Virus record (IMG/VR): IMGVR_UViG_3300029822_000001
Span: 32,001 to 96,000 of that record
From: a virus
Strand: one strand, 5' to 3'
DNA: 64,000 bases
This document shows positions 1 through 64,000 of this stretch, in pieces. The translations under genes were made by a program, and so were the position numbers. Each line of letters starts with the position of its first letter. The first letter of the stretch is position 1. The notes below the pieces were generated by a model. It saw nothing but the letters and a program-made list of their open reading frames with translations, made no database searches and was not told the DNA's origin.

Positions 1-86
1 GCTTTTCCCCTAGGGTAAGAGCGTCCATAAACCCCGGTATATCAACATTTTACTTTTTTTCGGTACTTTTTATTTTACTTTTGTAC

Positions 87-115
87 TTGACGTATACCAA
101 TTTGTATGCTATACT
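87..115 (+). promoter_or_regulatory. sigma70-type promoter (non-coding unit 1, rightward)
   Basis: TTGACG-N17-TATACT with TG extension, followed by AAGGAG. Confidence 0.7.
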
Positions 116-181
116 GTATTTAGTTCAGTAAAGGAGACGATACTTACCTCGATACCATCAGTTACATAAGCTTGTACCCCC

Positions 182-330
182 GGTAAATGCCCCTAACCGT
201 TAGCAGGTAAATTGTAAGGGACTGTACACTTCTCTGTACAAAAAAGGGTACACTACCGGGGTACAATGCTTGCACCCTATACATTAATAGGTACCGGCTA
301 GTAGCAATTGGCCTATGTAACTCCCTTATT
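182..330. repeat. diverged repeat, copy 1 (copy 2 at ~674-820); candidate ncRNA core
   Basis: GGTAAATGCCCCTAACCGTTAGCAGGTAAATTGTAAGGGACTGTA aligns with GGTAAATGCTCCTACCCTTTAGCAGATAAATTCTAAGGGAACCTGTA; CCGGGGT and GTAGC blocks also shared. Confidence 0.75.
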
Positions 331-344
331 TACTTTTCAATACC

Positions 345-373
345 ATTATACCAAATTAGGGTACTTTTGTCAA
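345..373 (-). promoter_or_regulatory. sigma70-type promoter (non-coding unit 1, leftward)
   Basis: Perfect TTGACA-N17-TATAAT on the minus strand. Confidence 0.8.
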
Positions 374-579
374 CCCTTATTTCTACCTTGTTATTCTCCT
401 GTATGAGCCATTGTACCCCGGTACCCTTATAACTTAACCTGTTACCCCTTAGAATGGCTTAGATAGCCTATTAGGTACCTTATATGGCATTGTATGGGGT
501 TAGTACCTAAGCTGGTACCCTTGTAAGACTCCTTGAATAAACTAAGGTAATTTATTTAGCTATTTTGGTACATTTACCC

Positions 580-608
580 TTGACAGACATGGTAAAATAT
601 GGTACAAT
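580..608 (+). promoter_or_regulatory. sigma70-type promoter (non-coding unit 2, rightward)
   Basis: TTGACA-N17-TACAAT with TG extension, followed by AAGGAGGT and a 6-codon ORF MVPKYS. Confidence 0.75.
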
Positions 609-673
609 CATTTATGTAAGGTAAGGAGGTAATAATATGGTACCTAAATACAGTTGAATAAGTTAGGTTCAAA

Positions 674-820
674 GGTAAATGCTCCTACCCTTTAGCAGAT
701 AAATTCTAAGGGAACCTGTACTTCTTTGCTATTTTTGTACATACTTCCGGGGTCATTTGATTGTACCTACCTATACCTAAGTAGCTACGGGCTTATATCA
801 GCTTACCCAATTCCTTTTAC
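674..820. repeat. diverged repeat, copy 2
   Basis: Colinear homology to 182-330. Confidence 0.75.
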
Positions 821-840
821 CCTATCTTTATTATGGTACA

Positions 841-869
841 AGTATACCATATTTAGACTACCTTTTCAA
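841..869 (-). promoter_or_regulatory. sigma70-type promoter (non-coding unit 2, leftward)
   Basis: TTGAAA-N17-TATACT with TG extension on the minus strand. Confidence 0.7.
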
Positions 870-1208
870 CCCCTTTTGTAACTTTGTTTTATCTTTATAG
901 TACCCTTGTAGTACCTCTATAATTTCCGTGTAAGAAACTTTAGTACCCGTGTATGTAATTAGCCTTGTACTCGCTTATAAGCCTGTACAGGGCTATTTTT
1001 GTGCCTTGTAGCTTATCTGGTACATGTATCGGTACTTACACGGGTAATTCAGTTGGTATTTCTGTGTACTAGACTGGCACACTAGTACTCCGTTGGTTAC
1101 TTGGTTAGGTACCTATGTAGTTAACCAGTGTAATAGCTAGGTATGACACTGAAAGGTACAGTAACGGGTACGCCGACAACGCAAAAGCTGGGGCTTTATT
1201 ATCTATAC

Positions 1209-1334
1209 CTATCTATCTATACCTATCTATCTATACCTATCTATCTATACCTATCTATCTATACCTATCTATCTATACCTATCTATCTATACCTATCTAT
1301 CTATACCTATCTATCTGTACCTATCTATCTGTAC
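1209..1334. repeat. tandem minisatellite, 9 x 14 bp (CTATCTATCTATAC; last two units CTATCTATCTGTAC)
   Basis: Read directly from the sequence. Confidence 0.95.
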
Positions 1335-1527
1335 CCACCTACCTGCTTCATACATACCCCGTACGTACCTGCCTGCTGGTACCCGTACCTATTCTACCGG
1401 TACCAATCTACCTATCTACTTGTATCCACCCCCGTACCTCATGTACACACACGTAGCCTACAAGTACCCTAGTACCCTTTTAGGTAGCTAGGCACGTACC
1501 CGGTATAATACACGTATACAAGGGTAC

Positions 1528-1559
1528 AAAAAAGAGTACCCTCTCAAGAGAGTACCCTC
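1528..1559 (-). terminator. rho-independent terminator ending the early gene array
   Basis: GAGGGTACTCTC-TTGA-GAGGGTACTCTT hairpin followed by T-run on the minus strand. Confidence 0.75.
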
Positions 1560-1571
1560 ATAATCTATTGA

Positions 1572-1841
1572 CTATTGCAATTCTTCTAAAGCTTCTTCAA
1601 TTTCATCATCAGATACAAGGTCATCTACTGTGTCAGCTTCGTGAGTATTCGCATAGTAATCACCAACTCGGATATAGTCACAGTCTAATTTCAAATTTGA
1701 CAGCCTAACCATGCTAGAGATTTCATAGGGTTCATAGGCGGTCATAAACTCCTCAATAGGCATGATAATCAAATCACCATCATAGATTAACTGTTCCATA
1801 GCCGTTGCCCGTTGTTCTTCTGTAAATTTAGTAGTTGTCAT
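1572..1841 (-). CDS. small acidic early (host-takeover region) protein
   Basis: 89-aa ORF, AGGAGG RBS, own promoter/leader repeat. Confidence 0.8.
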   Translation of the reverse strand: MTTTKFTEEQRATAMEQLIYDGDLIIMPIEEFMTAYEPYEISSMVRLSNLKLDCDYIRVGDYYANTHEADTVDDLVSDDEIEEALEELQ

Positions 1842-1930
1842 TGTATACCCTCCTAAAGGTTATAAATCTGTTACGTTCTGTTACCATCTTGGTACTCTTT
1901 AATAGTACCATAATACTTAATAAGTGTCAA
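1842..1930 (-). promoter_or_regulatory. early promoter plus conserved leader, copy 1
   Basis: TTGACA-N17-TACTAT then TAAAGAGTA...CAGAAC...TAACCTTTAGGAGG. Confidence 0.85.
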
Positions 1931-1937
1931 CGTTTAC

Positions 1938-2270
1938 TTATACATCTCTTTGAATGCTTTGCTTCTCAATAGATAAATCAGCACTATACTTACCACAGAA
2001 TCCATCAGCACTAATTTTAGTGTACTCAAAGTTCTTGCCATAGTCTACTTGACAAGTACCAAAGTTACCCTTTACTTCTTCAATGAAGTTTTTTACATAA
2101 TTCACGGCCGAATTTTTCTGCTGAAACACATTGGCAAATGCTTCATCAATATTGTACCCGTTTTTAACGTGCCCCGTTAGTACATAAACAAAGCTACTTG
2201 GTGCTACCTTGCTAATAGCCTTTTCAACTGCTTGGTTATTACCTGCAATATTATTCCGTAAGTCTTTCAT
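1938..2270 (-). CDS. early hypothetical protein (start corrected to MKDLRNN)
   Basis: AGGAGG RBS precedes ATG at 2270; the upstream ORF extension runs through the promoter. Confidence 0.8.
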   Translation of the reverse strand: MKDLRNNIAGNNQAVEKAISKVAPSSFVYVLTGHVKNGYNIDEAFANVFQQKNSAVNYVKNFIEEVKGNFGTCQVDYGKNFEYTKISADGFCGKYSADLSIEKQSIQRDV

Positions 2271-2355
2271 GATATGTAACCTCCTAAAGGTTAAGTTCTT
2301 CTGTTCTGCTTCCTTACTACTCTTTAATAGTAGCATGATAACCAACTAGTGTCAA
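2271..2355 (-). promoter_or_regulatory. early promoter plus conserved leader, copy 2
   Basis: TTGACA-N17-TACTAT-TAAAGAGTAGTAA...TAGGAGGTTACATAT. Confidence 0.85.
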
Positions 2356-2388
2356 CAAGTATTTTAAACTTGTTTCACATGAAACATT

Positions 2389-2574
2389 TTAGTATTCACT
2401 CCACGGATCTTCGTAGTTAAGCGTATGCTTAACAGCTTCACTAATGGAACAACCGGTCAACATCAGCCAATTTTCAACGTTACCTAGGATAATTGTTAAA
2501 TCTTCTTCACTAACCTGCATACCGGACTTTTTTACTTCCTGTAATACCTTACTTTTCAATTCATTGTTACCCAT
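2389..2574 (-). CDS. small early hypothetical protein
   Basis: 61-aa ORF with AAGGGGG RBS. Confidence 0.7.
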   Translation of the reverse strand: MGNNELKSKVLQEVKKSGMQVSEEDLTIILGNVENWLMLTGCSISEAVKHTLNYEDPWSEY

Positions 2575-2589
2575 AGTGTTTCCCCCTTA

Positions 2590-2892
2590 CTAGCTTAATG
2601 CACTTGCAAACACCTCTTGCAACCCGTCAATAATAGCTTCTTTTTCTTCCTTTTCCGTTAAGTCCCCCTCGGGTAGAAAATCACAAATATATGTTGAATT
2701 AGTGTCCCACATAAACTGCTTGTTTTTAAACTTAGGTACTGTAAAAATCTTGACACCAATGTGGTACTGGTAGCCCTCGTACGTATTAAAGGCATCTTTA
2801 TGAACACTTGTTATCTTAATATCGCTAGTACCCTCTTTGTTACGGTTCAAAAAGTCCAACAAAGAATTTAAGTTACTGAAATGACTTGCCAT
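2590..2892 (-). CDS. early hypothetical protein
   Basis: 100-aa ORF behind a leader repeat and RBS. Confidence 0.8.
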   Translation of the reverse strand: MASHFSNLNSLLDFLNRNKEGTSDIKITSVHKDAFNTYEGYQYHIGVKIFTVPKFKNKQFMWDTNSTYICDFLPEGDLTEKEEKEAIIDGLQEVFASALS

Positions 2893-2982
2893 AATATGTA
2901 ACCCCCTAAGGTTATAAAGCTGTTCTGTTCTGCTGCCTTTTTACTACTCTTTAATAGTATCATGATACCCAGTAAGTGTCAA
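2893..2982 (-). promoter_or_regulatory. early promoter plus conserved leader, copy 3
   Basis: TTGACA-N17-TACTAT-TAAAGAGTAGTAA...TAGGGGGTTACATATT. Confidence 0.85.
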
Positions 2983-3066
2983 CAAGTATTTTACCGCTTG
3001 TAATTCGGTTATTCCTTATCAACCTTACAAGAACTATTATAGCATATATTTCAGATAATGCAACCC

Positions 3067-3501
3067 CTAATTTGAATATCTTTTTAGATCTAGTGTACTG
3101 TGGTTATCTGTACACTTATTTAGATAAGCGGTAATGATTAGTTGCTTGTTGGTACTAACTACGATACATAAATTAACTAAGTGAACTTCACTGGATAACT
3201 TACAATAGAAAGAATCGGTACCCCGTAACAAGTATCGAGTATCTTTACCGGTGGTATTTACCTCGATAACCTTGTAGTGGTTGCGTTGAATAATATCCTG
3301 TAGCGCCCATTTAGGCAGGTATACGCGCTTTGCGTGTACCTTGTGCTGTAAGTGGTAGGACAGCTTCTTGATGGTAGCCAAGTGGGCACATAAGTCTTTC
3401 AGTGCCATATGTTGCGTGTACTCATCAAGGGAACTGAATAGGTACTTAACTTGATTAGGCGTGTACTTGGCTACATGTTTGGATTGCTTAACTTGATACA
3501 T
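3067..3501 (-). CDS. early basic hypothetical protein (C-terminal IITAYLN motif, RelE/DUF4258-like fold possible)
   Basis: 144-aa ORF, AAAGGGGAG RBS. Confidence 0.75.
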   Translation of the reverse strand: MYQVKQSKHVAKYTPNQVKYLFSSLDEYTQHMALKDLCAHLATIKKLSYHLQHKVHAKRVYLPKWALQDIIQRNHYKVIEVNTTGKDTRYLLRGTDSFYCKLSSEVHLVNLCIVVSTNKQLIITAYLNKCTDNHSTLDLKRYSN

Positions 3502-3584
3502 GATGGTACTCCCCTTTGCTTTACTGTTCCTGTTTTGCTTCCTTACTACTCTTTAATAGTATCACGATATCTAATAGCTGTCAA
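3502..3584 (-). promoter_or_regulatory. early promoter plus leader, copy 4
   Basis: TTGACA-N17-TACTAT-TAAAGAGTAGTAAGGAAGC. Confidence 0.85.
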
Positions 3585-3629
3585 CAAGCATTTTAAACTT
3601 GTTTCAATTAGCACTAATGAGGATACCCC

Positions 3630-4160
3630 CTAATCTTTTCTCCAACAGTTATAGTAAATTGAGTTCTCGTCCCGTAAATAGTAAGCACCATCGGGGTACA
3701 TGTCCCATAATTCACTACGCATGTAGTCTTTTTCGGTGTCTGTACTGTAAATATCATCATAGTCCTTGGTAAAGTGTTTCAATAAAATGTCTGCATATAA
3801 GTTTGCCAAGGCCATAGGCACTTGTAATTCTTTGTTATCTTCGTAAGCGTTAACCATACCCTGTGCCTTGACCAGCTGTTCTTCAGAGAATACCCAAACC
3901 ATATAGGCAGAATGTACTAAACTTCGGAGAAATAGGTACGGATTATTCACGTTGATACAATTAGTAGGGTATTTACTGTACCCAATTGAGTAACTACTTA
4001 CCCCTTCTAATGGAAACATAACTCCGTCCACTACATCTTTAGTATCTTCTAGGATACGGTTGTGTACCTTATTCATAACTTTAGAATTATCTCGTAAGGC
4101 GGCGATGTCATTTTCATTCAGTTGGTTCAAAAGAACTTTGTTCATAAGCATGCTATTCAT
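3630..4160 (-). CDS. early hypothetical protein (start corrected to MNSML)
   Basis: AGGAGG RBS before ATG at 4160. Confidence 0.8.
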   Translation of the reverse strand: MNSMLMNKVLLNQLNENDIAALRDNSKVMNKVHNRILEDTKDVVDGVMFPLEGVSSYSIGYSKYPTNCINVNNPYLFLRSLVHSAYMVWVFSEEQLVKAQGMVNAYEDNKELQVPMALANLYADILLKHFTKDYDDIYSTDTEKDYMRSELWDMYPDGAYYLRDENSIYYNCWRKD

Positions 4161-4251
4161 AATATGTAACCTCCTAAGGTTATAAAGCTGTTCCTGTTCT
4201 GTTACCATCTTTCTACTCTTTAATAGTACCATGGTTAGAAATAGATGTCAA
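4161..4251 (-). promoter_or_regulatory. early promoter plus conserved leader, copy 5
   Basis: TTGACA-N17-TACTAT-TAAAGAGTAG...TAGGAGGTTACATATT. Confidence 0.85.
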
Positions 4252-4687
4252 CCCTTTTTTCGTACTTTTTTGTAACTTCTTCAAAGATTGTTGTTAGTAG
4301 CTTGTTGCTATGCCGCCCCCGTGGTAACTCTTCTATAGTAGAAGTAAATAGTACGTTAGACAAGCCATCACATAAGATCACCGGATTGCTGGAAACACTT
4401 TTATACACTAGCAGAAAATACTTACCATCACTAAGGATATTAGCACATGGTACACTATCCCTTAACCCTAAGTTTATTTTTCCACTATCTAAATGAATGG
4501 CGTCACTATCAAATTCAGAACAAGCTGGAACATAGGCATAAACATTTGTAAAAGTGTTAGCTTTCTTCCTATCATTGTCAAAGTTTTCCATAACCGTTCG
4601 GACAATACTCTTATAAAGTACCTGCGCCCCCTTGTCTGCATTGTAGCTTTCTGCCTCGTGGTGACTTAAGAACTTAAATAATTTCAT
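4235..4687 (-). CDS. early hypothetical protein (start corrected to MKLFKF)
   Basis: AAAGGAGG RBS; TTGACA-N17-TATCAT promoter at ~4716-4744. Confidence 0.8.
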   Translation of the reverse strand: MKLFKFLSHHEAESYNADKGAQVLYKSIVRTVMENFDNDRKKANTFTNVYAYVPACSEFDSDAIHLDSGKINLGLRDSVPCANILSDGKYFLLVYKSVSSNPVILCDGLSNVLFTSTIEELPRGRHSNKLLTTIFEEVTKKYEKRVDIYF

Positions 4688-4837
4688 ACTTGCTCCTCCT
4701 TTCATGTTTAGCCTAATGATACAAAAAAAGCGGGTACCTGTCAAGGGTATTCCGCATTTTTTTATTTACCTTTTTTCCCATATAGGCGTTTTTATTTTTC
4801 ACACTAAACTATTATATAGCAGAGGGTCACCTTCTAT

Positions 4838-5647
4838 CTAGCTCAAGTATACCTGTAAGTATCCATTAGTAAGCTTAAAATTAACTATCGCAGATACTTT
4901 ATCAGTATCCTCTGGTAACTCCATAGATACTTCTTTGATACTCTTTTCCAGGAGACTAATTGTACTATTTTCAGTAGTTAATTCAATAGTAGTGTCTAAG
5001 TTTCCTTCCCCAATAGTTACCTTTTGTAAGGTACCAATAAGGTCTAAATCAGTACCCGCAGTAAAGTATTCAATCTCGTAAGACTTACCTAACAGTTTAT
5101 GTGACAATAAATAAAGAAGTCCCTTATAGTAATTCTTACGAATAGGTTTACCAAAGGTTGCTGCTAAGTAATGCTTAGCTTTACCAGATACAAATAACAA
5201 ATCCACTGTTACTGTTTCTGTAATTAAGGTAACAATAGTTAAGTCTTTTCCTGCTAACTTAGTAGTTGCTTTGTATGCCTTAACTCGATTGCTATCAAAA
5301 AGTAAAAAGTAGTAGTCTCCATTTTGCTTTTTACTTAAAAACATGTCAATACCAACTGCATCATCATCTTGAGCATCTTGAATATACATTTGTTCTACTG
5401 GAGTAGGTGTCTTAATTTTACCACCAAATAAGATATGGTCTGAGTCTTCTTTACTAGCAGGATTGTCTAGCAAAATCTCATTGAAGGTAAAGGTAGTATC
5501 TGGTAGGTCATAATTAATTTCCACTGTACCTGTAGAAAAAGTATTATCCTTTTTTAACAGATTCTTAATAATCTGTAAAGGACGGGAAATTTGTGTAAAT
5601 TGCATTGCTTGTTCTAATTCATCAAAGTCTTCCATGTTATGCTTCAA
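4838..5647 (-). CDS. hypothetical protein
   Basis: 269-aa ORF, AAGGAG RBS. Confidence 0.8.
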   Translation of the reverse strand: MKHNMEDFDELEQAMQFTQISRPLQIIKNLLKKDNTFSTGTVEINYDLPDTTFTFNEILLDNPASKEDSDHILFGGKIKTPTPVEQMYIQDAQDDDAVGIDMFLSKKQNGDYYFLLFDSNRVKAYKATTKLAGKDLTIVTLITETVTVDLLFVSGKAKHYLAATFGKPIRKNYYKGLLYLLSHKLLGKSYEIEYFTAGTDLDLIGTLQKVTIGEGNLDTTIELTTENSTISLLEKSIKEVSMELPEDTDKVSAIVNFKLTNGYLQVYLS

Positions 5648-5653
5648 CTCTCC

Positions 5654-5881
5654 TTATTTGTGATTAGGTACCTGATTAAGTATCTTTGATACCTGTTGGT
5701 GTTCCATGTACAAACGATTATTTTTTGCCTGTAACCACATCTGATTAAGTAGTAAAATAAACAAGTAACCAATGAGAACTAACCCTAGTTCCCAGAGTAG
5801 TGATTCGTTAATTAACCAGGATAGAGGGATAATAATAAGTAGTACTAGATAAATATTAGGAACTTGATAAGCTTTTTTCAT
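5654..5881 (-). CDS. small membrane protein
   Basis: Two hydrophobic segments, GAGG RBS. Confidence 0.7.
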   Translation of the reverse strand: MKKAYQVPNIYLVLLIIIPLSWLINESLLWELGLVLIGYLFILLLNQMWLQAKNNRLYMEHQQVSKILNQVPNHK

Positions 5882-5953
5882 AACGCGTTCATCCTCGTAT
5901 AATAAGATATTTTCTACTACTAATATAAGATTAATTCCTCGTCTGGTTACACA

Positions 5954-6541
5954 TTATTGTATTTGGTTATTAATTGCATCACCATCTTGTGAGTATAGGT
6001 CAAACATCTGTTGCTTGTTAAGTTTAGCTACCATATCTACGAGTACCTGAGCAGTAGCTTTAACTAGGTCTGATTGATTTCCAATGCCTGAGTTTTTAAC
6101 CTGATTAATGAGCTCTTTAGGCATATCATAGTGGTTAAAGTCAATACAAGAATCAACATAATAGTTGTAATCCTCTTGAGTTGTAATATCTCCCTCATTA
6201 ATCATTGCAACAAGTAACCCTTTCATTTCAATGTAGGGTAACAAGTCAACCTTTCTAAAAAGTTCATCTAGGTTACTAATAGCATCTTCTTTAGAAAACC
6301 CAGATAGGACTGGTTCACTCAAAGGCATGATTTTATCTAACACTTGCTGCTCACTAGCTAACTTTCCTAGTTCTAAGGGGGTAGCTGGGTATAGATAATT
6401 TTGAGTAACACTATCTGTAATAACGGTCATTAATGTTCCTGAGCTCATGGGAGTTACCTTAAGTGTTAACCCTTCTGTACTCTCGGTAAAAGTAACTACA
6501 TTTTGCTTACTTACTGAAATATTATTTTTGTTATCTGCCAT
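5954..6541 (-). CDS. hypothetical protein
   Basis: 195-aa ORF, AAAGGAG RBS. Confidence 0.8.
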   Translation of the reverse strand: MADNKNNISVSKQNVVTFTESTEGLTLKVTPMSSGTLMTVITDSVTQNYLYPATPLELGKLASEQQVLDKIMPLSEPVLSGFSKEDAISNLDELFRKVDLLPYIEMKGLLVAMINEGDITTQEDYNYYVDSCIDFNHYDMPKELINQVKNSGIGNQSDLVKATAQVLVDMVAKLNKQQMFDLYSQDGDAINNQIQ

Positions 6542-6556
6542 ATGAAACGTTCTCCT

Positions 6557-7258
6557 TTACAAGTCAATTCCGTGTTCTTTAAGTTCTGCTACTAACCGTT
6601 TACCATCTTCTGATGAAACAACATTCTTTAAGTAATCGTCTGTCCATTCTTTCAGAGCATTCATCGCTTCTTCCTGGTGATTTTTAGGTACATAATTTGA
6701 GACAACTTCCATCATTCCTTGCAATTCACCCATGACTAACACTTGGTACTGTTTAATAGCAGAAGTGGTGAGGCCATCGCTGTCTTGCTGATAATACTTA
6801 TTCCATTGGTCTGCTGCCTTTAAGGTAGTTCCTGTATCAACCACATCTAAGTTTCTAACTGCATTATACCCCTTCTGCATAATAAGTTCAAGTAGTTCTT
6901 TAGGGCTATTTAGGGTTTGTTCTGGTTGTTCCTTTGGCAAAGGTATATCAGGTAAAGGAGTATCTTCTACTCTATCTGGTGCTTCCTTACCTGGCTGGTA
7001 CCCAGTTACATTAGGTAAGTCACTAACTCTATCCTTACGGCGTTTATCTAGTAGCTGAATTAATGGAGTTCCTGTTTGTTCTGACTCTTCCATCTTGTTT
7101 TTGAAGTTAGTTAGGGAACCAATAGATATGTTGAACTCTTTTTGAGCTAGATACTGCTTAATCTCGCGATAAGGTACTTTTTCATGAAACATTGTATAGA
7201 CCTCTGATGCCAGTACTTTGTTGTTATATAAGTCAATTAGGGATGTTTTTTCTGCCAT
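6557..7258 (-). CDS. hypothetical protein with a possible N-terminal helix-turn-helix
   Basis: 233-aa ORF, GAGGT RBS; PYREIKQYL...ISIGSLTNFK resembles an HTH. Confidence 0.75.
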   Translation of the reverse strand: MAEKTSLIDLYNNKVLASEVYTMFHEKVPYREIKQYLAQKEFNISIGSLTNFKNKMEESEQTGTPLIQLLDKRRKDRVSDLPNVTGYQPGKEAPDRVEDTPLPDIPLPKEQPEQTLNSPKELLELIMQKGYNAVRNLDVVDTGTTLKAADQWNKYYQQDSDGLTTSAIKQYQVLVMGELQGMMEVVSNYVPKNHQEEAMNALKEWTDDYLKNVVSSEDGKRLVAELKEHGIDL

Positions 7259-7474
7259 TTTATTTACCTCTGTTTATTATAGTTTGCTATTTTTATATCT
7301 TGTACATGCTAACTTAAACGACTTGGATACTTTTAGTCATTTATTTCTTGTACAAGGCTAAGTTGCCTGATACATAAGGACTTTAACTAAGTAGTCTATT
7401 AGTTATTCGTCTATAATATAGTGAACAGTTGGTATCGGAATGAACAGAATGTAAACTGATATTTTGTACAAAAC

Positions 7475-7502
7475 AAAAAAGAGATACATTTAAGTACCTC
7501 TT
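7475..7502 (-). terminator. putative terminator
   Basis: AAGAGGTAC/GTATCTCTT hairpin plus T-run. Confidence 0.55.
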
Positions 7503-7537
7503 AATCATATTGTACAACTACTTTTCTTAGCTATTTT

Positions 7538-8020
7538 TTACTTTGTTTCGGTTTTTGATTTACCCGTTGTACTCGATAATGTAGTGCGTCGTCTGCGACG
7601 TGTAACAGGTTTCTTTTCCGGTTCTTTAACTTCAGCATCAGTATCTGTCCCTTTATTTGAGCCTTCTTTAGTACTGGGAGTTGTATCCGCTGCACCTTCA
7701 TTCTTAGTATCCTGGCCATTGCCAATCTTAATAATCTCATCAATGGTGACTCTAGCTACTTGAATAAAGCTACCTGAACGGGTAACATCTAATAAATCTA
7801 CAAAGTCCCCTTTTTCATTCAATCTAAACTGGACTTGTACGAGATTGTTATGCCATTTAATCATGAATGATGGAGCACTTTCTACTCGATAATGTTCTCG
7901 GTTGTACCCATCCACAATGGTTGATACTTTGTCGAAATACTCCTTAAGAACTTTCCAATGTTTAACAATCATTTTATCATATTCTTCTTCTGGTAATTTA
8001 GCACGACTAACTAGTTTCAT
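7538..8020 (-). CDS. hypothetical protein with a basic low-complexity tail
   Basis: 160-aa ORF, AAGGAG RBS. Confidence 0.75.
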   Translation of the reverse strand: MKLVSRAKLPEEEYDKMIVKHWKVLKEYFDKVSTIVDGYNREHYRVESAPSFMIKWHNNLVQVQFRLNEKGDFVDLLDVTRSGSFIQVARVTIDEIIKIGNGQDTKNEGAADTTPSTKEGSNKGTDTDAEVKEPEKKPVTRRRRRTTLSSTTGKSKTETK

Positions 8021-8033
8021 TCAATAGCACTCC

Positions 8034-8543
8034 TTAGTACTTTTTATTATGAGCAATACTATGACGGTACTGTCTTTCTCTACGGTACCGTTGCAAGTGG
8101 GATTCATTAAAATTAACCTTATTCATATGTTTATAGGTTAGTTTACTGAACTCTTGTGACTTAGCTCGGTACTGATAGATATAATAGATGGTCATAGTAT
8201 CATTAACTTGTTGCACAGTTATAAATAGGCGACCTTTAACAATCTGTCCCATTTTAACTAGGTGAACTTCTTTGTGCATAGTAATTGTATCATCATAGGT
8301 TTTTAAATGCAAGCTGTATAGTTTCTCTAGGTCTTTATGAAAATGGCTGACTAATTGGATACCATATTGGTACCTTTTGCTGTACTCTAATGGGGTTACA
8401 TCATGAATAGTCGTTGTAAATCCAGGCAAGTAGTAACCACGAGGACTTACCTCATAGTTACGTCTAATAGTACGCTGCCGTTTATTTACGATGTCTATAC
8501 TTACCTTTTTTCTTATAAGGTACCTTATAAGAGATGTCCCCAT
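8034..8543 (-). CDS. basic hypothetical protein (start uncertain)
   Basis: ORF fills the gap between neighbours; the 5' part overlaps the upstream gene. Confidence 0.6.
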   Translation of the reverse strand: MGTSLIRYLIRKKVSIDIVNKRQRTIRRNYEVSPRGYYLPGFTTTIHDVTPLEYSKRYQYGIQLVSHFHKDLEKLYSLHLKTYDDTITMHKEVHLVKMGQIVKGRLFITVQQVNDTMTIYYIYQYRAKSQEFSKLTYKHMNKVNFNESHLQRYRRERQYRHSIAHNKKY

Positions 8544-9261
8544 TAAATGAGTCATTAAAGTTGTACACTTGCAGCTGTTTAAACGGGTCAAGAGCACCAT
8601 CAATGTACACTTGACAGATTATTTTGATACCTGATGTGTACCCAAAGATACCACAGTAAGTATCAATTAAGGAACTCCTAGGTAAACTTTTAGAAATATC
8701 AGTATGATGTCCAATACCTCCTTGTCGGTACAAACTAGGAAACTTATGTTTAAGCTGGTATTGTTTAGCTTTAACTGTCTGTTGCTGATTGTACATAATA
8801 GACAGCAATGACCTAATTTCTTTAGTCCATAGGAGGGACAAAGCATGATACAATTTAGCTTCTTGATTAAAGTAGGCTTCTCGATAGAGTCCTGGAATAA
8901 CCTTAGTACCAAACTGGTCATAAACAATGATACCTACCTGGTAATAATGATACTTACTAAGTAACCGAATAACCCCCGCTAAGTGTGAGCTATGCACAAA
9001 AACAAAGACATACTGGCATATTTCCAAGTAGTTTTCTAGTTGATGTGATAACCTTCGCAAAGTATCTGCTTCAGTCTTAATCTCAACACCAATGATACCC
9101 TTATTGTCAGTAAAGACTAAAGCATCCGCTATTAGTTTGCCATAATTAACAGACTTTTCAAAGATAACTTTAGTACGCCCTAGGTCACCAAGGTACTCAT
9201 ACAAACTGATATGCTGGAGTACTGCTTGTTTTAAGTCGTCTTCTAGTAGTACTTTAGGCAT
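8482..9261 (-). CDS. PD-(D/E)XK-fold protein, sce7726-like family
   Basis: IFEK...IADALV...GVEIKTEADTLRRL...QL..Y motif. Confidence 0.7.
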   Translation of the reverse strand: MPKVLLEDDLKQAVLQHISLYEYLGDLGRTKVIFEKSVNYGKLIADALVFTDNKGIIGVEIKTEADTLRRLSHQLENYLEICQYVFVFVHSSHLAGVIRLLSKYHYYQVGIIVYDQFGTKVIPGLYREAYFNQEAKLYHALSLLWTKEIRSLLSIMYNQQQTVKAKQYQLKHKFPSLYRQGGIGHHTDISKSLPRSSLIDTYCGIFGYTSGIKIICQVYIDGALDPFKQLQVYNFNDSFNGDISYKVPYKKKGKYRHRK

Positions 9262-9290
9262 TTTTATTTTTCACATCCTAATATTATATA

Positions 9291-9950
9291 TTATTCCGGG
9301 TATCCATCTGGGTTGTACTTGTCAAACTCATTTGGTGTTCCATTGACAATATCCAGTTCAGAGGATTGTATGTTTTGATAGGTATCTTGAAGAGTACTAG
9401 CTAGATACTGTTTAAACCCATCATTAGGAATATAGTTGCTTAGTAAATGTACTCGGTTCCAACCAAAAAAGATACCAGTTGGTACAATATTGTTATTAGT
9501 TGTAATAGATTCTTTACCATCAACAACTGACCTTGAATGACCAGTGGACTTACCATAGTCCTTAAAGCCTAGTACAAGGTTCTTAGAGCCTGATAAGGTA
9601 TCCTTGCCATAGATTAATGGAACAATAAACTTAGGAGGTGCTACGAGTACATGAGGGGTATCTAATCGCGTGTCTCTTTCTAACTTTTTGTGTAACAAGT
9701 TAGCTACAGGTGAATCTGTATTCCCTGCGATTGGATTATGATGAACCGTTTGTACCTTAGTAGGCTTGTGTAATACCTCATAGTTACTGCGATGGTACTT
9801 AAATTTGCTTACCGATTTACTATCTAGCTCGGTAACGGCTACCAGACTGTTTTCAGGGGTTACTTGTATTCTATCTACAAAATAAATAGGTACCTTGCCT
9901 ACCATGAGAATACCCCCAGTAACGGTTGGAATAAAAGCGGTATCCGTCAT
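9291..9950 (-). CDS. hypothetical protein
   Basis: 219-aa ORF, AAAGGAG RBS. Confidence 0.75.
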   Translation of the reverse strand: MTDTAFIPTVTGGILMVGKVPIYFVDRIQVTPENSLVAVTELDSKSVSKFKYHRSNYEVLHKPTKVQTVHHNPIAGNTDSPVANLLHKKLERDTRLDTPHVLVAPPKFIVPLIYGKDTLSGSKNLVLGFKDYGKSTGHSRSVVDGKESITTNNNIVPTGIFFGWNRVHLLSNYIPNDGFKQYLASTLQDTYQNIQSSELDIVNGTPNEFDKYNPDGYPE

Positions 9951-9952
9951 TG

Positions 9953-10420
9953 TTACTCTCCTTTCATGTGGTCAATTAAGTCATTCAGTTGAGACGCTGA
10001 TAAAGTACCTTTTTTAAGGGTATCTTGTGCATATTCCTGAGCATCTGACATAGCTTTTTCTCGTTTAATGGACAAGTGTTCCTTGAAATGATTATTCAAC
10101 AAAGTCACTACTAAAGAAGAAATAAGATTACGAATAATAAAGGTACCCACAAGAACAATAAATAGGACAAAACCAGCTACCAAGGTCTTATCAAATAATC
10201 CAGCTACCCAGTAAGATACCCAAATAGCTAACATTCCTAATAAGGCTATCATTAAATAAGATAGTCCAGTAGCAGCTAATTGATGCTTATAAGCTAATCT
10301 TTGCAATGGATTATTGGTATCTAGCATACCCTGTTTAGCAGCTTTACGCATGAGACCATGAGCATTTAGGTACTCAAATAAAATGGTAGTAACATAAACA
10401 ATTTCTGCGGTTACAATCAT
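9953..10420 (-). CDS. membrane protein
   Basis: 155 aa with 2-3 hydrophobic segments. Confidence 0.75.
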   Translation of the reverse strand: MIVTAEIVYVTTILFEYLNAHGLMRKAAKQGMLDTNNPLQRLAYKHQLAATGLSYLMIALLGMLAIWVSYWVAGLFDKTLVAGFVLFIVLVGTFIIRNLISSLVVTLLNNHFKEHLSIKREKAMSDAQEYAQDTLKKGTLSASQLNDLIDHMKGE

Positions 10421-10438
10421 GAATACAACATCTCCTTA

Positions 10439-10732
10439 TCAGTTATTTCTCCAGTAGGCTACTTTATCTACTTGGAAATCATTCCATGAATCTACTAAGG
10501 TACCCTTTTCATCCTTGACAAGGACAATAGGCATACTTCGGTATCCTTGCCCACGTAGTTTTTCAATTAAATCAGTATCTTGTTCTACCAGCACCTCTTT
10601 AACTTGTAACTTTGGGTTACTCCTAAGCAACACAGCTGTTTGTTTACACTTCATACAACCTTTGGTATGATAAATAGTTACATTATACAAATCTGTACAT
10701 CCCTTCTTTAATATATCTCTAGTATAACACAA
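10439..10732 (-). CDS. nrdH: NrdH-like glutaredoxin (true start probably ~10690)
   Basis: VTIYHTKGCMKC redox motif, GYRSMPIV, W.DFQ.DK. Confidence 0.8.
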   Translation of the reverse strand: MCYTRDILKKGCTDLYNVTIYHTKGCMKCKQTAVLLRSNPKLQVKEVLVEQDTDLIEKLRGQGYRSMPIVLVKDEKGTLVDSWNDFQVDKVAYWRNN

Positions 10733-10756
10733 GGATACCTTATTGACAATAAATAA

Positions 10757-10781
10757 TAAAAAGTACCCATTTAAGGGTACT
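10757..10781 (-). terminator. terminator after the tRNA
   Basis: AGTACCC-TTAAAT-GGGTACT hairpin plus T-run. Confidence 0.7.
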
Positions 10782-10788
10782 AATTTAA

Positions 10789-10860
10789 TGTTCCAATAGG
10801 GAATCGAACCCTAATCCGTGGCTTAGGGGGCCACTATGCTATCCATTACACCACTGGAAC
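10789..10860 (-). tRNA. tRNA-Arg(CCU), CCA not encoded, C at position 33
   Basis: Acceptor stem GTTCCAG/TTGGAAC, D-loop TAATGGATA, anticodon stem GTGGC/GCCAC with loop CCCCTAA, T-arm TAGGG-TTCGATT-CCCTA. Confidence 0.9.
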
Positions 10861-10887
10861 ATAACAGGGGATGTCTCCCCTTTTTTG

Positions 10888-11142
10888 TTAACAAAATACT
10901 GATAAGGTACTTAATTTGGTAACCTGAATACAATCGGTTACCCTGCAAGTTACTTCAGATTTTTCAGTTAAATTATAGTCTGCATACCCTTCTAATCTTA
11001 AGGTAGTATATGGGGATGATGCCCCATCTGTGTGTTCTTTTAACTTATCTCGGTAATGTTCAAAAGTATCTGGAACAAAGAAGCTGCAATTGCCATTAAC
11101 CGTTACTCGAAGTATCTCTTGATTACTTGTGTTTTCTGCCAT
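10888..11142 (-). CDS. hypothetical protein
   Basis: 84-aa ORF, GGAGG RBS. Confidence 0.7.
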   Translation of the reverse strand: MAENTSNQEILRVTVNGNCSFFVPDTFEHYRDKLKEHTDGASSPYTTLRLEGYADYNLTEKSEVTCRVTDCIQVTKLSTLSVFC

Positions 11143-11144
11143 GA

Positions 11145-11481
11145 TTATTGGTCCTCCAATAGATAATTAATACTATCTAATTTATCTAAAAGATTGTCAG
11201 TTTCTTCTTTTTCATACTTATCAATGAGTTCTTTACGAATGTCTTGCCAGTTAGTAAACTTGCTTAAATTTTCTTGGCTGTTGAACAGCGCATCATCATT
11301 ATAGGGTGACCTAAAATGGATACTCCTATTTTCAGCAATAGGCTTTAACACAAGTCCCTCTCTTCCGTTAGCAACCAGTTCGTCATGCCGATAAAAAAAA
11401 TTCTGATATTTCTTTAAAGTACTTATCAGCCCGTTCTTCTGCCTTATCATGAATATGTTTTTCTAAAACTGATTTATCCAT
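11145..11481 (-). pseudogene. hypothetical protein frameshifted at a T8 run (11393-11400)
   Basis: GGGAGG-preceded ATG at 11481 reads MDKSVLEK...ISEFFLSA-stop; removing one T gives ...ISEFFYRHDEL... to 11145. Confidence 0.65.
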
Positions 11482-11559
11482 CCTTTGTCCTCCCAATCTT
11501 AATATCCCTCGGTCTAACTGAATCCTTTGCCTAATTAATAATCAGTTACTATTATTTAT

Positions 11560-11608
11560 CTCCTTCCTTGTATGTAATAAGGGTACCACTAGGATACCCT
11601 TATGTCAA
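11560..11608 (-). promoter_or_regulatory. palindromic promoter cassette A
   Basis: TTGACA-N17-TACCCT inside inverted repeat TAAGGGTATC/GGTACCCTTA, then TTACATACAAGGAAGGAG. Confidence 0.75.
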
Positions 11609-11616
11609 GACTATTT

Positions 11617-12858
11617 TTAGTAATTCTTCATCAAGCTATCATAGGAACTGGACTTTTCTGCTTGTTTCTTACCCCATTCCTGTTGGGTAGCTAATGATAC
11701 CCGTACTAACTTTGGTAAGTGCATAAACTTTTCTGCTCTATCAGCTGGTACATGACCAGTATTAATTTTTTCCGCCCGTAGGGTATCACCAATGGAATCA
11801 TTATAAGAAGTATAATCATATGCAAAGCTTTCTGCTGGTACTTCCTTAATAAAGGAATTAGACAAGATATCTTTCAGAATGTTGGAGAAGCCATAGTTTA
11901 AATCAGGCCTATCATTATCTGACAACCGGCTAACATCAGCAGACTTACTAATCACTGGAGTACTTTGAATATCCTCATCAGGGAATTGTCGGAGGGTACT
12001 ATTAATTTTTTGCCCATTAGAGTACGTAAACGTGGCTACTAAAGCAATTCCATCTTCTAATGAGGGTGCATAGATATTCAAGTCCTGCAAAGTTTCCTTT
12101 AATGGATATCCACAAGCAAGCTCACTGGCAATTGCTCGTAGTTCATCAAAAGTAAAGCTGTGTAACAGTGTGTAAGACAGTAACTTCTTAACCTCATCAT
12201 GGTATTCACTAGGTACTTTATCATCCATGTACCGTTCAACTTCATCCTTTTCAGGATTGTCAAATACAAAATGATAATAAATACGTCCAGGTCGATTAAT
12301 CAACAAGTTATTAATCTTGTCTTCATAGTTAGCAGTAAAGATAAACAGCATCTTTTGACTAGAGGTACCATCTAGGAGACCAAGTAAGTCATTTTGAGTT
12401 GGTTTATTGTCATCCTCATCTTCATGGTCACTGTCACTACCTGTTGGGAAGGTCTTTTCAAATTCATCAAACACAACCATTACTTCTTGTTGAATAGTCT
12501 TCAGGAAGTCTGCTAATCCTGGAGTAGCTTTTGATACCAACAGTACTGGTAACCCCAACTCCATAACCTTGTCAGATAATAGCTGTACAAACAGCGTTTT
12601 ACCGGTACCTTTTTTACCAGTCATCATTACCCCAAGACTTCGATTAGAATCTTGGTATGCCTTAAGTACCTTGTCGAGTTTTTCAGTTTCGCTACCGTAC
12701 ACCTTTTCTTCCTTACACTTTAAGTCTTCCGTTCCTACTAGCTCGTATCCTTGTCGGGTAAGAATAACTTGATAGGTACCAACAGGATACTTATTGTAAG
12801 TTTCAATGTCGCTGTCACTAAATAGGTCGTAAACGTTACCATGCTTAATAATTTTCAT
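11617..12858 (-). CDS. AAA+ ATPase
   Basis: Walker A GKKGTGKT, Walker B VVFDEFEK, sensor FTAN, NRPGR arginine finger. Confidence 0.9.
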   Translation of the reverse strand: MKIIKHGNVYDLFSDSDIETYNKYPVGTYQVILTRQGYELVGTEDLKCKEEKVYGSETEKLDKVLKAYQDSNRSLGVMMTGKKGTGKTLFVQLLSDKVMELGLPVLLVSKATPGLADFLKTIQQEVMVVFDEFEKTFPTGSDSDHEDEDDNKPTQNDLLGLLDGTSSQKMLFIFTANYEDKINNLLINRPGRIYYHFVFDNPEKDEVERYMDDKVPSEYHDEVKKLLSYTLLHSFTFDELRAIASELACGYPLKETLQDLNIYAPSLEDGIALVATFTYSNGQKINSTLRQFPDEDIQSTPVISKSADVSRLSDNDRPDLNYGFSNILKDILSNSFIKEVPAESFAYDYTSYNDSIGDTLRAEKINTGHVPADRAEKFMHLPKLVRVSLATQQEWGKKQAEKSSSYDSLMKNY

Positions 12859-12887
12859 TTGTATTCTCTCCTTGTAGTTGTCTACTT

Positions 12888-13346
12888 TTACAGATTGTTC
12901 ATAAACTTCTTTGACACATCATCTGTGTACTTATCTAAGATATCACTAATGTCTTCAGCTGTCAATGCTTTATGATAAAAAATCATAAAATGTGTTACTT
13001 TATTAACATTACCTGTTTGAAACACCTTGACGTCTGTAATAACTGCTTGTTCCTTTTGTGCCCAGCGATTGATAATGGTATCCATCATCTCGTCAGTGTC
13101 ATTGTAGAAGCTAATAAACTCTTTTGTTTCTACCTCTTGAAACTTTTGCTTTAGAATTTTACGATAAGACTCTAATTGCAAGTCAACTCCAGTGTTATTT
13201 CTTAGAACTGTACCTGCTAATTTTTCCTGATTGCAGTCATGATTATAAGTTAAACAAGCACCAACTACATATAAAATAAGTAATCCTAAAGGTACCAACA
13301 CAACAACAGCAACAATCCATGCAATAATCCACCAAATAATACTCAA
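12888..13346 (-). CDS. membrane-anchored hypothetical protein
   Basis: N-terminal TM helix, TTG start behind AGGAG. Confidence 0.75.
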   Translation of the reverse strand: MSIIWWIIAWIVAVVVLVPLGLLILYVVGACLTYNHDCNQEKLAGTVLRNNTGVDLQLESYRKILKQKFQEVETKEFISFYNDTDEMMDTIINRWAQKEQAVITDVKVFQTGNVNKVTHFMIFYHKALTAEDISDILDKYTDDVSKKFMNNL

Positions 13347-13354
13347 GTAATCTG

Positions 13355-13403
13355 CTCCTTCCTTGTATGTAATAAGAGTACCACTAGGGTACCCTTATGT
13401 CAA
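13355..13403 (-). promoter_or_regulatory. palindromic promoter cassette B
   Basis: Near-identical to cassette A; TTGACA-N17-TACTCT. Confidence 0.75.
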
Positions 13404-13411
13404 GACTATTT

Positions 13412-15061
13412 TTAATAATATTTTTTAGCTTCTTTGACAATTAACTTAGATGCTGCTACAGCTTCATTTTTGCTATAATGATGATTTTTAAGGGCACTTT
13501 GCATTCGTCGTACTCTTTGGTACAGGTAGAAACCCCAATTTTTATCACTCATAAATCGTACTAAAGTCTCAATGTCCTTAGTAAACACTGTCGGGTAATC
13601 AACATCTTCTGTCAAGTTATTAAGGATACCCTTTACCCACTGAGGCAACTTTGCTATTTCCTTGTTGGATTCTTTTACAGGTTCTGGTAAATGATGTCCT
13701 TCAACAAGAGTAAAGCTGTCACTGTTTGGATTGTACTCGGGTAAACTCCAAGATAAATCTTCATGACCTTCTAATAGGCTTACCTGTTCTCGAAGGTCAT
13801 TGTACTCTTCCAAAGTAAAGTGCGTCTTAACTACATCCTCATCCTTGTCATCATCGAGAAACAGAATAGTTCCATTTAGTAGATAGGCCTGGTTTCCATC
13901 AGCAGTACCTCGAAGGTCTAAAAAAGTACTTCTTCCTAGTAGTTCTTCATTAAGAAAGTCTCCATAAGGTGTAAGCTGTACCGTAAACTTAGGCTCTTTA
14001 TCAGGTTTCTTATTAGGTGATTTTTCACTGCCTTTGTCTTCTGGTAAGTGTTCCCCATGTACCAATTCAAAGTTATCAGTATCAGAAGAATCATATTCTG
14101 GTAAATGAAAGGGTTCTTCCCCGTTAGTATCCATTGATTTTACTTTGTTGTAAATATACTTGTACTCCGGTAAAGTAAAAGTAATCCGTACATTATGATA
14201 AGGAGTGTCATCACTAGCGAAAACAACACGACCGTCATCTAAGGTAATATCATCATGCCAGTGACTATCAACACCTGGATTCAGTACATTTAAATATAGG
14301 TTACGGTTACCTACATGTACTTTGAATGTTGGTTCATCTAATGTACCACCTTCTGAATCATCCTTTTCCTTGTTAGATTCAGTAGTACCTTCAGTTTTTT
14401 CAAACATCGGATTATCTGGGTTAAATAAAGGTAGCTGTTCATCCCAAGAACCATCCTGATTAATCTCTTCGGCAATACTATTGTACTCACTGGGGGTAAA
14501 TAAGGTACGAATCCATGGGCTATCTTTTTTCGCTGCTTCAAAAGCAACACTATTATCAGATAGTTTAATACCACCTTCCCAATAACCATAAAACGCCCCT
14601 GATGTATCCACGTTTAAATAACCCGAATCATCCATCTTTACATAGTACTTATCAGCTGTCCCTTTAGGTGTTCCATCGGTAACTTTTGAACAAAGATTTG
14701 AACAAAAGAGGTCTGGGTCACTTGGCATGAAACTTCCCACTTTATCCTCTGGAGCGAGCGTCCAAGGTGTTGCAACTGTACCTTTTTCTAATTGTTGGCT
14801 TCTGTCTAAGAGTGTTGGCAGGTACATACCAACGTCTTCTGGAAGTACATAATCAACATTCTTTTCTAAACTACCCTTGTTAATTAAAGGATTCATAAAA
14901 GCATCATACCGACTAGTACCCTGCCAGAGTACCGTAGCCTTTTTATCTCCTAGTTCCATAACGAAGATAGGTGCATTATCATTACTATACAATCCTTTAC
15001 GACCGTTAGCACTAATCAATAAGGTACCTTCTGGTAAATCTTTAAGTTTTGTCATAAACAT
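13412..15061 (-). CDS. hypothetical protein with three internal ~110-aa repeats
   Basis: Repeated YLN...L..G.V.F...T.FT..EY...LP.(Y/F)....F blocks. Confidence 0.8.
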   Translation of the reverse strand: MFMTKLKDLPEGTLLISANGRKGLYSNDNAPIFVMELGDKKATVLWQGTSRYDAFMNPLINKGSLEKNVDYVLPEDVGMYLPTLLDRSQQLEKGTVATPWTLAPEDKVGSFMPSDPDLFCSNLCSKVTDGTPKGTADKYYVKMDDSGYLNVDTSGAFYGYWEGGIKLSDNSVAFEAAKKDSPWIRTLFTPSEYNSIAEEINQDGSWDEQLPLFNPDNPMFEKTEGTTESNKEKDDSEGGTLDEPTFKVHVGNRNLYLNVLNPGVDSHWHDDITLDDGRVVFASDDTPYHNVRITFTLPEYKYIYNKVKSMDTNGEEPFHLPEYDSSDTDNFELVHGEHLPEDKGSEKSPNKKPDKEPKFTVQLTPYGDFLNEELLGRSTFLDLRGTADGNQAYLLNGTILFLDDDKDEDVVKTHFTLEEYNDLREQVSLLEGHEDLSWSLPEYNPNSDSFTLVEGHHLPEPVKESNKEIAKLPQWVKGILNNLTEDVDYPTVFTKDIETLVRFMSDKNWGFYLYQRVRRMQSALKNHHYSKNEAVAASKLIVKEAKKYY

Positions 15062-15136
15062 CCTCCTTGAGCTAATCGCTCTTATTCCTATCTAACAGTA
15101 CTTAATTTACTACCTATTGTCTGTCTTGTCAAGTAC

Positions 15137-15553
15137 TTATTTGATACAATTTAACAATGGACTATAGTTAACTTCTATTGTCTTAACAGTACTAAACCTA
15201 TTACTAATGCTAGTCTCTTTGTAGATACCTTCTAGTCTAATTTTAGTGTCCCGATACGTTTTACTGGATATCTTAAATGTTACGTAAATAATAGGTACCT
15301 CTTCATCTGCTGTTAAGTAGAAGTATCCTGAAGGTGTTATCAGATTGGTAAGACCTTTACTAGCAAATAACTCGTCCGTAGGTACTTGTTTTCTAATACG
15401 CTCAGGAAAGGTAATACACCGGGGGGTACCAAACATTTTATGTGTCACTCGGGTAATAACAGGGTACAGTGCATCTTTCCGAATATGATTATACGGAGTA
15501 TTTTTATCCAAATAGATAGATACCTTTAGTAAATAATCAATCTTGTTCATCAA
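15137..15553 (-). CDS. hypothetical protein
   Basis: 138-aa ORF, AAGGG RBS. Confidence 0.65.
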   Translation of the reverse strand: MMNKIDYLLKVSIYLDKNTPYNHIRKDALYPVITRVTHKMFGTPRCITFPERIRKQVPTDELFASKGLTNLITPSGYFYLTADEEVPIIYVTFKISSKTYRDTKIRLEGIYKETSISNRFSTVKTIEVNYSPLLNCIK

Positions 15554-15636
15554 GTTTCCCTTCTTTTTCCATCTATTACGGCCATTACCAATGGTTTATC
15601 TTATCAAGTAGTTAACTATCCCTTTTTTAGTAACTT

Positions 15637-16149
15637 CTAGGATAGCAATCTATTGTACATAGCAAGCTTCCCTTCTTTTTCCATCTGTTTATATTCTTCC
15701 ATAATCTTAGATGAAATTGTGGAATTTTCCAACATAGTACTACCTACAACTTCCACTTTGAAATGGGATAAAATAGGCATAATATTATTATAAGATACTT
15801 TAGAGGTATCTTTTACTAAAGATAGCAATTCACTTGAGTTCATTTCAAATGTCCAGTATCCACCCTGTCGTGACCACTGTACTTCCCGAGTTTCTTCTAA
15901 AGAACTATCTTTGACACCTTTTTGAGGTACTAGCTTAATCAAAGCTTTATTATATATCTCTACATTGTGTACATCTTTCAGTCCAGTGCTTTCAAGCTTT
16001 TTTATGTCCCAGTTAAGTTGAGGTTCACTATACTCCTCATTACTTAACTGGTATACCTTATCCTTTTCATCAGTAAAATATGTGTACGTTTCATCTTCAT
16101 CAGGATTAATCCATCGTTTTGTCTTTCTATTGAACAACTTATAACTCAT
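15637..16149 (-). CDS. YopX-family protein (start corrected to MSYKLF)
   Basis: STGLKD..NVEIY motif and C-terminal EVVG; AGGAGG RBS. Confidence 0.7.
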   Translation of the reverse strand: MSYKLFNRKTKRWINPDEDETYTYFTDEKDKVYQLSNEEYSEPQLNWDIKKLESTGLKDVHNVEIYNKALIKLVPQKGVKDSSLEETREVQWSRQGGYWTFEMNSSELLSLVKDTSKVSYNNIMPILSHFKVEVVGSTMLENSTISSKIMEEYKQMEKEGKLAMYNRLLS

Positions 16150-16153
16150 GTGC

Positions 16154-16573
16154 TTATTCCTCCTTATCTCCAAAAAGATGACTTAACTGAGCAAGTACCT
16201 CTTTTTGATGCAAAGTATCCATTTTTGAAAAAGTACTTACAAGTTTGTCAGCTTTTTTATTATTATGCTGTTCCTGTTTATACCGATTATTGTTCTTCGC
16301 CCAGTTCGGGTCTAACATTAGTACGGAGGACATCTTGTTATGAGACATCAACCACATATTCTCAGTGGTACCATACTCATACGGGGGAACTGTACGAAAA
16401 GTATCCTTAGTATTGTCGAAAAAAGTTATTTCTAAACTGTCATCCTGTTCCTTAGGCTCCTTAACAGTTACTGGAGTTTGTACGTAAGTATCCTTTACCC
16501 GCCAGCCCAAGTAAAACTGGTCTTTCTTTTGGTCGTCAAAAACTAAATGATAAGCATCATATACTGTTTCCAT
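16154..16573 (-). CDS. hypothetical protein
   Basis: 139-aa ORF behind promoter cassette C. Confidence 0.75.
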   Translation of the reverse strand: METVYDAYHLVFDDQKKDQFYLGWRVKDTYVQTPVTVKEPKEQDDSLEITFFDNTKDTFRTVPPYEYGTTENMWLMSHNKMSSVLMLDPNWAKNNNRYKQEQHNNKKADKLVSTFSKMDTLHQKEVLAQLSHLFGDKEE

Positions 16574-16584
16574 TAAGTAATTAT

Positions 16585-16634
16585 CTCCTTCCTTGTATGT
16601 AAAAAGGATACCATACTAGGTACCCTTTTGTCAA
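16585..16634 (-). promoter_or_regulatory. palindromic promoter cassette C
   Basis: TTGACA-N18-TATCCT; arms AAAGGGTACC/GGTATCCTTT; TTACATACAAGGAAGGAG. Confidence 0.75.
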
Positions 16635-16705
16635 GTTACTTTTTAGCTAATTTTGCTTACTTGTTACCTTTTTAATCAATGTATGTACCCCTTTCTAGAT
16701 TAAAG

Positions 16706-16867
16706 TTACTTGTTTTCCCATTCTGGATGTCGTTTAGCAATATCTGATAGATACGTCCTGGTATACTTTTCCGGGTCAGTGTACCGCCCTCGATAGCAAT
16801 CAATAATGTACCCCATTAGTAAGTATCCAGAAGTGTCAATAATTACACTAGTAATAAAGCTAACCAT
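16706..16867 (-). CDS. small membrane protein (start corrected to MVSFITS)
   Basis: AAGGAG RBS before ATG at 16867. Confidence 0.6.
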   Translation of the reverse strand: MVSFITSVIIDTSGYLLMGYIIDCYRGRYTDPEKYTRTYLSDIAKRHPEWENK

Positions 16868-16976
16868 TTTTATTCTCCTTCTTCCAATAGTACGTGTTAA
16901 GCAAGCGACGATAGCCAACGTCTTCAATCTGAATTCCCAGATATATAGCTGTAATTAATGCTGCAATAAATACCAT
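16860..16976 (-). CDS. 38-aa hydrophobic peptide not in the ORF track (MVFIAALITAIYLGIQIEDVGYRRLLNTYYWKKENKNG)
   Basis: AGGAGG RBS; coupled to the next gene by an 8-nt overlap. Confidence 0.65.
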   Translation of the reverse strand: MVFIAALITAIYLGIQIEDVGYRRLLNTYYWKKENKNG

Positions 16977-16988
16977 GACGTTTCCTCC

Positions 16989-17237
16989 TTACTTTTTATG
17001 TTTGTACTCATTTGTATTTACCCAAACCTGATACATTTTAGTTTTGTACTTGCTAGGTTGTACAATAATAATCTTTTCTTGATGCTTTAACCTATCTAAA
17101 GTATCTTGATTTACCTTAAGTACCACCTGTAAGTATGGGTCTATCTTACTACTATCCAGAGTAGTTGTCAACCATGTATAGTGATTACTTAAGTTTTCTT
17201 CTGCCTCTTTTAATGTTTGATATTTAGTTGTTAGCAT
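16989..17237 (-). CDS. hypothetical protein
   Basis: 82-aa ORF overlapping the upstream stop. Confidence 0.65.
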   Translation of the reverse strand: MLTTKYQTLKEAEENLSNHYTWLTTTLDSSKIDPYLQVVLKVNQDTLDRLKHQEKIIIVQPSKYKTKMYQVWVNTNEYKHKK

Positions 17238-17841
17238 TTCTTATAACCTTTGCTTCCCATTGATGTCGGTATTTACCTTGAGACTTCCAGCAATTAACAT
17301 CGGTACGACCTTCTAGTTCCCATTCATCCCAAGAACTGTTTTGCAACAATTTACCCCCTCTTTTACGAAAGAGAGGTTCCCCGATACTTTTGTAGTACTG
17401 GTCATCGCTCATTAAAGCGTAATAACGTTCTCCTGTACCCTTTTTACCTGCCTTTCGATATGAATACCCACGATGATGCTTACGTCCCTGAGAACGTCTT
17501 ACAGGGCGTTTAAAAGTAGCATAGCTATGGTACACATAGTCGTGAATAACCTTGTAGTTAGGCAGATACTTTCCAGGACGGTTTGGATACTCTTTGGCAT
17601 CCTCTAATAGCAAGCGGCACATGTCGTCAATTGTATTGTACCAGTTAATACCTGAACTATCCAAGACTAGATTCCATTGAAGACGGTTAATGTCAAAATC
17701 GTTTTGACACTCCTTTAGCTTATCAGCTACCTTAGTAAGGTCAGGATTAAATCTCTCTTGGTAATAATGAACGTTATCATCAATAAAAATAGGAACAGTA
17801 CTATGTGGCTTAAAATACAAGACAGGTTGAATAAGGTTCAT
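17224..17841 (-). CDS. basic hypothetical protein
   Basis: 205 aa, AGGAGGT RBS, Arg/Lys-rich with C-terminal WK...RHQW motif. Confidence 0.75.
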   Translation of the reverse strand: MNLIQPVLYFKPHSTVPIFIDDNVHYYQERFNPDLTKVADKLKECQNDFDINRLQWNLVLDSSGINWYNTIDDMCRLLLEDAKEYPNRPGKYLPNYKVIHDYVYHSYATFKRPVRRSQGRKHHRGYSYRKAGKKGTGERYYALMSDDQYYKSIGEPLFRKRGGKLLQNSSWDEWELEGRTDVNCWKSQGKYRHQWEAKVIRNANN

Positions 17842-17858
17842 GGGCTTACCTCCTATAA

Positions 17859-18308
17859 TTACTCCATATTATCCAAGTACTTAGCCAATTCATCAATGCT
17901 GATTTCAACCTTAAAAAGGTCCTCTATTTTGTAGCCAAGGCCTAGAGATGGACGCTTATTAAAAAAGCCTAAAAGTTGTTGTTTAAGTATAAAGGTATTC
18001 TTAGCAAAAAAGCTATGTCTACTTGGGAATTTCGAGGAAAATATCATCTTAAGGTATTCCGTGTGCTTCAGATAGTTAATTAATAGGTACTTTAGAATAT
18101 GTTTGGATACATGTAAAGTACAATAGCTATTACTTTGGTCTAAGTTAATGAGGTATACCTGATAGTACTCATGTTTGTTGCCGGGAATAATAACTAGACA
18201 TTTTTCCCTCATAACTGTGTGGTAGAAGCCATACCTGTACCCGAGTAATTCATTAACCGCTTGTGATAAGGTGGCCTTTAGTACTCGATTAGCAGTTGCT
18301 TCATTCAT
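17859..18308 (-). CDS. hypothetical protein (start corrected to MNEATAN)
   Basis: AAAGGAG RBS; the ORF extension overlaps promoter cassette D. Confidence 0.7.
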   Translation of the reverse strand: MNEATANRVLKATLSQAVNELLGYRYGFYHTVMREKCLVIIPGNKHEYYQVYLINLDQSNSYCTLHVSKHILKYLLINYLKHTEYLKMIFSSKFPSRHSFFAKNTFILKQQLLGFFNKRPSLGLGYKIEDLFKVEISIDELAKYLDNME

Positions 18309-18317
18309 GCATAACAC

Positions 18318-18368
18318 TCTCCTTTCTTGTATGTAAAAAGGATACCATACTAGGTACCCTTTTGTCAA
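18318..18368 (-). promoter_or_regulatory. palindromic promoter cassette D
   Basis: Core identical to cassette C. Confidence 0.75.
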
Positions 18369-18369
18369 G

Positions 18370-18723
18370 TTACTTTTTATTCATTTTAGCTCTTTTGCTT
18401 TCTAACTCTGCTAATTGTTCATTTAACTCCTCTAGTACTTTAAGAGACTCTTTGTACTTATTTGTACCGTCTACACCTTCAATGTGTACTTCGTGTACTT
18501 TATCAGTACCTTTCTGTGAGCCCGTTTGGTCAACCAAGCACATAGCAATAAAGAAGGTTATTGCAGCAACTCCTAAGTACCCGAGGTACCAATAGGGTCC
18601 CCAATTAGCAAGTACTAAGATATTCCCCCAAGTTAATAATCCAACAATACCAGCAATACACAGGGCATAAAACAAAGATTTGAACAAATTCCATAATACT
18701 TTGAGTACCTTTTTCATTAACAA
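18370..18723 (-). CDS. membrane protein
   Basis: Two TM helices plus a coiled-coil tail. Confidence 0.75.
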   Translation of the reverse strand: MLMKKVLKVLWNLFKSLFYALCIAGIVGLLTWGNILVLANWGPYWYLGYLGVAAITFFIAMCLVDQTGSQKGTDKVHEVHIEGVDGTNKYKESLKVLEELNEQLAELESKRAKMNKK

Positions 18724-19253
18724 TCACCCTCCTTTTTATAGTCAATTAATGGTCCACTACTAATGTCAAAATTATGTGCAATTCTAGCAGCCGCACAGGC
18801 ACTAACTGCTGACAGAGCATCGTCAATAAAAGTATTACAGTTTCCGACGTCCTGTTCACTATCCAGTTCTTTAGCCTTACCTTGCTTATTCTTGTCTAGG
18901 AAGCCAAACGAGGTAACTGCAATGTTACCATAGTCACCCGTTAAACCTATCGCCAAAGTCTCATCAACGGAGAACTGACCGAGGTCTTGTTCTATGATAC
19001 CCTGTAGTGGTTGGTCAAACTTTTGGTTACTAGCCAGTTTATCTAAGTTAATTGCCATAGCTACATGTTGTAGCACATCTCGCTTTAACATTACATGGTC
19101 AACAGCTTCTAAACAGTCGTTAATTGTTAATTCTGGTAAATATTCTTTTTGTAAACTATAGGTTACTTCAGCTAGGTCACTAAAACTAACACCTCTATCT
19201 AATAACTCGTTTAGTACATAGTTAAATAACTCTTCATCGGGATACGTTTTCAT
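18717..19253 (-). CDS. phosphatidylglycerophosphatase A (PgpA/YpjQ)-like protein
   Basis: VDETLA, YGNIAVTSFGFLDKNK, NTFIDD..SA...AAARIAH motifs typical of Firmicute PgpA-like proteins. Confidence 0.8.
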   Translation of the reverse strand: MKTYPDEELFNYVLNELLDRGVSFSDLAEVTYSLQKEYLPELTINDCLEAVDHVMLKRDVLQHVAMAINLDKLASNQKFDQPLQGIIEQDLGQFSVDETLAIGLTGDYGNIAVTSFGFLDKNKQGKAKELDSEQDVGNCNTFIDDALSAVSACAAARIAHNFDISSGPLIDYKKEGDC

Positions 19254-19254
19254 A

Positions 19255-20526
19255 TTAATCTTCCTTTTCATTGAAGTAATAGGTAGATACCCATGGATGG
19301 TTACTGCCCTTACTTAAAATAATTGCTGACTGTCCTGCTTCAGCGTTTCCTAATTCATTTCGAGTAGCATACTGGTCAGTACCCTTGAGACTTGCAGCAA
19401 CAACCACTGTAGCATGGCCTTCTTCTTGCCAGGTACTAAAGGTATGATAGTGACCGGCAATTATTAAATCTGGTTGTACCTCATGTCCCAACCGTGATAC
19501 ATTATCATTTTTCTTACGGTTAAGAGCTTCCCCATGTGTTAATAGAACATGATGACCTAATACATCAAATTCTGAACGGTAGATGTTCTGACTGTTATCT
19601 AGTACTTCCACATTTTTAAGCTGACCTGTTTCCTGCATTAACTTAATGGTGGATAACACAGTATAAGCAACGGAATCATTGAACATTTCTTTGGACTTGT
19701 CTCCAGAGTACCGGTCATGGTTACCCGCAATGATAGAGAAAACTACATGAAACTCGGATTGCATAAGTTGCAATTGCTTAACCACTAGTCCTGTAGCCTT
19801 AGCTACCTGAGCTGCTAAAGGAAATTCACAATTCATTGAGCTAGAATAGTGTAAGTAACTTTGTTCAACTAGGTCTCCAATGTTAACTTCATAGATAGTA
19901 GATAGTCCCATAGACTTGGCAACACTCATAGCATACCGGGTATGTTCCATCAAACGTTGTTGAGCAATTTCCCAATTATATTGATTATTAGGTAAATCCA
20001 CTAAGGCACCAATGTGCATATCGCTGGTAACATCAATGTAAGCTAGTTTTTCCTCCTTAGGCGCTACATAAGGTACAGTCTCCTTAGGTAAGTTACTAAT
20101 GGTACCCTTTAATGCCTCAGACAGCCCGTTCATTAGTGAGGTCATCATGGCCCCTGTCCGAATATCCTTCTTAAGTTCTCGCTGGTACTGACTTACTTCT
20201 AACTGATGTACCGCAGAAGGACTAATTTTAGTAACTACCTTTTGGTCCCAATCTTTTTTAGTCTTGGTACCCATCTTGTTAATATCTTTCTTTAACACAT
20301 CATACAAGGATACTTCGCCATCTCTAACTTGAGTGTATGCTTCTTTAAGCTCTGGTGTTGTATCCAATTCTTGTACCAATTCAATCAATTCTTGCTTGTT
20401 AGTTTTTTCTGACTTGCCTTTTCCTAATTGAGTTAAGTAATCATTTACCCGAGCAACCGGTACCCGGTAACCATATGTCTTATAAAGCTCTCCCAAAATG
20501 TAAGCTAGTTCTATTTTTCTATCCAC
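19255..20526 (-). CDS. calcineurin-like metallophosphoesterase
   Basis: SDMHIG, GDLVE, GNHDR, THG and GHYH motifs. Confidence 0.85.
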   Translation of the reverse strand: MDRKIELAYILGELYKTYGYRVPVARVNDYLTQLGKGKSEKTNKQELIELVQELDTTPELKEAYTQVRDGEVSLYDVLKKDINKMGTKTKKDWDQKVVTKISPSAVHQLEVSQYQRELKKDIRTGAMMTSLMNGLSEALKGTISNLPKETVPYVAPKEEKLAYIDVTSDMHIGALVDLPNNQYNWEIAQQRLMEHTRYAMSVAKSMGLSTIYEVNIGDLVEQSYLHYSSSMNCEFPLAAQVAKATGLVVKQLQLMQSEFHVVFSIIAGNHDRYSGDKSKEMFNDSVAYTVLSTIKLMQETGQLKNVEVLDNSQNIYRSEFDVLGHHVLLTHGEALNRKKNDNVSRLGHEVQPDLIIAGHYHTFSTWQEEGHATVVVAASLKGTDQYATRNELGNAEAGQSAIILSKGSNHPWVSTYYFNEKED

Positions 20527-20542
20527 AATCTATATCTCCTTG

Positions 20543-21376
20543 TTATTCTAGAATAGCAGTTACCACTTCTGGTACCGTTACATCTGGTAGTACCATGTAG
20601 TCGTTATTGCCTTCACGCACTATATATTGTACACCCTCAGGAAGAGCATCTGCTTTAATCTTAGTTAAACTATCCAAATAAGATACAAATATGAGGATAT
20701 TTTTATAACTAGTAGTAGGAGTCATAATCATATCTGGATGTCCATTAATTGAGTTCTTAACAAGTTCTCCTAGGGAAGCATAAGGGTACTTTTCATCAAG
20801 AAGAACTGCTCTTTGTCCCGTTGTTTTTTCCTTAAAGTAACGTAGAGGGTACTTTCCTTGTACTATCTGTGAATATTGATAGGTAGCTCCTTCTAAGTAC
20901 ATACTTAATTCAAAACTGGGACTTAGTGCCTTAACTAATACCCGATAACCAAATACTTGAAGTATCTGATTCATCATCTCAAGGTCAGCAAACCATTTAA
21001 GGATATCCTTTAAGTACAATGGATTATTAAACAAATTAAAATAATTTTGATGGTACATTTGTAGAAGTACCCAGATACATTTTCCTGCTCCGCCAGTCTC
21101 TAAAGTTTCATCTGTAGATATATCTTGAATAATTACCCCTTTACCTTGTAAATACTGATACTGCTCTTGTACCCTAGCTGTTTTACGCATAGGACTAATA
21201 ACCTTTAACGTGTCTCCTACGTTAACAGATATCTTGCCCATTTTAACCTGCTGGACAAAACTAAACAAGTTTCCTTCAATTAAGTCATCCTTTAACTGAC
21301 TATGTTCTTTTTGTAAAAAGGCTACTGCAAAGCTAAGCAAGCTTTTGCTATTGAAAAGTATCATTGATTTGGACAT
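20543..21376 (-). CDS. hypothetical protein
   Basis: 277-aa ORF; TTGACA-N17-TATACT promoter and GGAGG RBS upstream. Confidence 0.75.
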   Translation of the reverse strand: MSKSMILFNSKSLLSFAVAFLQKEHSQLKDDLIEGNLFSFVQQVKMGKISVNVGDTLKVISPMRKTARVQEQYQYLQGKGVIIQDISTDETLETGGAGKCIWVLLQMYHQNYFNLFNNPLYLKDILKWFADLEMMNQILQVFGYRVLVKALSPSFELSMYLEGATYQYSQIVQGKYPLRYFKEKTTGQRAVLLDEKYPYASLGELVKNSINGHPDMIMTPTTSYKNILIFVSYLDSLTKIKADALPEGVQYIVREGNNDYMVLPDVTVPEVVTAILE

Positions 21377-21440
21377 AAATAAAACACCTCCAAGGAATAG
21401 TATACCCTAGGGGTGTTAGTTTGTCAACTTTTGCTAATTA

Positions 21441-21626
21441 TTAAGCAGTTGCTGTTGTGAAATCTGGAATTGTTACTTTAGCATTACTCCCTGCGTAAGC
21501 TGCTTGATAGCCACTGTACGTAGTACCAGCAGTTAGACCAGTTAAAACTACAGGAGATACCTGTGCATCTGCTACCTTGTTACCCTGATTATCATATACG
21601 TCAAAATTTTGTACTGTATCTGCCAT
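21441..21626 (-). CDS. small virion decoration protein, N-terminally truncated FN3 domain
   Basis: Paralog of residues 1-57 of the 153-aa protein; LTGLTAGTTY FN3 motif. Confidence 0.8.
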   Translation of the reverse strand: MADTVQNFDVYDNQGNKVADAQVSPVVLTGLTAGTTYSGYQAAYAGSNAKVTIPDFTTATA

Positions 21627-21704
21627 TATTTTGTTCTCCTTTATTAATTAGTTTAATGGAATTGTTGCTGTTGTTGCTGTGGTAGTTACATTACCTACAG
21701 ATGG

Positions 21705-22166
21705 TTATGCAGGCGTAGCTGCTACTGGAGTACCAGTAACAGAACTTGACTTGTCGGATTCACCAGCGCCGTTAATAGCGGTGGCTTGGAAAGTATATTC
21801 CGTCCCATCAGTCAGCCCTGTGATAGTACCTGTTAAAGAATTCTCCAAGTCCATAGTTAAAGGTGTTGTACCATCTGTGTAATAAACTTTATAGTCAGTA
21901 ACGGCACTTCCTGCATTAGCTCCTGCAGTTAGGGTAACATCTACTTGTCCATCCCCAGGAGTAACTACTAAAGTAGGAGCCCCAGGAACTACATCTAGGG
22001 TTGTGAAATCAGGAAGTGCTGTCTTGTTTTCCTGACCAGCATAAGTTGCTTGATAACCCTTATACGTAGTATTAGGATTTAACCCTGTAATACTAACAGG
22101 AGATGCTTGCGCAGCTACTACCTTAGTATTATTTTCATCATAAATGTCAAAAGTTACATCTGCCAT
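21705..22166 (-). CDS. virion decoration protein: truncated FN3 plus complete FN3 domain
   Basis: ITGLNPNTTY, and PGAPTL...DYKVYY...ITGLTDGTEYTFQATAINGAGES. Confidence 0.85.
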   Translation of the reverse strand: MADVTFDIYDENNTKVVAAQASPVSITGLNPNTTYKGYQATYAGQENKTALPDFTTLDVVPGAPTLVVTPGDGQVDVTLTAGANAGSAVTDYKVYYTDGTTPLTMDLENSLTGTITGLTDGTEYTFQATAINGAGESDKSSSVTGTPVAATPA

Positions 22167-22185
22167 TGATTAAAAACATCCTTTC

Positions 22186-22686
22186 TTATTCTAATGGGAT
22201 TGTTGCTGTTGTTGCCGTTGTTGTTACAGTACCTACTGTAGGGGCCTTAGGAGTACTTGTTGAAGAAACTACTAAGTCAGCCAATTCCTGTGCACTTAAC
22301 AGGTTGTAATCATAGTTAACTGGGGAAATACTCCCTAGGTACAAGGAAATTGCTTGTAATAAAGCTACTGCAACGTTTCCATAATACTTATCAGTTACTA
22401 CTGAACCTAATTCATATGAATAGTTAGGGTCGTTCTTAAGAACATACTTAATAGTTTTAGCAGTAGTATCCCAGGAAATAACCTTTTCCCCTGCTGTAGT
22501 ATATTTACCTGTTTGTACATCTTTTGGAGACAGAGCACGTACAAAATTGTTTGCATCAATTGCAAACAAAATTGGACCTGCACCTGCGTCATCATAAACA
22601 TCCGCTGAAGATAAAGGTTCCTTAACTAAAATATAGTTACCTGTTAAATCTGCTAATGTTGCTGATTTTAAGTCAATTTTTTCCAT
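22186..22686 (-). CDS. putative structural protein ending in an FN3 A/B-strand-like peptide
   Basis: 166 aa; syntenic position after the sigma factor in Twort-like phages; ends PKAPTVGTVTTTATTATIPLE. Confidence 0.7.
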   Translation of the reverse strand: MEKIDLKSATLADLTGNYILVKEPLSSADVYDDAGAGPILFAIDANNFVRALSPKDVQTGKYTTAGEKVISWDTTAKTIKYVLKNDPNYSYELGSVVTDKYYGNVAVALLQAISLYLGSISPVNYDYNLLSAQELADLVVSSTSTPKAPTVGTVTTTATTATIPLE

Positions 22687-22737
22687 GTGTTTTATCCCTT
22701 CTTATTAACTTCTTGCTCTCAGTCACTTATAATATAA

Positions 22738-23520
22738 TCAGTATGGGTTCCTAACATCTAGTAACCGTTCTCGTAAATCCTGGTACTCTAGTTGTACCTG
22801 AGACATAGAGAGGTTATACTTCTTAGCAATCTCCTCTTTGGTAACAATGACTCCTTGGTCTTTGTTTATAAAGGAATCAATTAAGGCTAACTGAATAGTA
22901 CTTAGAGGGCGATTAGTCGTAATCTCATCTAGTAGGTCATTAAGAGAAGTATCTATCTCTACAGGAGTCGTTACCCGGCTAACTTTACCTCGAACCTTAT
23001 CACTTTTACCCCTAGCCAAAGAGTCCGAGTCATTATAACGATATTGATACTCTACCTTGTTTCCCTCTTCTAATCGGGTATCAATCAGACGTTCTACACT
23101 AGCGTACATATTGTTACTGCTTAGTACATTCTCATTTTTCTTACGAATATCCTGTGACTGACTATAAGACTTACCAACACGCCAGCCGAGCATAGTCTTA
23201 ATGTACCCAGGAAAATCTACCTCTCCCGTTGTATCATACTCAGTTACTAAAGAAACAAAAATATCTAGTACTGCTTCTCCAAGTTCATTTAAATCAGGTA
23301 CCGTATGGTAAAATCTAGCGTATTTCTGATAGGTGCTATAGATTAAAGGCCAGTACTGATTAATCAAACTAGCAGAGTCACGCACAAAAGAGGCTGATAC
23401 TTCAGCCCCTTGCGTATTGTACACCCCTAAGCGTACCAGTGCTTTTTCAGCATTTTCATGACGGTCAAAGTTGTAATAGTTAGACAAACGTTCCATAATT
23501 AAGCTATCTTGATATGACAT
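22738..23520 (-). CDS. phage RNA polymerase sigma factor
   Basis: Region 2-like LINQYWPLI...FVSLVTEYD...DFPGYIK and region 4-like EIAKKYNLS; synteny after recA. Confidence 0.75.
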   Translation of the reverse strand: MSYQDSLIMERLSNYYNFDRHENAEKALVRLGVYNTQGAEVSASFVRDSASLINQYWPLIYSTYQKYARFYHTVPDLNELGEAVLDIFVSLVTEYDTTGEVDFPGYIKTMLGWRVGKSYSQSQDIRKKNENVLSSNNMYASVERLIDTRLEEGNKVEYQYRYNDSDSLARGKSDKVRGKVSRVTTPVEIDTSLNDLLDEITTNRPLSTIQLALIDSFINKDQGVIVTKEEIAKKYNLSMSQVQLEYQDLRERLLDVRNPY

Positions 23521-23589
23521 GTAGTACCTCTCTATATATATATTAGTACTTTTAGTATACCATATCTAGTATAACTAGTATAAAATACT

Positions 23590-23907
23590 CTAGCTAAGGT
23601 CAGGCTTCTTAATGTAATAGCTAGAATCAATTAATGAAGTATAATTGATAGTTACAGGTACCTTTTCCTTAACAAGATGACTACCAGAACTAGCAATTAC
23701 TTCAGTGTACCCTAAAGCAAACCTAGGATACAATTTAGATAGCTTAATAACAGAAGCACTATTAGCAATACGATTAGTACGAGTCATTAAAACAATATCT
23801 TCCTGACTATCAACATACTTACGAAGCTTATCCCGTACACGCTTAATTTGCTCTGGTTCCTTATAGGTATCAGACTTTGACTTCCAAGAAGCTTTACTGA
23901 CTGCCAT
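23590..23907 (-). CDS. conserved hypothetical protein between recA and the sigma factor
   Basis: 105-aa ORF coupled to the recA stop. Confidence 0.75.
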   Translation of the reverse strand: MAVSKASWKSKSDTYKEPEQIKRVRDKLRKYVDSQEDIVLMTRTNRIANSASVIKLSKLYPRFALGYTEVIASSGSHLVKEKVPVTINYTSLIDSSYYIKKPDLS

Positions 23908-25142
23908 TACTTTTTAGCCCCCTTTTTCTTAGGAGTACCGTGTGTTTCCATGTAGTTACGATAGTTGAAATTCTGTTGTTCAACTGGTAACTTCTCCTGG
24001 ATATCAATGTAGTACTCACGTAATCCTTCAATAAAAGGAAACTCTTCTACAGTCATTTCTAGGTTTTCATTGAATAATGGAGGGTAGCACTGAGGACAGT
24101 AGGCTTTAACACACTTTTGCCATAATTCCTTAAATAGCTCCGAGTCCTGATTCTGACTCAGGTAATCACGGAAATCATGCATAGACTTACTAATAATTTC
24201 ACCATCATCTGTAATGTACTTTTTAGGGTTACTTCCTGTAATTAGTCCTAAGCTGAAAGCACATTGATACAGATTATATCCTAAGTCAAATCCAGACTGA
24301 TTAGTAATGACACCTTCAAAAGGTAAACTATCACTGTCACCAACTTTTGTTTTACGAACAACCAAAGTAGAGATACGTCCAATCTCTGCCTTATCTGAAG
24401 CATTTTTGCCAAACTTTTTACCCTTATTGATTTGGATACGGTTTGAAAGTACATGCTCCCAGCCTTTACCTCCAGAGGTCTTAACCTGCTTGTACCGAGG
24501 GTTAGCCGCATTTAAGTCGTCACGAGCTTGGTTAACTGCTAGAAGGGTACCCCCATTTTCCTTTAGATTAGGTTGTACCTTGCGCATAACGGTATTAATT
24601 GCCCGAGCAGCTCCTGCAACAGTACTGGAGTCTAAGTCTGAGGATTCTTCCATGTTACTCAGAGTAAACGCAACAGAGTCCCATACGAATAGTACCTGTT
24701 GTCCTGGGCGCTTATCTGAAATAGTAGCAAGGTCTCGAATAATCTTTTCCCCAATCTGTTCTACAGTAATTGGATGAACAGTACCCTTAGAGTCTCGCTT
24801 AGCTCGTACTGAAATCATCTTAGAAGGGTCAACCCCGAGTTGCATCGCCCGAGAGGGCGGAGTTGTTTCTTCAACATCAAATAGGTATCCAAGACCTCCT
24901 AACTTTTGGAAGTTACGAAGGATTAACAAATAGAAAGTACTCTTACCTGCTCCAGGAACCCCAAATACTTCAGAAACTGAGCCGGAGGCTGGAATACCTC
25001 CTTCTAAGGCAGCATCCACCATAGGAATACAGGTTGGAATCCAATCTTTAACTTCCTGATTCTTTTGGTCTTCGTACACAGATAATTGTGGGTCAGAAGA
25101 TACCAATGAATTAATTACATCACCTAAGTCTTCGCTAGACAA
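23907..25142 (-). CDS. recA: RecA/UvsX-like recombinase
   Basis: GGIP..VSEVFGVPGAGKST, WDSVA, NQARD, TSGG motifs. Confidence 0.9.
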   Translation of the reverse strand: MSSEDLGDVINSLVSSDPQLSVYEDQKNQEVKDWIPTCIPMVDAALEGGIPASGSVSEVFGVPGAGKSTFYLLILRNFQKLGGLGYLFDVEETTPPSRAMQLGVDPSKMISVRAKRDSKGTVHPITVEQIGEKIIRDLATISDKRPGQQVLFVWDSVAFTLSNMEESSDLDSSTVAGAARAINTVMRKVQPNLKENGGTLLAVNQARDDLNAANPRYKQVKTSGGKGWEHVLSNRIQINKGKKFGKNASDKAEIGRISTLVVRKTKVGDSDSLPFEGVITNQSGFDLGYNLYQCAFSLGLITGSNPKKYITDDGEIISKSMHDFRDYLSQNQDSELFKELWQKCVKAYCPQCYPPLFNENLEMTVEEFPFIEGLREYYIDIQEKLPVEQQNFNYRNYMETHGTPKKKGAKK

Positions 25143-25153
25143 GTTAATTCCCC

Positions 25154-26548
25154 CTACTTGTTGTCATTAAGAAAATCTTCTACATCTGTATCAGAGGTAT
25201 CAAATGGATTATCTCCATCAGTACTAAAAGGGTCTGATACATCATTACTTACTGGAGTACTGCCACTAAATACATCATCAAATGGGTTTTCTGTTGTCTT
25301 TGGTTCTACCTTGTTGGCTTCAAATGGGTCTGTAGTCTCCTGTGGAGTATTTTTAGCTGCCTCTGGTGTACTTGTACCGGAATTACCGAAAGGATTGTTA
25401 GAAGCAGATTCTGATGCCTTGTTACCATCTGTATCAGGGGTACTCTGAACTGATGGAGAGGCTACAGTCTTTGTACCTTCATATGCAGAAATAGCTTGCA
25501 TAACTTGTGGATTAGTAGCGTACACAATCTTAGCAGTTTCCAATGGTAACTTACCAGAAGTAATCATTTGCAAGGCAGTTGTTACAGCATCAGAGGTACC
25601 ACCATTGTTACTCTGAGGAGTCGTCTGAGTACCTGAATTTACTGTAGGGGTACTCTGGGTATCATAAGGATTAGTAATGTTAGCTCCAGAAGACACAATG
25701 GACATCTTATCATGCGCAACCTTTTTAACTTGGTTGGTAAGAATCTCATAAAAACTTGGTGAAACTTCCTTAGTTAACCGATTGAAGTACTCTGGGTCGT
25801 CAAACTTGGTAAAGTGTCCTTCTGAGTCCTTTTCAAACGGATTAAGTTGTTCAGACATTGCAGGTAACACTAATCCTTCACGTACGTTTGCTGCATAATT
25901 GTTACCACTACGCTTAATTTCAACAGGTACTGTTACACCTGTACTAATAAACTTTAGGTCATCTGCAAAAGGCTTCCCACTAACTCGCAAGGAATCATCG
26001 GCTAATGCTTCTAAAATTGCACGATAAGCCGTTTCACGAATAATCAGATTTTTATACATATAATCAGTCGAGGTATGTGCATCTACATAAGTACCACTTT
26101 GGTCTGGTACTGATGGAATACCAATGATTTCATAAGATGTACGAAAACCCGTCTGTCCTACTGGCTTACCTTGGTACATTGAGTGACTAATTTGAATATA
26201 ATCAGAGTCACTGTATTCCTCGTGTTCCTTAGAGTATTTTTTGTTAAAGGAAATAATACTCTTAACAGTACTTACAAATTCGTCGTCATTATCTCGAGGG
26301 TTTACAATTACAGGGTAGTTATAAGAACTACCATCTGCACGCTTAGCAGTTACCCAAACTTGTACTACCTGCTTAGCAAACCAACCATTATCTCCAACTG
26401 GTGCTGGTAAAATACGTCCTAAGAAAGGATTTTTACCATTAACCACAATGGCCTTGTTCTTACGAGTAGGGAAGTCATTAGTGTTTCCTCCTCGGTTCTC
26501 TGGGTCCGTTGCCTTAAGTTGTTGCTTTAACATTTGTTTAATATCCAT
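25154..26548 (-). CDS. putative single-stranded DNA-binding protein
   Basis: GRILPA motif, long disordered tail with NPF/DPF repeats, acidic end; synteny upstream of recA. Confidence 0.6.
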   Translation of the reverse strand: MDIKQMLKQQLKATDPENRGGNTNDFPTRKNKAIVVNGKNPFLGRILPAPVGDNGWFAKQVVQVWVTAKRADGSSYNYPVIVNPRDNDDEFVSTVKSIISFNKKYSKEHEEYSDSDYIQISHSMYQGKPVGQTGFRTSYEIIGIPSVPDQSGTYVDAHTSTDYMYKNLIIRETAYRAILEALADDSLRVSGKPFADDLKFISTGVTVPVEIKRSGNNYAANVREGLVLPAMSEQLNPFEKDSEGHFTKFDDPEYFNRLTKEVSPSFYEILTNQVKKVAHDKMSIVSSGANITNPYDTQSTPTVNSGTQTTPQSNNGGTSDAVTTALQMITSGKLPLETAKIVYATNPQVMQAISAYEGTKTVASPSVQSTPDTDGNKASESASNNPFGNSGTSTPEAAKNTPQETTDPFEANKVEPKTTENPFDDVFSGSTPVSNDVSDPFSTDGDNPFDTSDTDVEDFLNDNK

Positions 26549-26563
26549 GTTGTATTCGCTCCC

Positions 26564-26782
26564 TTATTTATTCTTTACTATAACAAACCCGTCTAAATGA
26601 TTATCATCAATAAACGCCTTTGCTTCATCTTCACTATTAAAAACTTTTGCCCTAAAACGATAAGAAGTTGTTGCTATTACTCCTGTATTATACTGCTTCT
26701 GGACAAAAATTGAAAGTATCTCATCCTTGATTAGAAAAGTATTTTCATTCTTGTCCTTATTGGCCACTGTTACTATCTCCAT
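26564..26782 (-). CDS. hypothetical protein
   Basis: 72-aa ORF overlapping the upstream gene. Confidence 0.6.
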   Translation of the reverse strand: MEIVTVANKDKNENTFLIKDEILSIFVQKQYNTGVIATTSYRFRAKVFNSEDEAKAFIDDNHLDGFVIVKNK

Positions 26783-27254
26783 ATACTTGCATTGCCCGTC
26801 TCTGAGCAGAAATGGACTGCATTAAGTCCTTACGTTGTTCAAAGGCCTTTGCTAACCGGTTTAAAGCTTTATACTCGTAAGAGATACGATTAACTACTTT
26901 AATCAATCGGTCATATTCATCATCTGAAACAATCGCAGCATTAATCATAGTATCTGTAGGCTTTTTACCATTATTAGCTTCCCTTAATGCAGGGTCTGAT
27001 ACAAACTTATTATACAACTGTCCATGACGATGGTCAACATCCTGCTTAGCATTTTCTAACCGGTAATTAGCCCGCTCTGCCAATTCAGCTATCTGGTAGT
27101 AGTTAATAGCCTGTGTCTCAAAAGGAATATTGTTAGAATCAAACGATAGTAGTTCCTGAGGAGTAATCTCTCGATACTTACCCGTAATAGAACTGTATAT
27201 ATTAACAGAACGTAACCGTCCTAGAGAAGAAGTATCAATTGTGTAATCTGCCAT
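26757..27254 (-). CDS. helical conserved protein, possibly a UvsY-like recombination mediator
   Basis: KPTDTMINAAI..D.EY...KAFEQRKDLMQS pattern; located between pol and ssb/recA. Confidence 0.55.
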   Translation of the reverse strand: MADYTIDTSSLGRLRSVNIYSSITGKYREITPQELLSFDSNNIPFETQAINYYQIAELAERANYRLENAKQDVDHRHGQLYNKFVSDPALREANNGKKPTDTMINAAIVSDDEYDRLIKVVNRISYEYKALNRLAKAFEQRKDLMQSISAQRRAMQVYGDSNSGQ

Positions 27255-27275
27255 ATACTATCTCTTCCCCTTTAT

Positions 27276-27809
27276 CTATACAATTTCGATAGAAGCCTTT
27301 TCATCCTCTTGACGAGGATTAACACTAACTTTTACCTTAGTATCCACTTTGTTAATAAGGTACTTTCCTAAAAATAAGCTACCGTTAACCATTGCATAAT
27401 GAGGGGCACTATCAGAAGCACCTACATCCGCGGCAATGTCTGACAAGCGACTGTACTTACTGTGGCTGCCATCATTAATATTTTCTACGTCATAATAGTA
27501 TAAGTGCTTGTACACAGGTTTTTCAGGAGACTTGTAGTCTTCCTGCTGGTCTTCCTCTTCCTCTTGTGACTGTACACTTACACCATGTAAGGGTCTATCT
27601 TTAATATCAATATGCTGAGTAGTCTTCTTGTTACTATCTTTAACCTCTTGAAGTAACCCAATTAAGGTAGTTAAATGGTTGTCGATGTCTGACAACTTTT
27701 TCACCATCTCGTCACTATGCAGTTCTTCTTTATATGATGCTTGGTTTACTGCCCCTTGTACATCGCTGATACTACTAACTAACTCTTTATGTTTGCTTGA
27801 ACTATACAT
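27276..27809 (-). CDS. hypothetical protein with coiled coil and a NUMOD1-like DNA-binding motif
   Basis: Y.YD......KYSRLSDIAADVG...LFLGKYLI. Confidence 0.6.
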   Translation of the reverse strand: MYSSSKHKELVSSISDVQGAVNQASYKEELHSDEMVKKLSDIDNHLTTLIGLLQEVKDSNKKTTQHIDIKDRPLHGVSVQSQEEEEDQQEDYKSPEKPVYKHLYYYDVENINDGSHSKYSRLSDIAADVGASDSAPHYAMVNGSLFLGKYLINKVDTKVKVSVNPRQEDEKASIEIV

Positions 27810-27838
27810 GATTATACACCTGTCCTTTCAATACAAGT

Positions 27839-27868
27839 AGAGTACCACAAAAGTACTCTATTTGTCAA
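27839..27868 (-). promoter_or_regulatory. palindromic promoter cassette F
   Basis: TTGACA-N18-TACTCT; arms TAGAGTAC/GTACTCTA. Confidence 0.65.
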
Positions 27869-27869
27869 G

Positions 27870-28622
27870 CTATTTAATTAAGAACTGATTTTTCTTAGAT
27901 TCAAGCTTATCGTACATTGGTTTAACCTCTTCCTCAGTTTTTACTTTAAACTCAACTAGTTCATCTAACTGTACCTTAAAGTACTTGTACATGCAATAAG
28001 CTTGAGGACTCTTGTACTTAGGTAACTCATCCATATCTAGGGCTACATCATCATTATAATTAATTCCAATTTCTAGTTCACCTCTTAAAGGAAATCTGAA
28101 AGTTGTATCGCTCATACTAAACTTATCGGGTACCTCTAAGTCATTCTTTGGAATATTGATAAGCTCTGGAATAGTTAACTGTTCCATAGCATAGTGCATC
28201 ATCTTAGTAACCACTTTAATTTCTTCTGGGGCACAATCTACAACGATACTATCATGTACCGTTAAAGCAACTTTAGAACGTAAATGGTACTTACGGAATA
28301 AATTAACTAGTACAATTAAAGCATTATTTGTACAATAAGCACCCGAGCCTTGTACAATAGCATTAACTGACTGCTTTAAAGCACGAGATACCCGCTTACT
28401 ATCCTTACTTTTAACAGTATCTAACCTTCTATAGTTACCAGCAATAGTCTCCACATGATGTGTATGCATTACTTGGTCATGTATCATTTCAATGTAGTGC
28501 TTAATACCTGGCTTAGAATCCAGTACCTTCTTTTGAATATCCTTGGCATCGTCCAAAGTCATATCAGGCATAATTGGTCTAAGCTTTTCGTACAATCCAT
28601 ATTCTGTTTGGCCGTAAATTGC
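27870..28622 (-). CDS. polA: DNA polymerase family A, exon 2
   Basis: Resumes motif B (AIYGQ), then NAIVQGSGA and motif C TVHDSIV. Confidence 0.9.
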   Translation of the reverse strand, partial: AIYGQTEYGLYEKLRPIMPDMTLDDAKDIQKKVLDSKPGIKHYIEMIHDQVMHTHHVETIAGNYRRLDTVKSKDSKRVSRALKQSVNAIVQGSGAYCTNNALIVLVNLFRKYHLRSKVALTVHDSIVVDCAPEEIKVVTKMMHYAMEQLTIPELINIPKNDLEVPDKFSMSDTTFRFPLRGELEIGINYNDDVALDMDELPKYKSPQAYCMYKYFKVQLDELVEFKVKTEEEVKPMYDKLESKKNQFLIK

Positions 28623-28976
28623 TATTACCTACCCTCGGTTTCCCGATATTTATTAGGGGATTAGACTAAATCATCTTCTCATACTGCTGAGAAGTCTCTG
28701 CATTTCTTCCTCATCACTGAGGCTTTACTCTACTAGTTTCTTCCACAAGTCTTGACAACTTGTATCTACGTTCGATAGTCGTTGGGCATTTATCAGTAAA
28801 TTATAACATTATACTGAATTTAGCAACGGATTACCGCTAGCCCTATCCAGGGCCGTAGGCTTTCTTACTGGCTTTCTCGTCCTAGAAGTCCTAGGTTGGT
28901 TATTTTTACCTTACTTTAGCCATACCGTTTTAACAGAGATTCAATTGCATGTCACCATGCAAAGGGGCACAATTTT
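28623..28976 (-). ncRNA. group I intron (354 nt, no ORF) in polA motif B
   Basis: Interrupts KAVIFG/AIYG; 5' exon GGU pairs with IGS GCC; P7 GACUA/UAGUC in contexts CCCAACGACUA and AAGAUGAUUUAGUCU. Confidence 0.9.
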
Positions 28977-31181
28977 ACCAAAAATAACGGCCTTACTTGC
29001 TTTACGTTGTTCTGAAGTTACTTCCTCCAGACTAATATCATACGCTTTAGTAGCAGTATCCTTATGAACATCAACATTGTTTAACAAAGCTTGTACCAAA
29101 CTAGTATCTTTTGGATAGTACAGGTAGGCAAGCAAAGCAACAATGTAAACTTCCAAGGATTTGTAGTCAATGTTAATCATGACCCCGCCCTTAAAGCGAG
29201 ATTTGAACATACTCTTTACCCCATATTTGTATCTAAAGGAATGAGGGTCAGCAATTCTTCTCGGGAGTTGTTGAAAATTTGGGTCGCTGCTATTTAATCG
29301 ACCGGTTACAGTTCCGGTTGGAGAAAACTTACAATGAATAAGTCCCTTGCTATCTTGTTTCTTAGGCAATGGTTCCAAGAAAGAACTTACTGCCTTGTCC
29401 AAAGCAGAGTAATTAAGTAATTCCTTAGCAATAGGTTCATCATACTTCTCTATCAAATAAGGTAATGCAGCTTTAGCATCACATTTATAATCCGTGTACT
29501 TAAGTTTCTCCTCTGGTACCTTATTTTTCCAGGCAGTATCTGTTATATAATCCTTTTCGTAAGGTAACTGATACCCCATCATTTCGTACAAAATGTACTT
29601 ATTCATATTACCTGAACTAGGAGAGTAGTAGTACTTAGGCATCCCAGTTTTTTCGTTAGTACCAGTGTACTTAGTGTACTCTTTGAACTTCTTTTGTTGC
29701 TCTGCTGTTCGGTCAGCCTTCTTAATGGCTTTAATAGCTTGACGTTCCTTAACCTTAGCTAATCGTTCCTCTTCAAATTGCTTAATATCTGGTATTTTTC
29801 TAAGAGCCTCCGATGCTTTATCTAGTTCTCCCTGATAAATGGGTAGTAGCTCTGAAGCACGCTTCATATCAATGTGCAACCCATTATGTTCAACTTGAGC
29901 TAGAGCATCAATCAGCTTAGGGTAAAAGTCATAAATAAGATGTTTCCACTTAGGGTTTTCATCAATAACCTTACGTTCCCTATTAAATATCCGAAGAGTA
30001 CAGTCTGTATCCGCCGCAGCATAGGGATAAATGATGTCAATAGGTATCCACTCATAGTTAAAATCGCCACCATCTACGGTATTAACCGGAGGTACATATG
30101 AAGATAAACTAGGCTTTTTACCTGTCTTCTCTTCCTGTTCCTTAAGCCAATTGTCCTTATACCTCTCTAGGTACTTAACTTTGTATTTATTTAAAGGTTC
30201 TTCATACCCACCCATATCTGTAAACTGATAGGATAACACCTTAAGTCCCTTACTAGCGTATTCATTTTCGTTAAAACCAATGTAGTACATAATAAGAGTA
30301 TCCACAATATTAGTTGCTTTAGTTAACCCCAAGCAAGACATCATTAGTCGAATATCATACTTACCATTGTGAAAAATCTTAATATGGTCTGACTCAACAA
30401 ATTGGCATATTTTACTATAGATATCCTTAAGCTGCTCAGAAGTCCACCCAGGATTAAATCCATCATGGTCTAAGGGAATAGCTACCCCTTGACGTTCTTT
30501 CCATGATAAAGAAACAAAGATAGGCTTAGAACCCTCTAATTCCGGTACCAAGGTATTACTTTCAAAGTCCATTGCAATGTACTTGTACTTAGGTAAGATG
30601 TCATCAAAAATATGACATACCTCGGCATAATCCGTAACCATCTTATAGGTACCCGTCTTAGGAATAAAAGCTTTTTCCCCTTGGGTAACAAACTGCTTAG
30701 CCAGTTGAATATCAGACTTAAACAGCCCCTCAAGTGCTGGGTCTACCATAATAGAGTCTGTTCCGTATAAGGCCAGCATCCAGTAAGAGCTACCCTTAAC
30801 ATCTACCTTCTGTGGGATACCCCGAGCACTCCGTACTTTACTCTTACCTGTCAAAGCTTCCAAGGATTGGCTACCAAAAGATAAAATCAAATCAGGGGAA
30901 CACTCATTTATTTTATCTAGTAACTTATCAGTATATGGCTTAGACTCTTTCTTAGGTATCTTCTTATATGCCCCAGATGGCTGTTTTTCAGGGATACTAC
31001 TGTAAGCAAAAGATAGGGTATAGTTACTCATCTCTAACCCTAGTCCTGCTCTAGGAGCCGTTAGAGCCTTTTTAAGGTACTTACCAGGAGCACTGTTCCA
31101 GTAGTCCATATAGTACTTACCAGACTCATCTTGTTTAAAGTACTTTTCTCGCCAAAAATCAAGAACCACAAATATTTTCAT
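28977..31181 (-). CDS. polA: DNA polymerase family A, exon 1 (UDG-like N-terminal domain, 3'-5' exonuclease, polymerase motif A)
   Basis: PDLILSFG (UDG-like), DFES/HNGKYD/YAAAD exonuclease motifs, TGRLNS..PNFQQ, DYKSLE; start at MKIFVV behind AAAGGGG. Confidence 0.9.
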
Positions 31182-31225
31182 TATCTTAGCCCCTTTCTTT
31201 TTACATTGTACCACATCCATATAAA

Positions 31226-31252
31226 ATAAAAAAGGCTTAATTAAAGCCTTTT
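31226..31252 (-). terminator. putative terminator
   Basis: AAAAGGCTT/AAGCCTTTT hairpin plus T-run. Confidence 0.6.
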
Positions 31253-31259
31253 ATATATA

Positions 31260-31841
31260 CTAGTCTAAATATTCAGTTTCTTGGTCTTCTGGACGTACCT
31301 CATCGCTACTATCCTCATCACTAATAAGGCCATCTTCTTTAGGTCCTTGGGATTCCAACTGCCTACGATATGAGATGTCCGAACTAATTTGGTCAGTAAC
31401 CTTTGCAATATTGGCATCAATGTCATTACTAACATGATTAGGGTACCCTGCTTGTTCAGCAGTCAATACAATATTATTGTACCTGTAGAAGTCCTTTGGT
31501 ACATCAACAAATAGCTTACCAGTACCAATAAATTCACCAAACTCTAGCAAACTAATGGGACTCTTAGTGTCTCCCTGGATATGCATGAAAATGTAATCAC
31601 AGCTGGCTAAACGTTCTTGTTCCCACTTAATCTGTTCCTCTTCCATATCTGGAGTAAAGTCTTCCGTTCTACGTGGATTGTAGAAGGCAATTGGCTGGTT
31701 AGTACGACGAGCAATTTGAGAAGCTACAGCATCTTGCCAAGGCTTAGCTTTTCCCATCTCAATAGACCCTGCCAGGAAAATAGAAATCTCATCTGGATTA
31801 GGGAAAAGGTCACTTGGTGCTTGAATAACATGGTATATCAT
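31260..31841 (-). CDS. nucleoside 2-deoxyribosyltransferase-like protein
   Basis: IFLAGSI...WQ, YNPRR, EQIKWE, SPISLLEFG motifs. Confidence 0.8.
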   Translation of the reverse strand: MIYHVIQAPSDLFPNPDEISIFLAGSIEMGKAKPWQDAVASQIARRTNQPIAFYNPRRTEDFTPDMEEEQIKWEQERLASCDYIFMHIQGDTKSPISLLEFGEFIGTGKLFVDVPKDFYRYNNIVLTAEQAGYPNHVSNDIDANIAKVTDQISSDISYRRQLESQGPKEDGLISDEDSSDEVRPEDQETEYLD

Positions 31842-31871
31842 GTATTATTATCCTTTCTATGGCTTAATCAC

Positions 31872-32120
31872 GTGAACTACTCGGTCATGAAGGACCAAGC
31901 TTCTGGGAACACTGCTTACTTACACAGTAGTGTCTAGCACTCCATGCAGAGGTTACAGCTATTTACCACGGCTCGTTCCGAACCTAGTTAGTCAATTATT
32001 TATTAGCTTGGTTTTCGCTAACAACTATAGTATATCACATACTATTTATTTGTCAAGATTATACCTTATCTCAATGCATCTCGTCACTAAAGTAACAAGC
32101 TTTCTCAATTGGCACTGATT
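31872..32120 (-). mobile_element. 249-bp non-autonomous IS200/IS605-type mini-element (left end, promoter, omegaRNA scaffold, right end; no ORF)
   Basis: Two related subterminal hairpins (32080-32099 and 31880-31899), right end ...GAGTAGTTCAC with GAAG guide, TTAT flanking the left end, internal TTGACA/TG-TATACT promoter. Confidence 0.75.
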
Positions 32121-32461
32121 ATAACATATACATGTTTAGAGCCATCCTCAACCTGATAGATACGCTTTTCATGGTCTTCCATATAATCTTTCATATAAGC
32201 TAGACTATCAAATTTGATGTATTTATACAAACTTGGATGAATACCACCCTGGTAGTTATTTAACTTCCTTAGTTGTTCAGCTAAGTCCTGATAAGTGGAA
32301 AACACTAAGTATGAATTGTCCTTTACTGATACTTTAATTAAGTAAGCAATAAGATTAGCATAACTATTTGAATCAATTCCTTGTGATTCAGAAAATACTT
32401 TCCAGTTAACCTTATCTGTTCTCTTTTGTGCATAGGCAATAAACTTATTGTTACTCATCAT
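32105..32461 (-). CDS. hypothetical protein (C-terminus altered by the mini-element)
   Basis: AGAGGA RBS before ATGATG; the last codons lie inside the element's left end. Confidence 0.7.
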   Translation of the reverse strand: MMSNNKFIAYAQKRTDKVNWKVFSESQGIDSNSYANLIAYLIKVSVKDNSYLVFSTYQDLAEQLRKLNNYQGGIHPSLYKYIKFDSLAYMKDYMEDHEKRIYQVEDGSKHVYVIISAN

Positions 32462-32483
32462 ATCTGCTATCCTCTTGCTTTCC

Positions 32484-32643
32484 AAATTGTGTAAAAACGT
32501 TACTAATAGTTAGATTTTAGTAACTACAATTTAGTCATCACCGTCAACATCAGTATTCTGACTTGGAAATTTATTCCTTACCACATTGACTGACTCTTGT
32601 GACCTTTCATCTGGGTGAAGCCCACCCAGTCATAGTTATAGCA
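32484..32643 (-). ncRNA. putative omegaRNA scaffold of tnpB element 1
   Basis: Non-coding and hairpin-rich (CTGGGTGG-GCT-TCACCCAG; GTTACTAA...TTAGTAAC), directly 3' of tnpB. Confidence 0.6.
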
Positions 32644-33813
32644 TTACGCTACATAATTCTTAATATTTTCTACTGCGTTCTCATCTCGGTCTAAGATAGC
32701 CCCACAATTATAACAGTAATATTTTTGGTGATTGTGGTGAATACTATCTCCAGATAAGGTTTGCTTACCTCCGTAACCATCTTTGGTCTTAAGATATCCA
32801 CAAACACTACATATTTGAGTAGAAGGATATAGTCTGTCGACTAAGACCAGTTTACGATTATTCCATTCACACTTATAGGTTAAGATTTCCCTAAATTTAC
32901 CAAATAGAGAACGGTGTAAATTCTTTCCCATTTTTTTACTCATCATCATTCCATGGACATTTAAGTCCTCAATATGAATTTCGGAATAGGTTGAGACAAT
33001 CTGACAAGTAAATTGATTTAGAATATCCTTCTGTAAATTAGTAACTTTTTGGTAAACACGTCTAAGTTTGGTTTTCACTTTCATGTACCTTTTAGTTTTG
33101 AAATTACGAGGATTTTCTAATCGCTTTCGAGCCAACATTCGTTGGTAATGAGTAATTCTCTGATAGTATCGTTCCAACTTTTTGGGGTAAATAGCTATTT
33201 GTTGACCATCATTATAATTAAAATGTCTAACATTAACATCTATCCCAACAATTTCACTGGTCTTAGGTACTATTTCGTTATGGGATGTATCAAACACTAA
33301 ACTGGCATAGTAGCCGTCTGCCTTTTGAGTAATGGTACATAACTTCAATTTTCCCTCAAACCGAGGGGTTTCTCGCAGTTTAATCCCATACCAGACTGAC
33401 TTACTAATCCCTTGAGGCTTGTCTAACGCTAACTTTCCACTGACAAGACGAGCTCTATCAGTAGAAAAGTTCGGTTTGTAGCTCTTTTTTGATTGAAACC
33501 TTGGTTTCCCCTGGTTAAGCATGTTTGGATTCCAAAAGCTCTTCCAAGCTTTCTCTAAACTACTTACAGCTTGCTGAAGAACTCTAGGCGAGCGAGAATA
33601 CTGCCAATCTTGCTTATTACTAACTAGTTCATTTCTAACTTTGCTGTTGTTGGGTCTTAAAGCTTTATCACCTAAAATGCTTGATTCGTCATACATATCG
33701 TTCCAAGTAGCTAAGGCCTGATTCCAACAGTATCTTCGATAATTGAATAAGTCTTCAATTACCCTAGTCATATGAGCATTGGGCTCAATTTTAACTTGAT
33801 GAGTTTTTATCAT
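32644..33813 (-). CDS. tnpB: RNA-guided endonuclease TnpB
   Basis: RuvC GIDVN, IEDLNV, DRDENA; zinc ribbon STQICSVC...CYNC. Confidence 0.92.
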   Translation of the reverse strand: MIKTHQVKIEPNAHMTRVIEDLFNYRRYCWNQALATWNDMYDESSILGDKALRPNNSKVRNELVSNKQDWQYSRSPRVLQQAVSSLEKAWKSFWNPNMLNQGKPRFQSKKSYKPNFSTDRARLVSGKLALDKPQGISKSVWYGIKLRETPRFEGKLKLCTITQKADGYYASLVFDTSHNEIVPKTSEIVGIDVNVRHFNYNDGQQIAIYPKKLERYYQRITHYQRMLARKRLENPRNFKTKRYMKVKTKLRRVYQKVTNLQKDILNQFTCQIVSTYSEIHIEDLNVHGMMMSKKMGKNLHRSLFGKFREILTYKCEWNNRKLVLVDRLYPSTQICSVCGYLKTKDGYGGKQTLSGDSIHHNHQKYYCYNCGAILDRDENAVENIKNYVA

Positions 33814-33876
33814 CTTTATCTATGTTCACTTCCTTTATAGGTTATGAACATAGTTTACCACTTTTGAGTATACGTG

Positions 33877-34188
33877 TCAATGATTTGTATCCCTACTATT
33901 ATCCTCCATATCCTTAATCAACTTAAGGGATTTGTACTTCACATGTACCCGTTTAGGTACCTTGACCATTGTTTTAGTTTTAATACCATCATAATGGTAC
34001 CCAGCACTTTTAGTTACTGGTTCCATTAGTACCAGTTTCATCAGCTTTACTCGATTACCAGATTCCAGCTCATCCATGATAACATCTTGTAAAGAACTAA
34101 GTACCTTATCAATATCTTTACAGTACATTTCTGGATTACGCTCCTGTACCTTATAAATTAACTCTGACTTATTAACTGAACGTGACAT
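33877..34188 (-). CDS. HU/IHF-like DNA-binding protein
   Basis: NKSELI...I.DELESG.RVKL...VP...VKYK pattern; synteny upstream of pol. Confidence 0.8.
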   Translation of the reverse strand: MSRSVNKSELIYKVQERNPEMYCKDIDKVLSSLQDVIMDELESGNRVKLMKLVLMEPVTKSAGYHYDGIKTKTMVKVPKRVHVKYKSLKLIKDMEDNSRDTNH

Positions 34189-34855
34189 ATGTTTCCACCT
34201 CCTTGTTGATTAGTTCCTTCTTATCTTCATCACATAGAAGTTTCAATTGCATGAGAATACGTGCCATAAATTCATGTAGTTGTAAATAGTACCTGGATTG
34301 TACCTGTAATGTATCACTGTACTCTTCATCATGGTATTCTTTCTGTACCTTACTAGAAAAAGAAAGTACAACCATATCTGTTAAGTATCGCAAAGGGTAC
34401 AAAGCCTTAATTAAAGCCTCAGGACTGTCTTCCTTACTTGTGATAGGACAGTAAATAACAACTTTTACTCCATTACAGTGATTGGCAGCATCAATATTTT
34501 CTATGTCTGAAATAGAGTACTCTTTTCTAACTAGGTAAACAACCTCTGCTCGTTTATTACCTTGAAGCTTGAGCAAAATGCCAATTGGCACAGTTGAGTT
34601 AGTATAATAGCTTACTCTGGCACTAGACTTAAAGATGCGACTATTCAAACTATCCATTTCAGAGCTGTCATGCCAAATAATAAAGTGATATTCTATCTGC
34701 TTTTCTGGCGGTAGCTTTAGTACCCGATTAACTTCTTTCTCATTAGTACGAGTAACCTTAACAACACCTTTTTCAAAGTCTGTGTAGGACTCTAACTGAT
34801 AGTTAGCCGAAGCATAACTATTATTTACATTTAAGTGCTTAATTCGTCTCATCAT
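34172..34855 (-). CDS. conserved hypothetical protein upstream of HU
   Basis: 227-aa ORF coupled to both neighbours. Confidence 0.75.
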   Translation of the reverse strand: MMRRIKHLNVNNSYASANYQLESYTDFEKGVVKVTRTNEKEVNRVLKLPPEKQIEYHFIIWHDSSEMDSLNSRIFKSSARVSYYTNSTVPIGILLKLQGNKRAEVVYLVRKEYSISDIENIDAANHCNGVKVVIYCPITSKEDSPEALIKALYPLRYLTDMVVLSFSSKVQKEYHDEEYSDTLQVQSRYYLQLHEFMARILMQLKLLCDEDKKELINKEVETYVTFS

Positions 34856-35519
34856 TATTACCTTCTAAATTCGTCTCAATTATGTTACTTGTTTGTTCTG
34901 ATACAGCATTCCACTCATCCTCTCCTTTACTTGCAGTACTCGTAACACGCTCCCACCAGTAAGCTCCCATCTCTCGTTGAATAGCACTATAGGTGCTAAA
35001 AACCTCTGTACAGTTTAAGCTGGTTAAGTCGTCCATAGTGGTTACTAACCAGTCTACGCCTGTAATTTGTTCTAAACGTTTATCTTGATAGGTATTATAA
35101 GTTCTAAAAGTCACCTTACTCTTAGTATACAAAGAATGGTACAATCTATTGCTATAAGGCAGCATAACATAATCTGCTTCTCGATTAATGTGCATAATTA
35201 GTACTGGAATTGTATCCGCCCGATGAGCATCAGTAATAACCTGCTCCATAAATTGTTTTAGTTCCCCAGTACCCCAAACAATGTTTTTTAGAGTGATATC
35301 TCCATGATTTTTGCATTCATAATTAAACGGGTCAGGGTATCCAATAGGAGAGAATATATCTCCAATTAAACGAGCATCACTTCCATGTTCGCTACCAGCA
35401 GCACCGGAAGCCATAGTTCGACTATAGCTAACCCCAGTCCATTTAGTTAAGATTTTAGCAATAGTTCTCTCGTATCCAGAGCCTTTTACATGTCGATTAT
35501 GACCATTAATTGCTGCCAT
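34839..35519 (-). CDS. Holliday junction resolvase (PD-(D/E)XK)
   Basis: KGSGYER.IAK.L, SRT.ASGA, GDI, YECKN. Confidence 0.85.
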   Translation of the reverse strand: MAAINGHNRHVKGSGYERTIAKILTKWTGVSYSRTMASGAAGSEHGSDARLIGDIFSPIGYPDPFNYECKNHGDITLKNIVWGTGELKQFMEQVITDAHRADTIPVLIMHINREADYVMLPYSNRLYHSLYTKSKVTFRTYNTYQDKRLEQITGVDWLVTTMDDLTSLNCTEVFSTYSAIQREMGAYWWERVTSTASKGEDEWNAVSEQTSNIIETNLEGNNDETN

Positions 35520-36274
35520 TAGTGAATCATCCCTTGCGCGTTTAATGTCATGTAAATCTTGTTCAACCGGTCTACATGTCGAATAACCTTAGCAAAATTA
35601 GTATCCAAAGGAAGTACCTTTTGAAGAGTACCACTAGCTACAGAAGGAATAGTTGATACATCATGTTTTACTTTTTTAACTACCTCTGGTGTAAACATCT
35701 TTTTAAACTCATCAAGTGTCAGTTGACCCTTTAGAGACAGGTATAATTCATCTACTTCAGCAAAGGATAAAAGGGCACCTGGATTATGATACATAATAAT
35801 GGCGAAGCTGCCGTCAGTTAAGTAAATATAAGATACTTTTACTGTACCTAAACCAATTAGTTCCGCTAATAGGTGGTCATAATTGATACTGTCAAGTACT
35901 AGCTTGTTACTATCATCTACATTAGCAATATTCTTAACAAAGGATACTACTTGCTGATAAAACAGGTCAGCGTTAGTGCTACCACTATGGTACATAACAT
36001 AGGGTGCCACTGTACTTCCATCAGGAGTTATTAAGGATACACCTAAGGAATTAATAACAGCAGATAGATTGGAATCCATAGCATCGGCAGTATCTTCAAC
36101 AACAGTACCTAATGATAAGCTGCTTGAAAACTTTGCTAGGCTAACAGGATTAACACGGGAAGAAGCAATAACACTAATAGTTTCCTTTAGACTATAAGGA
36201 GCTCCTTCCATAAAGTCTGTATATTTTTTCTTAGCTACCTTCAATTTATTCACTATCCTTTTTATCCATACCAC
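35519..36274 (-). CDS. hypothetical protein
   Basis: 251-aa ORF. Confidence 0.7.
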   Translation of the reverse strand: MVWIKRIVNKLKVAKKKYTDFMEGAPYSLKETISVIASSRVNPVSLAKFSSSLSLGTVVEDTADAMDSNLSAVINSLGVSLITPDGSTVAPYVMYHSGSTNADLFYQQVVSFVKNIANVDDSNKLVLDSINYDHLLAELIGLGTVKVSYIYLTDGSFAIIMYHNPGALLSFAEVDELYLSLKGQLTLDEFKKMFTPEVVKKVKHDVSTIPSVASGTLQKVLPLDTNFAKVIRHVDRLNKIYMTLNAQGMIH

Positions 36275-36662
36275 TCAGAGAAGTTTCATCAGAATTTTTA
36301 TCTTTTTCTAGTTCACCAAGCTTTTCCTTAAGTTCCTTCTTGGCCTTTTCCATAAGAGCCTTGCGTGAATTCTTAACTTCTTTTTCTGCTTCTTTCCATT
36401 GTTCTTCAGTAGCACCAAGCTTGTTAAGAAGCACTTGCATGATTTCGTCATCTTCTGCAACTTTATTGTACTGTTTTACTAATGGGTACGTAAGGATTTC
36501 ATTTAATTCCATAATTTCCTTTAAGCTTACACGCTTATCTAAGTCTTTAATAGCTTTATCCTTTAACGACTTGTCCGCATTAGGTACCTTGATGTATTCT
36601 CTGTAGGCATTAAGAAGTTCTTCTTTGCTCATTTTGTTTTGTGTACTCATATTATTAATCAT
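36246..36662 (-). CDS. helical hypothetical protein
   Basis: 138-aa ORF, AAGGAG RBS. Confidence 0.75.
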   Translation of the reverse strand: MINNMSTQNKMSKEELLNAYREYIKVPNADKSLKDKAIKDLDKRVSLKEIMELNEILTYPLVKQYNKVAEDDEIMQVLLNKLGATEEQWKEAEKEVKNSRKALMEKAKKELKEKLGELEKDKNSDETSLSGMDKKDSE

Positions 36663-36982
36663 TCTCCTTCAGTTTTTTCTTTAGCTAATTCTGTGATTCT
36701 TTGTTGAATGTACTCTGCATCTTTCATACTTAGTACACCCTTTCCCACAAGGGTTGCTACTATTTCACCGATGCTATCCATTGTGATTGACACACAGTCT
36801 TGAGTAAATTTACTCTGTTGAGACATTAACTCAGATAATAAAAGGTAGGCTTCATCATAAGTTACCTTATCACTGTTATGTTGTGTAATTTCTTCATGTG
36901 GTAAATTTCCCTTAAGTTCTACCTTACGTCTAATACGATAGTAGTCAGCAAACCCGACTGCTGAGGCGTGGTTGATATCCAA
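36659..36982 (-). CDS. hypothetical protein
   Basis: 107-aa ORF, TTG start behind AAGGGGGG. Confidence 0.7.
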   Translation of the reverse strand: MDINHASAVGFADYYRIRRKVELKGNLPHEEITQHNSDKVTYDEAYLLLSELMSQQSKFTQDCVSITMDSIGEIVATLVGKGVLSMKDAEYIQQRITELAKEKTEGE

Positions 36983-37060
36983 AGTGAACCCCCCTTATAT
37001 CAGTTTATATTTATATTTTACCACATCCTTGTGCTAATTTTGGGTTTCTCTAGTTGGACT

Positions 37061-37095
37061 AAAAAAAGGTAGGTGCCTTTAAGCACTTACCTTTT
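37061..37095 (-). terminator. terminator
   Basis: AAAAGGTAAGTGC-TTAAAG-GCACCTACCTTTTTTT. Confidence 0.75.
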
Positions 37096-37113
37096 AATTT
37101 ATTACCTTATATC

Positions 37114-37323
37114 TTATGAAATCAACTTACGATAATCGCTAAGTCCCTTTAACAGGCCAATGAGTACTGAAGCGGTTTTCCGGTCAATATCTTCATAGGT
37201 GTCAATACCCAGTGCTGGTAACAAAACAGACAAAGGAGATGATTCTGGTAATACAACTTGTTTGTAATCTTCGTTAAGACTATTAAGAAAGTCTAATTGC
37301 TTTTCACTTGCTTTATTATTCAT
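37114..37323 (-). CDS. small hypothetical protein
   Basis: ASEKQLDFL...ASVLI motif, AAGGGG RBS. Confidence 0.7.
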   Translation of the reverse strand: MNNKASEKQLDFLNSLNEDYKQVVLPESSPLSVLLPALGIDTYEDIDRKTASVLIGLLKGLSDYRKLIS

Positions 37324-37335
37324 GCTTTTATCCCC

Positions 37336-38130
37336 TTACTTTGAAAAGATTGATTTAATGTCTGACCACAACTTAGGTTCAGCTCCACTAACGCTGGTAT
37401 GCCATACTGAGTAAAAACGACCATAAATAGCAGAAGCAAAGTACATAAGAGTACTTACTAACATAGCAGGAGCAGCTGCACTGTATCCTTGACGTAAAGC
37501 CCAAGCCCAAAGAACTACATTAGCGATATCTTCAAGGAACCATAGCGTATACGTTTGGGTATAGTGTTTAAAGCAAAGGAAGGAAGCTGTAGCACCTAAA
37601 GCAAGAACTAAGGCATCTGGAACTGGAGCAGGGTCTTGCATGACTTTAATGCTTAAAATTTCGTACAGGACAAACCATGAAGCTAGTACTGTAACTGTAA
37701 CTAACAACCAGCCCTTAAGTCCCATAGTACGTACCTTGGTATTCATATTCTGTCCCCAAGTACGCCAAGTCATCATCAAAGGTAAATCAATCAAGGCTAC
37801 AAAAATAACTTGGTCAAGACAACTTGCCCAGTGTCCCACAGAGGCGTTTACCCAAATAAAACCAATTGCAGACACCAATCCTAGTAATCCATTAACTGTC
37901 TTACCTACCGCCATAGCAGAACAACATAGCAACCCAATCAATGTTGCCAATAAAGTAACCGTAGATAAAACAGTCACAGCACCTGTTGCTAAGTACACAT
38001 GTAGTTGCCACCCTAATCCAAAGAACCAGATTGCCCATGGAGCTAAGGACCAACCCTTAAACTCACTCTTTAACCATTGCCAATAGGTTCCTGTAAACTT
38101 ACTTGCTTCTGTTAACTTATTACTATCCAT
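37336..38130 (-). CDS. pnuC: PnuC-family nucleoside transporter
   Basis: 7-8 TM helices; GK..NGLLG, PDAL and LW..ED motifs; start probably MDSNKL. Confidence 0.8.
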   Translation of the reverse strand: MDSNKLTEASKFTGTYWQWLKSEFKGWSLAPWAIWFFGLGWQLHVYLATGAVTVLSTVTLLATLIGLLCCSAMAVGKTVNGLLGLVSAIGFIWVNASVGHWASCLDQVIFVALIDLPLMMTWRTWGQNMNTKVRTMGLKGWLLVTVTVLASWFVLYEILSIKVMQDPAPVPDALVLALGATASFLCFKHYTQTYTLWFLEDIANVVLWAWALRQGYSAAAPAMLVSTLMYFASAIYGRFYSVWHTSVSGAEPKLWSDIKSIFSK

Positions 38131-38202
38131 TACAATTATGACTTCCTTTTTCTTTATTTGGTACATTAGTTATATTACTACTTAATCCTAAGAGTGTCAA
38201 GA

Positions 38203-38946
38203 CTAAATAATAGCCTTCAATGGTAATTCAGTTTGCCCTTCAGTTACCTCTCGTTTACCTTTTAATTCTAGTACTTCATCTGGATGTAGTAACCCAATTT
38301 GTCTCATCTTTTCCTCAACTAAGTCAAAAACAGTATTACGGTCACTCTCTGAATTAACAAAATCGTACATATCTCGGTCAATGCGCAGTACCTGTGCCTG
38401 TGGGTGCCCTTGATACCAATCCTTGTACGTTTTGTTAACTGAGTTATAGTAGTCAACTAATCCAGAATCCTTAGTTACATCTTCCATTCCTCTACCCCGA
38501 CTTTGAATCTCTTCAATTTCATGCTGTGGGTCAATATCAAGGTAGATAATTAAATCCGGGTAGGCAGTATCAGGAGTACCATTAACATTAGACTGCATTT
38601 CATTGTTCAAAGCCAAGTACACATTATAAGATGATTCATCCATTTCACCCCGTCGGTACAAATTAGAAGCCATCAAATAATCTGAAAGTAGGTTGGAGTC
38701 TAGCAGAGCGTTACGCTGAGTAACTGCTTTCTTAAGCTGCTTGTACCGTACAGTTAAAAAAGCCACTTGTAACATAGCAGACACTTGCTTACGACTATCG
38801 GCACCTGCATGATAAAAAGTTTGCAACATATTACTTACTAACCCATTATCAATATCTTCTAAGTAATAAGGTGTACCAAGTTCCCCTGCTAACATCTTAG
38901 TTAGTGTTGTTTTACCCGCCGAAATTGACCCAATAATATAAATCAT
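38203..38946 (-). CDS. deoxynucleoside kinase
   Basis: GSISAGKTT P-loop, QVAFL..RY, PDLIIYLD, RGR.ME lid. Confidence 0.9.
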   Translation of the reverse strand: MIYIIGSISAGKTTLTKMLAGELGTPYYLEDIDNGLVSNMLQTFYHAGADSRKQVSAMLQVAFLTVRYKQLKKAVTQRNALLDSNLLSDYLMASNLYRRGEMDESSYNVYLALNNEMQSNVNGTPDTAYPDLIIYLDIDPQHEIEEIQSRGRGMEDVTKDSGLVDYYNSVNKTYKDWYQGHPQAQVLRIDRDMYDFVNSESDRNTVFDLVEEKMRQIGLLHPDEVLELKGKREVTEGQTELPLKAII

Positions 38947-39040
38947 ACTTTTCCTTCTTTTCTATTTTCTATTTTCTTTTGTTATTATATCATACCAGGT
39001 ATTGTGTCTTGCCTATACGTTAGCTACCTATAGTTGTGTC

Positions 39041-40102
39041 TTATACGGATAACAACTTGTTTCTAATCTGATTATACATAGTTAAAGGTTGACGAGTATC
39101 TAGCAAGCTACGGCTACCAGACACTCCCAAGTCATTAATGTCTTTACCATCTTTTTCCTTGTACACTATAGATAGCTTAGCATCTGGTACCCCACTACTC
39201 TTTAATCGGTAGTAAAGCTTAGTTGCTTCTTCATCTGCGTCATCGTCCAAAAATACGATTATCTCTTTAACTTTGTCAACGTACTCTGCTATTAAATGTA
39301 CTTGGGTATCAGTAATCTGTTTCCCATACGTGGCAACTCCAGAGTACCCATCAACCTGGTCGATTGTTAGAGCATTAAATACACCTTCACAAATAACTAG
39401 ATTCTTATCTACTACTCTACCATTTAGATTAAAGACAACATTCTTTTTAGAGTACTCTGTTTCACTCCCAGAGGCATTAAAAGTTTTGATATAGGGGTTT
39501 CTCTCAATACTTCTGGTGTTCCAGTATAAAGGAACATGGTAGTCGTTAAAGGTAAAGAACACTAGACTATTCTCTAAACGAATAGTAGTACCTGTAGAAG
39601 TAACGGCTACTCCCTCGGTAACATAACTAATTACATTTTCTTCAATCTGTTCAAGACTAACCCCACGACCTTTCAGGTAGTTAAAAAAGGGTATCGCTTC
39701 AGGATTACTATAATTAGCCATTAAAGGATGTACATTAGAAGGAACCGGAGGCATTGTATAATGAATTGGTACAACTTTCTTACTTTGCTCTAAGGATACT
39801 AATTTTTCCATTAGTAAGTCCTTGGTAACCATAATATCTGAATTTAACTCATAGTTACCGTCTCGAATAACCTCTTGTGCTTCTCTAGTAGAACAGTGGT
39901 ACAAATCACATACTAAATCAATAACTGACTTGCCATGGATAGAACAGTGCTGGCAATAATACTTACCCTCTCTACTAACGTATAACTTTTGCTTAGTTTC
40001 TCCACAAGAAAAGCAGTTAAAACGAACGTCTCCTCTAGTCCCCGGCTTGCAACGCTGGTTAAGAAGAGACTGAACGGTCTTTTGAGTACTACTTAGGGAC
40101 AT
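39041..40102 (-). CDS. DNA primase
   Basis: Zinc finger C..C...C..C, YLKGRG, TOPRIM ICEGVFNA and FLDDDA. Confidence 0.9.
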   Translation of the reverse strand: MSLSSTQKTVQSLLNQRCKPGTRGDVRFNCFSCGETKQKLYVSREGKYYCQHCSIHGKSVIDLVCDLYHCSTREAQEVIRDGNYELNSDIMVTKDLLMEKLVSLEQSKKVVPIHYTMPPVPSNVHPLMANYSNPEAIPFFNYLKGRGVSLEQIEENVISYVTEGVAVTSTGTTIRLENSLVFFTFNDYHVPLYWNTRSIERNPYIKTFNASGSETEYSKKNVVFNLNGRVVDKNLVICEGVFNALTIDQVDGYSGVATYGKQITDTQVHLIAEYVDKVKEIIVFLDDDADEEATKLYYRLKSSGVPDAKLSIVYKEKDGKDINDLGVSGSRSLLDTRQPLTMYNQIRNKLLSV

Positions 40103-40110
40103 GCAATAAT

Positions 40111-40272
40111 CGCTGCTACAATAAACTTATAAAATATTACTAATATAAGTCTAATTTCCTGTTTCTTCCTGTCCCCGTTCTACTATTAGATTAGTAATAG
40201 CTACTTAGGTTTGTATGACAGTCCACAAGCGTAAATTCCTGTCTAGCCAACAGTACATATTTAAGCAGTAGT
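40111..40272 (-). ncRNA. putative omegaRNA scaffold of tnpB element 2
   Basis: Non-coding 3' region of tnpB with GGAATTTACGC.TGTGGA and GAAACAGGAA blocks typical of such right ends. Confidence 0.65.
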
Positions 40273-41484
40273 TTAATAGGCTAACTTAAATTTGGAAGTA
40301 ATACAAATATTCTCACTAGCATTAATGTCTCTATCTAAAACAGACCCACAATTGGGACAAGCCCACTTTCTTACTTTAAGAAACTTTTGGCCCATATTCC
40401 TAAACTCTTCATTGTAGAATCCACATTGAGAACATGTCTTAGAGCTAGGATAAAATCTATCTACCAAGTGTACTGGTATTCCTAACCATTGACACTTATT
40501 AACTAGTCTAACCCGAAATCTGTAGAACTTCTGTTGCTGAACTTGCTTAGCTAAATGGTGATTTTTAAGCATTCCACTAACGTTTAAATCCTCTATTGCT
40601 ATATATTGTGGCTTGGTTCTCACCACATCGGCAATAATTTTATCCTGATAATCGTTTAAGACATTAGCGATTCTTCCATTTAGCTTAAGAATTTTATCTT
40701 GTGTATCTGACAGGTTGAAATCAGTAGTAGCTCTCCTCTCATATTTGTTTTCTTTCAGTCTTTGTTTATAGTCCTGATACTGACGGGACTCTTTTCTTTG
40801 TAATCTTCTTAACCTTTTCCTAAGCCTTTTTAATCTAGCAGACTTGTTAAGGTTCTTATAGACTGTACCCTTATTTAATATGGCAAAGTCTTTAATACCC
40901 AAATCTACTCCAATAGCTTCTCCAGTAAGGTTAAGTTTACTAAAATCTGGTTGCTCTACTAGAGCAGTTAAATAGTATCTACCCGCTCTCTCTTTTATTC
41001 TACCAGAAATAATTCTAAAATCGTCACCTACTGGAATATACCCCTGCTCTTTATATCTAACAAACCCTATCTTAGGCAACTTTATTCGATATTTATCGTA
41101 CCTAACAGGTTGAGACTTACTATTAGCACAAAAGTAATAAGAACCTTGATGCTTTCTAAGACTTCTAAATTTAGGTTTTCCTCTTATGTGCCTAAAGAAT
41201 GCTTTCATGTTGGTATCAGCATCTATCATAGCTTGCTTAACATGTTTAGCATAATAATCCTTTATCCATAAATCACTAGGATTATCCTTTAAGTATTGAT
41301 TATTAAACCAAGTAGAAAAAGTGTAAGCACTCATATATGATTTGGAATCATGCGTTTCTCGGTAGTTTTTATTGTTTACTTCGAGAAACTTATTGTAAAC
41401 CCAACGACTAACACCGATATAAGAATTAATCTGCCACTTTTGAGCCTTATTTAGTTTTAATTCAACTTTATAGGTTATTTGCAT
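40273..41484 (-). CDS. tnpB: RNA-guided endonuclease TnpB
   Basis: GVDLGIK, IEDLNV, PSSKTCSQC...CPNC, DRDINA. Confidence 0.93.
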   Translation of the reverse strand: MQITYKVELKLNKAQKWQINSYIGVSRWVYNKFLEVNNKNYRETHDSKSYMSAYTFSTWFNNQYLKDNPSDLWIKDYYAKHVKQAMIDADTNMKAFFRHIRGKPKFRSLRKHQGSYYFCANSKSQPVRYDKYRIKLPKIGFVRYKEQGYIPVGDDFRIISGRIKERAGRYYLTALVEQPDFSKLNLTGEAIGVDLGIKDFAILNKGTVYKNLNKSARLKRLRKRLRRLQRKESRQYQDYKQRLKENKYERRATTDFNLSDTQDKILKLNGRIANVLNDYQDKIIADVVRTKPQYIAIEDLNVSGMLKNHHLAKQVQQQKFYRFRVRLVNKCQWLGIPVHLVDRFYPSSKTCSQCGFYNEEFRNMGQKFLKVRKWACPNCGSVLDRDINASENICITSKFKLAY

Positions 41485-41533
41485 TTAAAAGCATCCCTAA
41501 CCTTTTTCTTATGGTAAACTCTACTGGTTTCAT
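41468..41533 (-). pseudogene. internally deleted IS607 tnpA remnant (21 codons)
   Basis: GAGGTG RBS then MKPVEF..., resembling the MerR-HTH start of IS607 TnpA, overlapping the tnpB start. Confidence 0.45.
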
Positions 41534-41627
41534 TCTATCACCTCACCTATATATATATATATATATTATAACATAACAATATTATATAATATATCGCAGA
41601 ATCTGTCAAATTTTTATAGGTAATTAG

Positions 41628-42311
41628 TTACTGTTGCTTATCTCTTTCTTTCAACACTTTTTCTTTATAGAAGTCCATTCGGTAAACCGTACCAAAAACA
41701 GGTAACATCCGGCTATCTTCTTCAGATAACCCATAAAGAACCTCATTACGCATCAAAGAGTTCATTGGCTCATACATACTAATACCCTTATCTTGACGAT
41801 ACTTCAAGTATTTTGTTTCCCAGAATTGACTGATAAGTCCTTCATTGAATTTAATATCTTCCATTGAGAAACTTGGGTTTAACCAGGTATGAAATCCTAG
41901 CTTCTCCATTGTATCACAAGCTGCATAATTATACTCACCCATAAGGGTAAATGTAGATTCATCTGTAACTGGATTGTACAACTCCTTGAGAAAAATTGGA
42001 GCTCCTTCTTTAAGGCTTTTAAATGAATCGGCTACCTTCTTAGGAGCCAAGGGGTCTATCTTTAACGCTAGGGTAGAATAGTTGGTTAAAAAGGAGTAAT
42101 CCAGGTACATGTACAAAGGGTACCAATAAATTGCTGAAGATACCGCTGCTGGTAAAAATTCAGTGCCACTGTTTTCCGGTGTCCGACAGGTTAAAGCAAT
42201 CTTTTCTACACCATCCTCAATGTATGCAGTAGTTTTCATATTGTTGGTTGCTCCTGGGTCTACTTCTTGATTCTTTCTGATATAAATATTATCTAACACT
42301 TGTAATACCAT
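41628..42311 (-). CDS. conserved hypothetical protein between SbcC and primase
   Basis: 227-aa ORF; synteny. Confidence 0.75.
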   Translation of the reverse strand: MVLQVLDNIYIRKNQEVDPGATNNMKTTAYIEDGVEKIALTCRTPENSGTEFLPAAVSSAIYWYPLYMYLDYSFLTNYSTLALKIDPLAPKKVADSFKSLKEGAPIFLKELYNPVTDESTFTLMGEYNYAACDTMEKLGFHTWLNPSFSMEDIKFNEGLISQFWETKYLKYRQDKGISMYEPMNSLMRNEVLYGLSEEDSRMLPVFGTVYRMDFYKEKVLKERDKQQ

Positions 42312-44178
42312 CCTTTTTTTCTAGTACTAAGGACTTTTCAAATAGTCCTTTAAGTTCTTCGCTATGAGAAACAACAAAAATTGTTCCTACTTTTTTTACC
42401 CGCTTATTAAGCAACGACATAACGGCTTCACAACCTTCTTCATCTAAGTTTTCAAACACTTCATCGTAAAAAAGTACATTAACATATGTTGACTTACTTA
42501 GCACATAGTCTTGCAAAGCTAAAGAGATAGCTAAATTAATCCGTTTCTTTTCACCAGAACTATTCAAGTCATACTTTCCACCACCAATAGTATTATCAAC
42601 ATTAACTGTCATTGTATCGGATACGGTACCCTTTTTAGTAGTCGTCGTTGTACTAATGTTTGCATTTACAGTACCATTAGATAGCACTGATAAATAATCT
42701 GCAATGTGTTCATTTAAGAAAGGTACAATCAAGTCCATAACATGACTTTTAACTCCTTTGTTACTAAATACATCACTTACTTCCTTTAATACCTGATACT
42801 GACTTTTAACCTTAAGATACTCCTTATTAACGGTAGCCAGTTCCTCTTTAGCTTGTTTAATACTAGCTACTATCTCTCTGTCATCAAGATACGTACTGTA
42901 AGATTCAATTGTACCTTGCAGGTTATCCCGTCTCCGAATTAATTCCTTATGCTTATTTAAATCAGAAGTCAATTCATCAATCTTGTCAGTTACCTCTTGT
43001 ACCTTTTTGAGTACTTCTTGATTTTTACTTTGAAGTTCTTGGTTATGCTGCTTGGCTTCCTCCAAAGACTTCTTAGCTGGAAGATACTTTTCTTTTATCT
43101 GTCCAAGTTCCTGCTTAGCTTGATTAATTAAATCTAATTCCTGTTGTCCCTGTTGCTTAAGATGTTCTAATTCAACCTTCTTATGTTTCTCGTCTAGTAC
43201 CTGTCCACATAAGGAACATATCCCGTGTTTCTCGTTTATAATCTGCTGATAAGTATTTAGTAATTCTTTGTACTTTGAAATGTACGAATTTAACATACTC
43301 TTAGTACTCATAGCATTACTCTTATAGTCATTAACTTGGGTATCCATTAGATAAGTATCTACTAGAGATACCTTGGTATGAGATAGTGTATTACGAGTGT
43401 TTACTAAGTCTTGTATTACACTCTCATAGTTACCGTAGTCATGTTCTTTACTATCTGCTTCTATTTGCTTATTAAGGGACTCTTTAAGTGCCTTCGCTTC
43501 ATCAGCCTTAGCTTTGTTCTGTTTATTTTTCTCCCGGGTACGAGCTAAGTTTCCTGTTTGTACCTCAATAGTAGTCTCCAAAGGTGATTGCTGAAGCTTA
43601 ATATCTGATAACTTCTTTTCTAGCTCTTGTATCTTATCCTTAGCAATATCATGAGCTTGCTGGTATACAGAAATATTAGTAATATCCTCTAGTAACTCCT
43701 TACGTTCCTTATCAGTTGCACTAGAGAAACGATTAACAGCTTGACCCCCAAAGAAAATTGAGTTCATATAAGATTGAAAACTAATCCCTACAATACTCTC
43801 AATCAGAGTGTCATTATCCTTATTAGTAGGCTTACTAATTTCTTCTCCATCTACATAAACAAGTACTTTATTTTTGTACTTTTTATCCTTACGATACCGT
43901 GCAACCTTATAGCTATGACCTTCCTTGTCAAAAGTTAAGATAACACTGGTATCCTTACCTACTTTGTTATTAACAACATCGTCAGAAGAGTGGCCTTCTG
44001 CATTTTTACCATATAAGGCATAAGCAATAGCACCTAAAAAACTACTTTTTCCTGCACCATTGTTACCACCTGTATCTAAATTTTTACCAACGACCAGTAC
44101 AACGCCTTGGTTACTTAGGTTATACTCAATATGTCCAATACTTTGATAGTTGTTTATCTCCAGCGTCTTAAAATCCAA
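42289..44178 (-). CDS. SbcC/Rad50-like recombination ATPase
   Basis: NGAGKS, coiled coil with CSLC zinc hook, SSGEKKR signature, DEVFE. Confidence 0.92.
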   Translation of the reverse strand: MDFKTLEINNYQSIGHIEYNLSNQGVVLVVGKNLDTGGNNGAGKSSFLGAIAYALYGKNAEGHSSDDVVNNKVGKDTSVILTFDKEGHSYKVARYRKDKKYKNKVLVYVDGEEISKPTNKDNDTLIESIVGISFQSYMNSIFFGGQAVNRFSSATDKERKELLEDITNISVYQQAHDIAKDKIQELEKKLSDIKLQQSPLETTIEVQTGNLARTREKNKQNKAKADEAKALKESLNKQIEADSKEHDYGNYESVIQDLVNTRNTLSHTKVSLVDTYLMDTQVNDYKSNAMSTKSMLNSYISKYKELLNTYQQIINEKHGICSLCGQVLDEKHKKVELEHLKQQGQQELDLINQAKQELGQIKEKYLPAKKSLEEAKQHNQELQSKNQEVLKKVQEVTDKIDELTSDLNKHKELIRRRDNLQGTIESYSTYLDDREIVASIKQAKEELATVNKEYLKVKSQYQVLKEVSDVFSNKGVKSHVMDLIVPFLNEHIADYLSVLSNGTVNANISTTTTTKKGTVSDTMTVNVDNTIGGGKYDLNSSGEKKRINLAISLALQDYVLSKSTYVNVLFYDEVFENLDEEGCEAVMSLLNKRVKKVGTIFVVSHSEELKGLFEKSLVLEKKDGITSVR

Positions 44179-44185
44179 GATTGTC

Positions 44186-44233
44186 CCTCCTTTGTATGAG
44201 AAAAGGATACCACAATAGGTATCCTTTTGTCAA
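44186..44233 (-). promoter_or_regulatory. palindromic promoter cassette E
   Basis: TTGACA-N18-TATCCT; perfect arms AAAAGGATACC/GGTATCCTTTT; CATACAAAGGAGG. Confidence 0.75.
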
Positions 44234-44238
44234 CTATA

Positions 44239-45345
44239 TTATTGTTCCAATGCCTGGTGTAATACTTCTATCGCCTTTTTTGTCACTTCTTCAGATAACT
44301 CTTCATGCTTACAGTAAGCTGTAACTATTTCTTGCTCGCTAGCAGTACTTTTTATACCCAGTCTACTTTTAGTTTCCTGCTTTGGTTTATAATCAAAAGA
44401 GATATTATCCGCATTTTCTACCTCTTTAAAATCATCCATAACTTCCTTTTTACTAGTAACAATCCGTACATAGTTATCCTTTTGAATATTCATTATTTCG
44501 TCACTACTCTTACTAGTTGTATCTAAGTTAATGACAATAAATTTAGGGGTTTCAATTGGTACAAATTCTTGTTCACCTGTAACTGTATCAACAATATCCA
44601 TTCCTCGGTCAGCACCCCAACCATTGTCATCAATATCATTAAAGTTTAATTCAGTTAAGTCACCAGTGTACCGAGCAATCTTATTTCCTTCTTGTTTTAA
44701 CACCTGACGTGTATGATAATGTCCTGCTAAGATACCAACAGTATTTGGATTATCCCATCCTAAATCAGTTAGATTAAAAGCTCCATCCAAACGATGACTC
44801 CATCGTCCTGATACTGAACCCTCTATACCTAAATGAGCAAATACTGTTAAAGGTTTACTAACATGTACTAGCTTATCTTGAATATTCTGCTTAATCCCTT
44901 CAGTATCCTCTGAAAAAGGTACAAACATTAACTGACTATCTGGTAAGTCCTTTAAGGTAACTTCACTGTATACATGTATTGGATGGTCAGCAGTACCAAA
45001 ATGATTAAAAATATCCACACTATTAGGCTCTGTGTACCGTCCTTGTTCATCATGGTTACCTACTACGATGTACGTATTAAATCCCGCAGGCGTACCCTTA
45101 ATAGCCTCTAACAAGCAGTTAATACCTTCCTGGTAAATAGTGGGACTCATAGAAGAACGACGATTAAAATAGTCCCCATTAATCACCATACCAGAACAGC
45201 CTTTAGTAACAGCTACTTGATACGCTTTACGGATACTGTCTAGTATAATCTGCATACGGGAACCATAGGACTTTCCCGGTACTGGCTTAGCATAATCAGC
45301 ATAATCATCAATGTGCACATCAGCAATAACTGCTAATTTACTCAT
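44239..45345 (-). CDS. SbcD/Mre11-like nuclease
   Basis: ADVH, GDYF, GNHD, AH, GHYH; start at MSKLAV behind AGGAGG. Confidence 0.9.
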   Translation of the reverse strand: MSKLAVIADVHIDDYADYAKPVPGKSYGSRMQIILDSIRKAYQVAVTKGCSGMVINGDYFNRRSSMSPTIYQEGINCLLEAIKGTPAGFNTYIVVGNHDEQGRYTEPNSVDIFNHFGTADHPIHVYSEVTLKDLPDSQLMFVPFSEDTEGIKQNIQDKLVHVSKPLTVFAHLGIEGSVSGRWSHRLDGAFNLTDLGWDNPNTVGILAGHYHTRQVLKQEGNKIARYTGDLTELNFNDIDDNGWGADRGMDIVDTVTGEQEFVPIETPKFIVINLDTTSKSSDEIMNIQKDNYVRIVTSKKEVMDDFKEVENADNISFDYKPKQETKSRLGIKSTASEQEIVTAYCKHEELSEEVTKKAIEVLHQALEQ

Positions 45346-45358
45346 AATATACCCCTCC

Positions 45359-46816
45359 TTAGACAAAATTGGTCATGATATTCTCTCGCTTACTAGTCGC
45401 TTTACTCTGCTTTTGCTTGTACTCTTCTTTAGTGCTATTATACGTGTCGTCTACCAATTGATGATGTTCTGCCTCCTGCTTATCATCTTCCATGCCATAG
45501 CGAAGGTTCTCCTTGTTGAAGGAGAAGTAAAGAAATTTATCTTTAACTAACTCCCGGTCACGCATTTTATCTAAATAGAGTCTAGCATACCCTTCCTTAC
45601 GTTCTTCTGCATTAATGTTTAATGTGGCAACAAAGCTACAGATGTTTTGCTTACGATAACTTCCTTCAACATCGCTAAAACTCATAATTTCTTTGCTATT
45701 AGCCCCACGTCCTAATTGAGAACCGGTAATTAATAGTACATCATTTTCTTGAGCAATCTTAGATAGTCCCTGATAAATAACTTCTCCATCCATAGAGTCG
45801 TTACCAGTTTTATGAGCACCTGCCATCAATTCTGGGTAGTCTAATACAACTACATCAATTGTATCGCCATTAAGCTTACGATTAGCGGAAACAATCATCT
45901 GGTTAACATCATCTAATCCACAAGTACCTGGCATTTTTGCAACGTATAATAGATTCTTAGTATCCTCATACCGATTATAATTATTATACACTGAACGAAG
46001 CCCTTCATTAGTACTATCAAGACCTTTTAAGATGTCCTTTCCACTCATTCCAGACATAATCTTATCAAAACGTAGCATCTGTTCAGCATCAATTTCTTCC
46101 AAAGAAATATGAAGAACATTATATCCTTCTCGTACCATGTTACTAGATAAATTAGTCAGCATTGTCGTTTTACCATAACCAGATAAAGCAGCAATTAAAG
46201 CAATCTTTTTCTTAGCTAAGCCACCTTTTAACACATAGTCCAAATTAGAAAAACCTGTTGGAATCTTTTTTTCAAATAGCTTCTTGTACAGCTCAATTCG
46301 ACCAGCAAAGTTTCCAGTGACATCTTCAAATTCATCATTGTTACCCATAAGGTTAATAGATTTAATATCATCTAATCGTTTTCCTAAGGTCTCTTCAATG
46401 TTCTCTGGCTCTTTACTTACTTCATCATAAATAGCAGCTTCTGATAAGTTCTTCTTAACGTACTTATTCAATTCACTTAACATTTCATCAGAAGTATCCT
46501 GATTGGTATCATACAAAGAATCAACATAATTGTACCAGTTTGAAAGTTCGGCGTCACTCATAGGGGACTCACCATTTTTAACTTTTTGTTGTTCCCTACG
46601 TGATAGAGAGTCTTCTAACCGAGACTTCATTACGTCAATAGTCATTAAGTCATTATTACTGTAATAGTATCGACTAATGATTTTAGAGATAGTTAAAGCG
46701 GGGTCTTCAGAGAATAGCTGTAATGGTGCCTTCGAGAAAATTGTTTTGGCTACTACAGGACGATTTAAGCCACAAATTAATAACTGCTGTTGGATGGTAC
46801 TATTAGTGTGAATCAC
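45359..46816 (-). CDS. DnaB-like replicative helicase
   Basis: IPTGF..LD..L.GG, ALSGYGKT, SLE, VVLDY, SQL.R. Confidence 0.9.
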   Translation of the reverse strand: MIHTNSTIQQQLLICGLNRPVVAKTIFSKAPLQLFSEDPALTISKIISRYYYSNNDLMTIDVMKSRLEDSLSRREQQKVKNGESPMSDAELSNWYNYVDSLYDTNQDTSDEMLSELNKYVKKNLSEAAIYDEVSKEPENIEETLGKRLDDIKSINLMGNNDEFEDVTGNFAGRIELYKKLFEKKIPTGFSNLDYVLKGGLAKKKIALIAALSGYGKTTMLTNLSSNMVREGYNVLHISLEEIDAEQMLRFDKIMSGMSGKDILKGLDSTNEGLRSVYNNYNRYEDTKNLLYVAKMPGTCGLDDVNQMIVSANRKLNGDTIDVVVLDYPELMAGAHKTGNDSMDGEVIYQGLSKIAQENDVLLITGSQLGRGANSKEIMSFSDVEGSYRKQNICSFVATLNINAEERKEGYARLYLDKMRDRELVKDKFLYFSFNKENLRYGMEDDKQEAEHHQLVDDTYNSTKEEYKQKQSKATSKRENIMTNFV

Positions 46817-48117
46817 ATTAAACCTTCTTTCATTTTGTTCAGGTCTGGCAGAATACTGTTATATCGTAATGGGATAATATCTGGCATATTACTGATGATA
46901 TCAGAGAATGAATAATACCGATTATCTTGAACCTGCTTGGATAGTGAAATAAAGTCACCTGTTATACGCGTATTCATCTTAGTGAATGCCTCTGATTTGT
47001 CTGAATCAGATAGTGTATCGGCGTCTTTTTGGCCTACCCAACCAGCAATAACTTCATCAATATTACTACTACTTACCATATCTGTCAATGAAGGATTAAA
47101 TACAGCACTAATTCGAGAGCCCCGACCATTAAAGACAACAGACAAGTACTTAATCAATGAAGTGTATAACTTTTTATCATCTTTAAACTGTAACAAAAAC
47201 TTGTACAAGTACTCATTATCTGGATTGGTTAGAAAAGCTACTTCTTTACTATCTATTTCTGAGGCTGAATCTACAATGGTACCCCAGTCTTGATGCTCAA
47301 CACAAATCTTTGTTAACATGTAGTTTAAGGCAGAAATATTAGTATCTCTACCAAACTTAATACTTTGATGTCCCTCTGTTGCGTAGTATTTATTCTCATC
47401 AAATGCTTTACGGTCATATTCTATCTGGTTATTATAGGCTTGTACTGCTTTCTCACCAAATACTGCATTAGGATAAGGAATACTATTACCATTACTTACA
47501 TGTTGATAGTATCCAAATACTGAAGACATATAGTAAACAGGATTGATTTTATTGTCATAACAAAAAGTAAATAACTCAGAAAAGGTAATTCTTGATGACT
47601 CTAGGTAAAAGGAATCTAAAGCCCTTTGAGAATTATTGTATAATTTGCTGTACCGATTGTATACATCTGCTAGTAATTTGACATAAAAATCTTGTAATCC
47701 TGCTCTATTGTCCTTACGTACCTTTTGAAAAGCAGATAATTGATAGTGATTCTCCTGTAGATACTGGTCTGCTCTACTCTTTGATGAACGACTCTTTAAC
47801 TCTTCTGGTAAAGAAAACTTACTTACCTTTACTTTTTTAGGAACTCTCTTAGGAGATTTTTCTTTAGGTGTGTTGTCAAACTTGTGATAGTCACCTGCAA
47901 AAGATATAATAACTCCACCAGAGCGTCCTCGCTTGGATTCTACACTAATTCTACCTTCTGCTGCTAATTCTTTGATAATTCTTGTTGTTTGCCTTACTGA
48001 CTTTTCAATCTTACTTGCTATATCTGTGTATGTAGCTTTTACGCTACCGCCTTCTAAGCCTAGATATAGGTACAGTTTTTCCAATACCGTCTGCTGTTTA
48101 ATAATAGCTGCATCCAT
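46813..48117 (-). CDS. HTH-containing Rep-like/regulatory protein
   Basis: N-terminal wHTH ending SKRGRSGG; synteny upstream of the DnaB helicase. Confidence 0.7.
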   Translation of the reverse strand: MDAAIIKQQTVLEKLYLYLGLEGGSVKATYTDIASKIEKSVRQTTRIIKELAAEGRISVESKRGRSGGVIISFAGDYHKFDNTPKEKSPKRVPKKVKVSKFSLPEELKSRSSKSRADQYLQENHYQLSAFQKVRKDNRAGLQDFYVKLLADVYNRYSKLYNNSQRALDSFYLESSRITFSELFTFCYDNKINPVYYMSSVFGYYQHVSNGNSIPYPNAVFGEKAVQAYNNQIEYDRKAFDENKYYATEGHQSIKFGRDTNISALNYMLTKICVEHQDWGTIVDSASEIDSKEVAFLTNPDNEYLYKFLLQFKDDKKLYTSLIKYLSVVFNGRGSRISAVFNPSLTDMVSSSNIDEVIAGWVGQKDADTLSDSDKSEAFTKMNTRITGDFISLSKQVQDNRYYSFSDIISNMPDIIPLRYNSILPDLNKMKEGLM

Positions 48118-48177
48118 CTAGTCAATCCCCCTCTTTTTATTTTCTGTAATAAGTATACCACAGTCTAATTTAAAACG

Positions 48178-48214
48178 CAAAAAAAGGTAGATTACAGATT
48201 AGTGTAATCTACCT
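48178..48214 (-). terminator. terminator after the endolysin
   Basis: AGGTAGATTAC/GTAATCTACCT hairpin plus T-run. Confidence 0.85.
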
Positions 48215-48241
48215 ACGACATATGAGGGTTTAATTAAATAT

Positions 48242-49591
48242 CTACTTGATTAGCAAGCGCTGGCCTGGATAGATAGTACTATTTGTACTTAGACCATTTT
48301 TACTTGCCAAACCATTCATGGATACATGGTACTTTTGACTGATTGACCAGAAGGAATCCCCTGAATGAATAGTATAATACGTATGCTTAGTCGTCTTTTT
48401 GGCAGAAGAGTTCTTAGCATTAGTATTACTTACCATCTTTACAAAGTTTTTGTTTGCCGTAAACGTTGTTGTATGTCCCTTGTGTATAAACTTCGGAACA
48501 CCATTACGAGTAGTATAGCCACTTACCTTAAGAATAGCACCCTTTTTATAGGTGTTAACTTTTTTATTGCCTAGATAAGTTGCAATACCCTTCTTGTTAA
48601 TTACCTTGACCGCTTTAACTTTGGATGATGAGTAGTAGGCAGTTAAATGTTCGGCAAGCATCCATCCCATTGGTTGTCCTTTATAGTACAAAAGAACTTC
48701 TTGGTTTGAGTGCCCCTTAGTAACTGCTTTAACTTGCTTAATAGTATAATTTTGGTGTAGTACAGTACTATCCACCTTAGAATTTTTACTATTTCCTTCA
48801 TCCCATGAAGCTACTCCAGAGTTAATTCTAACCTTTTCACCTGCAAAGAGTCCACCAGAATAGTACTTACTTGTACTACTAGTCCTTGCACTCTTATTAC
48901 CAATCCACCAACTTACAGGATGTACACTAGTAATAATCTTAGAGTGGTCTACTGATAAGCCTAGGCTACGACTATAGTAATTATCTTTATCCTGCCATAA
49001 TGCATAATTATATGGTGATGGTCGATAAGAACTATATCCTGCAAGCCAATAGGCATCATAACTCTTATAAGCTGTTGGTGCATAGGTTTGTTGAAAATTG
49101 CGGTAACTATAAAATACAACAGGCTTTTTGGTTAACTTCTTCATTTCTGTGTACCATGCTTTAGTAGCTGCATTAGGACTACCAGATAGTACTGAGTTAA
49201 CTTCAAAGTCATTTACATAAAACTTTGCATTAGGAGCCCTGTTATATAGCACTCTAGCTTCATTCTTAGCGTCGCTTACAGAAACGTAACGACTGAAGGA
49301 GTAAGCACCATAAGGTACTCCATATTTAGATAGTAAAGATGCATTATGTTTAAAGGTTGCATCTTCTCGTGCGGAACCATACTGTACCCGCAAAATCATA
49401 AAGGAAGTTTCTCCTTTAAGTGCTTTTGCTTGGCTATCTGTAAAGTATCCTTGCCATTCAGAGGTATCCAAAACTGGTTTAACGACAGTAGAGGCATTAG
49501 CTTTTGACTGTCCTACTAGAAACAGTCCTAATAGTACTCCTAAGATAGCGAGTAGTAAAACGTATCCGGTATTTTTCCAGCTTTTATTCAA
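48242..49591 (-). CDS. endolysin: signal peptide, GH25 muramidase, SH3-like, DUF5776-like and LysM domains
   Basis: Basic-hydrophobic-ANA signal; LDTSEWQG, YGAYSF, DFE, WLA.Y, LWQ; YTIHSGDSFWSI...IYPGQRL. Confidence 0.9.
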   Translation of the reverse strand: MNKSWKNTGYVLLLAILGVLLGLFLVGQSKANASTVVKPVLDTSEWQGYFTDSQAKALKGETSFMILRVQYGSAREDATFKHNASLLSKYGVPYGAYSFSRYVSVSDAKNEARVLYNRAPNAKFYVNDFEVNSVLSGSPNAATKAWYTEMKKLTKKPVVFYSYRNFQQTYAPTAYKSYDAYWLAGYSSYRPSPYNYALWQDKDNYYSRSLGLSVDHSKIITSVHPVSWWIGNKSARTSSTSKYYSGGLFAGEKVRINSGVASWDEGNSKNSKVDSTVLHQNYTIKQVKAVTKGHSNQEVLLYYKGQPMGWMLAEHLTAYYSSSKVKAVKVINKKGIATYLGNKKVNTYKKGAILKVSGYTTRNGVPKFIHKGHTTTFTANKNFVKMVSNTNAKNSSAKKTTKHTYYTIHSGDSFWSISQKYHVSMNGLASKNGLSTNSTIYPGQRLLIK

Positions 49592-49612
49592 TTGATAAAC
49601 CCCCGTGTAAAA

Positions 49613-50176
49613 CTAGTTACTTTTTGTAGTATTTGTATCTGTTGCTACAGGTTGTACCTGTGAAGCAGCACTTGGTTCTGATGAAACTGCTGGGGTTGCT
49701 GAAGCAATAGCTTTTTGAACCGCTTCATTAATTGCCTGAGCTTTAGCAACTTGAGCTTTAGCATCTGCCAACTTTTCGTCTGCTTGTACCAACTTTTCGT
49801 CAGTAGCTTTAGAAGCACTTTTACCATAAGTACTATCCAAAGTATCCTTAAGAGTAGCCCAAGCGTGTTCAACAGCGTTAGCAATAGTTGCTTGGTCCGC
49901 AGTGGAAAATCCAAGGTTGGTTAAAGACTTAGCTGCAATTTCGTTAGCAAAGTCACGTTCCTTGGCACCGGTCCAACCATTTAAAGCGCCTTGTTTCTCA
50001 GCAACTGTAACCGCATCCTTGGCAATTGGAGCTAAAGCTTCTACTAGAGACACCGCCTTATTGACCTTAACTGCATTCTTAGAAGTATCCGTAGCTAACT
50101 TACCTACGTAACCAACTACAATAACTAATAGTGCATTAATGACTGAAACAACAATAGTAGTAATCGTATCTTGCAA
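49613..50176 (-). CDS. holin, LL-H type
   Basis: Single N-terminal TM, A.DAV..AE...G..K...A...I..AVE.A pattern; directly upstream of the lysin. Confidence 0.8.
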   Translation of the reverse strand: MQDTITTIVVSVINALLVIVVGYVGKLATDTSKNAVKVNKAVSLVEALAPIAKDAVTVAEKQGALNGWTGAKERDFANEIAAKSLTNLGFSTADQATIANAVEHAWATLKDTLDSTYGKSASKATDEKLVQADEKLADAKAQVAKAQAINEAVQKAIASATPAVSSEPSAASQVQPVATDTNTTKSN

Positions 50177-50240
50177 GATATATACCTTCTTTCTTTTTCA
50201 TATGTAATATAAGGAGATTTCGCTCTCCTATATTTATTTG

Positions 50241-53200
50241 TTATTGCTGTGACAAAATTGAAACTAACTGTGCCGCTCGGGGAAGTACATACTGAGATGG
50301 AGCAGACATTGCAATCTTGTACTTAACTTGTGTAGCCAAGTGGTTAACATCAGTTGCTGTAGGTACCGTTGCATTATAAACATAACGATTCATTAATGCG
50401 GATATTGGTTGGACACTCTCTGGAACAGCTTCACTCTTACCGTCAGTACTGAAAGTATACCAGGTACTCCCCCCGTCAGTACTGTAGTAAGGAACTACTG
50501 AAGAACCTGATGGTATATAGGCGTCATACTGTAAGTTAACATGGTTATACGCCGCAGTACCTTGTTCAGCAAGACCTATACTGATATAGTTACCCTTTGT
50601 GTCATTTAAGATACCTGCAAGAGTTAAACAAGAAAGTGCCAGCTTTGGTGAGACGTACTCCGTGGCTGTTATTTTAGCCATTAATTGTATCTGTCTTGTG
50701 TCACTTAAGAAAGTTATCTCGTCAGCATAAGGATTACCATTATCACTAAGAACAGTTGAGTTAGAATTCCCATTGATGGCATTAATGGCTTCCCAAGGCT
50801 TAGATTCAATAGATGCATCAACATCGTCAGTGTTAGACACGTACCGAATGTACCAACTCATGTTAGTATTATCTGGTGTTAAATAGGCAGTTAATAAAGC
50901 AAGTCGATTAATACTTACTGGTGACAAGCTAGTATCTCCATCAGTAAATGATTGGTTTTTAAGTGTTAATGGAGTAAAGGCAATATTTGATGATTCTGAG
51001 AATCTTGCCGTATAAATATTGTACTTCAAAGAAGAGGATGGGTCTACTAGCCAACTCTGTGAATTAGATGAAGTAAATAAGTTACCATTGTCTGAAGGCC
51101 TACCAAGTAATTTAGTATCACTACCAACGATAGTCTCCCCTTTGGTAGCCTTAAATAAGAAATAGTCATCCGAGTCTGTAACAAGTACTATACAGTAAGC
51201 TTGATTAGCATCAAGTTGTACAATATCATTAAAGTAAATGCGAGTTTCCAGTGATGCATCTTTACTTACATTAATGTTATCTGGACTTAAAGTAGTATGT
51301 GCTACAATTGTATTTCCTGGAGTTTGACCATCATCACTTAATTTACGAATTTGAACCTCTAATTGTGGATGTGCCTTTCCAGCAGTACTATCATTACCTG
51401 AGTTACTGTTTGGTGTACGATTGAAGTATAAGCCAATGCTTGTTAAGAATCGTAAGTCATTGTAGGTGAAGCTCTGTGCTACAGGGTCGTAAACATCTAG
51501 TGTAACTTGTTGTACATTAACAACAGAAGTAACTGTTTCCTGGGTACCATAAGCTGTATACGTTGTAGAAGCCACTGAAGTATCATTATATACCTTAATC
51601 GTTCTAGTACCACACTTAATTCCACTAGGAATAATAAAAGTTCCTTTAACGTTACCTTCACCATCAGCTTTAAAAGTATTAGCAGTTGTTCCCTTATAAA
51701 GGTCACTGCTTGGTGTTGGATTAAGGACAGGTTTTCCATCAATAGTTACCTGTAAGTTATCCTCATTAGGCAAGAAGTTTGAAGCATTTAGCGTGATACT
51801 ACGACTGCGCATGTACTCTTCAGCAGAGCTTAGGGAACTAGAACCACCACTAGACGTGATAGTACCTGTTCTCTCATGCTTATTAGCCTGATTCCATGAG
51901 CCACCGTTAGACAACGTAACATTACTTGTAACGTAAGAAGTATCCCCGGTCATCCTGCCCCTATGGTCCCAGTAACGGTCAACATGATAGGTTACAGGAG
52001 ATGACGAATAGTTATAAGATACTACATTTTGATAATCAATCCAGTTATCAGAAGATGGGTTAACAGTTAAGCTACCAACAATGGTATATGCATCATATGG
52101 ATTGACATTAATAGCACCGGTAGCTACATTTTGAGAAATATCTGCAACTTCTGTGTAGGAGCTAGTAATAAACTGTCCCGTTTGCTCCGCTGTAGTAGAG
52201 CTAGGGTCAATGTCTGGTGTAATTGCCATAGATGATTTAATTTTAGGTGTTACTTCTCCTCGCTGTAAATCGTAACCAACAGTGAACTCTGGATTGCTCG
52301 TATCACCCCGTAGTGGCGTGTTGAAGGCATCTGAGAAGACGTCCTTATAAGTTAATGGGTCAACTGATGAAGAGGCGTCAGACTCCATATTTGACAACGC
52401 TGAGTTATACTCAAGAACACTAATTCTATCCTGTTGCTTTTGTAATTCACTAAATGGAATATTCTTAACCGTTTGTGATACAAAAATAGCATTAGTGGAG
52501 TCAGGGTAAATAATAATGTACCCTAGTTCCAAACTATAAGGGTCATTCATAGAAGGAGGTGTAGCAGTAGAAAGAGGTGCAGGGGTACCTTCAATAACAT
52601 TAAAAGGAGAAGTATCCGAACTCGTTACATTTTTAATAGTTACCATATCAATTCTTGCATAGAAGAATGAATAGTCAACATTTACTAATGAACCAGAAAT
52701 CGGCTTAACTCCAGACATACCATCAAAAACAATGCTAGTTGCATTAGTACTACTATCAACTACTAACTTATAGTCAGTACCCTCAATAAGAACATTAGTT
52801 GAATTATACACAACAACATAGCTAGAGTTTGATGAAGGAACATTAGCCTTAGGTAATGAATTACCTTCAGCATCTCGTCCCCAAGTAATTACATTCTGAC
52901 TATAAGAAAAATCTGTTCCCTGTACATATGTTGTATCTCCTTGTTTAACAGAAACTACTTGGTAAACTTCTGGGTTTGTTGAAAAAGTATCTGTGATACC
53001 TGAAGAACTTCTTGTAACGCTAGAATTAGTATTTTGTACAGATGCCACAATTTTATTTATCTTCTGCACTGGTTGGTTAGACAACTTGTACCTGGAACTG
53101 TACAAATATTGCTCAGAGGTACTGTTTGAAGAATCCGTAGCCTTATCTATGGACACTGGAATAGTTTCACTAGTAACCACTTGGTATCCATTAACATATG

Positions 53201-54458
53201 CTGTACCTGCATCTACCTTTAGAAGTAACTTAGAACTATCTAAAGTGTCAGGAACAACACTAGCATTGAATCCAGAAACCACATAAGAACCAGATTCATC
53301 AGCAGTACGCTTAGCTAGTATCTGATTAATCACTGTATAATCAGGTTTGCTAGAACTTATATTTAACTTGTTATTACTGAAGGTAAATAACGTAACCGCA
53401 TCTGGGTCATTGTAAGTTAAATTTACCGTGTACTTCTTTCTATCTGCTCCTTCTTCTCCAAAAGTTGTAGAGTTCTCTGCAGCGCTTGTATGGTCCAATA
53501 AGTCAGGGTCTTGTAAGTAAGTCACCTTTTCAGTATCTAAAGTAACCCCAATGCTTTCTGTTCCTACTCCTGTAATAGAGATGTCCTGACCTGAAAATTC
53601 TCTAACTGCTCCTTGAAGCCATATTTGACCAGATTTTACAGTATAGTTTTTACTCCGTGTCTCCGAGTTAGGAGTTGTATCATCCGCAGTGTTTAATACC
53701 CAGTCAGTAGCATCATATCCATCTTCTACTTTTAGTTCATTCAAGTTTAACTTAATGGCTCCGCCAGCAACTGCATCGTATCCTGAGTTTAAGATAACTT
53801 GAAAAGTACTAGTCCCTGTTACATTTGTGTCCAAAGACAATGTTACTTGGTGAGAAACACCATCATCTAAGTTAATGATATTTCCATTAACATCAACCAA
53901 TGGAGTACCAGTAGTATCTGTAGGGCTAGTTGCTACTTCTACCCCATCAATCTCAAAGGTCTTAACAGCTAACTTGTCACTATCTAAAGAGAAATTAAGC
54001 TTATGAATAGTCCCAGCTACTTTAGTAAGCATAAAACTAACAGTAGTCCCTACCCCTTTATTAGTGATACCTTTAAATTGTATACCCGGATAGTCTGTTG
54101 TTAAGTTAGCTTCAGTAGTAATAGGTAAACTACCATCTGAAGTATATGAGGTTGTATCAATTCGGTCATTAATCGCCATAAGAGTGGCTAAACTAAAGTT
54201 GTTAGCGTTAATGCCATCAGGTAAAGGAACAGTACCACTACCTGTTGCATTAGGTACCACGTCCATGCCAGAGATAATAGCACCTTCTTGGAAAATAGTG
54301 TCTCCAATTAGTTGCATCTGATGGTCTTGCATAGATTGCATCTCTAGCATTTCCCAATTAAAAGCACTTTTACCAGGCTTAAACAATATTTCACTATATC
54401 TTTTTGATGCCTCATAGGGGTTATTGTATGGTGATGTACTATCATCAAATGTGCTCAA
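50241..54458 (-). CDS. large baseplate/adsorption tail protein (DUF4815-like), paralog 2
   Basis: SPYNNPY...ILFKPG...E.Q, GADR, LAKRT.DESGSY.V.GF, NVNPY, DPVAQSF; start probably TTG at 54458. Confidence 0.85.
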   Translation of the reverse strand: MSTFDDSTSPYNNPYEASKRYSEILFKPGKSAFNWEMLEMQSMQDHQMQLIGDTIFQEGAIISGMDVVPNATGSGTVPLPDGINANNFSLATLMAINDRIDTTSYTSDGSLPITTEANLTTDYPGIQFKGITNKGVGTTVSFMLTKVAGTIHKLNFSLDSDKLAVKTFEIDGVEVATSPTDTTGTPLVDVNGNIINLDDGVSHQVTLSLDTNVTGTSTFQVILNSGYDAVAGGAIKLNLNELKVEDGYDATDWVLNTADDTTPNSETRSKNYTVKSGQIWLQGAVREFSGQDISITGVGTESIGVTLDTEKVTYLQDPDLLDHTSAAENSTTFGEEGADRKKYTVNLTYNDPDAVTLFTFSNNKLNISSSKPDYTVINQILAKRTADESGSYVVSGFNASVVPDTLDSSKLLLKVDAGTAYVNGYQVVTSETIPVSIDKATDSSNSTSEQYLYSSRYKLSNQPVQKINKIVASVQNTNSSVTRSSSGITDTFSTNPEVYQVVSVKQGDTTYVQGTDFSYSQNVITWGRDAEGNSLPKANVPSSNSSYVVVYNSTNVLIEGTDYKLVVDSSTNATSIVFDGMSGVKPISGSLVNVDYSFFYARIDMVTIKNVTSSDTSPFNVIEGTPAPLSTATPPSMNDPYSLELGYIIIYPDSTNAIFVSQTVKNIPFSELQKQQDRISVLEYNSALSNMESDASSSVDPLTYKDVFSDAFNTPLRGDTSNPEFTVGYDLQRGEVTPKIKSSMAITPDIDPSSTTAEQTGQFITSSYTEVADISQNVATGAINVNPYDAYTIVGSLTVNPSSDNWIDYQNVVSYNYSSSPVTYHVDRYWDHRGRMTGDTSYVTSNVTLSNGGSWNQANKHERTGTITSSGGSSSLSSAEEYMRSRSITLNASNFLPNEDNLQVTIDGKPVLNPTPSSDLYKGTTANTFKADGEGNVKGTFIIPSGIKCGTRTIKVYNDTSVASTTYTAYGTQETVTSVVNVQQVTLDVYDPVAQSFTYNDLRFLTSIGLYFNRTPNSNSGNDSTAGKAHPQLEVQIRKLSDDGQTPGNTIVAHTTLSPDNINVSKDASLETRIYFNDIVQLDANQAYCIVLVTDSDDYFLFKATKGETIVGSDTKLLGRPSDNGNLFTSSNSQSWLVDPSSSLKYNIYTARFSESSNIAFTPLTLKNQSFTDGDTSLSPVSINRLALLTAYLTPDNTNMSWYIRYVSNTDDVDASIESKPWEAINAINGNSNSTVLSDNGNPYADEITFLSDTRQIQLMAKITATEYVSPKLALSCLTLAGILNDTKGNYISIGLAEQGTAAYNHVNLQYDAYIPSGSSVVPYYSTDGGSTWYTFSTDGKSEAVPESVQPISALMNRYVYNATVPTATDVNHLATQVKYKIAMSAPSQYVLPRAAQLVSILSQQ

Positions 54459-54528
54459 TTTCTCAGCTTCTTTCTTTTTTTTTAGCATACAATTTGTATG
54501 TATCCCCCTTATAGTAGGGGGAGTTAAA

Positions 54529-57500
54529 CTATTCGTTAGTAAGAACAACCGTAAAGGAACCTGCTTGTGGCTTATGATACTGGTCTGGTCCTTTAATGCT
54601 TACTTTGTACTTAACCTGTGTAGCTAAGGAGCTACCAGGAACCTTACCAACAAAGGTATATTTATTATCCATAGGATTTACTGCTTTAATACTCGTAGGT
54701 ACACTAGGGGAAGTACCATTATTACTGAAAGTATTCCAAGTGCTACCACCATCAATACTATACTGTAAATCAATAGTTCCTGAAGTTGGTACATGAGCAT
54801 TGATTTGAGCTTTCAAAGTATTAAAGGCAGCATCATCACTTTCATCTACATTCTCTGATAGGTAGGTTGCAGAAGTATTATCCACAATACCAACTAAATG
54901 TAAAGCGTCCAAAGATATCTTTGGAGACACATTAGAAGTTGCTGACATCTTTGCCATTAACTGAACTTGACGAACGTTACCTTCAAAGTTTAGTTGACCT
55001 CTATATGGAGAGTTACCAGACTCATTAATAGAGCTAGTAGATACCCCGTTTACAGCATTCATTGGTAACCAGTTACGGTCAGATAACTTAGCTGAAGCAT
55101 CATCACTACTCATTAAGTAACGAACGTACCAGTCAATATTAGTGTTACCTGCAGTTGTGTATGCAGTCAATAAAGCCATTCGATTAATCTGGTCTGGTGT
55201 AATGGTAGTATCTCCATCAGTGAAAGATAGATTACTTAAAGTATTAGGAGTAAATACTAGTGACGCCTCAGTGTTGAATGACGCAGTATATACATTATAC
55301 TTCAAAGAAGAAGATGGGTCATCTACCCAACTTTGTGCATTGGAAGAAGTAAATAAGTTACCATTATCTGACGGTCTGCCTGTAAGATACGTACTTTCAT
55401 CGCCCAACAAATGCTTACCTTTAGTAGCCTTGTATAACCAGTAGTTATCAGAGTCAGTTACAACTACAAAACAGTAACCTTGGTTAGCATTCAAAGGAAT
55501 TATATCGTCAAAGTAAACTCTAGTTTCTGCTGAAGCATCATTACTGGTTTTAATGGTGTCAGAGGCAATAGTAGCAGTTCCTAGAACTTCATTACTTGGT
55601 CCGCTACCATCTGAGTTAAGAGTTCTAACTTGTACCGAAATAGATGGATGAGCAGTAACATTATTAGTACTTGGTGTTCTGTAGAAGTACATACCAATAC
55701 TAGTAAGGTACTTATTATCTGATAGTGTAAAACTCTGAGCTACTGGGTCATACAAATAAACGGTAACAGCTACTTTGTTAACTATCTTCTGAACATCCTC
55801 TGTAGTTCCATAAGCAGTGTATGAAGTAAATGCCATATTGTCCCCATTAGCAACTTTAACGTTACGAGAACCACATTGAATACCAATAGGAATCTTAAAA
55901 GTACCTTTAACTTCTCCATTAGAGTCTGCCTTAAAAGTACCTTCTTGTGTTCCTTGATAAGAAGATGATGCTGCTTTAGGTGTATCTACTGGTACATCAT
56001 CAATAGTTACCTGTAAATTATCTGCATCTGGTAAAAGATTTGTTGCATCAAAAGTTACTTCCGTTTGTCGCATAAACTGAATAGCACTGTTGACTGTTTT
56101 AGAACCAATCTCTTTAGTTGTATCAATGGTGTACTTTCCCCAAGCATCAGAGCGTTCATAATCCCAGTAATGATTAAAGTTACCAACCATTTCTGCGTTA
56201 GTAGCATCAAAATCACCGTAAGATAAATGGGCATTATCAATATTAAGACCTAATGAGTTTAGATAATCAGAAGCATTGTAAGTTCCAATAGTAGATACAG
56301 ACTTCTGTACCTTCTTATTATAGATAGTAGTGTGCTGTTGGTCAACCCAGTTATCTACCGCTGGAGATAGAGACAAAGAGCCATTAATAGAATAAACATC
56401 ATAAGGATTAACATTGATAGTATCTGTAACAGAAGTTTGAGATATTGTGTTGGTCTCGGTATAGTTGGCTGTTACAAAAGAACCAGTAGTTCTTGTGGTA
56501 CTAGAGGTACTATCAATAGTAGGAGTATATGATATGGAAGACCTAATAGACGGAACAATGTATCCATCAGAAAAATCATAAGCCGCTGTAAAGTCCTTAT
56601 TAGAAGTATCAGCAACGTCCAGACTAACAAAGTTATCTGCAAAAACATCCTTGTAAGTTAAAGGATTAACAGTACTCGTAGCCGCTTGAGTAGCACTTGA
56701 AATAGCCGAATTATACTGCAAATTATCCACTTGAGTTGCTCGTTTTTGTAACTCACTAAATGGCATGTTCTTAACAGTATCCATAACAAATATTGCTTTA
56801 TCTGAGTTAGGTAAGATGGTAACATAACCTAGTTCCAAACTGTAAGCATCATCTAATACAGGAGGCTTAACCGAACTTAAGCTGTTAGGACTACCTTTAA
56901 TAACAGTAAAAGGATTATTGTCGGAACTCGATGGGTTCTTAATAGTAATCATATCCATTCTTGCATAGAAGAATGAATAGTCAACATTTACTAGAGAGTT
57001 AGAAATAGGGGTTAATCCAGACATACCTGTAAAACTGATAGAGGTATTCTGATTATCATCAATCACTAACTTATAATCAGTACCTTCAGTTAACACAGCC
57101 GTATAATTATAAACAACAATGTAACTAGACCCAGCTGATGGCACTTTTGCACCATTAAGGGAGTTACCGTTAGAATCGCGTCCCCAGGTAATCACATTAG
57201 CAGAATAACTAAAGTCGGTCCCTTGTGTATAAGTAGTACTTCCTTGTACAACAGATACAATCTGATATACTTCAGTAGTACTTGCAAAGGTATCTGTAAT
57301 ACCAGAAGAACTTCGTACAACATTCTGGTTTTTCCCTTGGACAGAGGCAACTACTTTGTTAACTTGCTGTACTGGCTGGTTAACTAGCTGGTAACTTGGC
57401 TGATAGACATATTGTTCAGAAGTACTACCAGAAGAAGTTACTGACTTGTCTAATGAAACTGGAGTCGTTGTAGAAGTAATTACCTGGTAACCATTAACAT

Positions 57501-58749
57501 AGGCAGTACCTGCATCAATATTAAGTCTAATTTTAGTACTGTCCAAAGGGTCTGGAGAAGTAGTACCATTAAAACCAGAAACTACATAAGAACCAGACTC
57601 GTCAGCAGTACGCTTAGCTAGTATCTGATTAATAGCAGAATATACTGGCTTACTTGAACTAGTCCTTAACTGGTTATCTACAAAAGTATAAATAGGAATA
57701 CTGCTATCATCATTATAAGTTAAGTTAACTGTATACTGTACCCGGTTAGCTCCTACCTTACCAGTAGTTAAGGAACCATCACTAGCTGTCGTATGGTCAA
57801 TTAAACTACTATCCTGGTCAGCAGTAATTAAAGATTCATTAACAGTTACCCCAATATTTTCTGTTCCAGTACCCGTTAAGGTAATATCCTGCTGAACAAA
57901 ATCTCGTACTGCGCCCTGTAACCAAATAGTTCCATCATTAACGGTGTATGTTTTACTGCGTTCTGTATTATTACTATCAGCAAAACTTAGTACCCAAGCT
58001 GTTACAGAGTTACCATCTTCAGCCTTTAAGCTACTGATAGAAAAACCAACCTGACCTACAGTTAAAGCATTATAGCCATAGTTTCCTAGTAAGCTAAATG
58101 AAACTAAACCAGACGTATTTGTAGTAAAAGTTGCTACTACCTTATGACTAGTACCATCATTTAGATTAATTGTTTTTCCAGTAGTATCACTAGTTGGAAC
58201 ACCATTAGGAAGAGTAGTGCTAATAGAGGTACCATCAATGGTATAACTACTAAGAGATACCTTAGTATTGTCATATACCAGTCCTAGGTTATTAAGAGTC
58301 CCAGAAGTTTTCTTTAGTGAAAAACTAATAGTAGTTGATAGTCCCTTCGTAACTACAGAAGAGAAGGACAATCCTGGATAGTCAGAAGATACTTGAGAAG
58401 CAGAAGCTACTGAAATAACTCCTTGAGATAGATATGTTGAAGTGTTTAAAGTGGAGCTAACAGAGGATAGACTTGATTGGCTAAAATTGTTAGCATTAAC
58501 TCCACTTGGCAGATTTGAGTTATTATTAGAATTAGTTACCTTGGGTACAATATCCATGCCAGAGATAATAGCACCTTCTTGAAACAGGGAATCACCTAAC
58601 AATTCCATTTGATGGTTTTGCATAGACTGCATCTCTAGCATTTCCCAGTTAAATGCATTACGACCAGGATAAAACAGAATCTTACTATAACGCTTGTCGG
58701 CATTATAAGGATTATTGTAGGGTGGTTTACTATCGTCGTATAAAGTCAA
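54529..58749 (-). CDS. large baseplate/adsorption tail protein (DUF4815-like), paralog 1
   Basis: Colinear with paralog 2 over its full length, same motifs. Confidence 0.85.
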   Translation of the reverse strand: MTLYDDSKPPYNNPYNADKRYSKILFYPGRNAFNWEMLEMQSMQNHQMELLGDSLFQEGAIISGMDIVPKVTNSNNNSNLPSGVNANNFSQSSLSSVSSTLNTSTYLSQGVISVASASQVSSDYPGLSFSSVVTKGLSTTISFSLKKTSGTLNNLGLVYDNTKVSLSSYTIDGTSISTTLPNGVPTSDTTGKTINLNDGTSHKVVATFTTNTSGLVSFSLLGNYGYNALTVGQVGFSISSLKAEDGNSVTAWVLSFADSNNTERSKTYTVNDGTIWLQGAVRDFVQQDITLTGTGTENIGVTVNESLITADQDSSLIDHTTASDGSLTTGKVGANRVQYTVNLTYNDDSSIPIYTFVDNQLRTSSSKPVYSAINQILAKRTADESGSYVVSGFNGTTSPDPLDSTKIRLNIDAGTAYVNGYQVITSTTTPVSLDKSVTSSGSTSEQYVYQPSYQLVNQPVQQVNKVVASVQGKNQNVVRSSSGITDTFASTTEVYQIVSVVQGSTTYTQGTDFSYSANVITWGRDSNGNSLNGAKVPSAGSSYIVVYNYTAVLTEGTDYKLVIDDNQNTSISFTGMSGLTPISNSLVNVDYSFFYARMDMITIKNPSSSDNNPFTVIKGSPNSLSSVKPPVLDDAYSLELGYVTILPNSDKAIFVMDTVKNMPFSELQKRATQVDNLQYNSAISSATQAATSTVNPLTYKDVFADNFVSLDVADTSNKDFTAAYDFSDGYIVPSIRSSISYTPTIDSTSSTTRTTGSFVTANYTETNTISQTSVTDTINVNPYDVYSINGSLSLSPAVDNWVDQQHTTIYNKKVQKSVSTIGTYNASDYLNSLGLNIDNAHLSYGDFDATNAEMVGNFNHYWDYERSDAWGKYTIDTTKEIGSKTVNSAIQFMRQTEVTFDATNLLPDADNLQVTIDDVPVDTPKAASSSYQGTQEGTFKADSNGEVKGTFKIPIGIQCGSRNVKVANGDNMAFTSYTAYGTTEDVQKIVNKVAVTVYLYDPVAQSFTLSDNKYLTSIGMYFYRTPSTNNVTAHPSISVQVRTLNSDGSGPSNEVLGTATIASDTIKTSNDASAETRVYFDDIIPLNANQGYCFVVVTDSDNYWLYKATKGKHLLGDESTYLTGRPSDNGNLFTSSNAQSWVDDPSSSLKYNVYTASFNTEASLVFTPNTLSNLSFTDGDTTITPDQINRMALLTAYTTAGNTNIDWYVRYLMSSDDASAKLSDRNWLPMNAVNGVSTSSINESGNSPYRGQLNFEGNVRQVQLMAKMSATSNVSPKISLDALHLVGIVDNTSATYLSENVDESDDAAFNTLKAQINAHVPTSGTIDLQYSIDGGSTWNTFSNNGTSPSVPTSIKAVNPMDNKYTFVGKVPGSSLATQVKYKVSIKGPDQYHKPQAGSFTVVLTNE

Positions 58750-58767
58750 TTTATATCTTCATCCTTT

Positions 58768-59280
58768 CTACAATGCCACAATGTATCCAACAACATATCT
58801 TGAATACGTTGAATCGTAGCTTTTTACTAATTCGTTGGTATACCCAAGTAAAGTTCCTTGGTTACTAATTTCAGAAGCCTTTCCATAGCTTTTACCACTA
58901 GTAACAGTAGGAGAACTAACAATTCCAACCTGACGATACTGACCATATGGTAGAGTATCAGGGTCAATTTCAGACTCTAGGTAAACATATCTAGCATTAT
59001 TAGCAATAGCATCATCGCTACTCTGTGCAACTTCCCAGTACGTATTTTTATAACTAATTGTTGTACTAGAAGCAGTTGTTACTGGATAAACCAGCTTTCC
59101 AGTAGTAACCTTGTAGATACCTAACAAGTCGCTTAGACTCGTTGTTGTTTTAACTTCTGCATCAGGAGAACTTTCGTTATCCCAAGCAGTAGTTTTAGCA
59201 AATAAAAACCAGTAATTATTCAAGTTAGCTAAAAAGTTCTGGGCCATAACTGTATGACCAACATTTGTTTCAATTGCCAA
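58768..59280 (-). CDS. baseplate wedge-like protein
   Basis: KTTAWDNE.SP, ARYVYLE, YRQVG motifs; synteny; TTG start at 59280. Confidence 0.75.
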   Translation of the reverse strand: MAIETNVGHTVMAQNFLANLNNYWFLFAKTTAWDNESSPDAEVKTTTSLSDLLGIYKVTTGKLVYPVTTASSTTISYKNTYWEVAQSSDDAIANNARYVYLESEIDPDTLPYGQYRQVGIVSSPTVTSGKSYGKASEISNQGTLLGYTNELVKSYDSTYSRYVVGYIVAL

Positions 59281-59293
59281 ATTTACACCCCAC

Positions 59294-62200
59294 TTATTCT
59301 GTAATGATGTCTGCGCCATAGTCATAGTTGCTACTGTATAAATTAGTTCCTAAACTATCACCAACAGTATTAATTACAACGTACATATTACTTAATGTTT
59401 CATCTTTATCTAATATAATTCGGTAGTACATAACTCCATCGTCATTTAAGTAACTAACTAGGTCACTTATAGCAATACTTTGCTCGTTAGATGATAGTAC
59501 TAATAAATTTTCCCATGAATTAGTATCCTGGTTATACCCTTGTATTGTGTTTCCACTAGCATCATTATCGACAACCAAAGTACTGCTTTCAATCTTGGAC
59601 TGTAACTCTTTACGATAGTTACTTGTTTTCAATTGATTACCTTGGTCAAGATAACTTTGTACTACATTAATAGTACCATACACATACTGAGAATTGGTCG
59701 ATTCTGAGCTATCATGGGTAACTTTAATTGGTGTAAGGCCAAGAAGACTAATATCAATAGGTGTACCAACGTTAGGAACACTGTCTGCACCTTCTGGTGA
59801 GTAATCACCACTATACTTAGTTAAGTAATAGTATTGATAGCCATATGGATATGAACCAGTATACGAATTAGTACCGTTCCAGGTACTACTACTATTCCAT
59901 GAAAAAGAAGAACCCAAAGAAGTACTACCTTGACTTACCTCAATTCTAGTATAATCATTTATACCATACTGCTCATTAAGAATCTTAGCTAATTCAGTTA
60001 TTAAGTCAGCACCGTAGTCAGTATTATCACTACTCAAGTTAATACCATAACCATCACTTGCATTAATCAGGTCTAGGGACAGTTGTGACAAGCTAATACT
60101 ACTGTTTGTATCAAGTACAATACGAGTGTATACGACCCCATTATTAGATAAGTAACTATTATAGTTTGCTAGTCGCCAACTAAAAGTTGTACCAGACAAG
60201 GAATTAATACTATCCCAGGATTTAGTACCAAAGTTGTAAACCTCAAAAGTACTATTTCCAGTTAACGAATAATTCATACCAAGTAACGTTCCATTGTACA
60301 AATTACTAAATAAATCAGCGTAACTATTAATAGTAGTTGTCCCATATTTATTCAAATAATAGTTGGCTAGGTCATAAGTTTGATAGACATACTTATTAGG
60401 TAACGTTGTTAGATAGTGGGTATTACTACCGTCCATCATAAAGTACTTAAGTGTACCTGAGGTACCATTAGGCATACTTACTGTAAAGGTAATGCCCTCT
60501 GATGGAATAACATCACTGCTGTTAAAAGGTACTGAAATATAATGCCACTGGTAGCTACCGTGGTACTCTGATGAAAGCAGAACTGGGTCTCTACCTTCGG
60601 AGTAAGAAACTAATACAGAGCTATTAGTAGGAAGGTTAGCATAACACCCAATGTTATACATTCCTGTAGAAGTACTTCCTGAAATTGGTACGGAAATAGA
60701 GCTACCGTTAGATACTGATACTTCACCCTGATTAAATAGTAAATTAGTAGTACTTTCTGCATAAGCTTCGGCACCTGTGTTATTAGTTACGTTACTATCA
60801 TCAGCTTTATCTTCTGGAGCGGGTGTCCAATCTGTTGCAATACTACCTTTTTCCAGCTTGAGCTTACTGATATATCCCGTCCCAGAGATTGAGTCTTTTG
60901 AACCGTCTCCATTAGGATGAGATAGATAAACGTTTATACCTGAACTAAATTGTCCTCCACTTGGAGTAGTAAATGTTACCTTGTTGTACTTTTTAGTTAA
61001 AGATTCATCAATATTTAGCCAGGCAGACCAAGACCAATCGCTTGTGTAGGCACAGAAAAAGACATTTTGCTGATTATCCGTTGATTTCTGGTCGACTCGT
61101 GCCCACCCAGAAAGTGTATAAGTAGTTCCGGGTTGCAAGCCACCAGAAATTTGATAACTAGCAATATAATAAGACTTTCCTGATAGTTCATCCTCACTAG
61201 TTCCAATTAGCAAGTTTCTGCCGCCAAGAGCATACGGAATACTCTCTTCCTTACTACCTAACTTTTGCATATCCTCTAAACTGGTTGGTGTACCAAAAAA
61301 TAATTTATAAGCACCTAGGTAGTTATCTGGGTCATAGTCAGTACCACTTTGAGAAGACTCAATATAGGGAAGTCCACTATTTGATTGTCCTAACCATACA
61401 GAACCGTCACTCCATGCTGAGTTGTTCCAAGACAATGTCTGAGCTTCCGTTGCATCTTCAATTGTATCCCCAGGAATGATTGAGTCCTTATTGAATAAGT
61501 TATATCCGTAAAGAAGCCTTAAGTATCCAACCAGAGTTACATCAATATCAGCACCATAGTTACTATTGTCAGAGTACAACTTAACACCGTACCCCTCAGT
61601 TCTTTTTGATACATCTAAACCTACCCAGTTTAATTTTAGTACCCTATTTATAGAGTTTGTTAAATTCAACCTACTGTACACATAACCATTAGTATTTACA
61701 TAAGGAGAAATATCATTCATACTGTATGAATAAAAAGTATCTTCTAATGTTCCTACAGTTACCCAAAGCTTTAGATTCCAATTGTACAACTGAACACTAG
61801 GGTATCCACTAGCATTCGTTGAAGTACTAATCTGGTTAAAAGCATAACTAATTAGCTTGTTACTATAAAGACTATTAAGTTCAGTACCATAGTCACTACC
61901 GGATAGTTCCCCAATGTACTTATTATAGAATCCTACTAAGTTAAAAGTACTATATACGTAGTTACCTGATAGTTCATTATCTGTGTACTGCTCGTTACTT
62001 CCTAAGTAAAATAGTCCAATGTAGTTATCATCATCTTTAAAAGGACCACTAACAATAAATTGTATTCCTTCATCAGGCATCTGGAAGTTATCATCTATTG
62101 TAATTTTAATGGTATTCCAAGTGTACTTCCCATTGTATGAGGAAGATAATAATACGGGTTCCTCATTCTTACTATACCTAATTTGTACAGAAGCGGTACT

Positions 62201-63301
62201 TGATAGCTTAGCATAGCAACCAATGTAGTAGTCTCCCTTAGGTAAAGTATCTAAATTACTACTAGAGATAGTTACTCCGTTAGTAACGTGGTACATCTTA
62301 TAATTACCAAAGTTTTCTTTAGCTGTTAAAGGAGCTGAAAAGTTCTTTAGATTAGCAGAATTCAAAAACTTATTGTTGTCTCCATCTTCATAGCTACTGC
62401 TAAAAGGTACATATTTAGTATCATTTGCTAATAGAGCAGTATAGTCAGTATCTTCTAAAGTACTTCCAAAAAACAATTGAGTATCACTATTATATAAAGT
62501 GCTTGGAATGTAATCAAGTGACGACTGAGACAACTCTACATATGGCGTAATTTCAGATTCTTGACCAAGCCAACTATCACCAGAGTTCCAAGCTGACTTG
62601 TTCCAGATAAATTCACTAATAGCTGCTGAAGGCTCACTATAGATGCCAGGAGTCAATCTAAATGAATCATAGATACTGTAACCATATAAGAATTGCAACT
62701 CATTAATAAATAGTAAATTATCCTCAGAACTAAAATCAAAAATAGGAGCGTTTACATCATGTGCTGACCCGTTGTAACTAACAACCCAAAGGACCCCAGC
62801 CATTCTAAACCAATTTAATAAGTCCTGAATAGAAGAAGGCACATTTTTTCCTAGCTGAATATCAATGACAGCAGTATCATAATAGGTACTATGAAGCTTA
62901 TAGCTACTATTCCATTTACCCCTATTCCACCGAAAGATATCTCTAAAGGGCTCATAAATGTAAACATCTGACATGTTTAAATCAAAGTAGTTAACAATAG
63001 CTTGACGGATACCTTCAACGGTACTCCTAGGATGTGTAACATGCGACTTGATTGCTGCTCTATACGTATCGTCACTCCATCCATCCTTACGATTAAGACC
63101 AAACCAGGAACCCCAGTAGTCTAAAAAAGGCCCTTCAGCTTCATTTAATAAACTCTCTTGCTTTGACATAATAGTGTCGTCTTTAACTTGAGATAATGTG
63201 TAATCAATAGCTCCAATAATTGCATCGTGCACTGAATACATATCATGATTATTGCTAATCTTTTTACGCCAAACTGGTGGTAAAAAACGTGTAAATGACA
63301 T
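59294..63301 (-). CDS. large baseplate protein with three internal repeats and inserted carbohydrate-binding-like modules
   Basis: N-terminal A.G..LD.WG..FG..R...D..YR wedge motif; repeats ending G..L.S.N..YGAD. Confidence 0.85.
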   Translation of the reverse strand: MSFTRFLPPVWRKKISNNHDMYSVHDAIIGAIDYTLSQVKDDTIMSKQESLLNEAEGPFLDYWGSWFGLNRKDGWSDDTYRAAIKSHVTHPRSTVEGIRQAIVNYFDLNMSDVYIYEPFRDIFRWNRGKWNSSYKLHSTYYDTAVIDIQLGKNVPSSIQDLLNWFRMAGVLWVVSYNGSAHDVNAPIFDFSSEDNLLFINELQFLYGYSIYDSFRLTPGIYSEPSAAISEFIWNKSAWNSGDSWLGQESEITPYVELSQSSLDYIPSTLYNSDTQLFFGSTLEDTDYTALLANDTKYVPFSSSYEDGDNNKFLNSANLKNFSAPLTAKENFGNYKMYHVTNGVTISSSNLDTLPKGDYYIGCYAKLSSTASVQIRYSKNEEPVLLSSSYNGKYTWNTIKITIDDNFQMPDEGIQFIVSGPFKDDDNYIGLFYLGSNEQYTDNELSGNYVYSTFNLVGFYNKYIGELSGSDYGTELNSLYSNKLISYAFNQISTSTNASGYPSVQLYNWNLKLWVTVGTLEDTFYSYSMNDISPYVNTNGYVYSRLNLTNSINRVLKLNWVGLDVSKRTEGYGVKLYSDNSNYGADIDVTLVGYLRLLYGYNLFNKDSIIPGDTIEDATEAQTLSWNNSAWSDGSVWLGQSNSGLPYIESSQSGTDYDPDNYLGAYKLFFGTPTSLEDMQKLGSKEESIPYALGGRNLLIGTSEDELSGKSYYIASYQISGGLQPGTTYTLSGWARVDQKSTDNQQNVFFCAYTSDWSWSAWLNIDESLTKKYNKVTFTTPSGGQFSSGINVYLSHPNGDGSKDSISGTGYISKLKLEKGSIATDWTPAPEDKADDSNVTNNTGAEAYAESTTNLLFNQGEVSVSNGSSISVPISGSTSTGMYNIGCYANLPTNSSVLVSYSEGRDPVLLSSEYHGSYQWHYISVPFNSSDVIPSEGITFTVSMPNGTSGTLKYFMMDGSNTHYLTTLPNKYVYQTYDLANYYLNKYGTTTINSYADLFSNLYNGTLLGMNYSLTGNSTFEVYNFGTKSWDSINSLSGTTFSWRLANYNSYLSNNGVVYTRIVLDTNSSISLSQLSLDLINASDGYGINLSSDNTDYGADLITELAKILNEQYGINDYTRIEVSQGSTSLGSSFSWNSSSTWNGTNSYTGSYPYGYQYYYLTKYSGDYSPEGADSVPNVGTPIDISLLGLTPIKVTHDSSESTNSQYVYGTINVVQSYLDQGNQLKTSNYRKELQSKIESSTLVVDNDASGNTIQGYNQDTNSWENLLVLSSNEQSIAISDLVSYLNDDGVMYYRIILDKDETLSNMYVVINTVGDSLGTNLYSSNYDYGADIITE

Positions 63302-63326
63302 ATGGTACGTACCTCCTTTCTACTAT

Positions 63327-64000
63327 CTACTCTTCACTGAAGTAAACATTGATTGTTCCTGCTTTAAGTATCTCATTGTTTGCTGAGATATAGCGTGATT
63401 CAATATCAAGCTCATCATAACTTCCGTCACTATTTTGTACTGTACTTGCATCTGTAGCACTAACAGAATCTACATTTTCTACCTTTGTAACTTTACCAGA
63501 GGGTACTAATGAAGCTAGTAAGCTCGTGTCATCTTTAGTAAATCTGTCCTTAGGCTGGTAGTAATCGGGTGCTACATGATAAGCCCCAATGTAAATATCA
63601 TTGGTATCTTTTATATCTGTACCTCCCCTAAGAACAATATCTGGATTAGCACTAATGTCAAGTTCACAATCTGTTACGCCATAAACGTCCAAGTCCATGA
63701 TTACCTTTATTAAGTCTTTAATAGTGAGACTTTGACCAACAGTATAGTTGTTCAGTGCATTACTAAGTCTCTGCTTAAGAACATCTAATAATCCACTAAT
63801 TGCTAAGGAATCATCAGATACTGTTATTCCAACATAAGCGTCTATCGTTGTTTTATGAATAGGCAAAATAGTTACATTTATCCCGCCACCCCGATAAGGT
63901 TCTACTGCCTTAGCTACTTGTTCCTTAAGTTCTTCGCTTAAGTCCCCATTGGTATCCGCACAGTAACAATATAAAAATCCAGGAATAGGGTCATATGCTC
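63327..64000 (-). CDS. baseplate J-like protein (5' truncated by the window edge)
   Basis: Frame open to the edge: PGFLYCYCADTNGDLSEEL...YRGGGINV. Confidence 0.8.
   Translation of the reverse strand, partial: AYDPIPGFLYCYCADTNGDLSEELKEQVAKAVEPYRGGGINVTILPIHKTTIDAYVGITVSDDSLAISGLLDVLKQRLSNALNNYTVGQSLTIKDLIKVIMDLDVYGVTDCELDISANPDIVLRGGTDIKDTNDIYIGAYHVAPDYYQPKDRFTKDDTSLLASLVPSGKVTKVENVDSVSATDASTVQNSDGSYDELDIESRYISANNEILKAGTINVYFSEE

Follow-up and report, generated by a model that had tools for sequence, protein, structure and literature searches.

A split FN3-like domain as a possible joint between virion proteins of a Lactobacillus myophage

Our analysis of a window of 64,000 nucleotides, the whole stretch of viral DNA considered here, led to a reading to which we assign a probability of roughly 0.63. 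According to this reading, the products of three minus-strand genes, A (166 aa), B (153 aa) and C (61 aa), belong to the virion and are held together through a split FN3-like domain, and the donor of B has been cut off by a TAA stop codon private to this genome. The DNA comes from a Herelleviridae myophage of the Lactobacillus (Levilactobacillus brevis) type, a near relative of phage 3-521.

Three genes and a duplicated donor-acceptor cassette

The cassette is present twice, each time in the same order (Table 1). A donor peptide of ~20 aa, corresponding to strands A/B, ends in a stop; an RBS follows, and then a gene that opens with strands C-G of the FN3-like domain. This duplicated arrangement, which the original prediction had described, matched the sequence letter for letter. 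The stop of A lies 19 bases from the start of B, and the end of donor 2 lies 21 bases from the start of C. The copies are spaced 538-546 nt apart and, in the window DNA, are 86% identical over 51 nt for the donor and 71% identical over 120 nt for the acceptor. Donors 1 and 2 differ at 10 of 54 bases, seven of which are third codon positions. Donor 2 is intact, yet severed from B by the TAA. A sigma-70-like promoter past C, before the next gene, delimits the A-B-C unit. The neighbouring genes encode a sigma factor, a UvsX-like recombinase and an exonuclease.

Table 1 Features of the A-B-C cassette, with positions in the window
Feature	Position	Strand	Description	Basis
Gene A	22186-22686	(-)	166 aa; C-terminal end ...STPKAPTVGTVTTTATTATIPLE-TAA	ORF
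Donor 1	22189..22251	(-)	Last 21 codons of A, PKAPTVGTVTTTATTATIPLE; counterpart of strands A/B of the split FN3-like domain	
RBS of B	22179..22185	(-)	GAAAGGA (contains AAAGGA)	Read from sequence
Gene B	21705-22166	(-)	153 aa; N-terminus MADVTFDIYDENNTK...; C-terminus ...GTPVAATPA-TAA	
Acceptor 1	21996..22166	(-)	B residues 1-57; counterpart of strands C-G of the split domain	
Intact FN3 of B	21732..21953	(-)	B residues 72-145	Pfam PF00041
TAA stop of B	21705..21707	(-)	Private nonsense codon	
Donor 2	21648-21704	(-)	18 codons, PSVGNVTTTATTATIPLN, + TAA; same frame as B, behind the TAA of B	
RBS of C	21636..21641	(-)	AAGGAG	Read from sequence
Gene C	21441-21626	(-)	61 aa; N-terminus MADTVQNFDVYDNQGNK...; acceptor half-domain only; proposed cap	
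Sigma-70-like promoter	21399..21427	(-)	TTGACA, 17 nt spacer, TATACT; 11/12 consensus matches	Consensus match only

The frames at the two junctions are reversed between the window and phage 3-521. In the window, and as a correction to the original prediction, the passage from A to B requires a +1 frame change and that from B to C is in frame; in 3-521, A and B are in frame with a second stop between them, and the passage from B to C is +1. Because the junction frames differ in this way between separate ORFs, each with its own RBS (AGGAGG at the equivalent position of B in 3-521), there is no conserved fusion of A, B and C. This bears on the possibility that ribosomes bypass the stop and the RBS spacer, or re-initiate without release, and so produce an ordinary FN3 domain in one polypeptide. 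Such a cis fusion would suit the short donor-acceptor spacers of myophages and JNU_P2-like phages (15-25 nt) and the shared frame of donor 2 and C in the window. Besides the swapped frames and the second stop in 3-521, an RBS and start of its own at each acceptor gene checked (window, 3-521, Lenus and Iacchus) and the Tybeckvirinae spacers, which span 58-70 nt with a G+C-rich hairpin, make this explanation extremely improbable in our view.

Protein A consists of an N-terminal domain (about residues 1-140), a linker and the C-terminal donor. It falls into PHROG family phrog_21586 (E 1.3e-24), to which no function is assigned there. No meaningful match of A was found in Pfam, and the best ESM Atlas score for A(1-140), 0.84, was under the level counted as a lead. 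Donor 1 is kept in all four close homologues (P0002-P0005) and in 3-521. C belongs to phrog_14018 (E 9.8e-14). With the acceptor HMM, the acceptor of B scored 100.3 bits (E 9.5e-30) and C 104.5 bits, and the intact FN3 domain of B lies above the Pfam PF00041 gathering score (45.9 bits vs a cut-off of 25, E 6.6e-12).

Relatives of A and C have been detected in virions. The mass spectrometry list for purified virions of phage 3-521 contains the A homologue ORF106 with seven peptides (62% coverage) and the C homologue ORF108 with one peptide (18% coverage; PMC6563214, Table 4); these ORF numbers agree with the GenBank locus tags UCC3521_0106 and UCC3521_0108. The B homologue ORF107 is absent from the same list (PMC6563214), and A-C may be the main form rather than an A-B-C chain. 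In LP65, the homologue of A is annotated as 'structural protein 2-D,MS' (2-D gel and MS).

Predicted fold of the split domain and proposed pairing in trans

The assignment of the N-terminal 57-60 residues of B and of C to an FN3-like domain without strands A/B, and of the preceding peptides to the missing strands, is supported by several observations. In P0054, a protein of 82 aa, donor and acceptor parts are contiguous, and the acceptor part is 48% identical to C. Within multi-repeat proteins, the acceptor match falls inside whole repeats. In a phmmer search of 1.84 billion representatives, the match began at residue 1-4 in 21 of 80 cases (proteins of 64-358 aa), and six of these 21 N-terminal-acceptor proteins carry a donor-like peptide at their C-terminal end. 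Acceptor 1 was aligned with the 21 N-terminal acceptors. By sequence and model, the acceptor is an incomplete Ig-like fold, strands A/B being absent from the subunit.

AF2 was applied to donor 2, X, the 8-residue spacer and C, which corresponds to the natural in-frame read-through, with a 21-row alignment, and returned a mean pLDDT of 89.7 and a pTM of 0.78. Donor 2 forms strands A/B of this model, with pLDDT values of 94 and 91 for the donor blocks and 54 for the spacer. The best 50 rows of a VIA-align comparison were all FN3 domains (Z 8.1-9.5, rmsd 2.1-3.3 A), with 71-84 of 87 residues aligned and a model range from residue 1 to 85-87. Foldseek against the PDB likewise gave top rows that were nearly all FN3, at E 4e-3 and weaker, none reaching 0.001 or below. 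A seven-strand sandwich of FN3 topology across donor and acceptor is hence a feature of the predicted model, which, being a single chain, is compatible with an FN3 fold and says nothing of trans assembly. A run of AF2 without an alignment on the whole B-X-donor-X-C read-through was uninformative (pLDDT 43.7).

In sequence, the split domain stays below the gathering score of Pfam fn3. The donor 2-X-spacer-C read-through had no match to fn3 (best DUF5643, E 0.024, and Big_8, E 0.045), and the unsplit P0054 reached 13.1 bits vs the cut-off of 25. A search of PDB sequences with the split-domain profile gave no usable relative (best E 0.02). The donors had originally been aligned with strands A/B of the intact FN3 domain of B; a profile comparison of the split with the intact domain returned the same register, but at a probability of only 1.8%, which is not significant. 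A second comparison, using an alignment that included B-like rows, re-found its own B-like rows.

Completion of the domain in trans, as foreseen in the original prediction, is in our opinion the best reading and is partly supported by the pairing of donors and acceptors in relatives, the unsplit homologue, the AF2 model and a complex prediction. The latter had been suggested as a check and was run with ESMFold2 on A and B(1-62). The ipSAE of 0.52 (runs 0.52, 0.51 and 0.53) falls into the band of weak support, compared to 0.00 for the best of three controls. Of 80 solved complexes, 58 attained this mark, as did two of 110 mismatched pairs; among these passes, scores of 0.60 or under came from only seven of the solved complexes and from both mismatched pairs. 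The runs shared at least 80% of their contacts; the output contained no interface. The half-domain of B had a pLDDT of 79-80 with A vs 62 with an unrelated protein in the place of A.

Loci of relatives were recovered with a smaller alignment as query, B alone having given no relative in viral contigs. Among the 29 acceptor genes of related Lactobacillaceae phages and prophages, 24 are preceded by a donor-like peptide that ends 15-70 nt upstream. No donor is recognisable upstream of the other five (LpeD, two acceptors of LP65, and the first one in each of L025 and L026), so that certain acceptors may fold or dock in another way.

Donors in the +1 frame and the TAA stop of B

Wherever a donor of another phage is out of frame, its frame is +1 (19/19), and it follows closely on the stop of either the major capsid gene or gene A. 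All 18 that were tabulated are open in this frame only, with both other frames closed, and the same holds for the B donor of L029. Differences at first, second and third codon positions, as listed, numbered 39/49/132 in the Tybeckvirinae, 11/4/22 in JNU_P2-like phages and 30/14/24 in Harbinvirus. The Tybeckvirinae group shows a clear third-position bias; Harbinvirus shows none, and its donors have 14 synonymous vs 43 non-synonymous codon differences. Taken together, the frames open only in +1 and the third-position bias imply programmed +1 recoding, by which donors would be attached in other Lactobacillaceae phages. A 3' extension of a structural gene in another frame and under purifying selection is found in these relatives and not in the window; at ~20 residues and two strands, it is not a complete Ig-like domain. 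Three candidates for the exact shift site were considered, namely a Ty3-like GYG_AGY_A motif, slippage on the final sense codon and a short hop to a repeated codon, but no one of them suits every lineage. The letters of the candidate motif in the JNU_P2-like cassette double as codons for Ala-Ser-Lys, with which the donor linker begins, so that conservation of the motif may come from coding or from duplication.

These data also bear on an explanation without any complementation, in which the 57-residue modules are autonomous small beta domains and the Thr/Ala-rich peptides are linkers or relics of a tandem duplication. The five acceptor genes without an upstream donor, the fast protein-level evolution of the Harbinvirus donors and the weak complex score are in its favour. 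It is difficult to reconcile with donors that are retained beside acceptors in three unrelated upstream genes, with the single open frame of the tabulated donors and that of L029, with the third-position bias in Tybeckvirinae and JNU_P2-like phages, with the contiguous parts of P0054, and with an AF2 model in which the donor provides strands A/B at pLDDT above 90. We therefore regard it as unlikely and favour the split domain completed in trans.

The TAA of B had been proposed to be a read-through site that adjusts stoichiometry. At position 21707, the plus strand has A in the window and C in runs X2, X4, X5 and X9 (six contigs), giving GAA; run X2 also differs at 21706, giving GTA. A sense codon (GAA or GTA) is consequently present at the site in all six covering contigs, from four of four other runs and four studies, and phage 3-521 has no stop at the junction of B and donor 2. 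The extension behind the stop is conserved, with donor 2 intact and 4 of 54 bases different from the 3-521 donor. Of the two features expected to be shared by relatives, the extension was confirmed and the stop was not (3-521, X2, X4, X5, X9).

A programmed read-through, which would leave donor 2 on a fixed proportion of B and thereby bring in C, could draw on an in-frame, intact extension with its own stop, on an intact C, and on relatives that do attach donors conditionally, albeit by a +1 frame change. We consider it very unlikely, since the stop is not conserved, the site has no recognisable read-through signal, and the 122,967-base genome holds no suppressor tRNA among its five tRNAs (Arg-tct, Gly-tcc, Ile-tat, Ser-gct and Arg-cct). 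UAA is also generally regarded as the least leaky bacterial stop. The proposal of read-through as a stoichiometry device is accordingly not supported, though a low level of read-through is conceivable, while the split domain and its completion in trans are kept as the favoured reading. The wider idea that recoding sets the share of donor-bearing chains has a counterpart in other phages, where it takes the form of a +1 frame change and not of read-through.

A recent nonsense mutation, named as an alternative in the original prediction, fits best: the stop differs from the relatives by a single GAA>TAA change. The TAA may also have arisen as an error of sequencing or assembly, or represent a minority variant; the real B would then resemble that of 3-521 and read into the donor. 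All relatives examined have G at the first base of the TAA, and the genome is a single assembled contig, as such an error would allow. Nothing specific speaks against it; the site is not a homopolymer, and the flanking codons differ from the relatives too, which argues for a distinct strain and no chimera. We rate an error as rather unlikely, a little above the explanation without complementation. We thus take the TAA for a nonsense mutation of recent origin or, perhaps, an error of assembly, and not for a programmed read-through site.

Proposed assembly and relation to known systems

In the proposed mechanism, a donor of about 18-21 residues (strands A/B) at the C-terminus of one polypeptide would be received by an acceptor of about 57 residues (strands C-G) that forms the N-terminus of the following polypeptide, which is translated separately. 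The acceptor, presumably unable to close its own hydrophobic core, would fold round the donor hairpin of another chain, and the union would form a tight non-covalent joint. A might act as anchor or initiator, with an N-terminal virion-binding domain and a donor; B, with acceptor, intact FN3 and donor, as extender; and C, with an acceptor only, as cap. The assembly would show FN3 domains on the particle. In the window genome, the GAA>TAA change would have cut the donor off B, which could therefore not extend the chain, so that B and C would compete for the single donor of A. In other Lactobacillaceae phages, the donor would be attached conditionally, and recoding there, not in the window, would set the level of decoration. 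More tentatively, and at somewhat less than even odds, we suggest that this is a portable split-FN3 docking cassette forming non-covalent initiator-extender-cap chains of Ig-like domains on virions, in which conserved +1 recoding within the final codons of the gene upstream would put the donor on a fraction of capsid or A copies in siphophages and Harbinvirus myophages.

In chaperone-usher pili, the Ig-like fold of a subunit is completed by a strand of the next subunit (donor-strand complementation/exchange). The chains proposed here would likewise be non-covalent, with distinct first, repeating and terminating subunits. Pilins, however, lack one strand (G), which an N-terminal extension fills, whereas here two strands, A/B, would come from a C-terminal tail. 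Neither a chaperone nor an usher is evident, assembly would be cytoplasmic and on the virion, and no sequence relationship is known. In SpyTag/SpyCatcher, a man-made pair derived from a CnaB domain and locked by an isopeptide bond, a short beta-strand peptide and the rest of a small beta-sandwich similarly rebuild a fold and serve as a docking device; the pair described here is natural and FN3-like, with no isopeptide chemistry indicated. T4 Hoc and T5 pb10 are capsid decoration proteins with Ig-like domains, bound via a dedicated capsid-binding domain. They resemble the present case in a non-essential-looking display of Ig-like/FN3 domains on the virion surface and, unlike the split domain, share no domain with the protein beneath.

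SPP1 gp17.1* is a case of an Ig-like/FN3 domain added by recoding. The addition of Ig-like domains to phage structural proteins by programmed frameshifting was described by Fraser et al. 2006, as summarised in PMC5009743; cps of Listeria phage PSA (+1) and Lactobacillus phage A2 (-1) are cases in point. Common to these and the donors of the relatives are an accessory domain on capsid or tail, a second-frame C-terminal extension near the stop, and its presence on a fraction of copies. The frameshift cases add a whole domain in cis, whereas the tail here comprises the first two strands and another gene encodes the remainder. As for the window, A needs no recoding and none is supported for B. Searches of the full-text literature, supplements aside, yielded neither a split Ig-like/FN3 domain common to phage proteins nor +1 recoding in these capsid genes; the Jabs preprint and PMC7260188 had no bearing on the question.

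The peptide that appeared hidden behind the TAA would simply be a freshly truncated gene end. If completion in trans is true, it would represent a natural split-domain connector on virus particles, in which a 20-residue tag sits on the capsid or anchor protein and the decorator brings the rest of the fold, and it would account for genes whose present labels, 'major tail protein' or 'hypothetical', are wrong. Phage display in lactic acid bacteria would moreover gain a small, ready-made pair of tag and catcher that binds non-covalently. With the +1-frame donors, dairy and fermentation phages would have a family of recoding sites, so far unannotated, in their capsid genes. Overall, the split domain would provide phages with a new route of Ig-like attachment, beside cis fusion and frameshift extension.

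The A-B-C cluster and the split FN3-like domain

The predicted duplication of a donor/acceptor cassette in genes A, B and C, with one peptide behind an in-frame TAA, was confirmed from the ORFs and the identity of the DNA repeats. Protein A ends in PKAPTVGTVTTTATTATIPLE, which is donor 1, a peptide of about 20 residues corresponding to strands A/B of an FN3-like domain. Behind the stop of B (TAA, 21705-21707), the same frame continues with PSVGNVTTTATTATIPLN and a second TAA (donor 2). The gap from donor to the next RBS and gene is 19 nt for the first and 21 nt for the second copy. Both downstream genes have their own RBS, and their proteins start with MAD..F D(I/V)YD, the beginning of the acceptor (about 57 residues, strands C-G). 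The donor copies share 86% identity over 51 nt and 15 of 18 residues, the acceptor copies 71% identity over 120 nt. Pfam fn3 identified one domain in B (residues 72-145, 45.9 bits, cut-off 25); B residues 1-57 and the whole of C matched no Pfam family above threshold, and the sequence of the split domain stays under the fn3 threshold.

Coordinates of the cassette genes and of related features in acceptor-gene loci of relatives (L numbers)
Feature	Coordinates	Strand	Remark
A	22186-22686	minus	166 aa ORF; head to tail with B and C
B	21705-22166	minus	153 aa ORF
C	21441-21626	minus	61 aa ORF
+1 donor ORF after major capsid gene	L002:2855-2930; L006:1346-1421; L007:1347-1422; L008:1349-1424; L016:1840-1915; L004:2906-2987; L018:1956-2037; L019:2407-2488; L027-L029 about 1396-1488		unannotated, ~20 codons
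Harbinvirus gene A homologues with +1 donor	L003:2829-2967; L013; L012:1089-1167; L014; L021:2392-2470; L022		
Thr-rich acceptor genes	L003:2983-3375; L009:1501-1905; L011:2054-2380		one record says 'glycoprotein'

Searching 1.84 billion representatives with C in phmmer produced 80 matches. In 21 of these, the match starts at residue 1-4 of a protein of 64-358 aa, and six of the 21 (P0013, P0016, P0025, P0027, P0028, P0029) carry a donor-like C-terminal peptide after FN3 and/or Big_2 domains. One protein of 82 aa (P0054) matches from residue 21 with a donor-like stretch ahead and 48% identity to C in its acceptor part; it is an unsplit version of the domain. The remaining 58 matches are internal, mostly repeated, and lie in proteins of 289-6187 aa.

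The natural in-frame donor 2-C read-through, with X at the stop, was modelled as a single chain with AF2 and a 21-row alignment (mean pLDDT 89.7, pTM 0.78; donor 94 and 91, 8-residue spacer 54). Foldseek with this model returned a list almost wholly of FN3 (best E 4e-3, none <=0.001). VIA-align placed 71-84 of 87 residues (Z 8.1-9.5, rmsd 2.1-3.3 Å), starting at model residue 1 and ending at 85-87, and the best 50 rows were all FN3. The original prediction had also aligned the donors with strands A/B of the intact FN3 domain of B; the register is correct, but the alignment is not significant.

The 3.1 kb around A-B-C is 91.2% identical to Lactobacillus phage 3-521 (Herelleviridae, genus Watanabevirus; host L. 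brevis). Neighbouring genes belong to replication and late transcription, encoding a UvsX-like recombinase, an RNA polymerase sigma factor and a metallophosphoesterase-type exonuclease. The latter type is represented by a 423-aa protein (19255-20526; calcineurin-like metallophosphoesterase or exonuclease, PHROG 284, E 2.3e-71), whose 3-521 homologue carries the apparent mislabel 'DNA polymerase'. C is directly followed by a near-consensus promoter of the sigma-70 type (TTGACA, 17 nt spacer, TATACT; 21399-21427, minus strand). The intact FN3 region of B (residues 57-149, window 21717-21995) is 53-57% identical to a domain in 'tail protein/tail fiber' genes of T5-like Salmonella/Escherichia phages, which is unusually high given such distant hosts.

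Donors upstream of acceptor genes in relatives

We compared 29 acceptor genes from the window, phage records, IMG/VR contigs and five Lactobacillaceae genomes (L001-L016, L018, L019, L021, L022 and L025-L029; duplicates L017 and L020 excluded). A donor-like peptide ends 15-70 nt upstream in 24 of them: five are fused to the upstream ORF, one (window) lies behind an in-frame stop and 18 are in the +1 frame. No recognisable donor lies upstream of the other five, namely LpeD, LP65 (two) and the first acceptors of L025 and L026. The Tybeckvirinae siphophages Lenus, SA-C12, P1, ATCC 8014-B2, Maenad and L016 have the major capsid gene as upstream ORF, and so do the JNU_P2-like phages and prophages; in Harbinvirus myophages it is gene A. 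The split gene architecture is thus conserved among relatives. In Harbinvirus, LpeD and LP65, no FN3 comes after the acceptor, but long Thr-rich repeats do (TTTTTSTTTVKP..., TETQTQTQ...). LP65 has a second small acceptor-like gene elsewhere in its genome (orf93, L010:1492-1734, which follows orf94); a donor was not seen upstream of it.

Counting the donor of a B-like protein in L029, all 19 out-of-frame donors are in +1, none in -1, and both remaining frames are closed in the 18 tabulated +1 donors. Pairwise donor differences at codon positions 1/2/3 number 39/49/132 in Tybeckvirinae, 11/4/22 in JNU_P2-like and 30/14/24 in Harbinvirus. The missing third-position bias in Harbinvirus (14 synonymous vs 43 non-synonymous codon differences) counts against strong constraint there. 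The 0-frame ends have G[CT]G AG[TC] AAN in common, at times followed by GGC, and then a stop; in the capsid genes of Tybeckvirinae and JNU_P2-like phages and prophages, GCG AGT AAN precedes the stop. Where 'G TGA G' holds a +1-frame TGA, the shift must take place at or after the AGY codon. Programmed +1 shifts are known from Gram-positive phage capsid genes such as that of PSA, and the shared end resembles the Ty3 site GCG_AGU_U (both shifts described in PMC5009743). In the JNU_P2-like cassette the motif doubles as coding sequence for part of the donor linker, so the candidate shift site is a lead only. The capsid-gene ends look like a programmed +1 recoding site, which is annotated in no record.

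The gene A homologues of Harbinvirus have ...(V/A)S(N/K)(G) before the stop, with the donor in +1, which is preceded by a ~40-codon +1 linker in Iacchus and Semele; 11 more A homologues (P0086-P0096) have the same ending. In the Lactiplantibacillus prophage-like L029 (1930-2020), the donor of a B-like protein lies in +1 after GCG AGT AGT CCC AAA GCT TGA; either this cassette has a second recoding site, or there is an indel of 1 nt.

The TAA in B

Read-through of the TAA had been proposed to set the make-up of the chains, with a recent nonsense change as the alternative. The B homologue of 3-521 has 169 aa and no stop, continuing into ...PKPTVGSVTTTATTATIPLN. When contigs from four other sequencing runs of four studies were placed on 21441-22300, all covering contigs gave G at 21707, the first TAA base on the coding strand (X2 n=1, X4 n=2, X5 n=2, X9 n=1). 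The codon is GAA in X4, X5 and X9, and GTA in X2, which has a second change at 21706. Since 3-521 and all covering contigs have a sense codon, the TAA is a private one-base change; it may be a real nonsense allele or an assembly error. The extension is conserved, but the TAA is not: donor 2 is intact, with 4 of 54 bases changed relative to the 3-521 donor and 10 relative to donor 1 (7 at third codon positions), which fits a recent loss.

None of the five tRNAs encoded in the 122,967-base genome (one contig) is a suppressor. They are Arg-tct, Gly-tcc, Ile-tat, Ser-gct and Arg-cct (G000:C1 16163-20312 and 42788-42861, the latter being window 10788-10861); Ser-gct reads AGY codons, which occur at candidate +1 shift sites of related phages. 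With neither a conserved stop nor a suppressor tRNA, programmed read-through is not supported, and the nonsense-change alternative fits best.

Virion location and proposed assembly

Homologues of A and C are located in the virion of 3-521. In 3-521, A, B and C correspond to UCC3521_0106, _0107 and _0108, and the ORF numbers of PMC6563214 agree with the GenBank locus tags in the portion covering ORFs 57-79. Its Table 4 lists virion MS peptides for ORF106 ('structural protein'; 7 peptides, 62% coverage) and ORF108 ('tail protein'; 1 peptide, 18% coverage), and ORF107 is absent from that list, so the usual form may be A-C. In LP65, the A homologue carries the annotation 'structural protein 2-D,MS'. 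Homologues of B and C are often annotated 'major tail protein', from PHROG 341 and 14018.

Fusion of donor and acceptor in cis is unlikely, because the frame relations at the junctions are not the same in the window as in 3-521, and each acceptor gene checked comes with an RBS of its own. For completion in trans, as originally predicted, ESMFold2 with A (7-row alignment) and B(1-62) (23-row alignment) gave an ipSAE of 0.52 (runs 0.52, 0.51, 0.53) vs 0.00 for the best of three controls, graded 'weak support'; among solved complexes 58 of 80 reach the mark, among mismatched pairs 2 of 110, with values <=0.60 accounting for just 7 of the 80 and both passing mismatches. At least 80% of contacts agree between runs and the partner pLDDT is at least 79, compared to 62 for B(1-62) once an unrelated protein stands in for A; no interface was returned.

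Ig-like decoration, extensions made by frameshifting and donor-strand complementation are already known individually. In literature full texts, supplements aside, we found no description of two virion proteins that each carry one part of a natural FN3-like domain, nor of a donor half supplied via +1 recoding of a capsid gene.

We propose that an acceptor takes up the donor of a second chain and folds around it, with A as anchor, B as extender and C as cap. In this genome B would have lost its donor, so that B and C would compete for the donor of A. One X5 contig joins 21668 to 22211 (donor 2 to donor 1), removing B, and in X4 and X5 one contig apiece links a C-like 5' end with a B-like body (22100/21576). 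These single contigs, which are leads only, suggest that recombination between the repeats may change the number of extender modules from one relative to the next.
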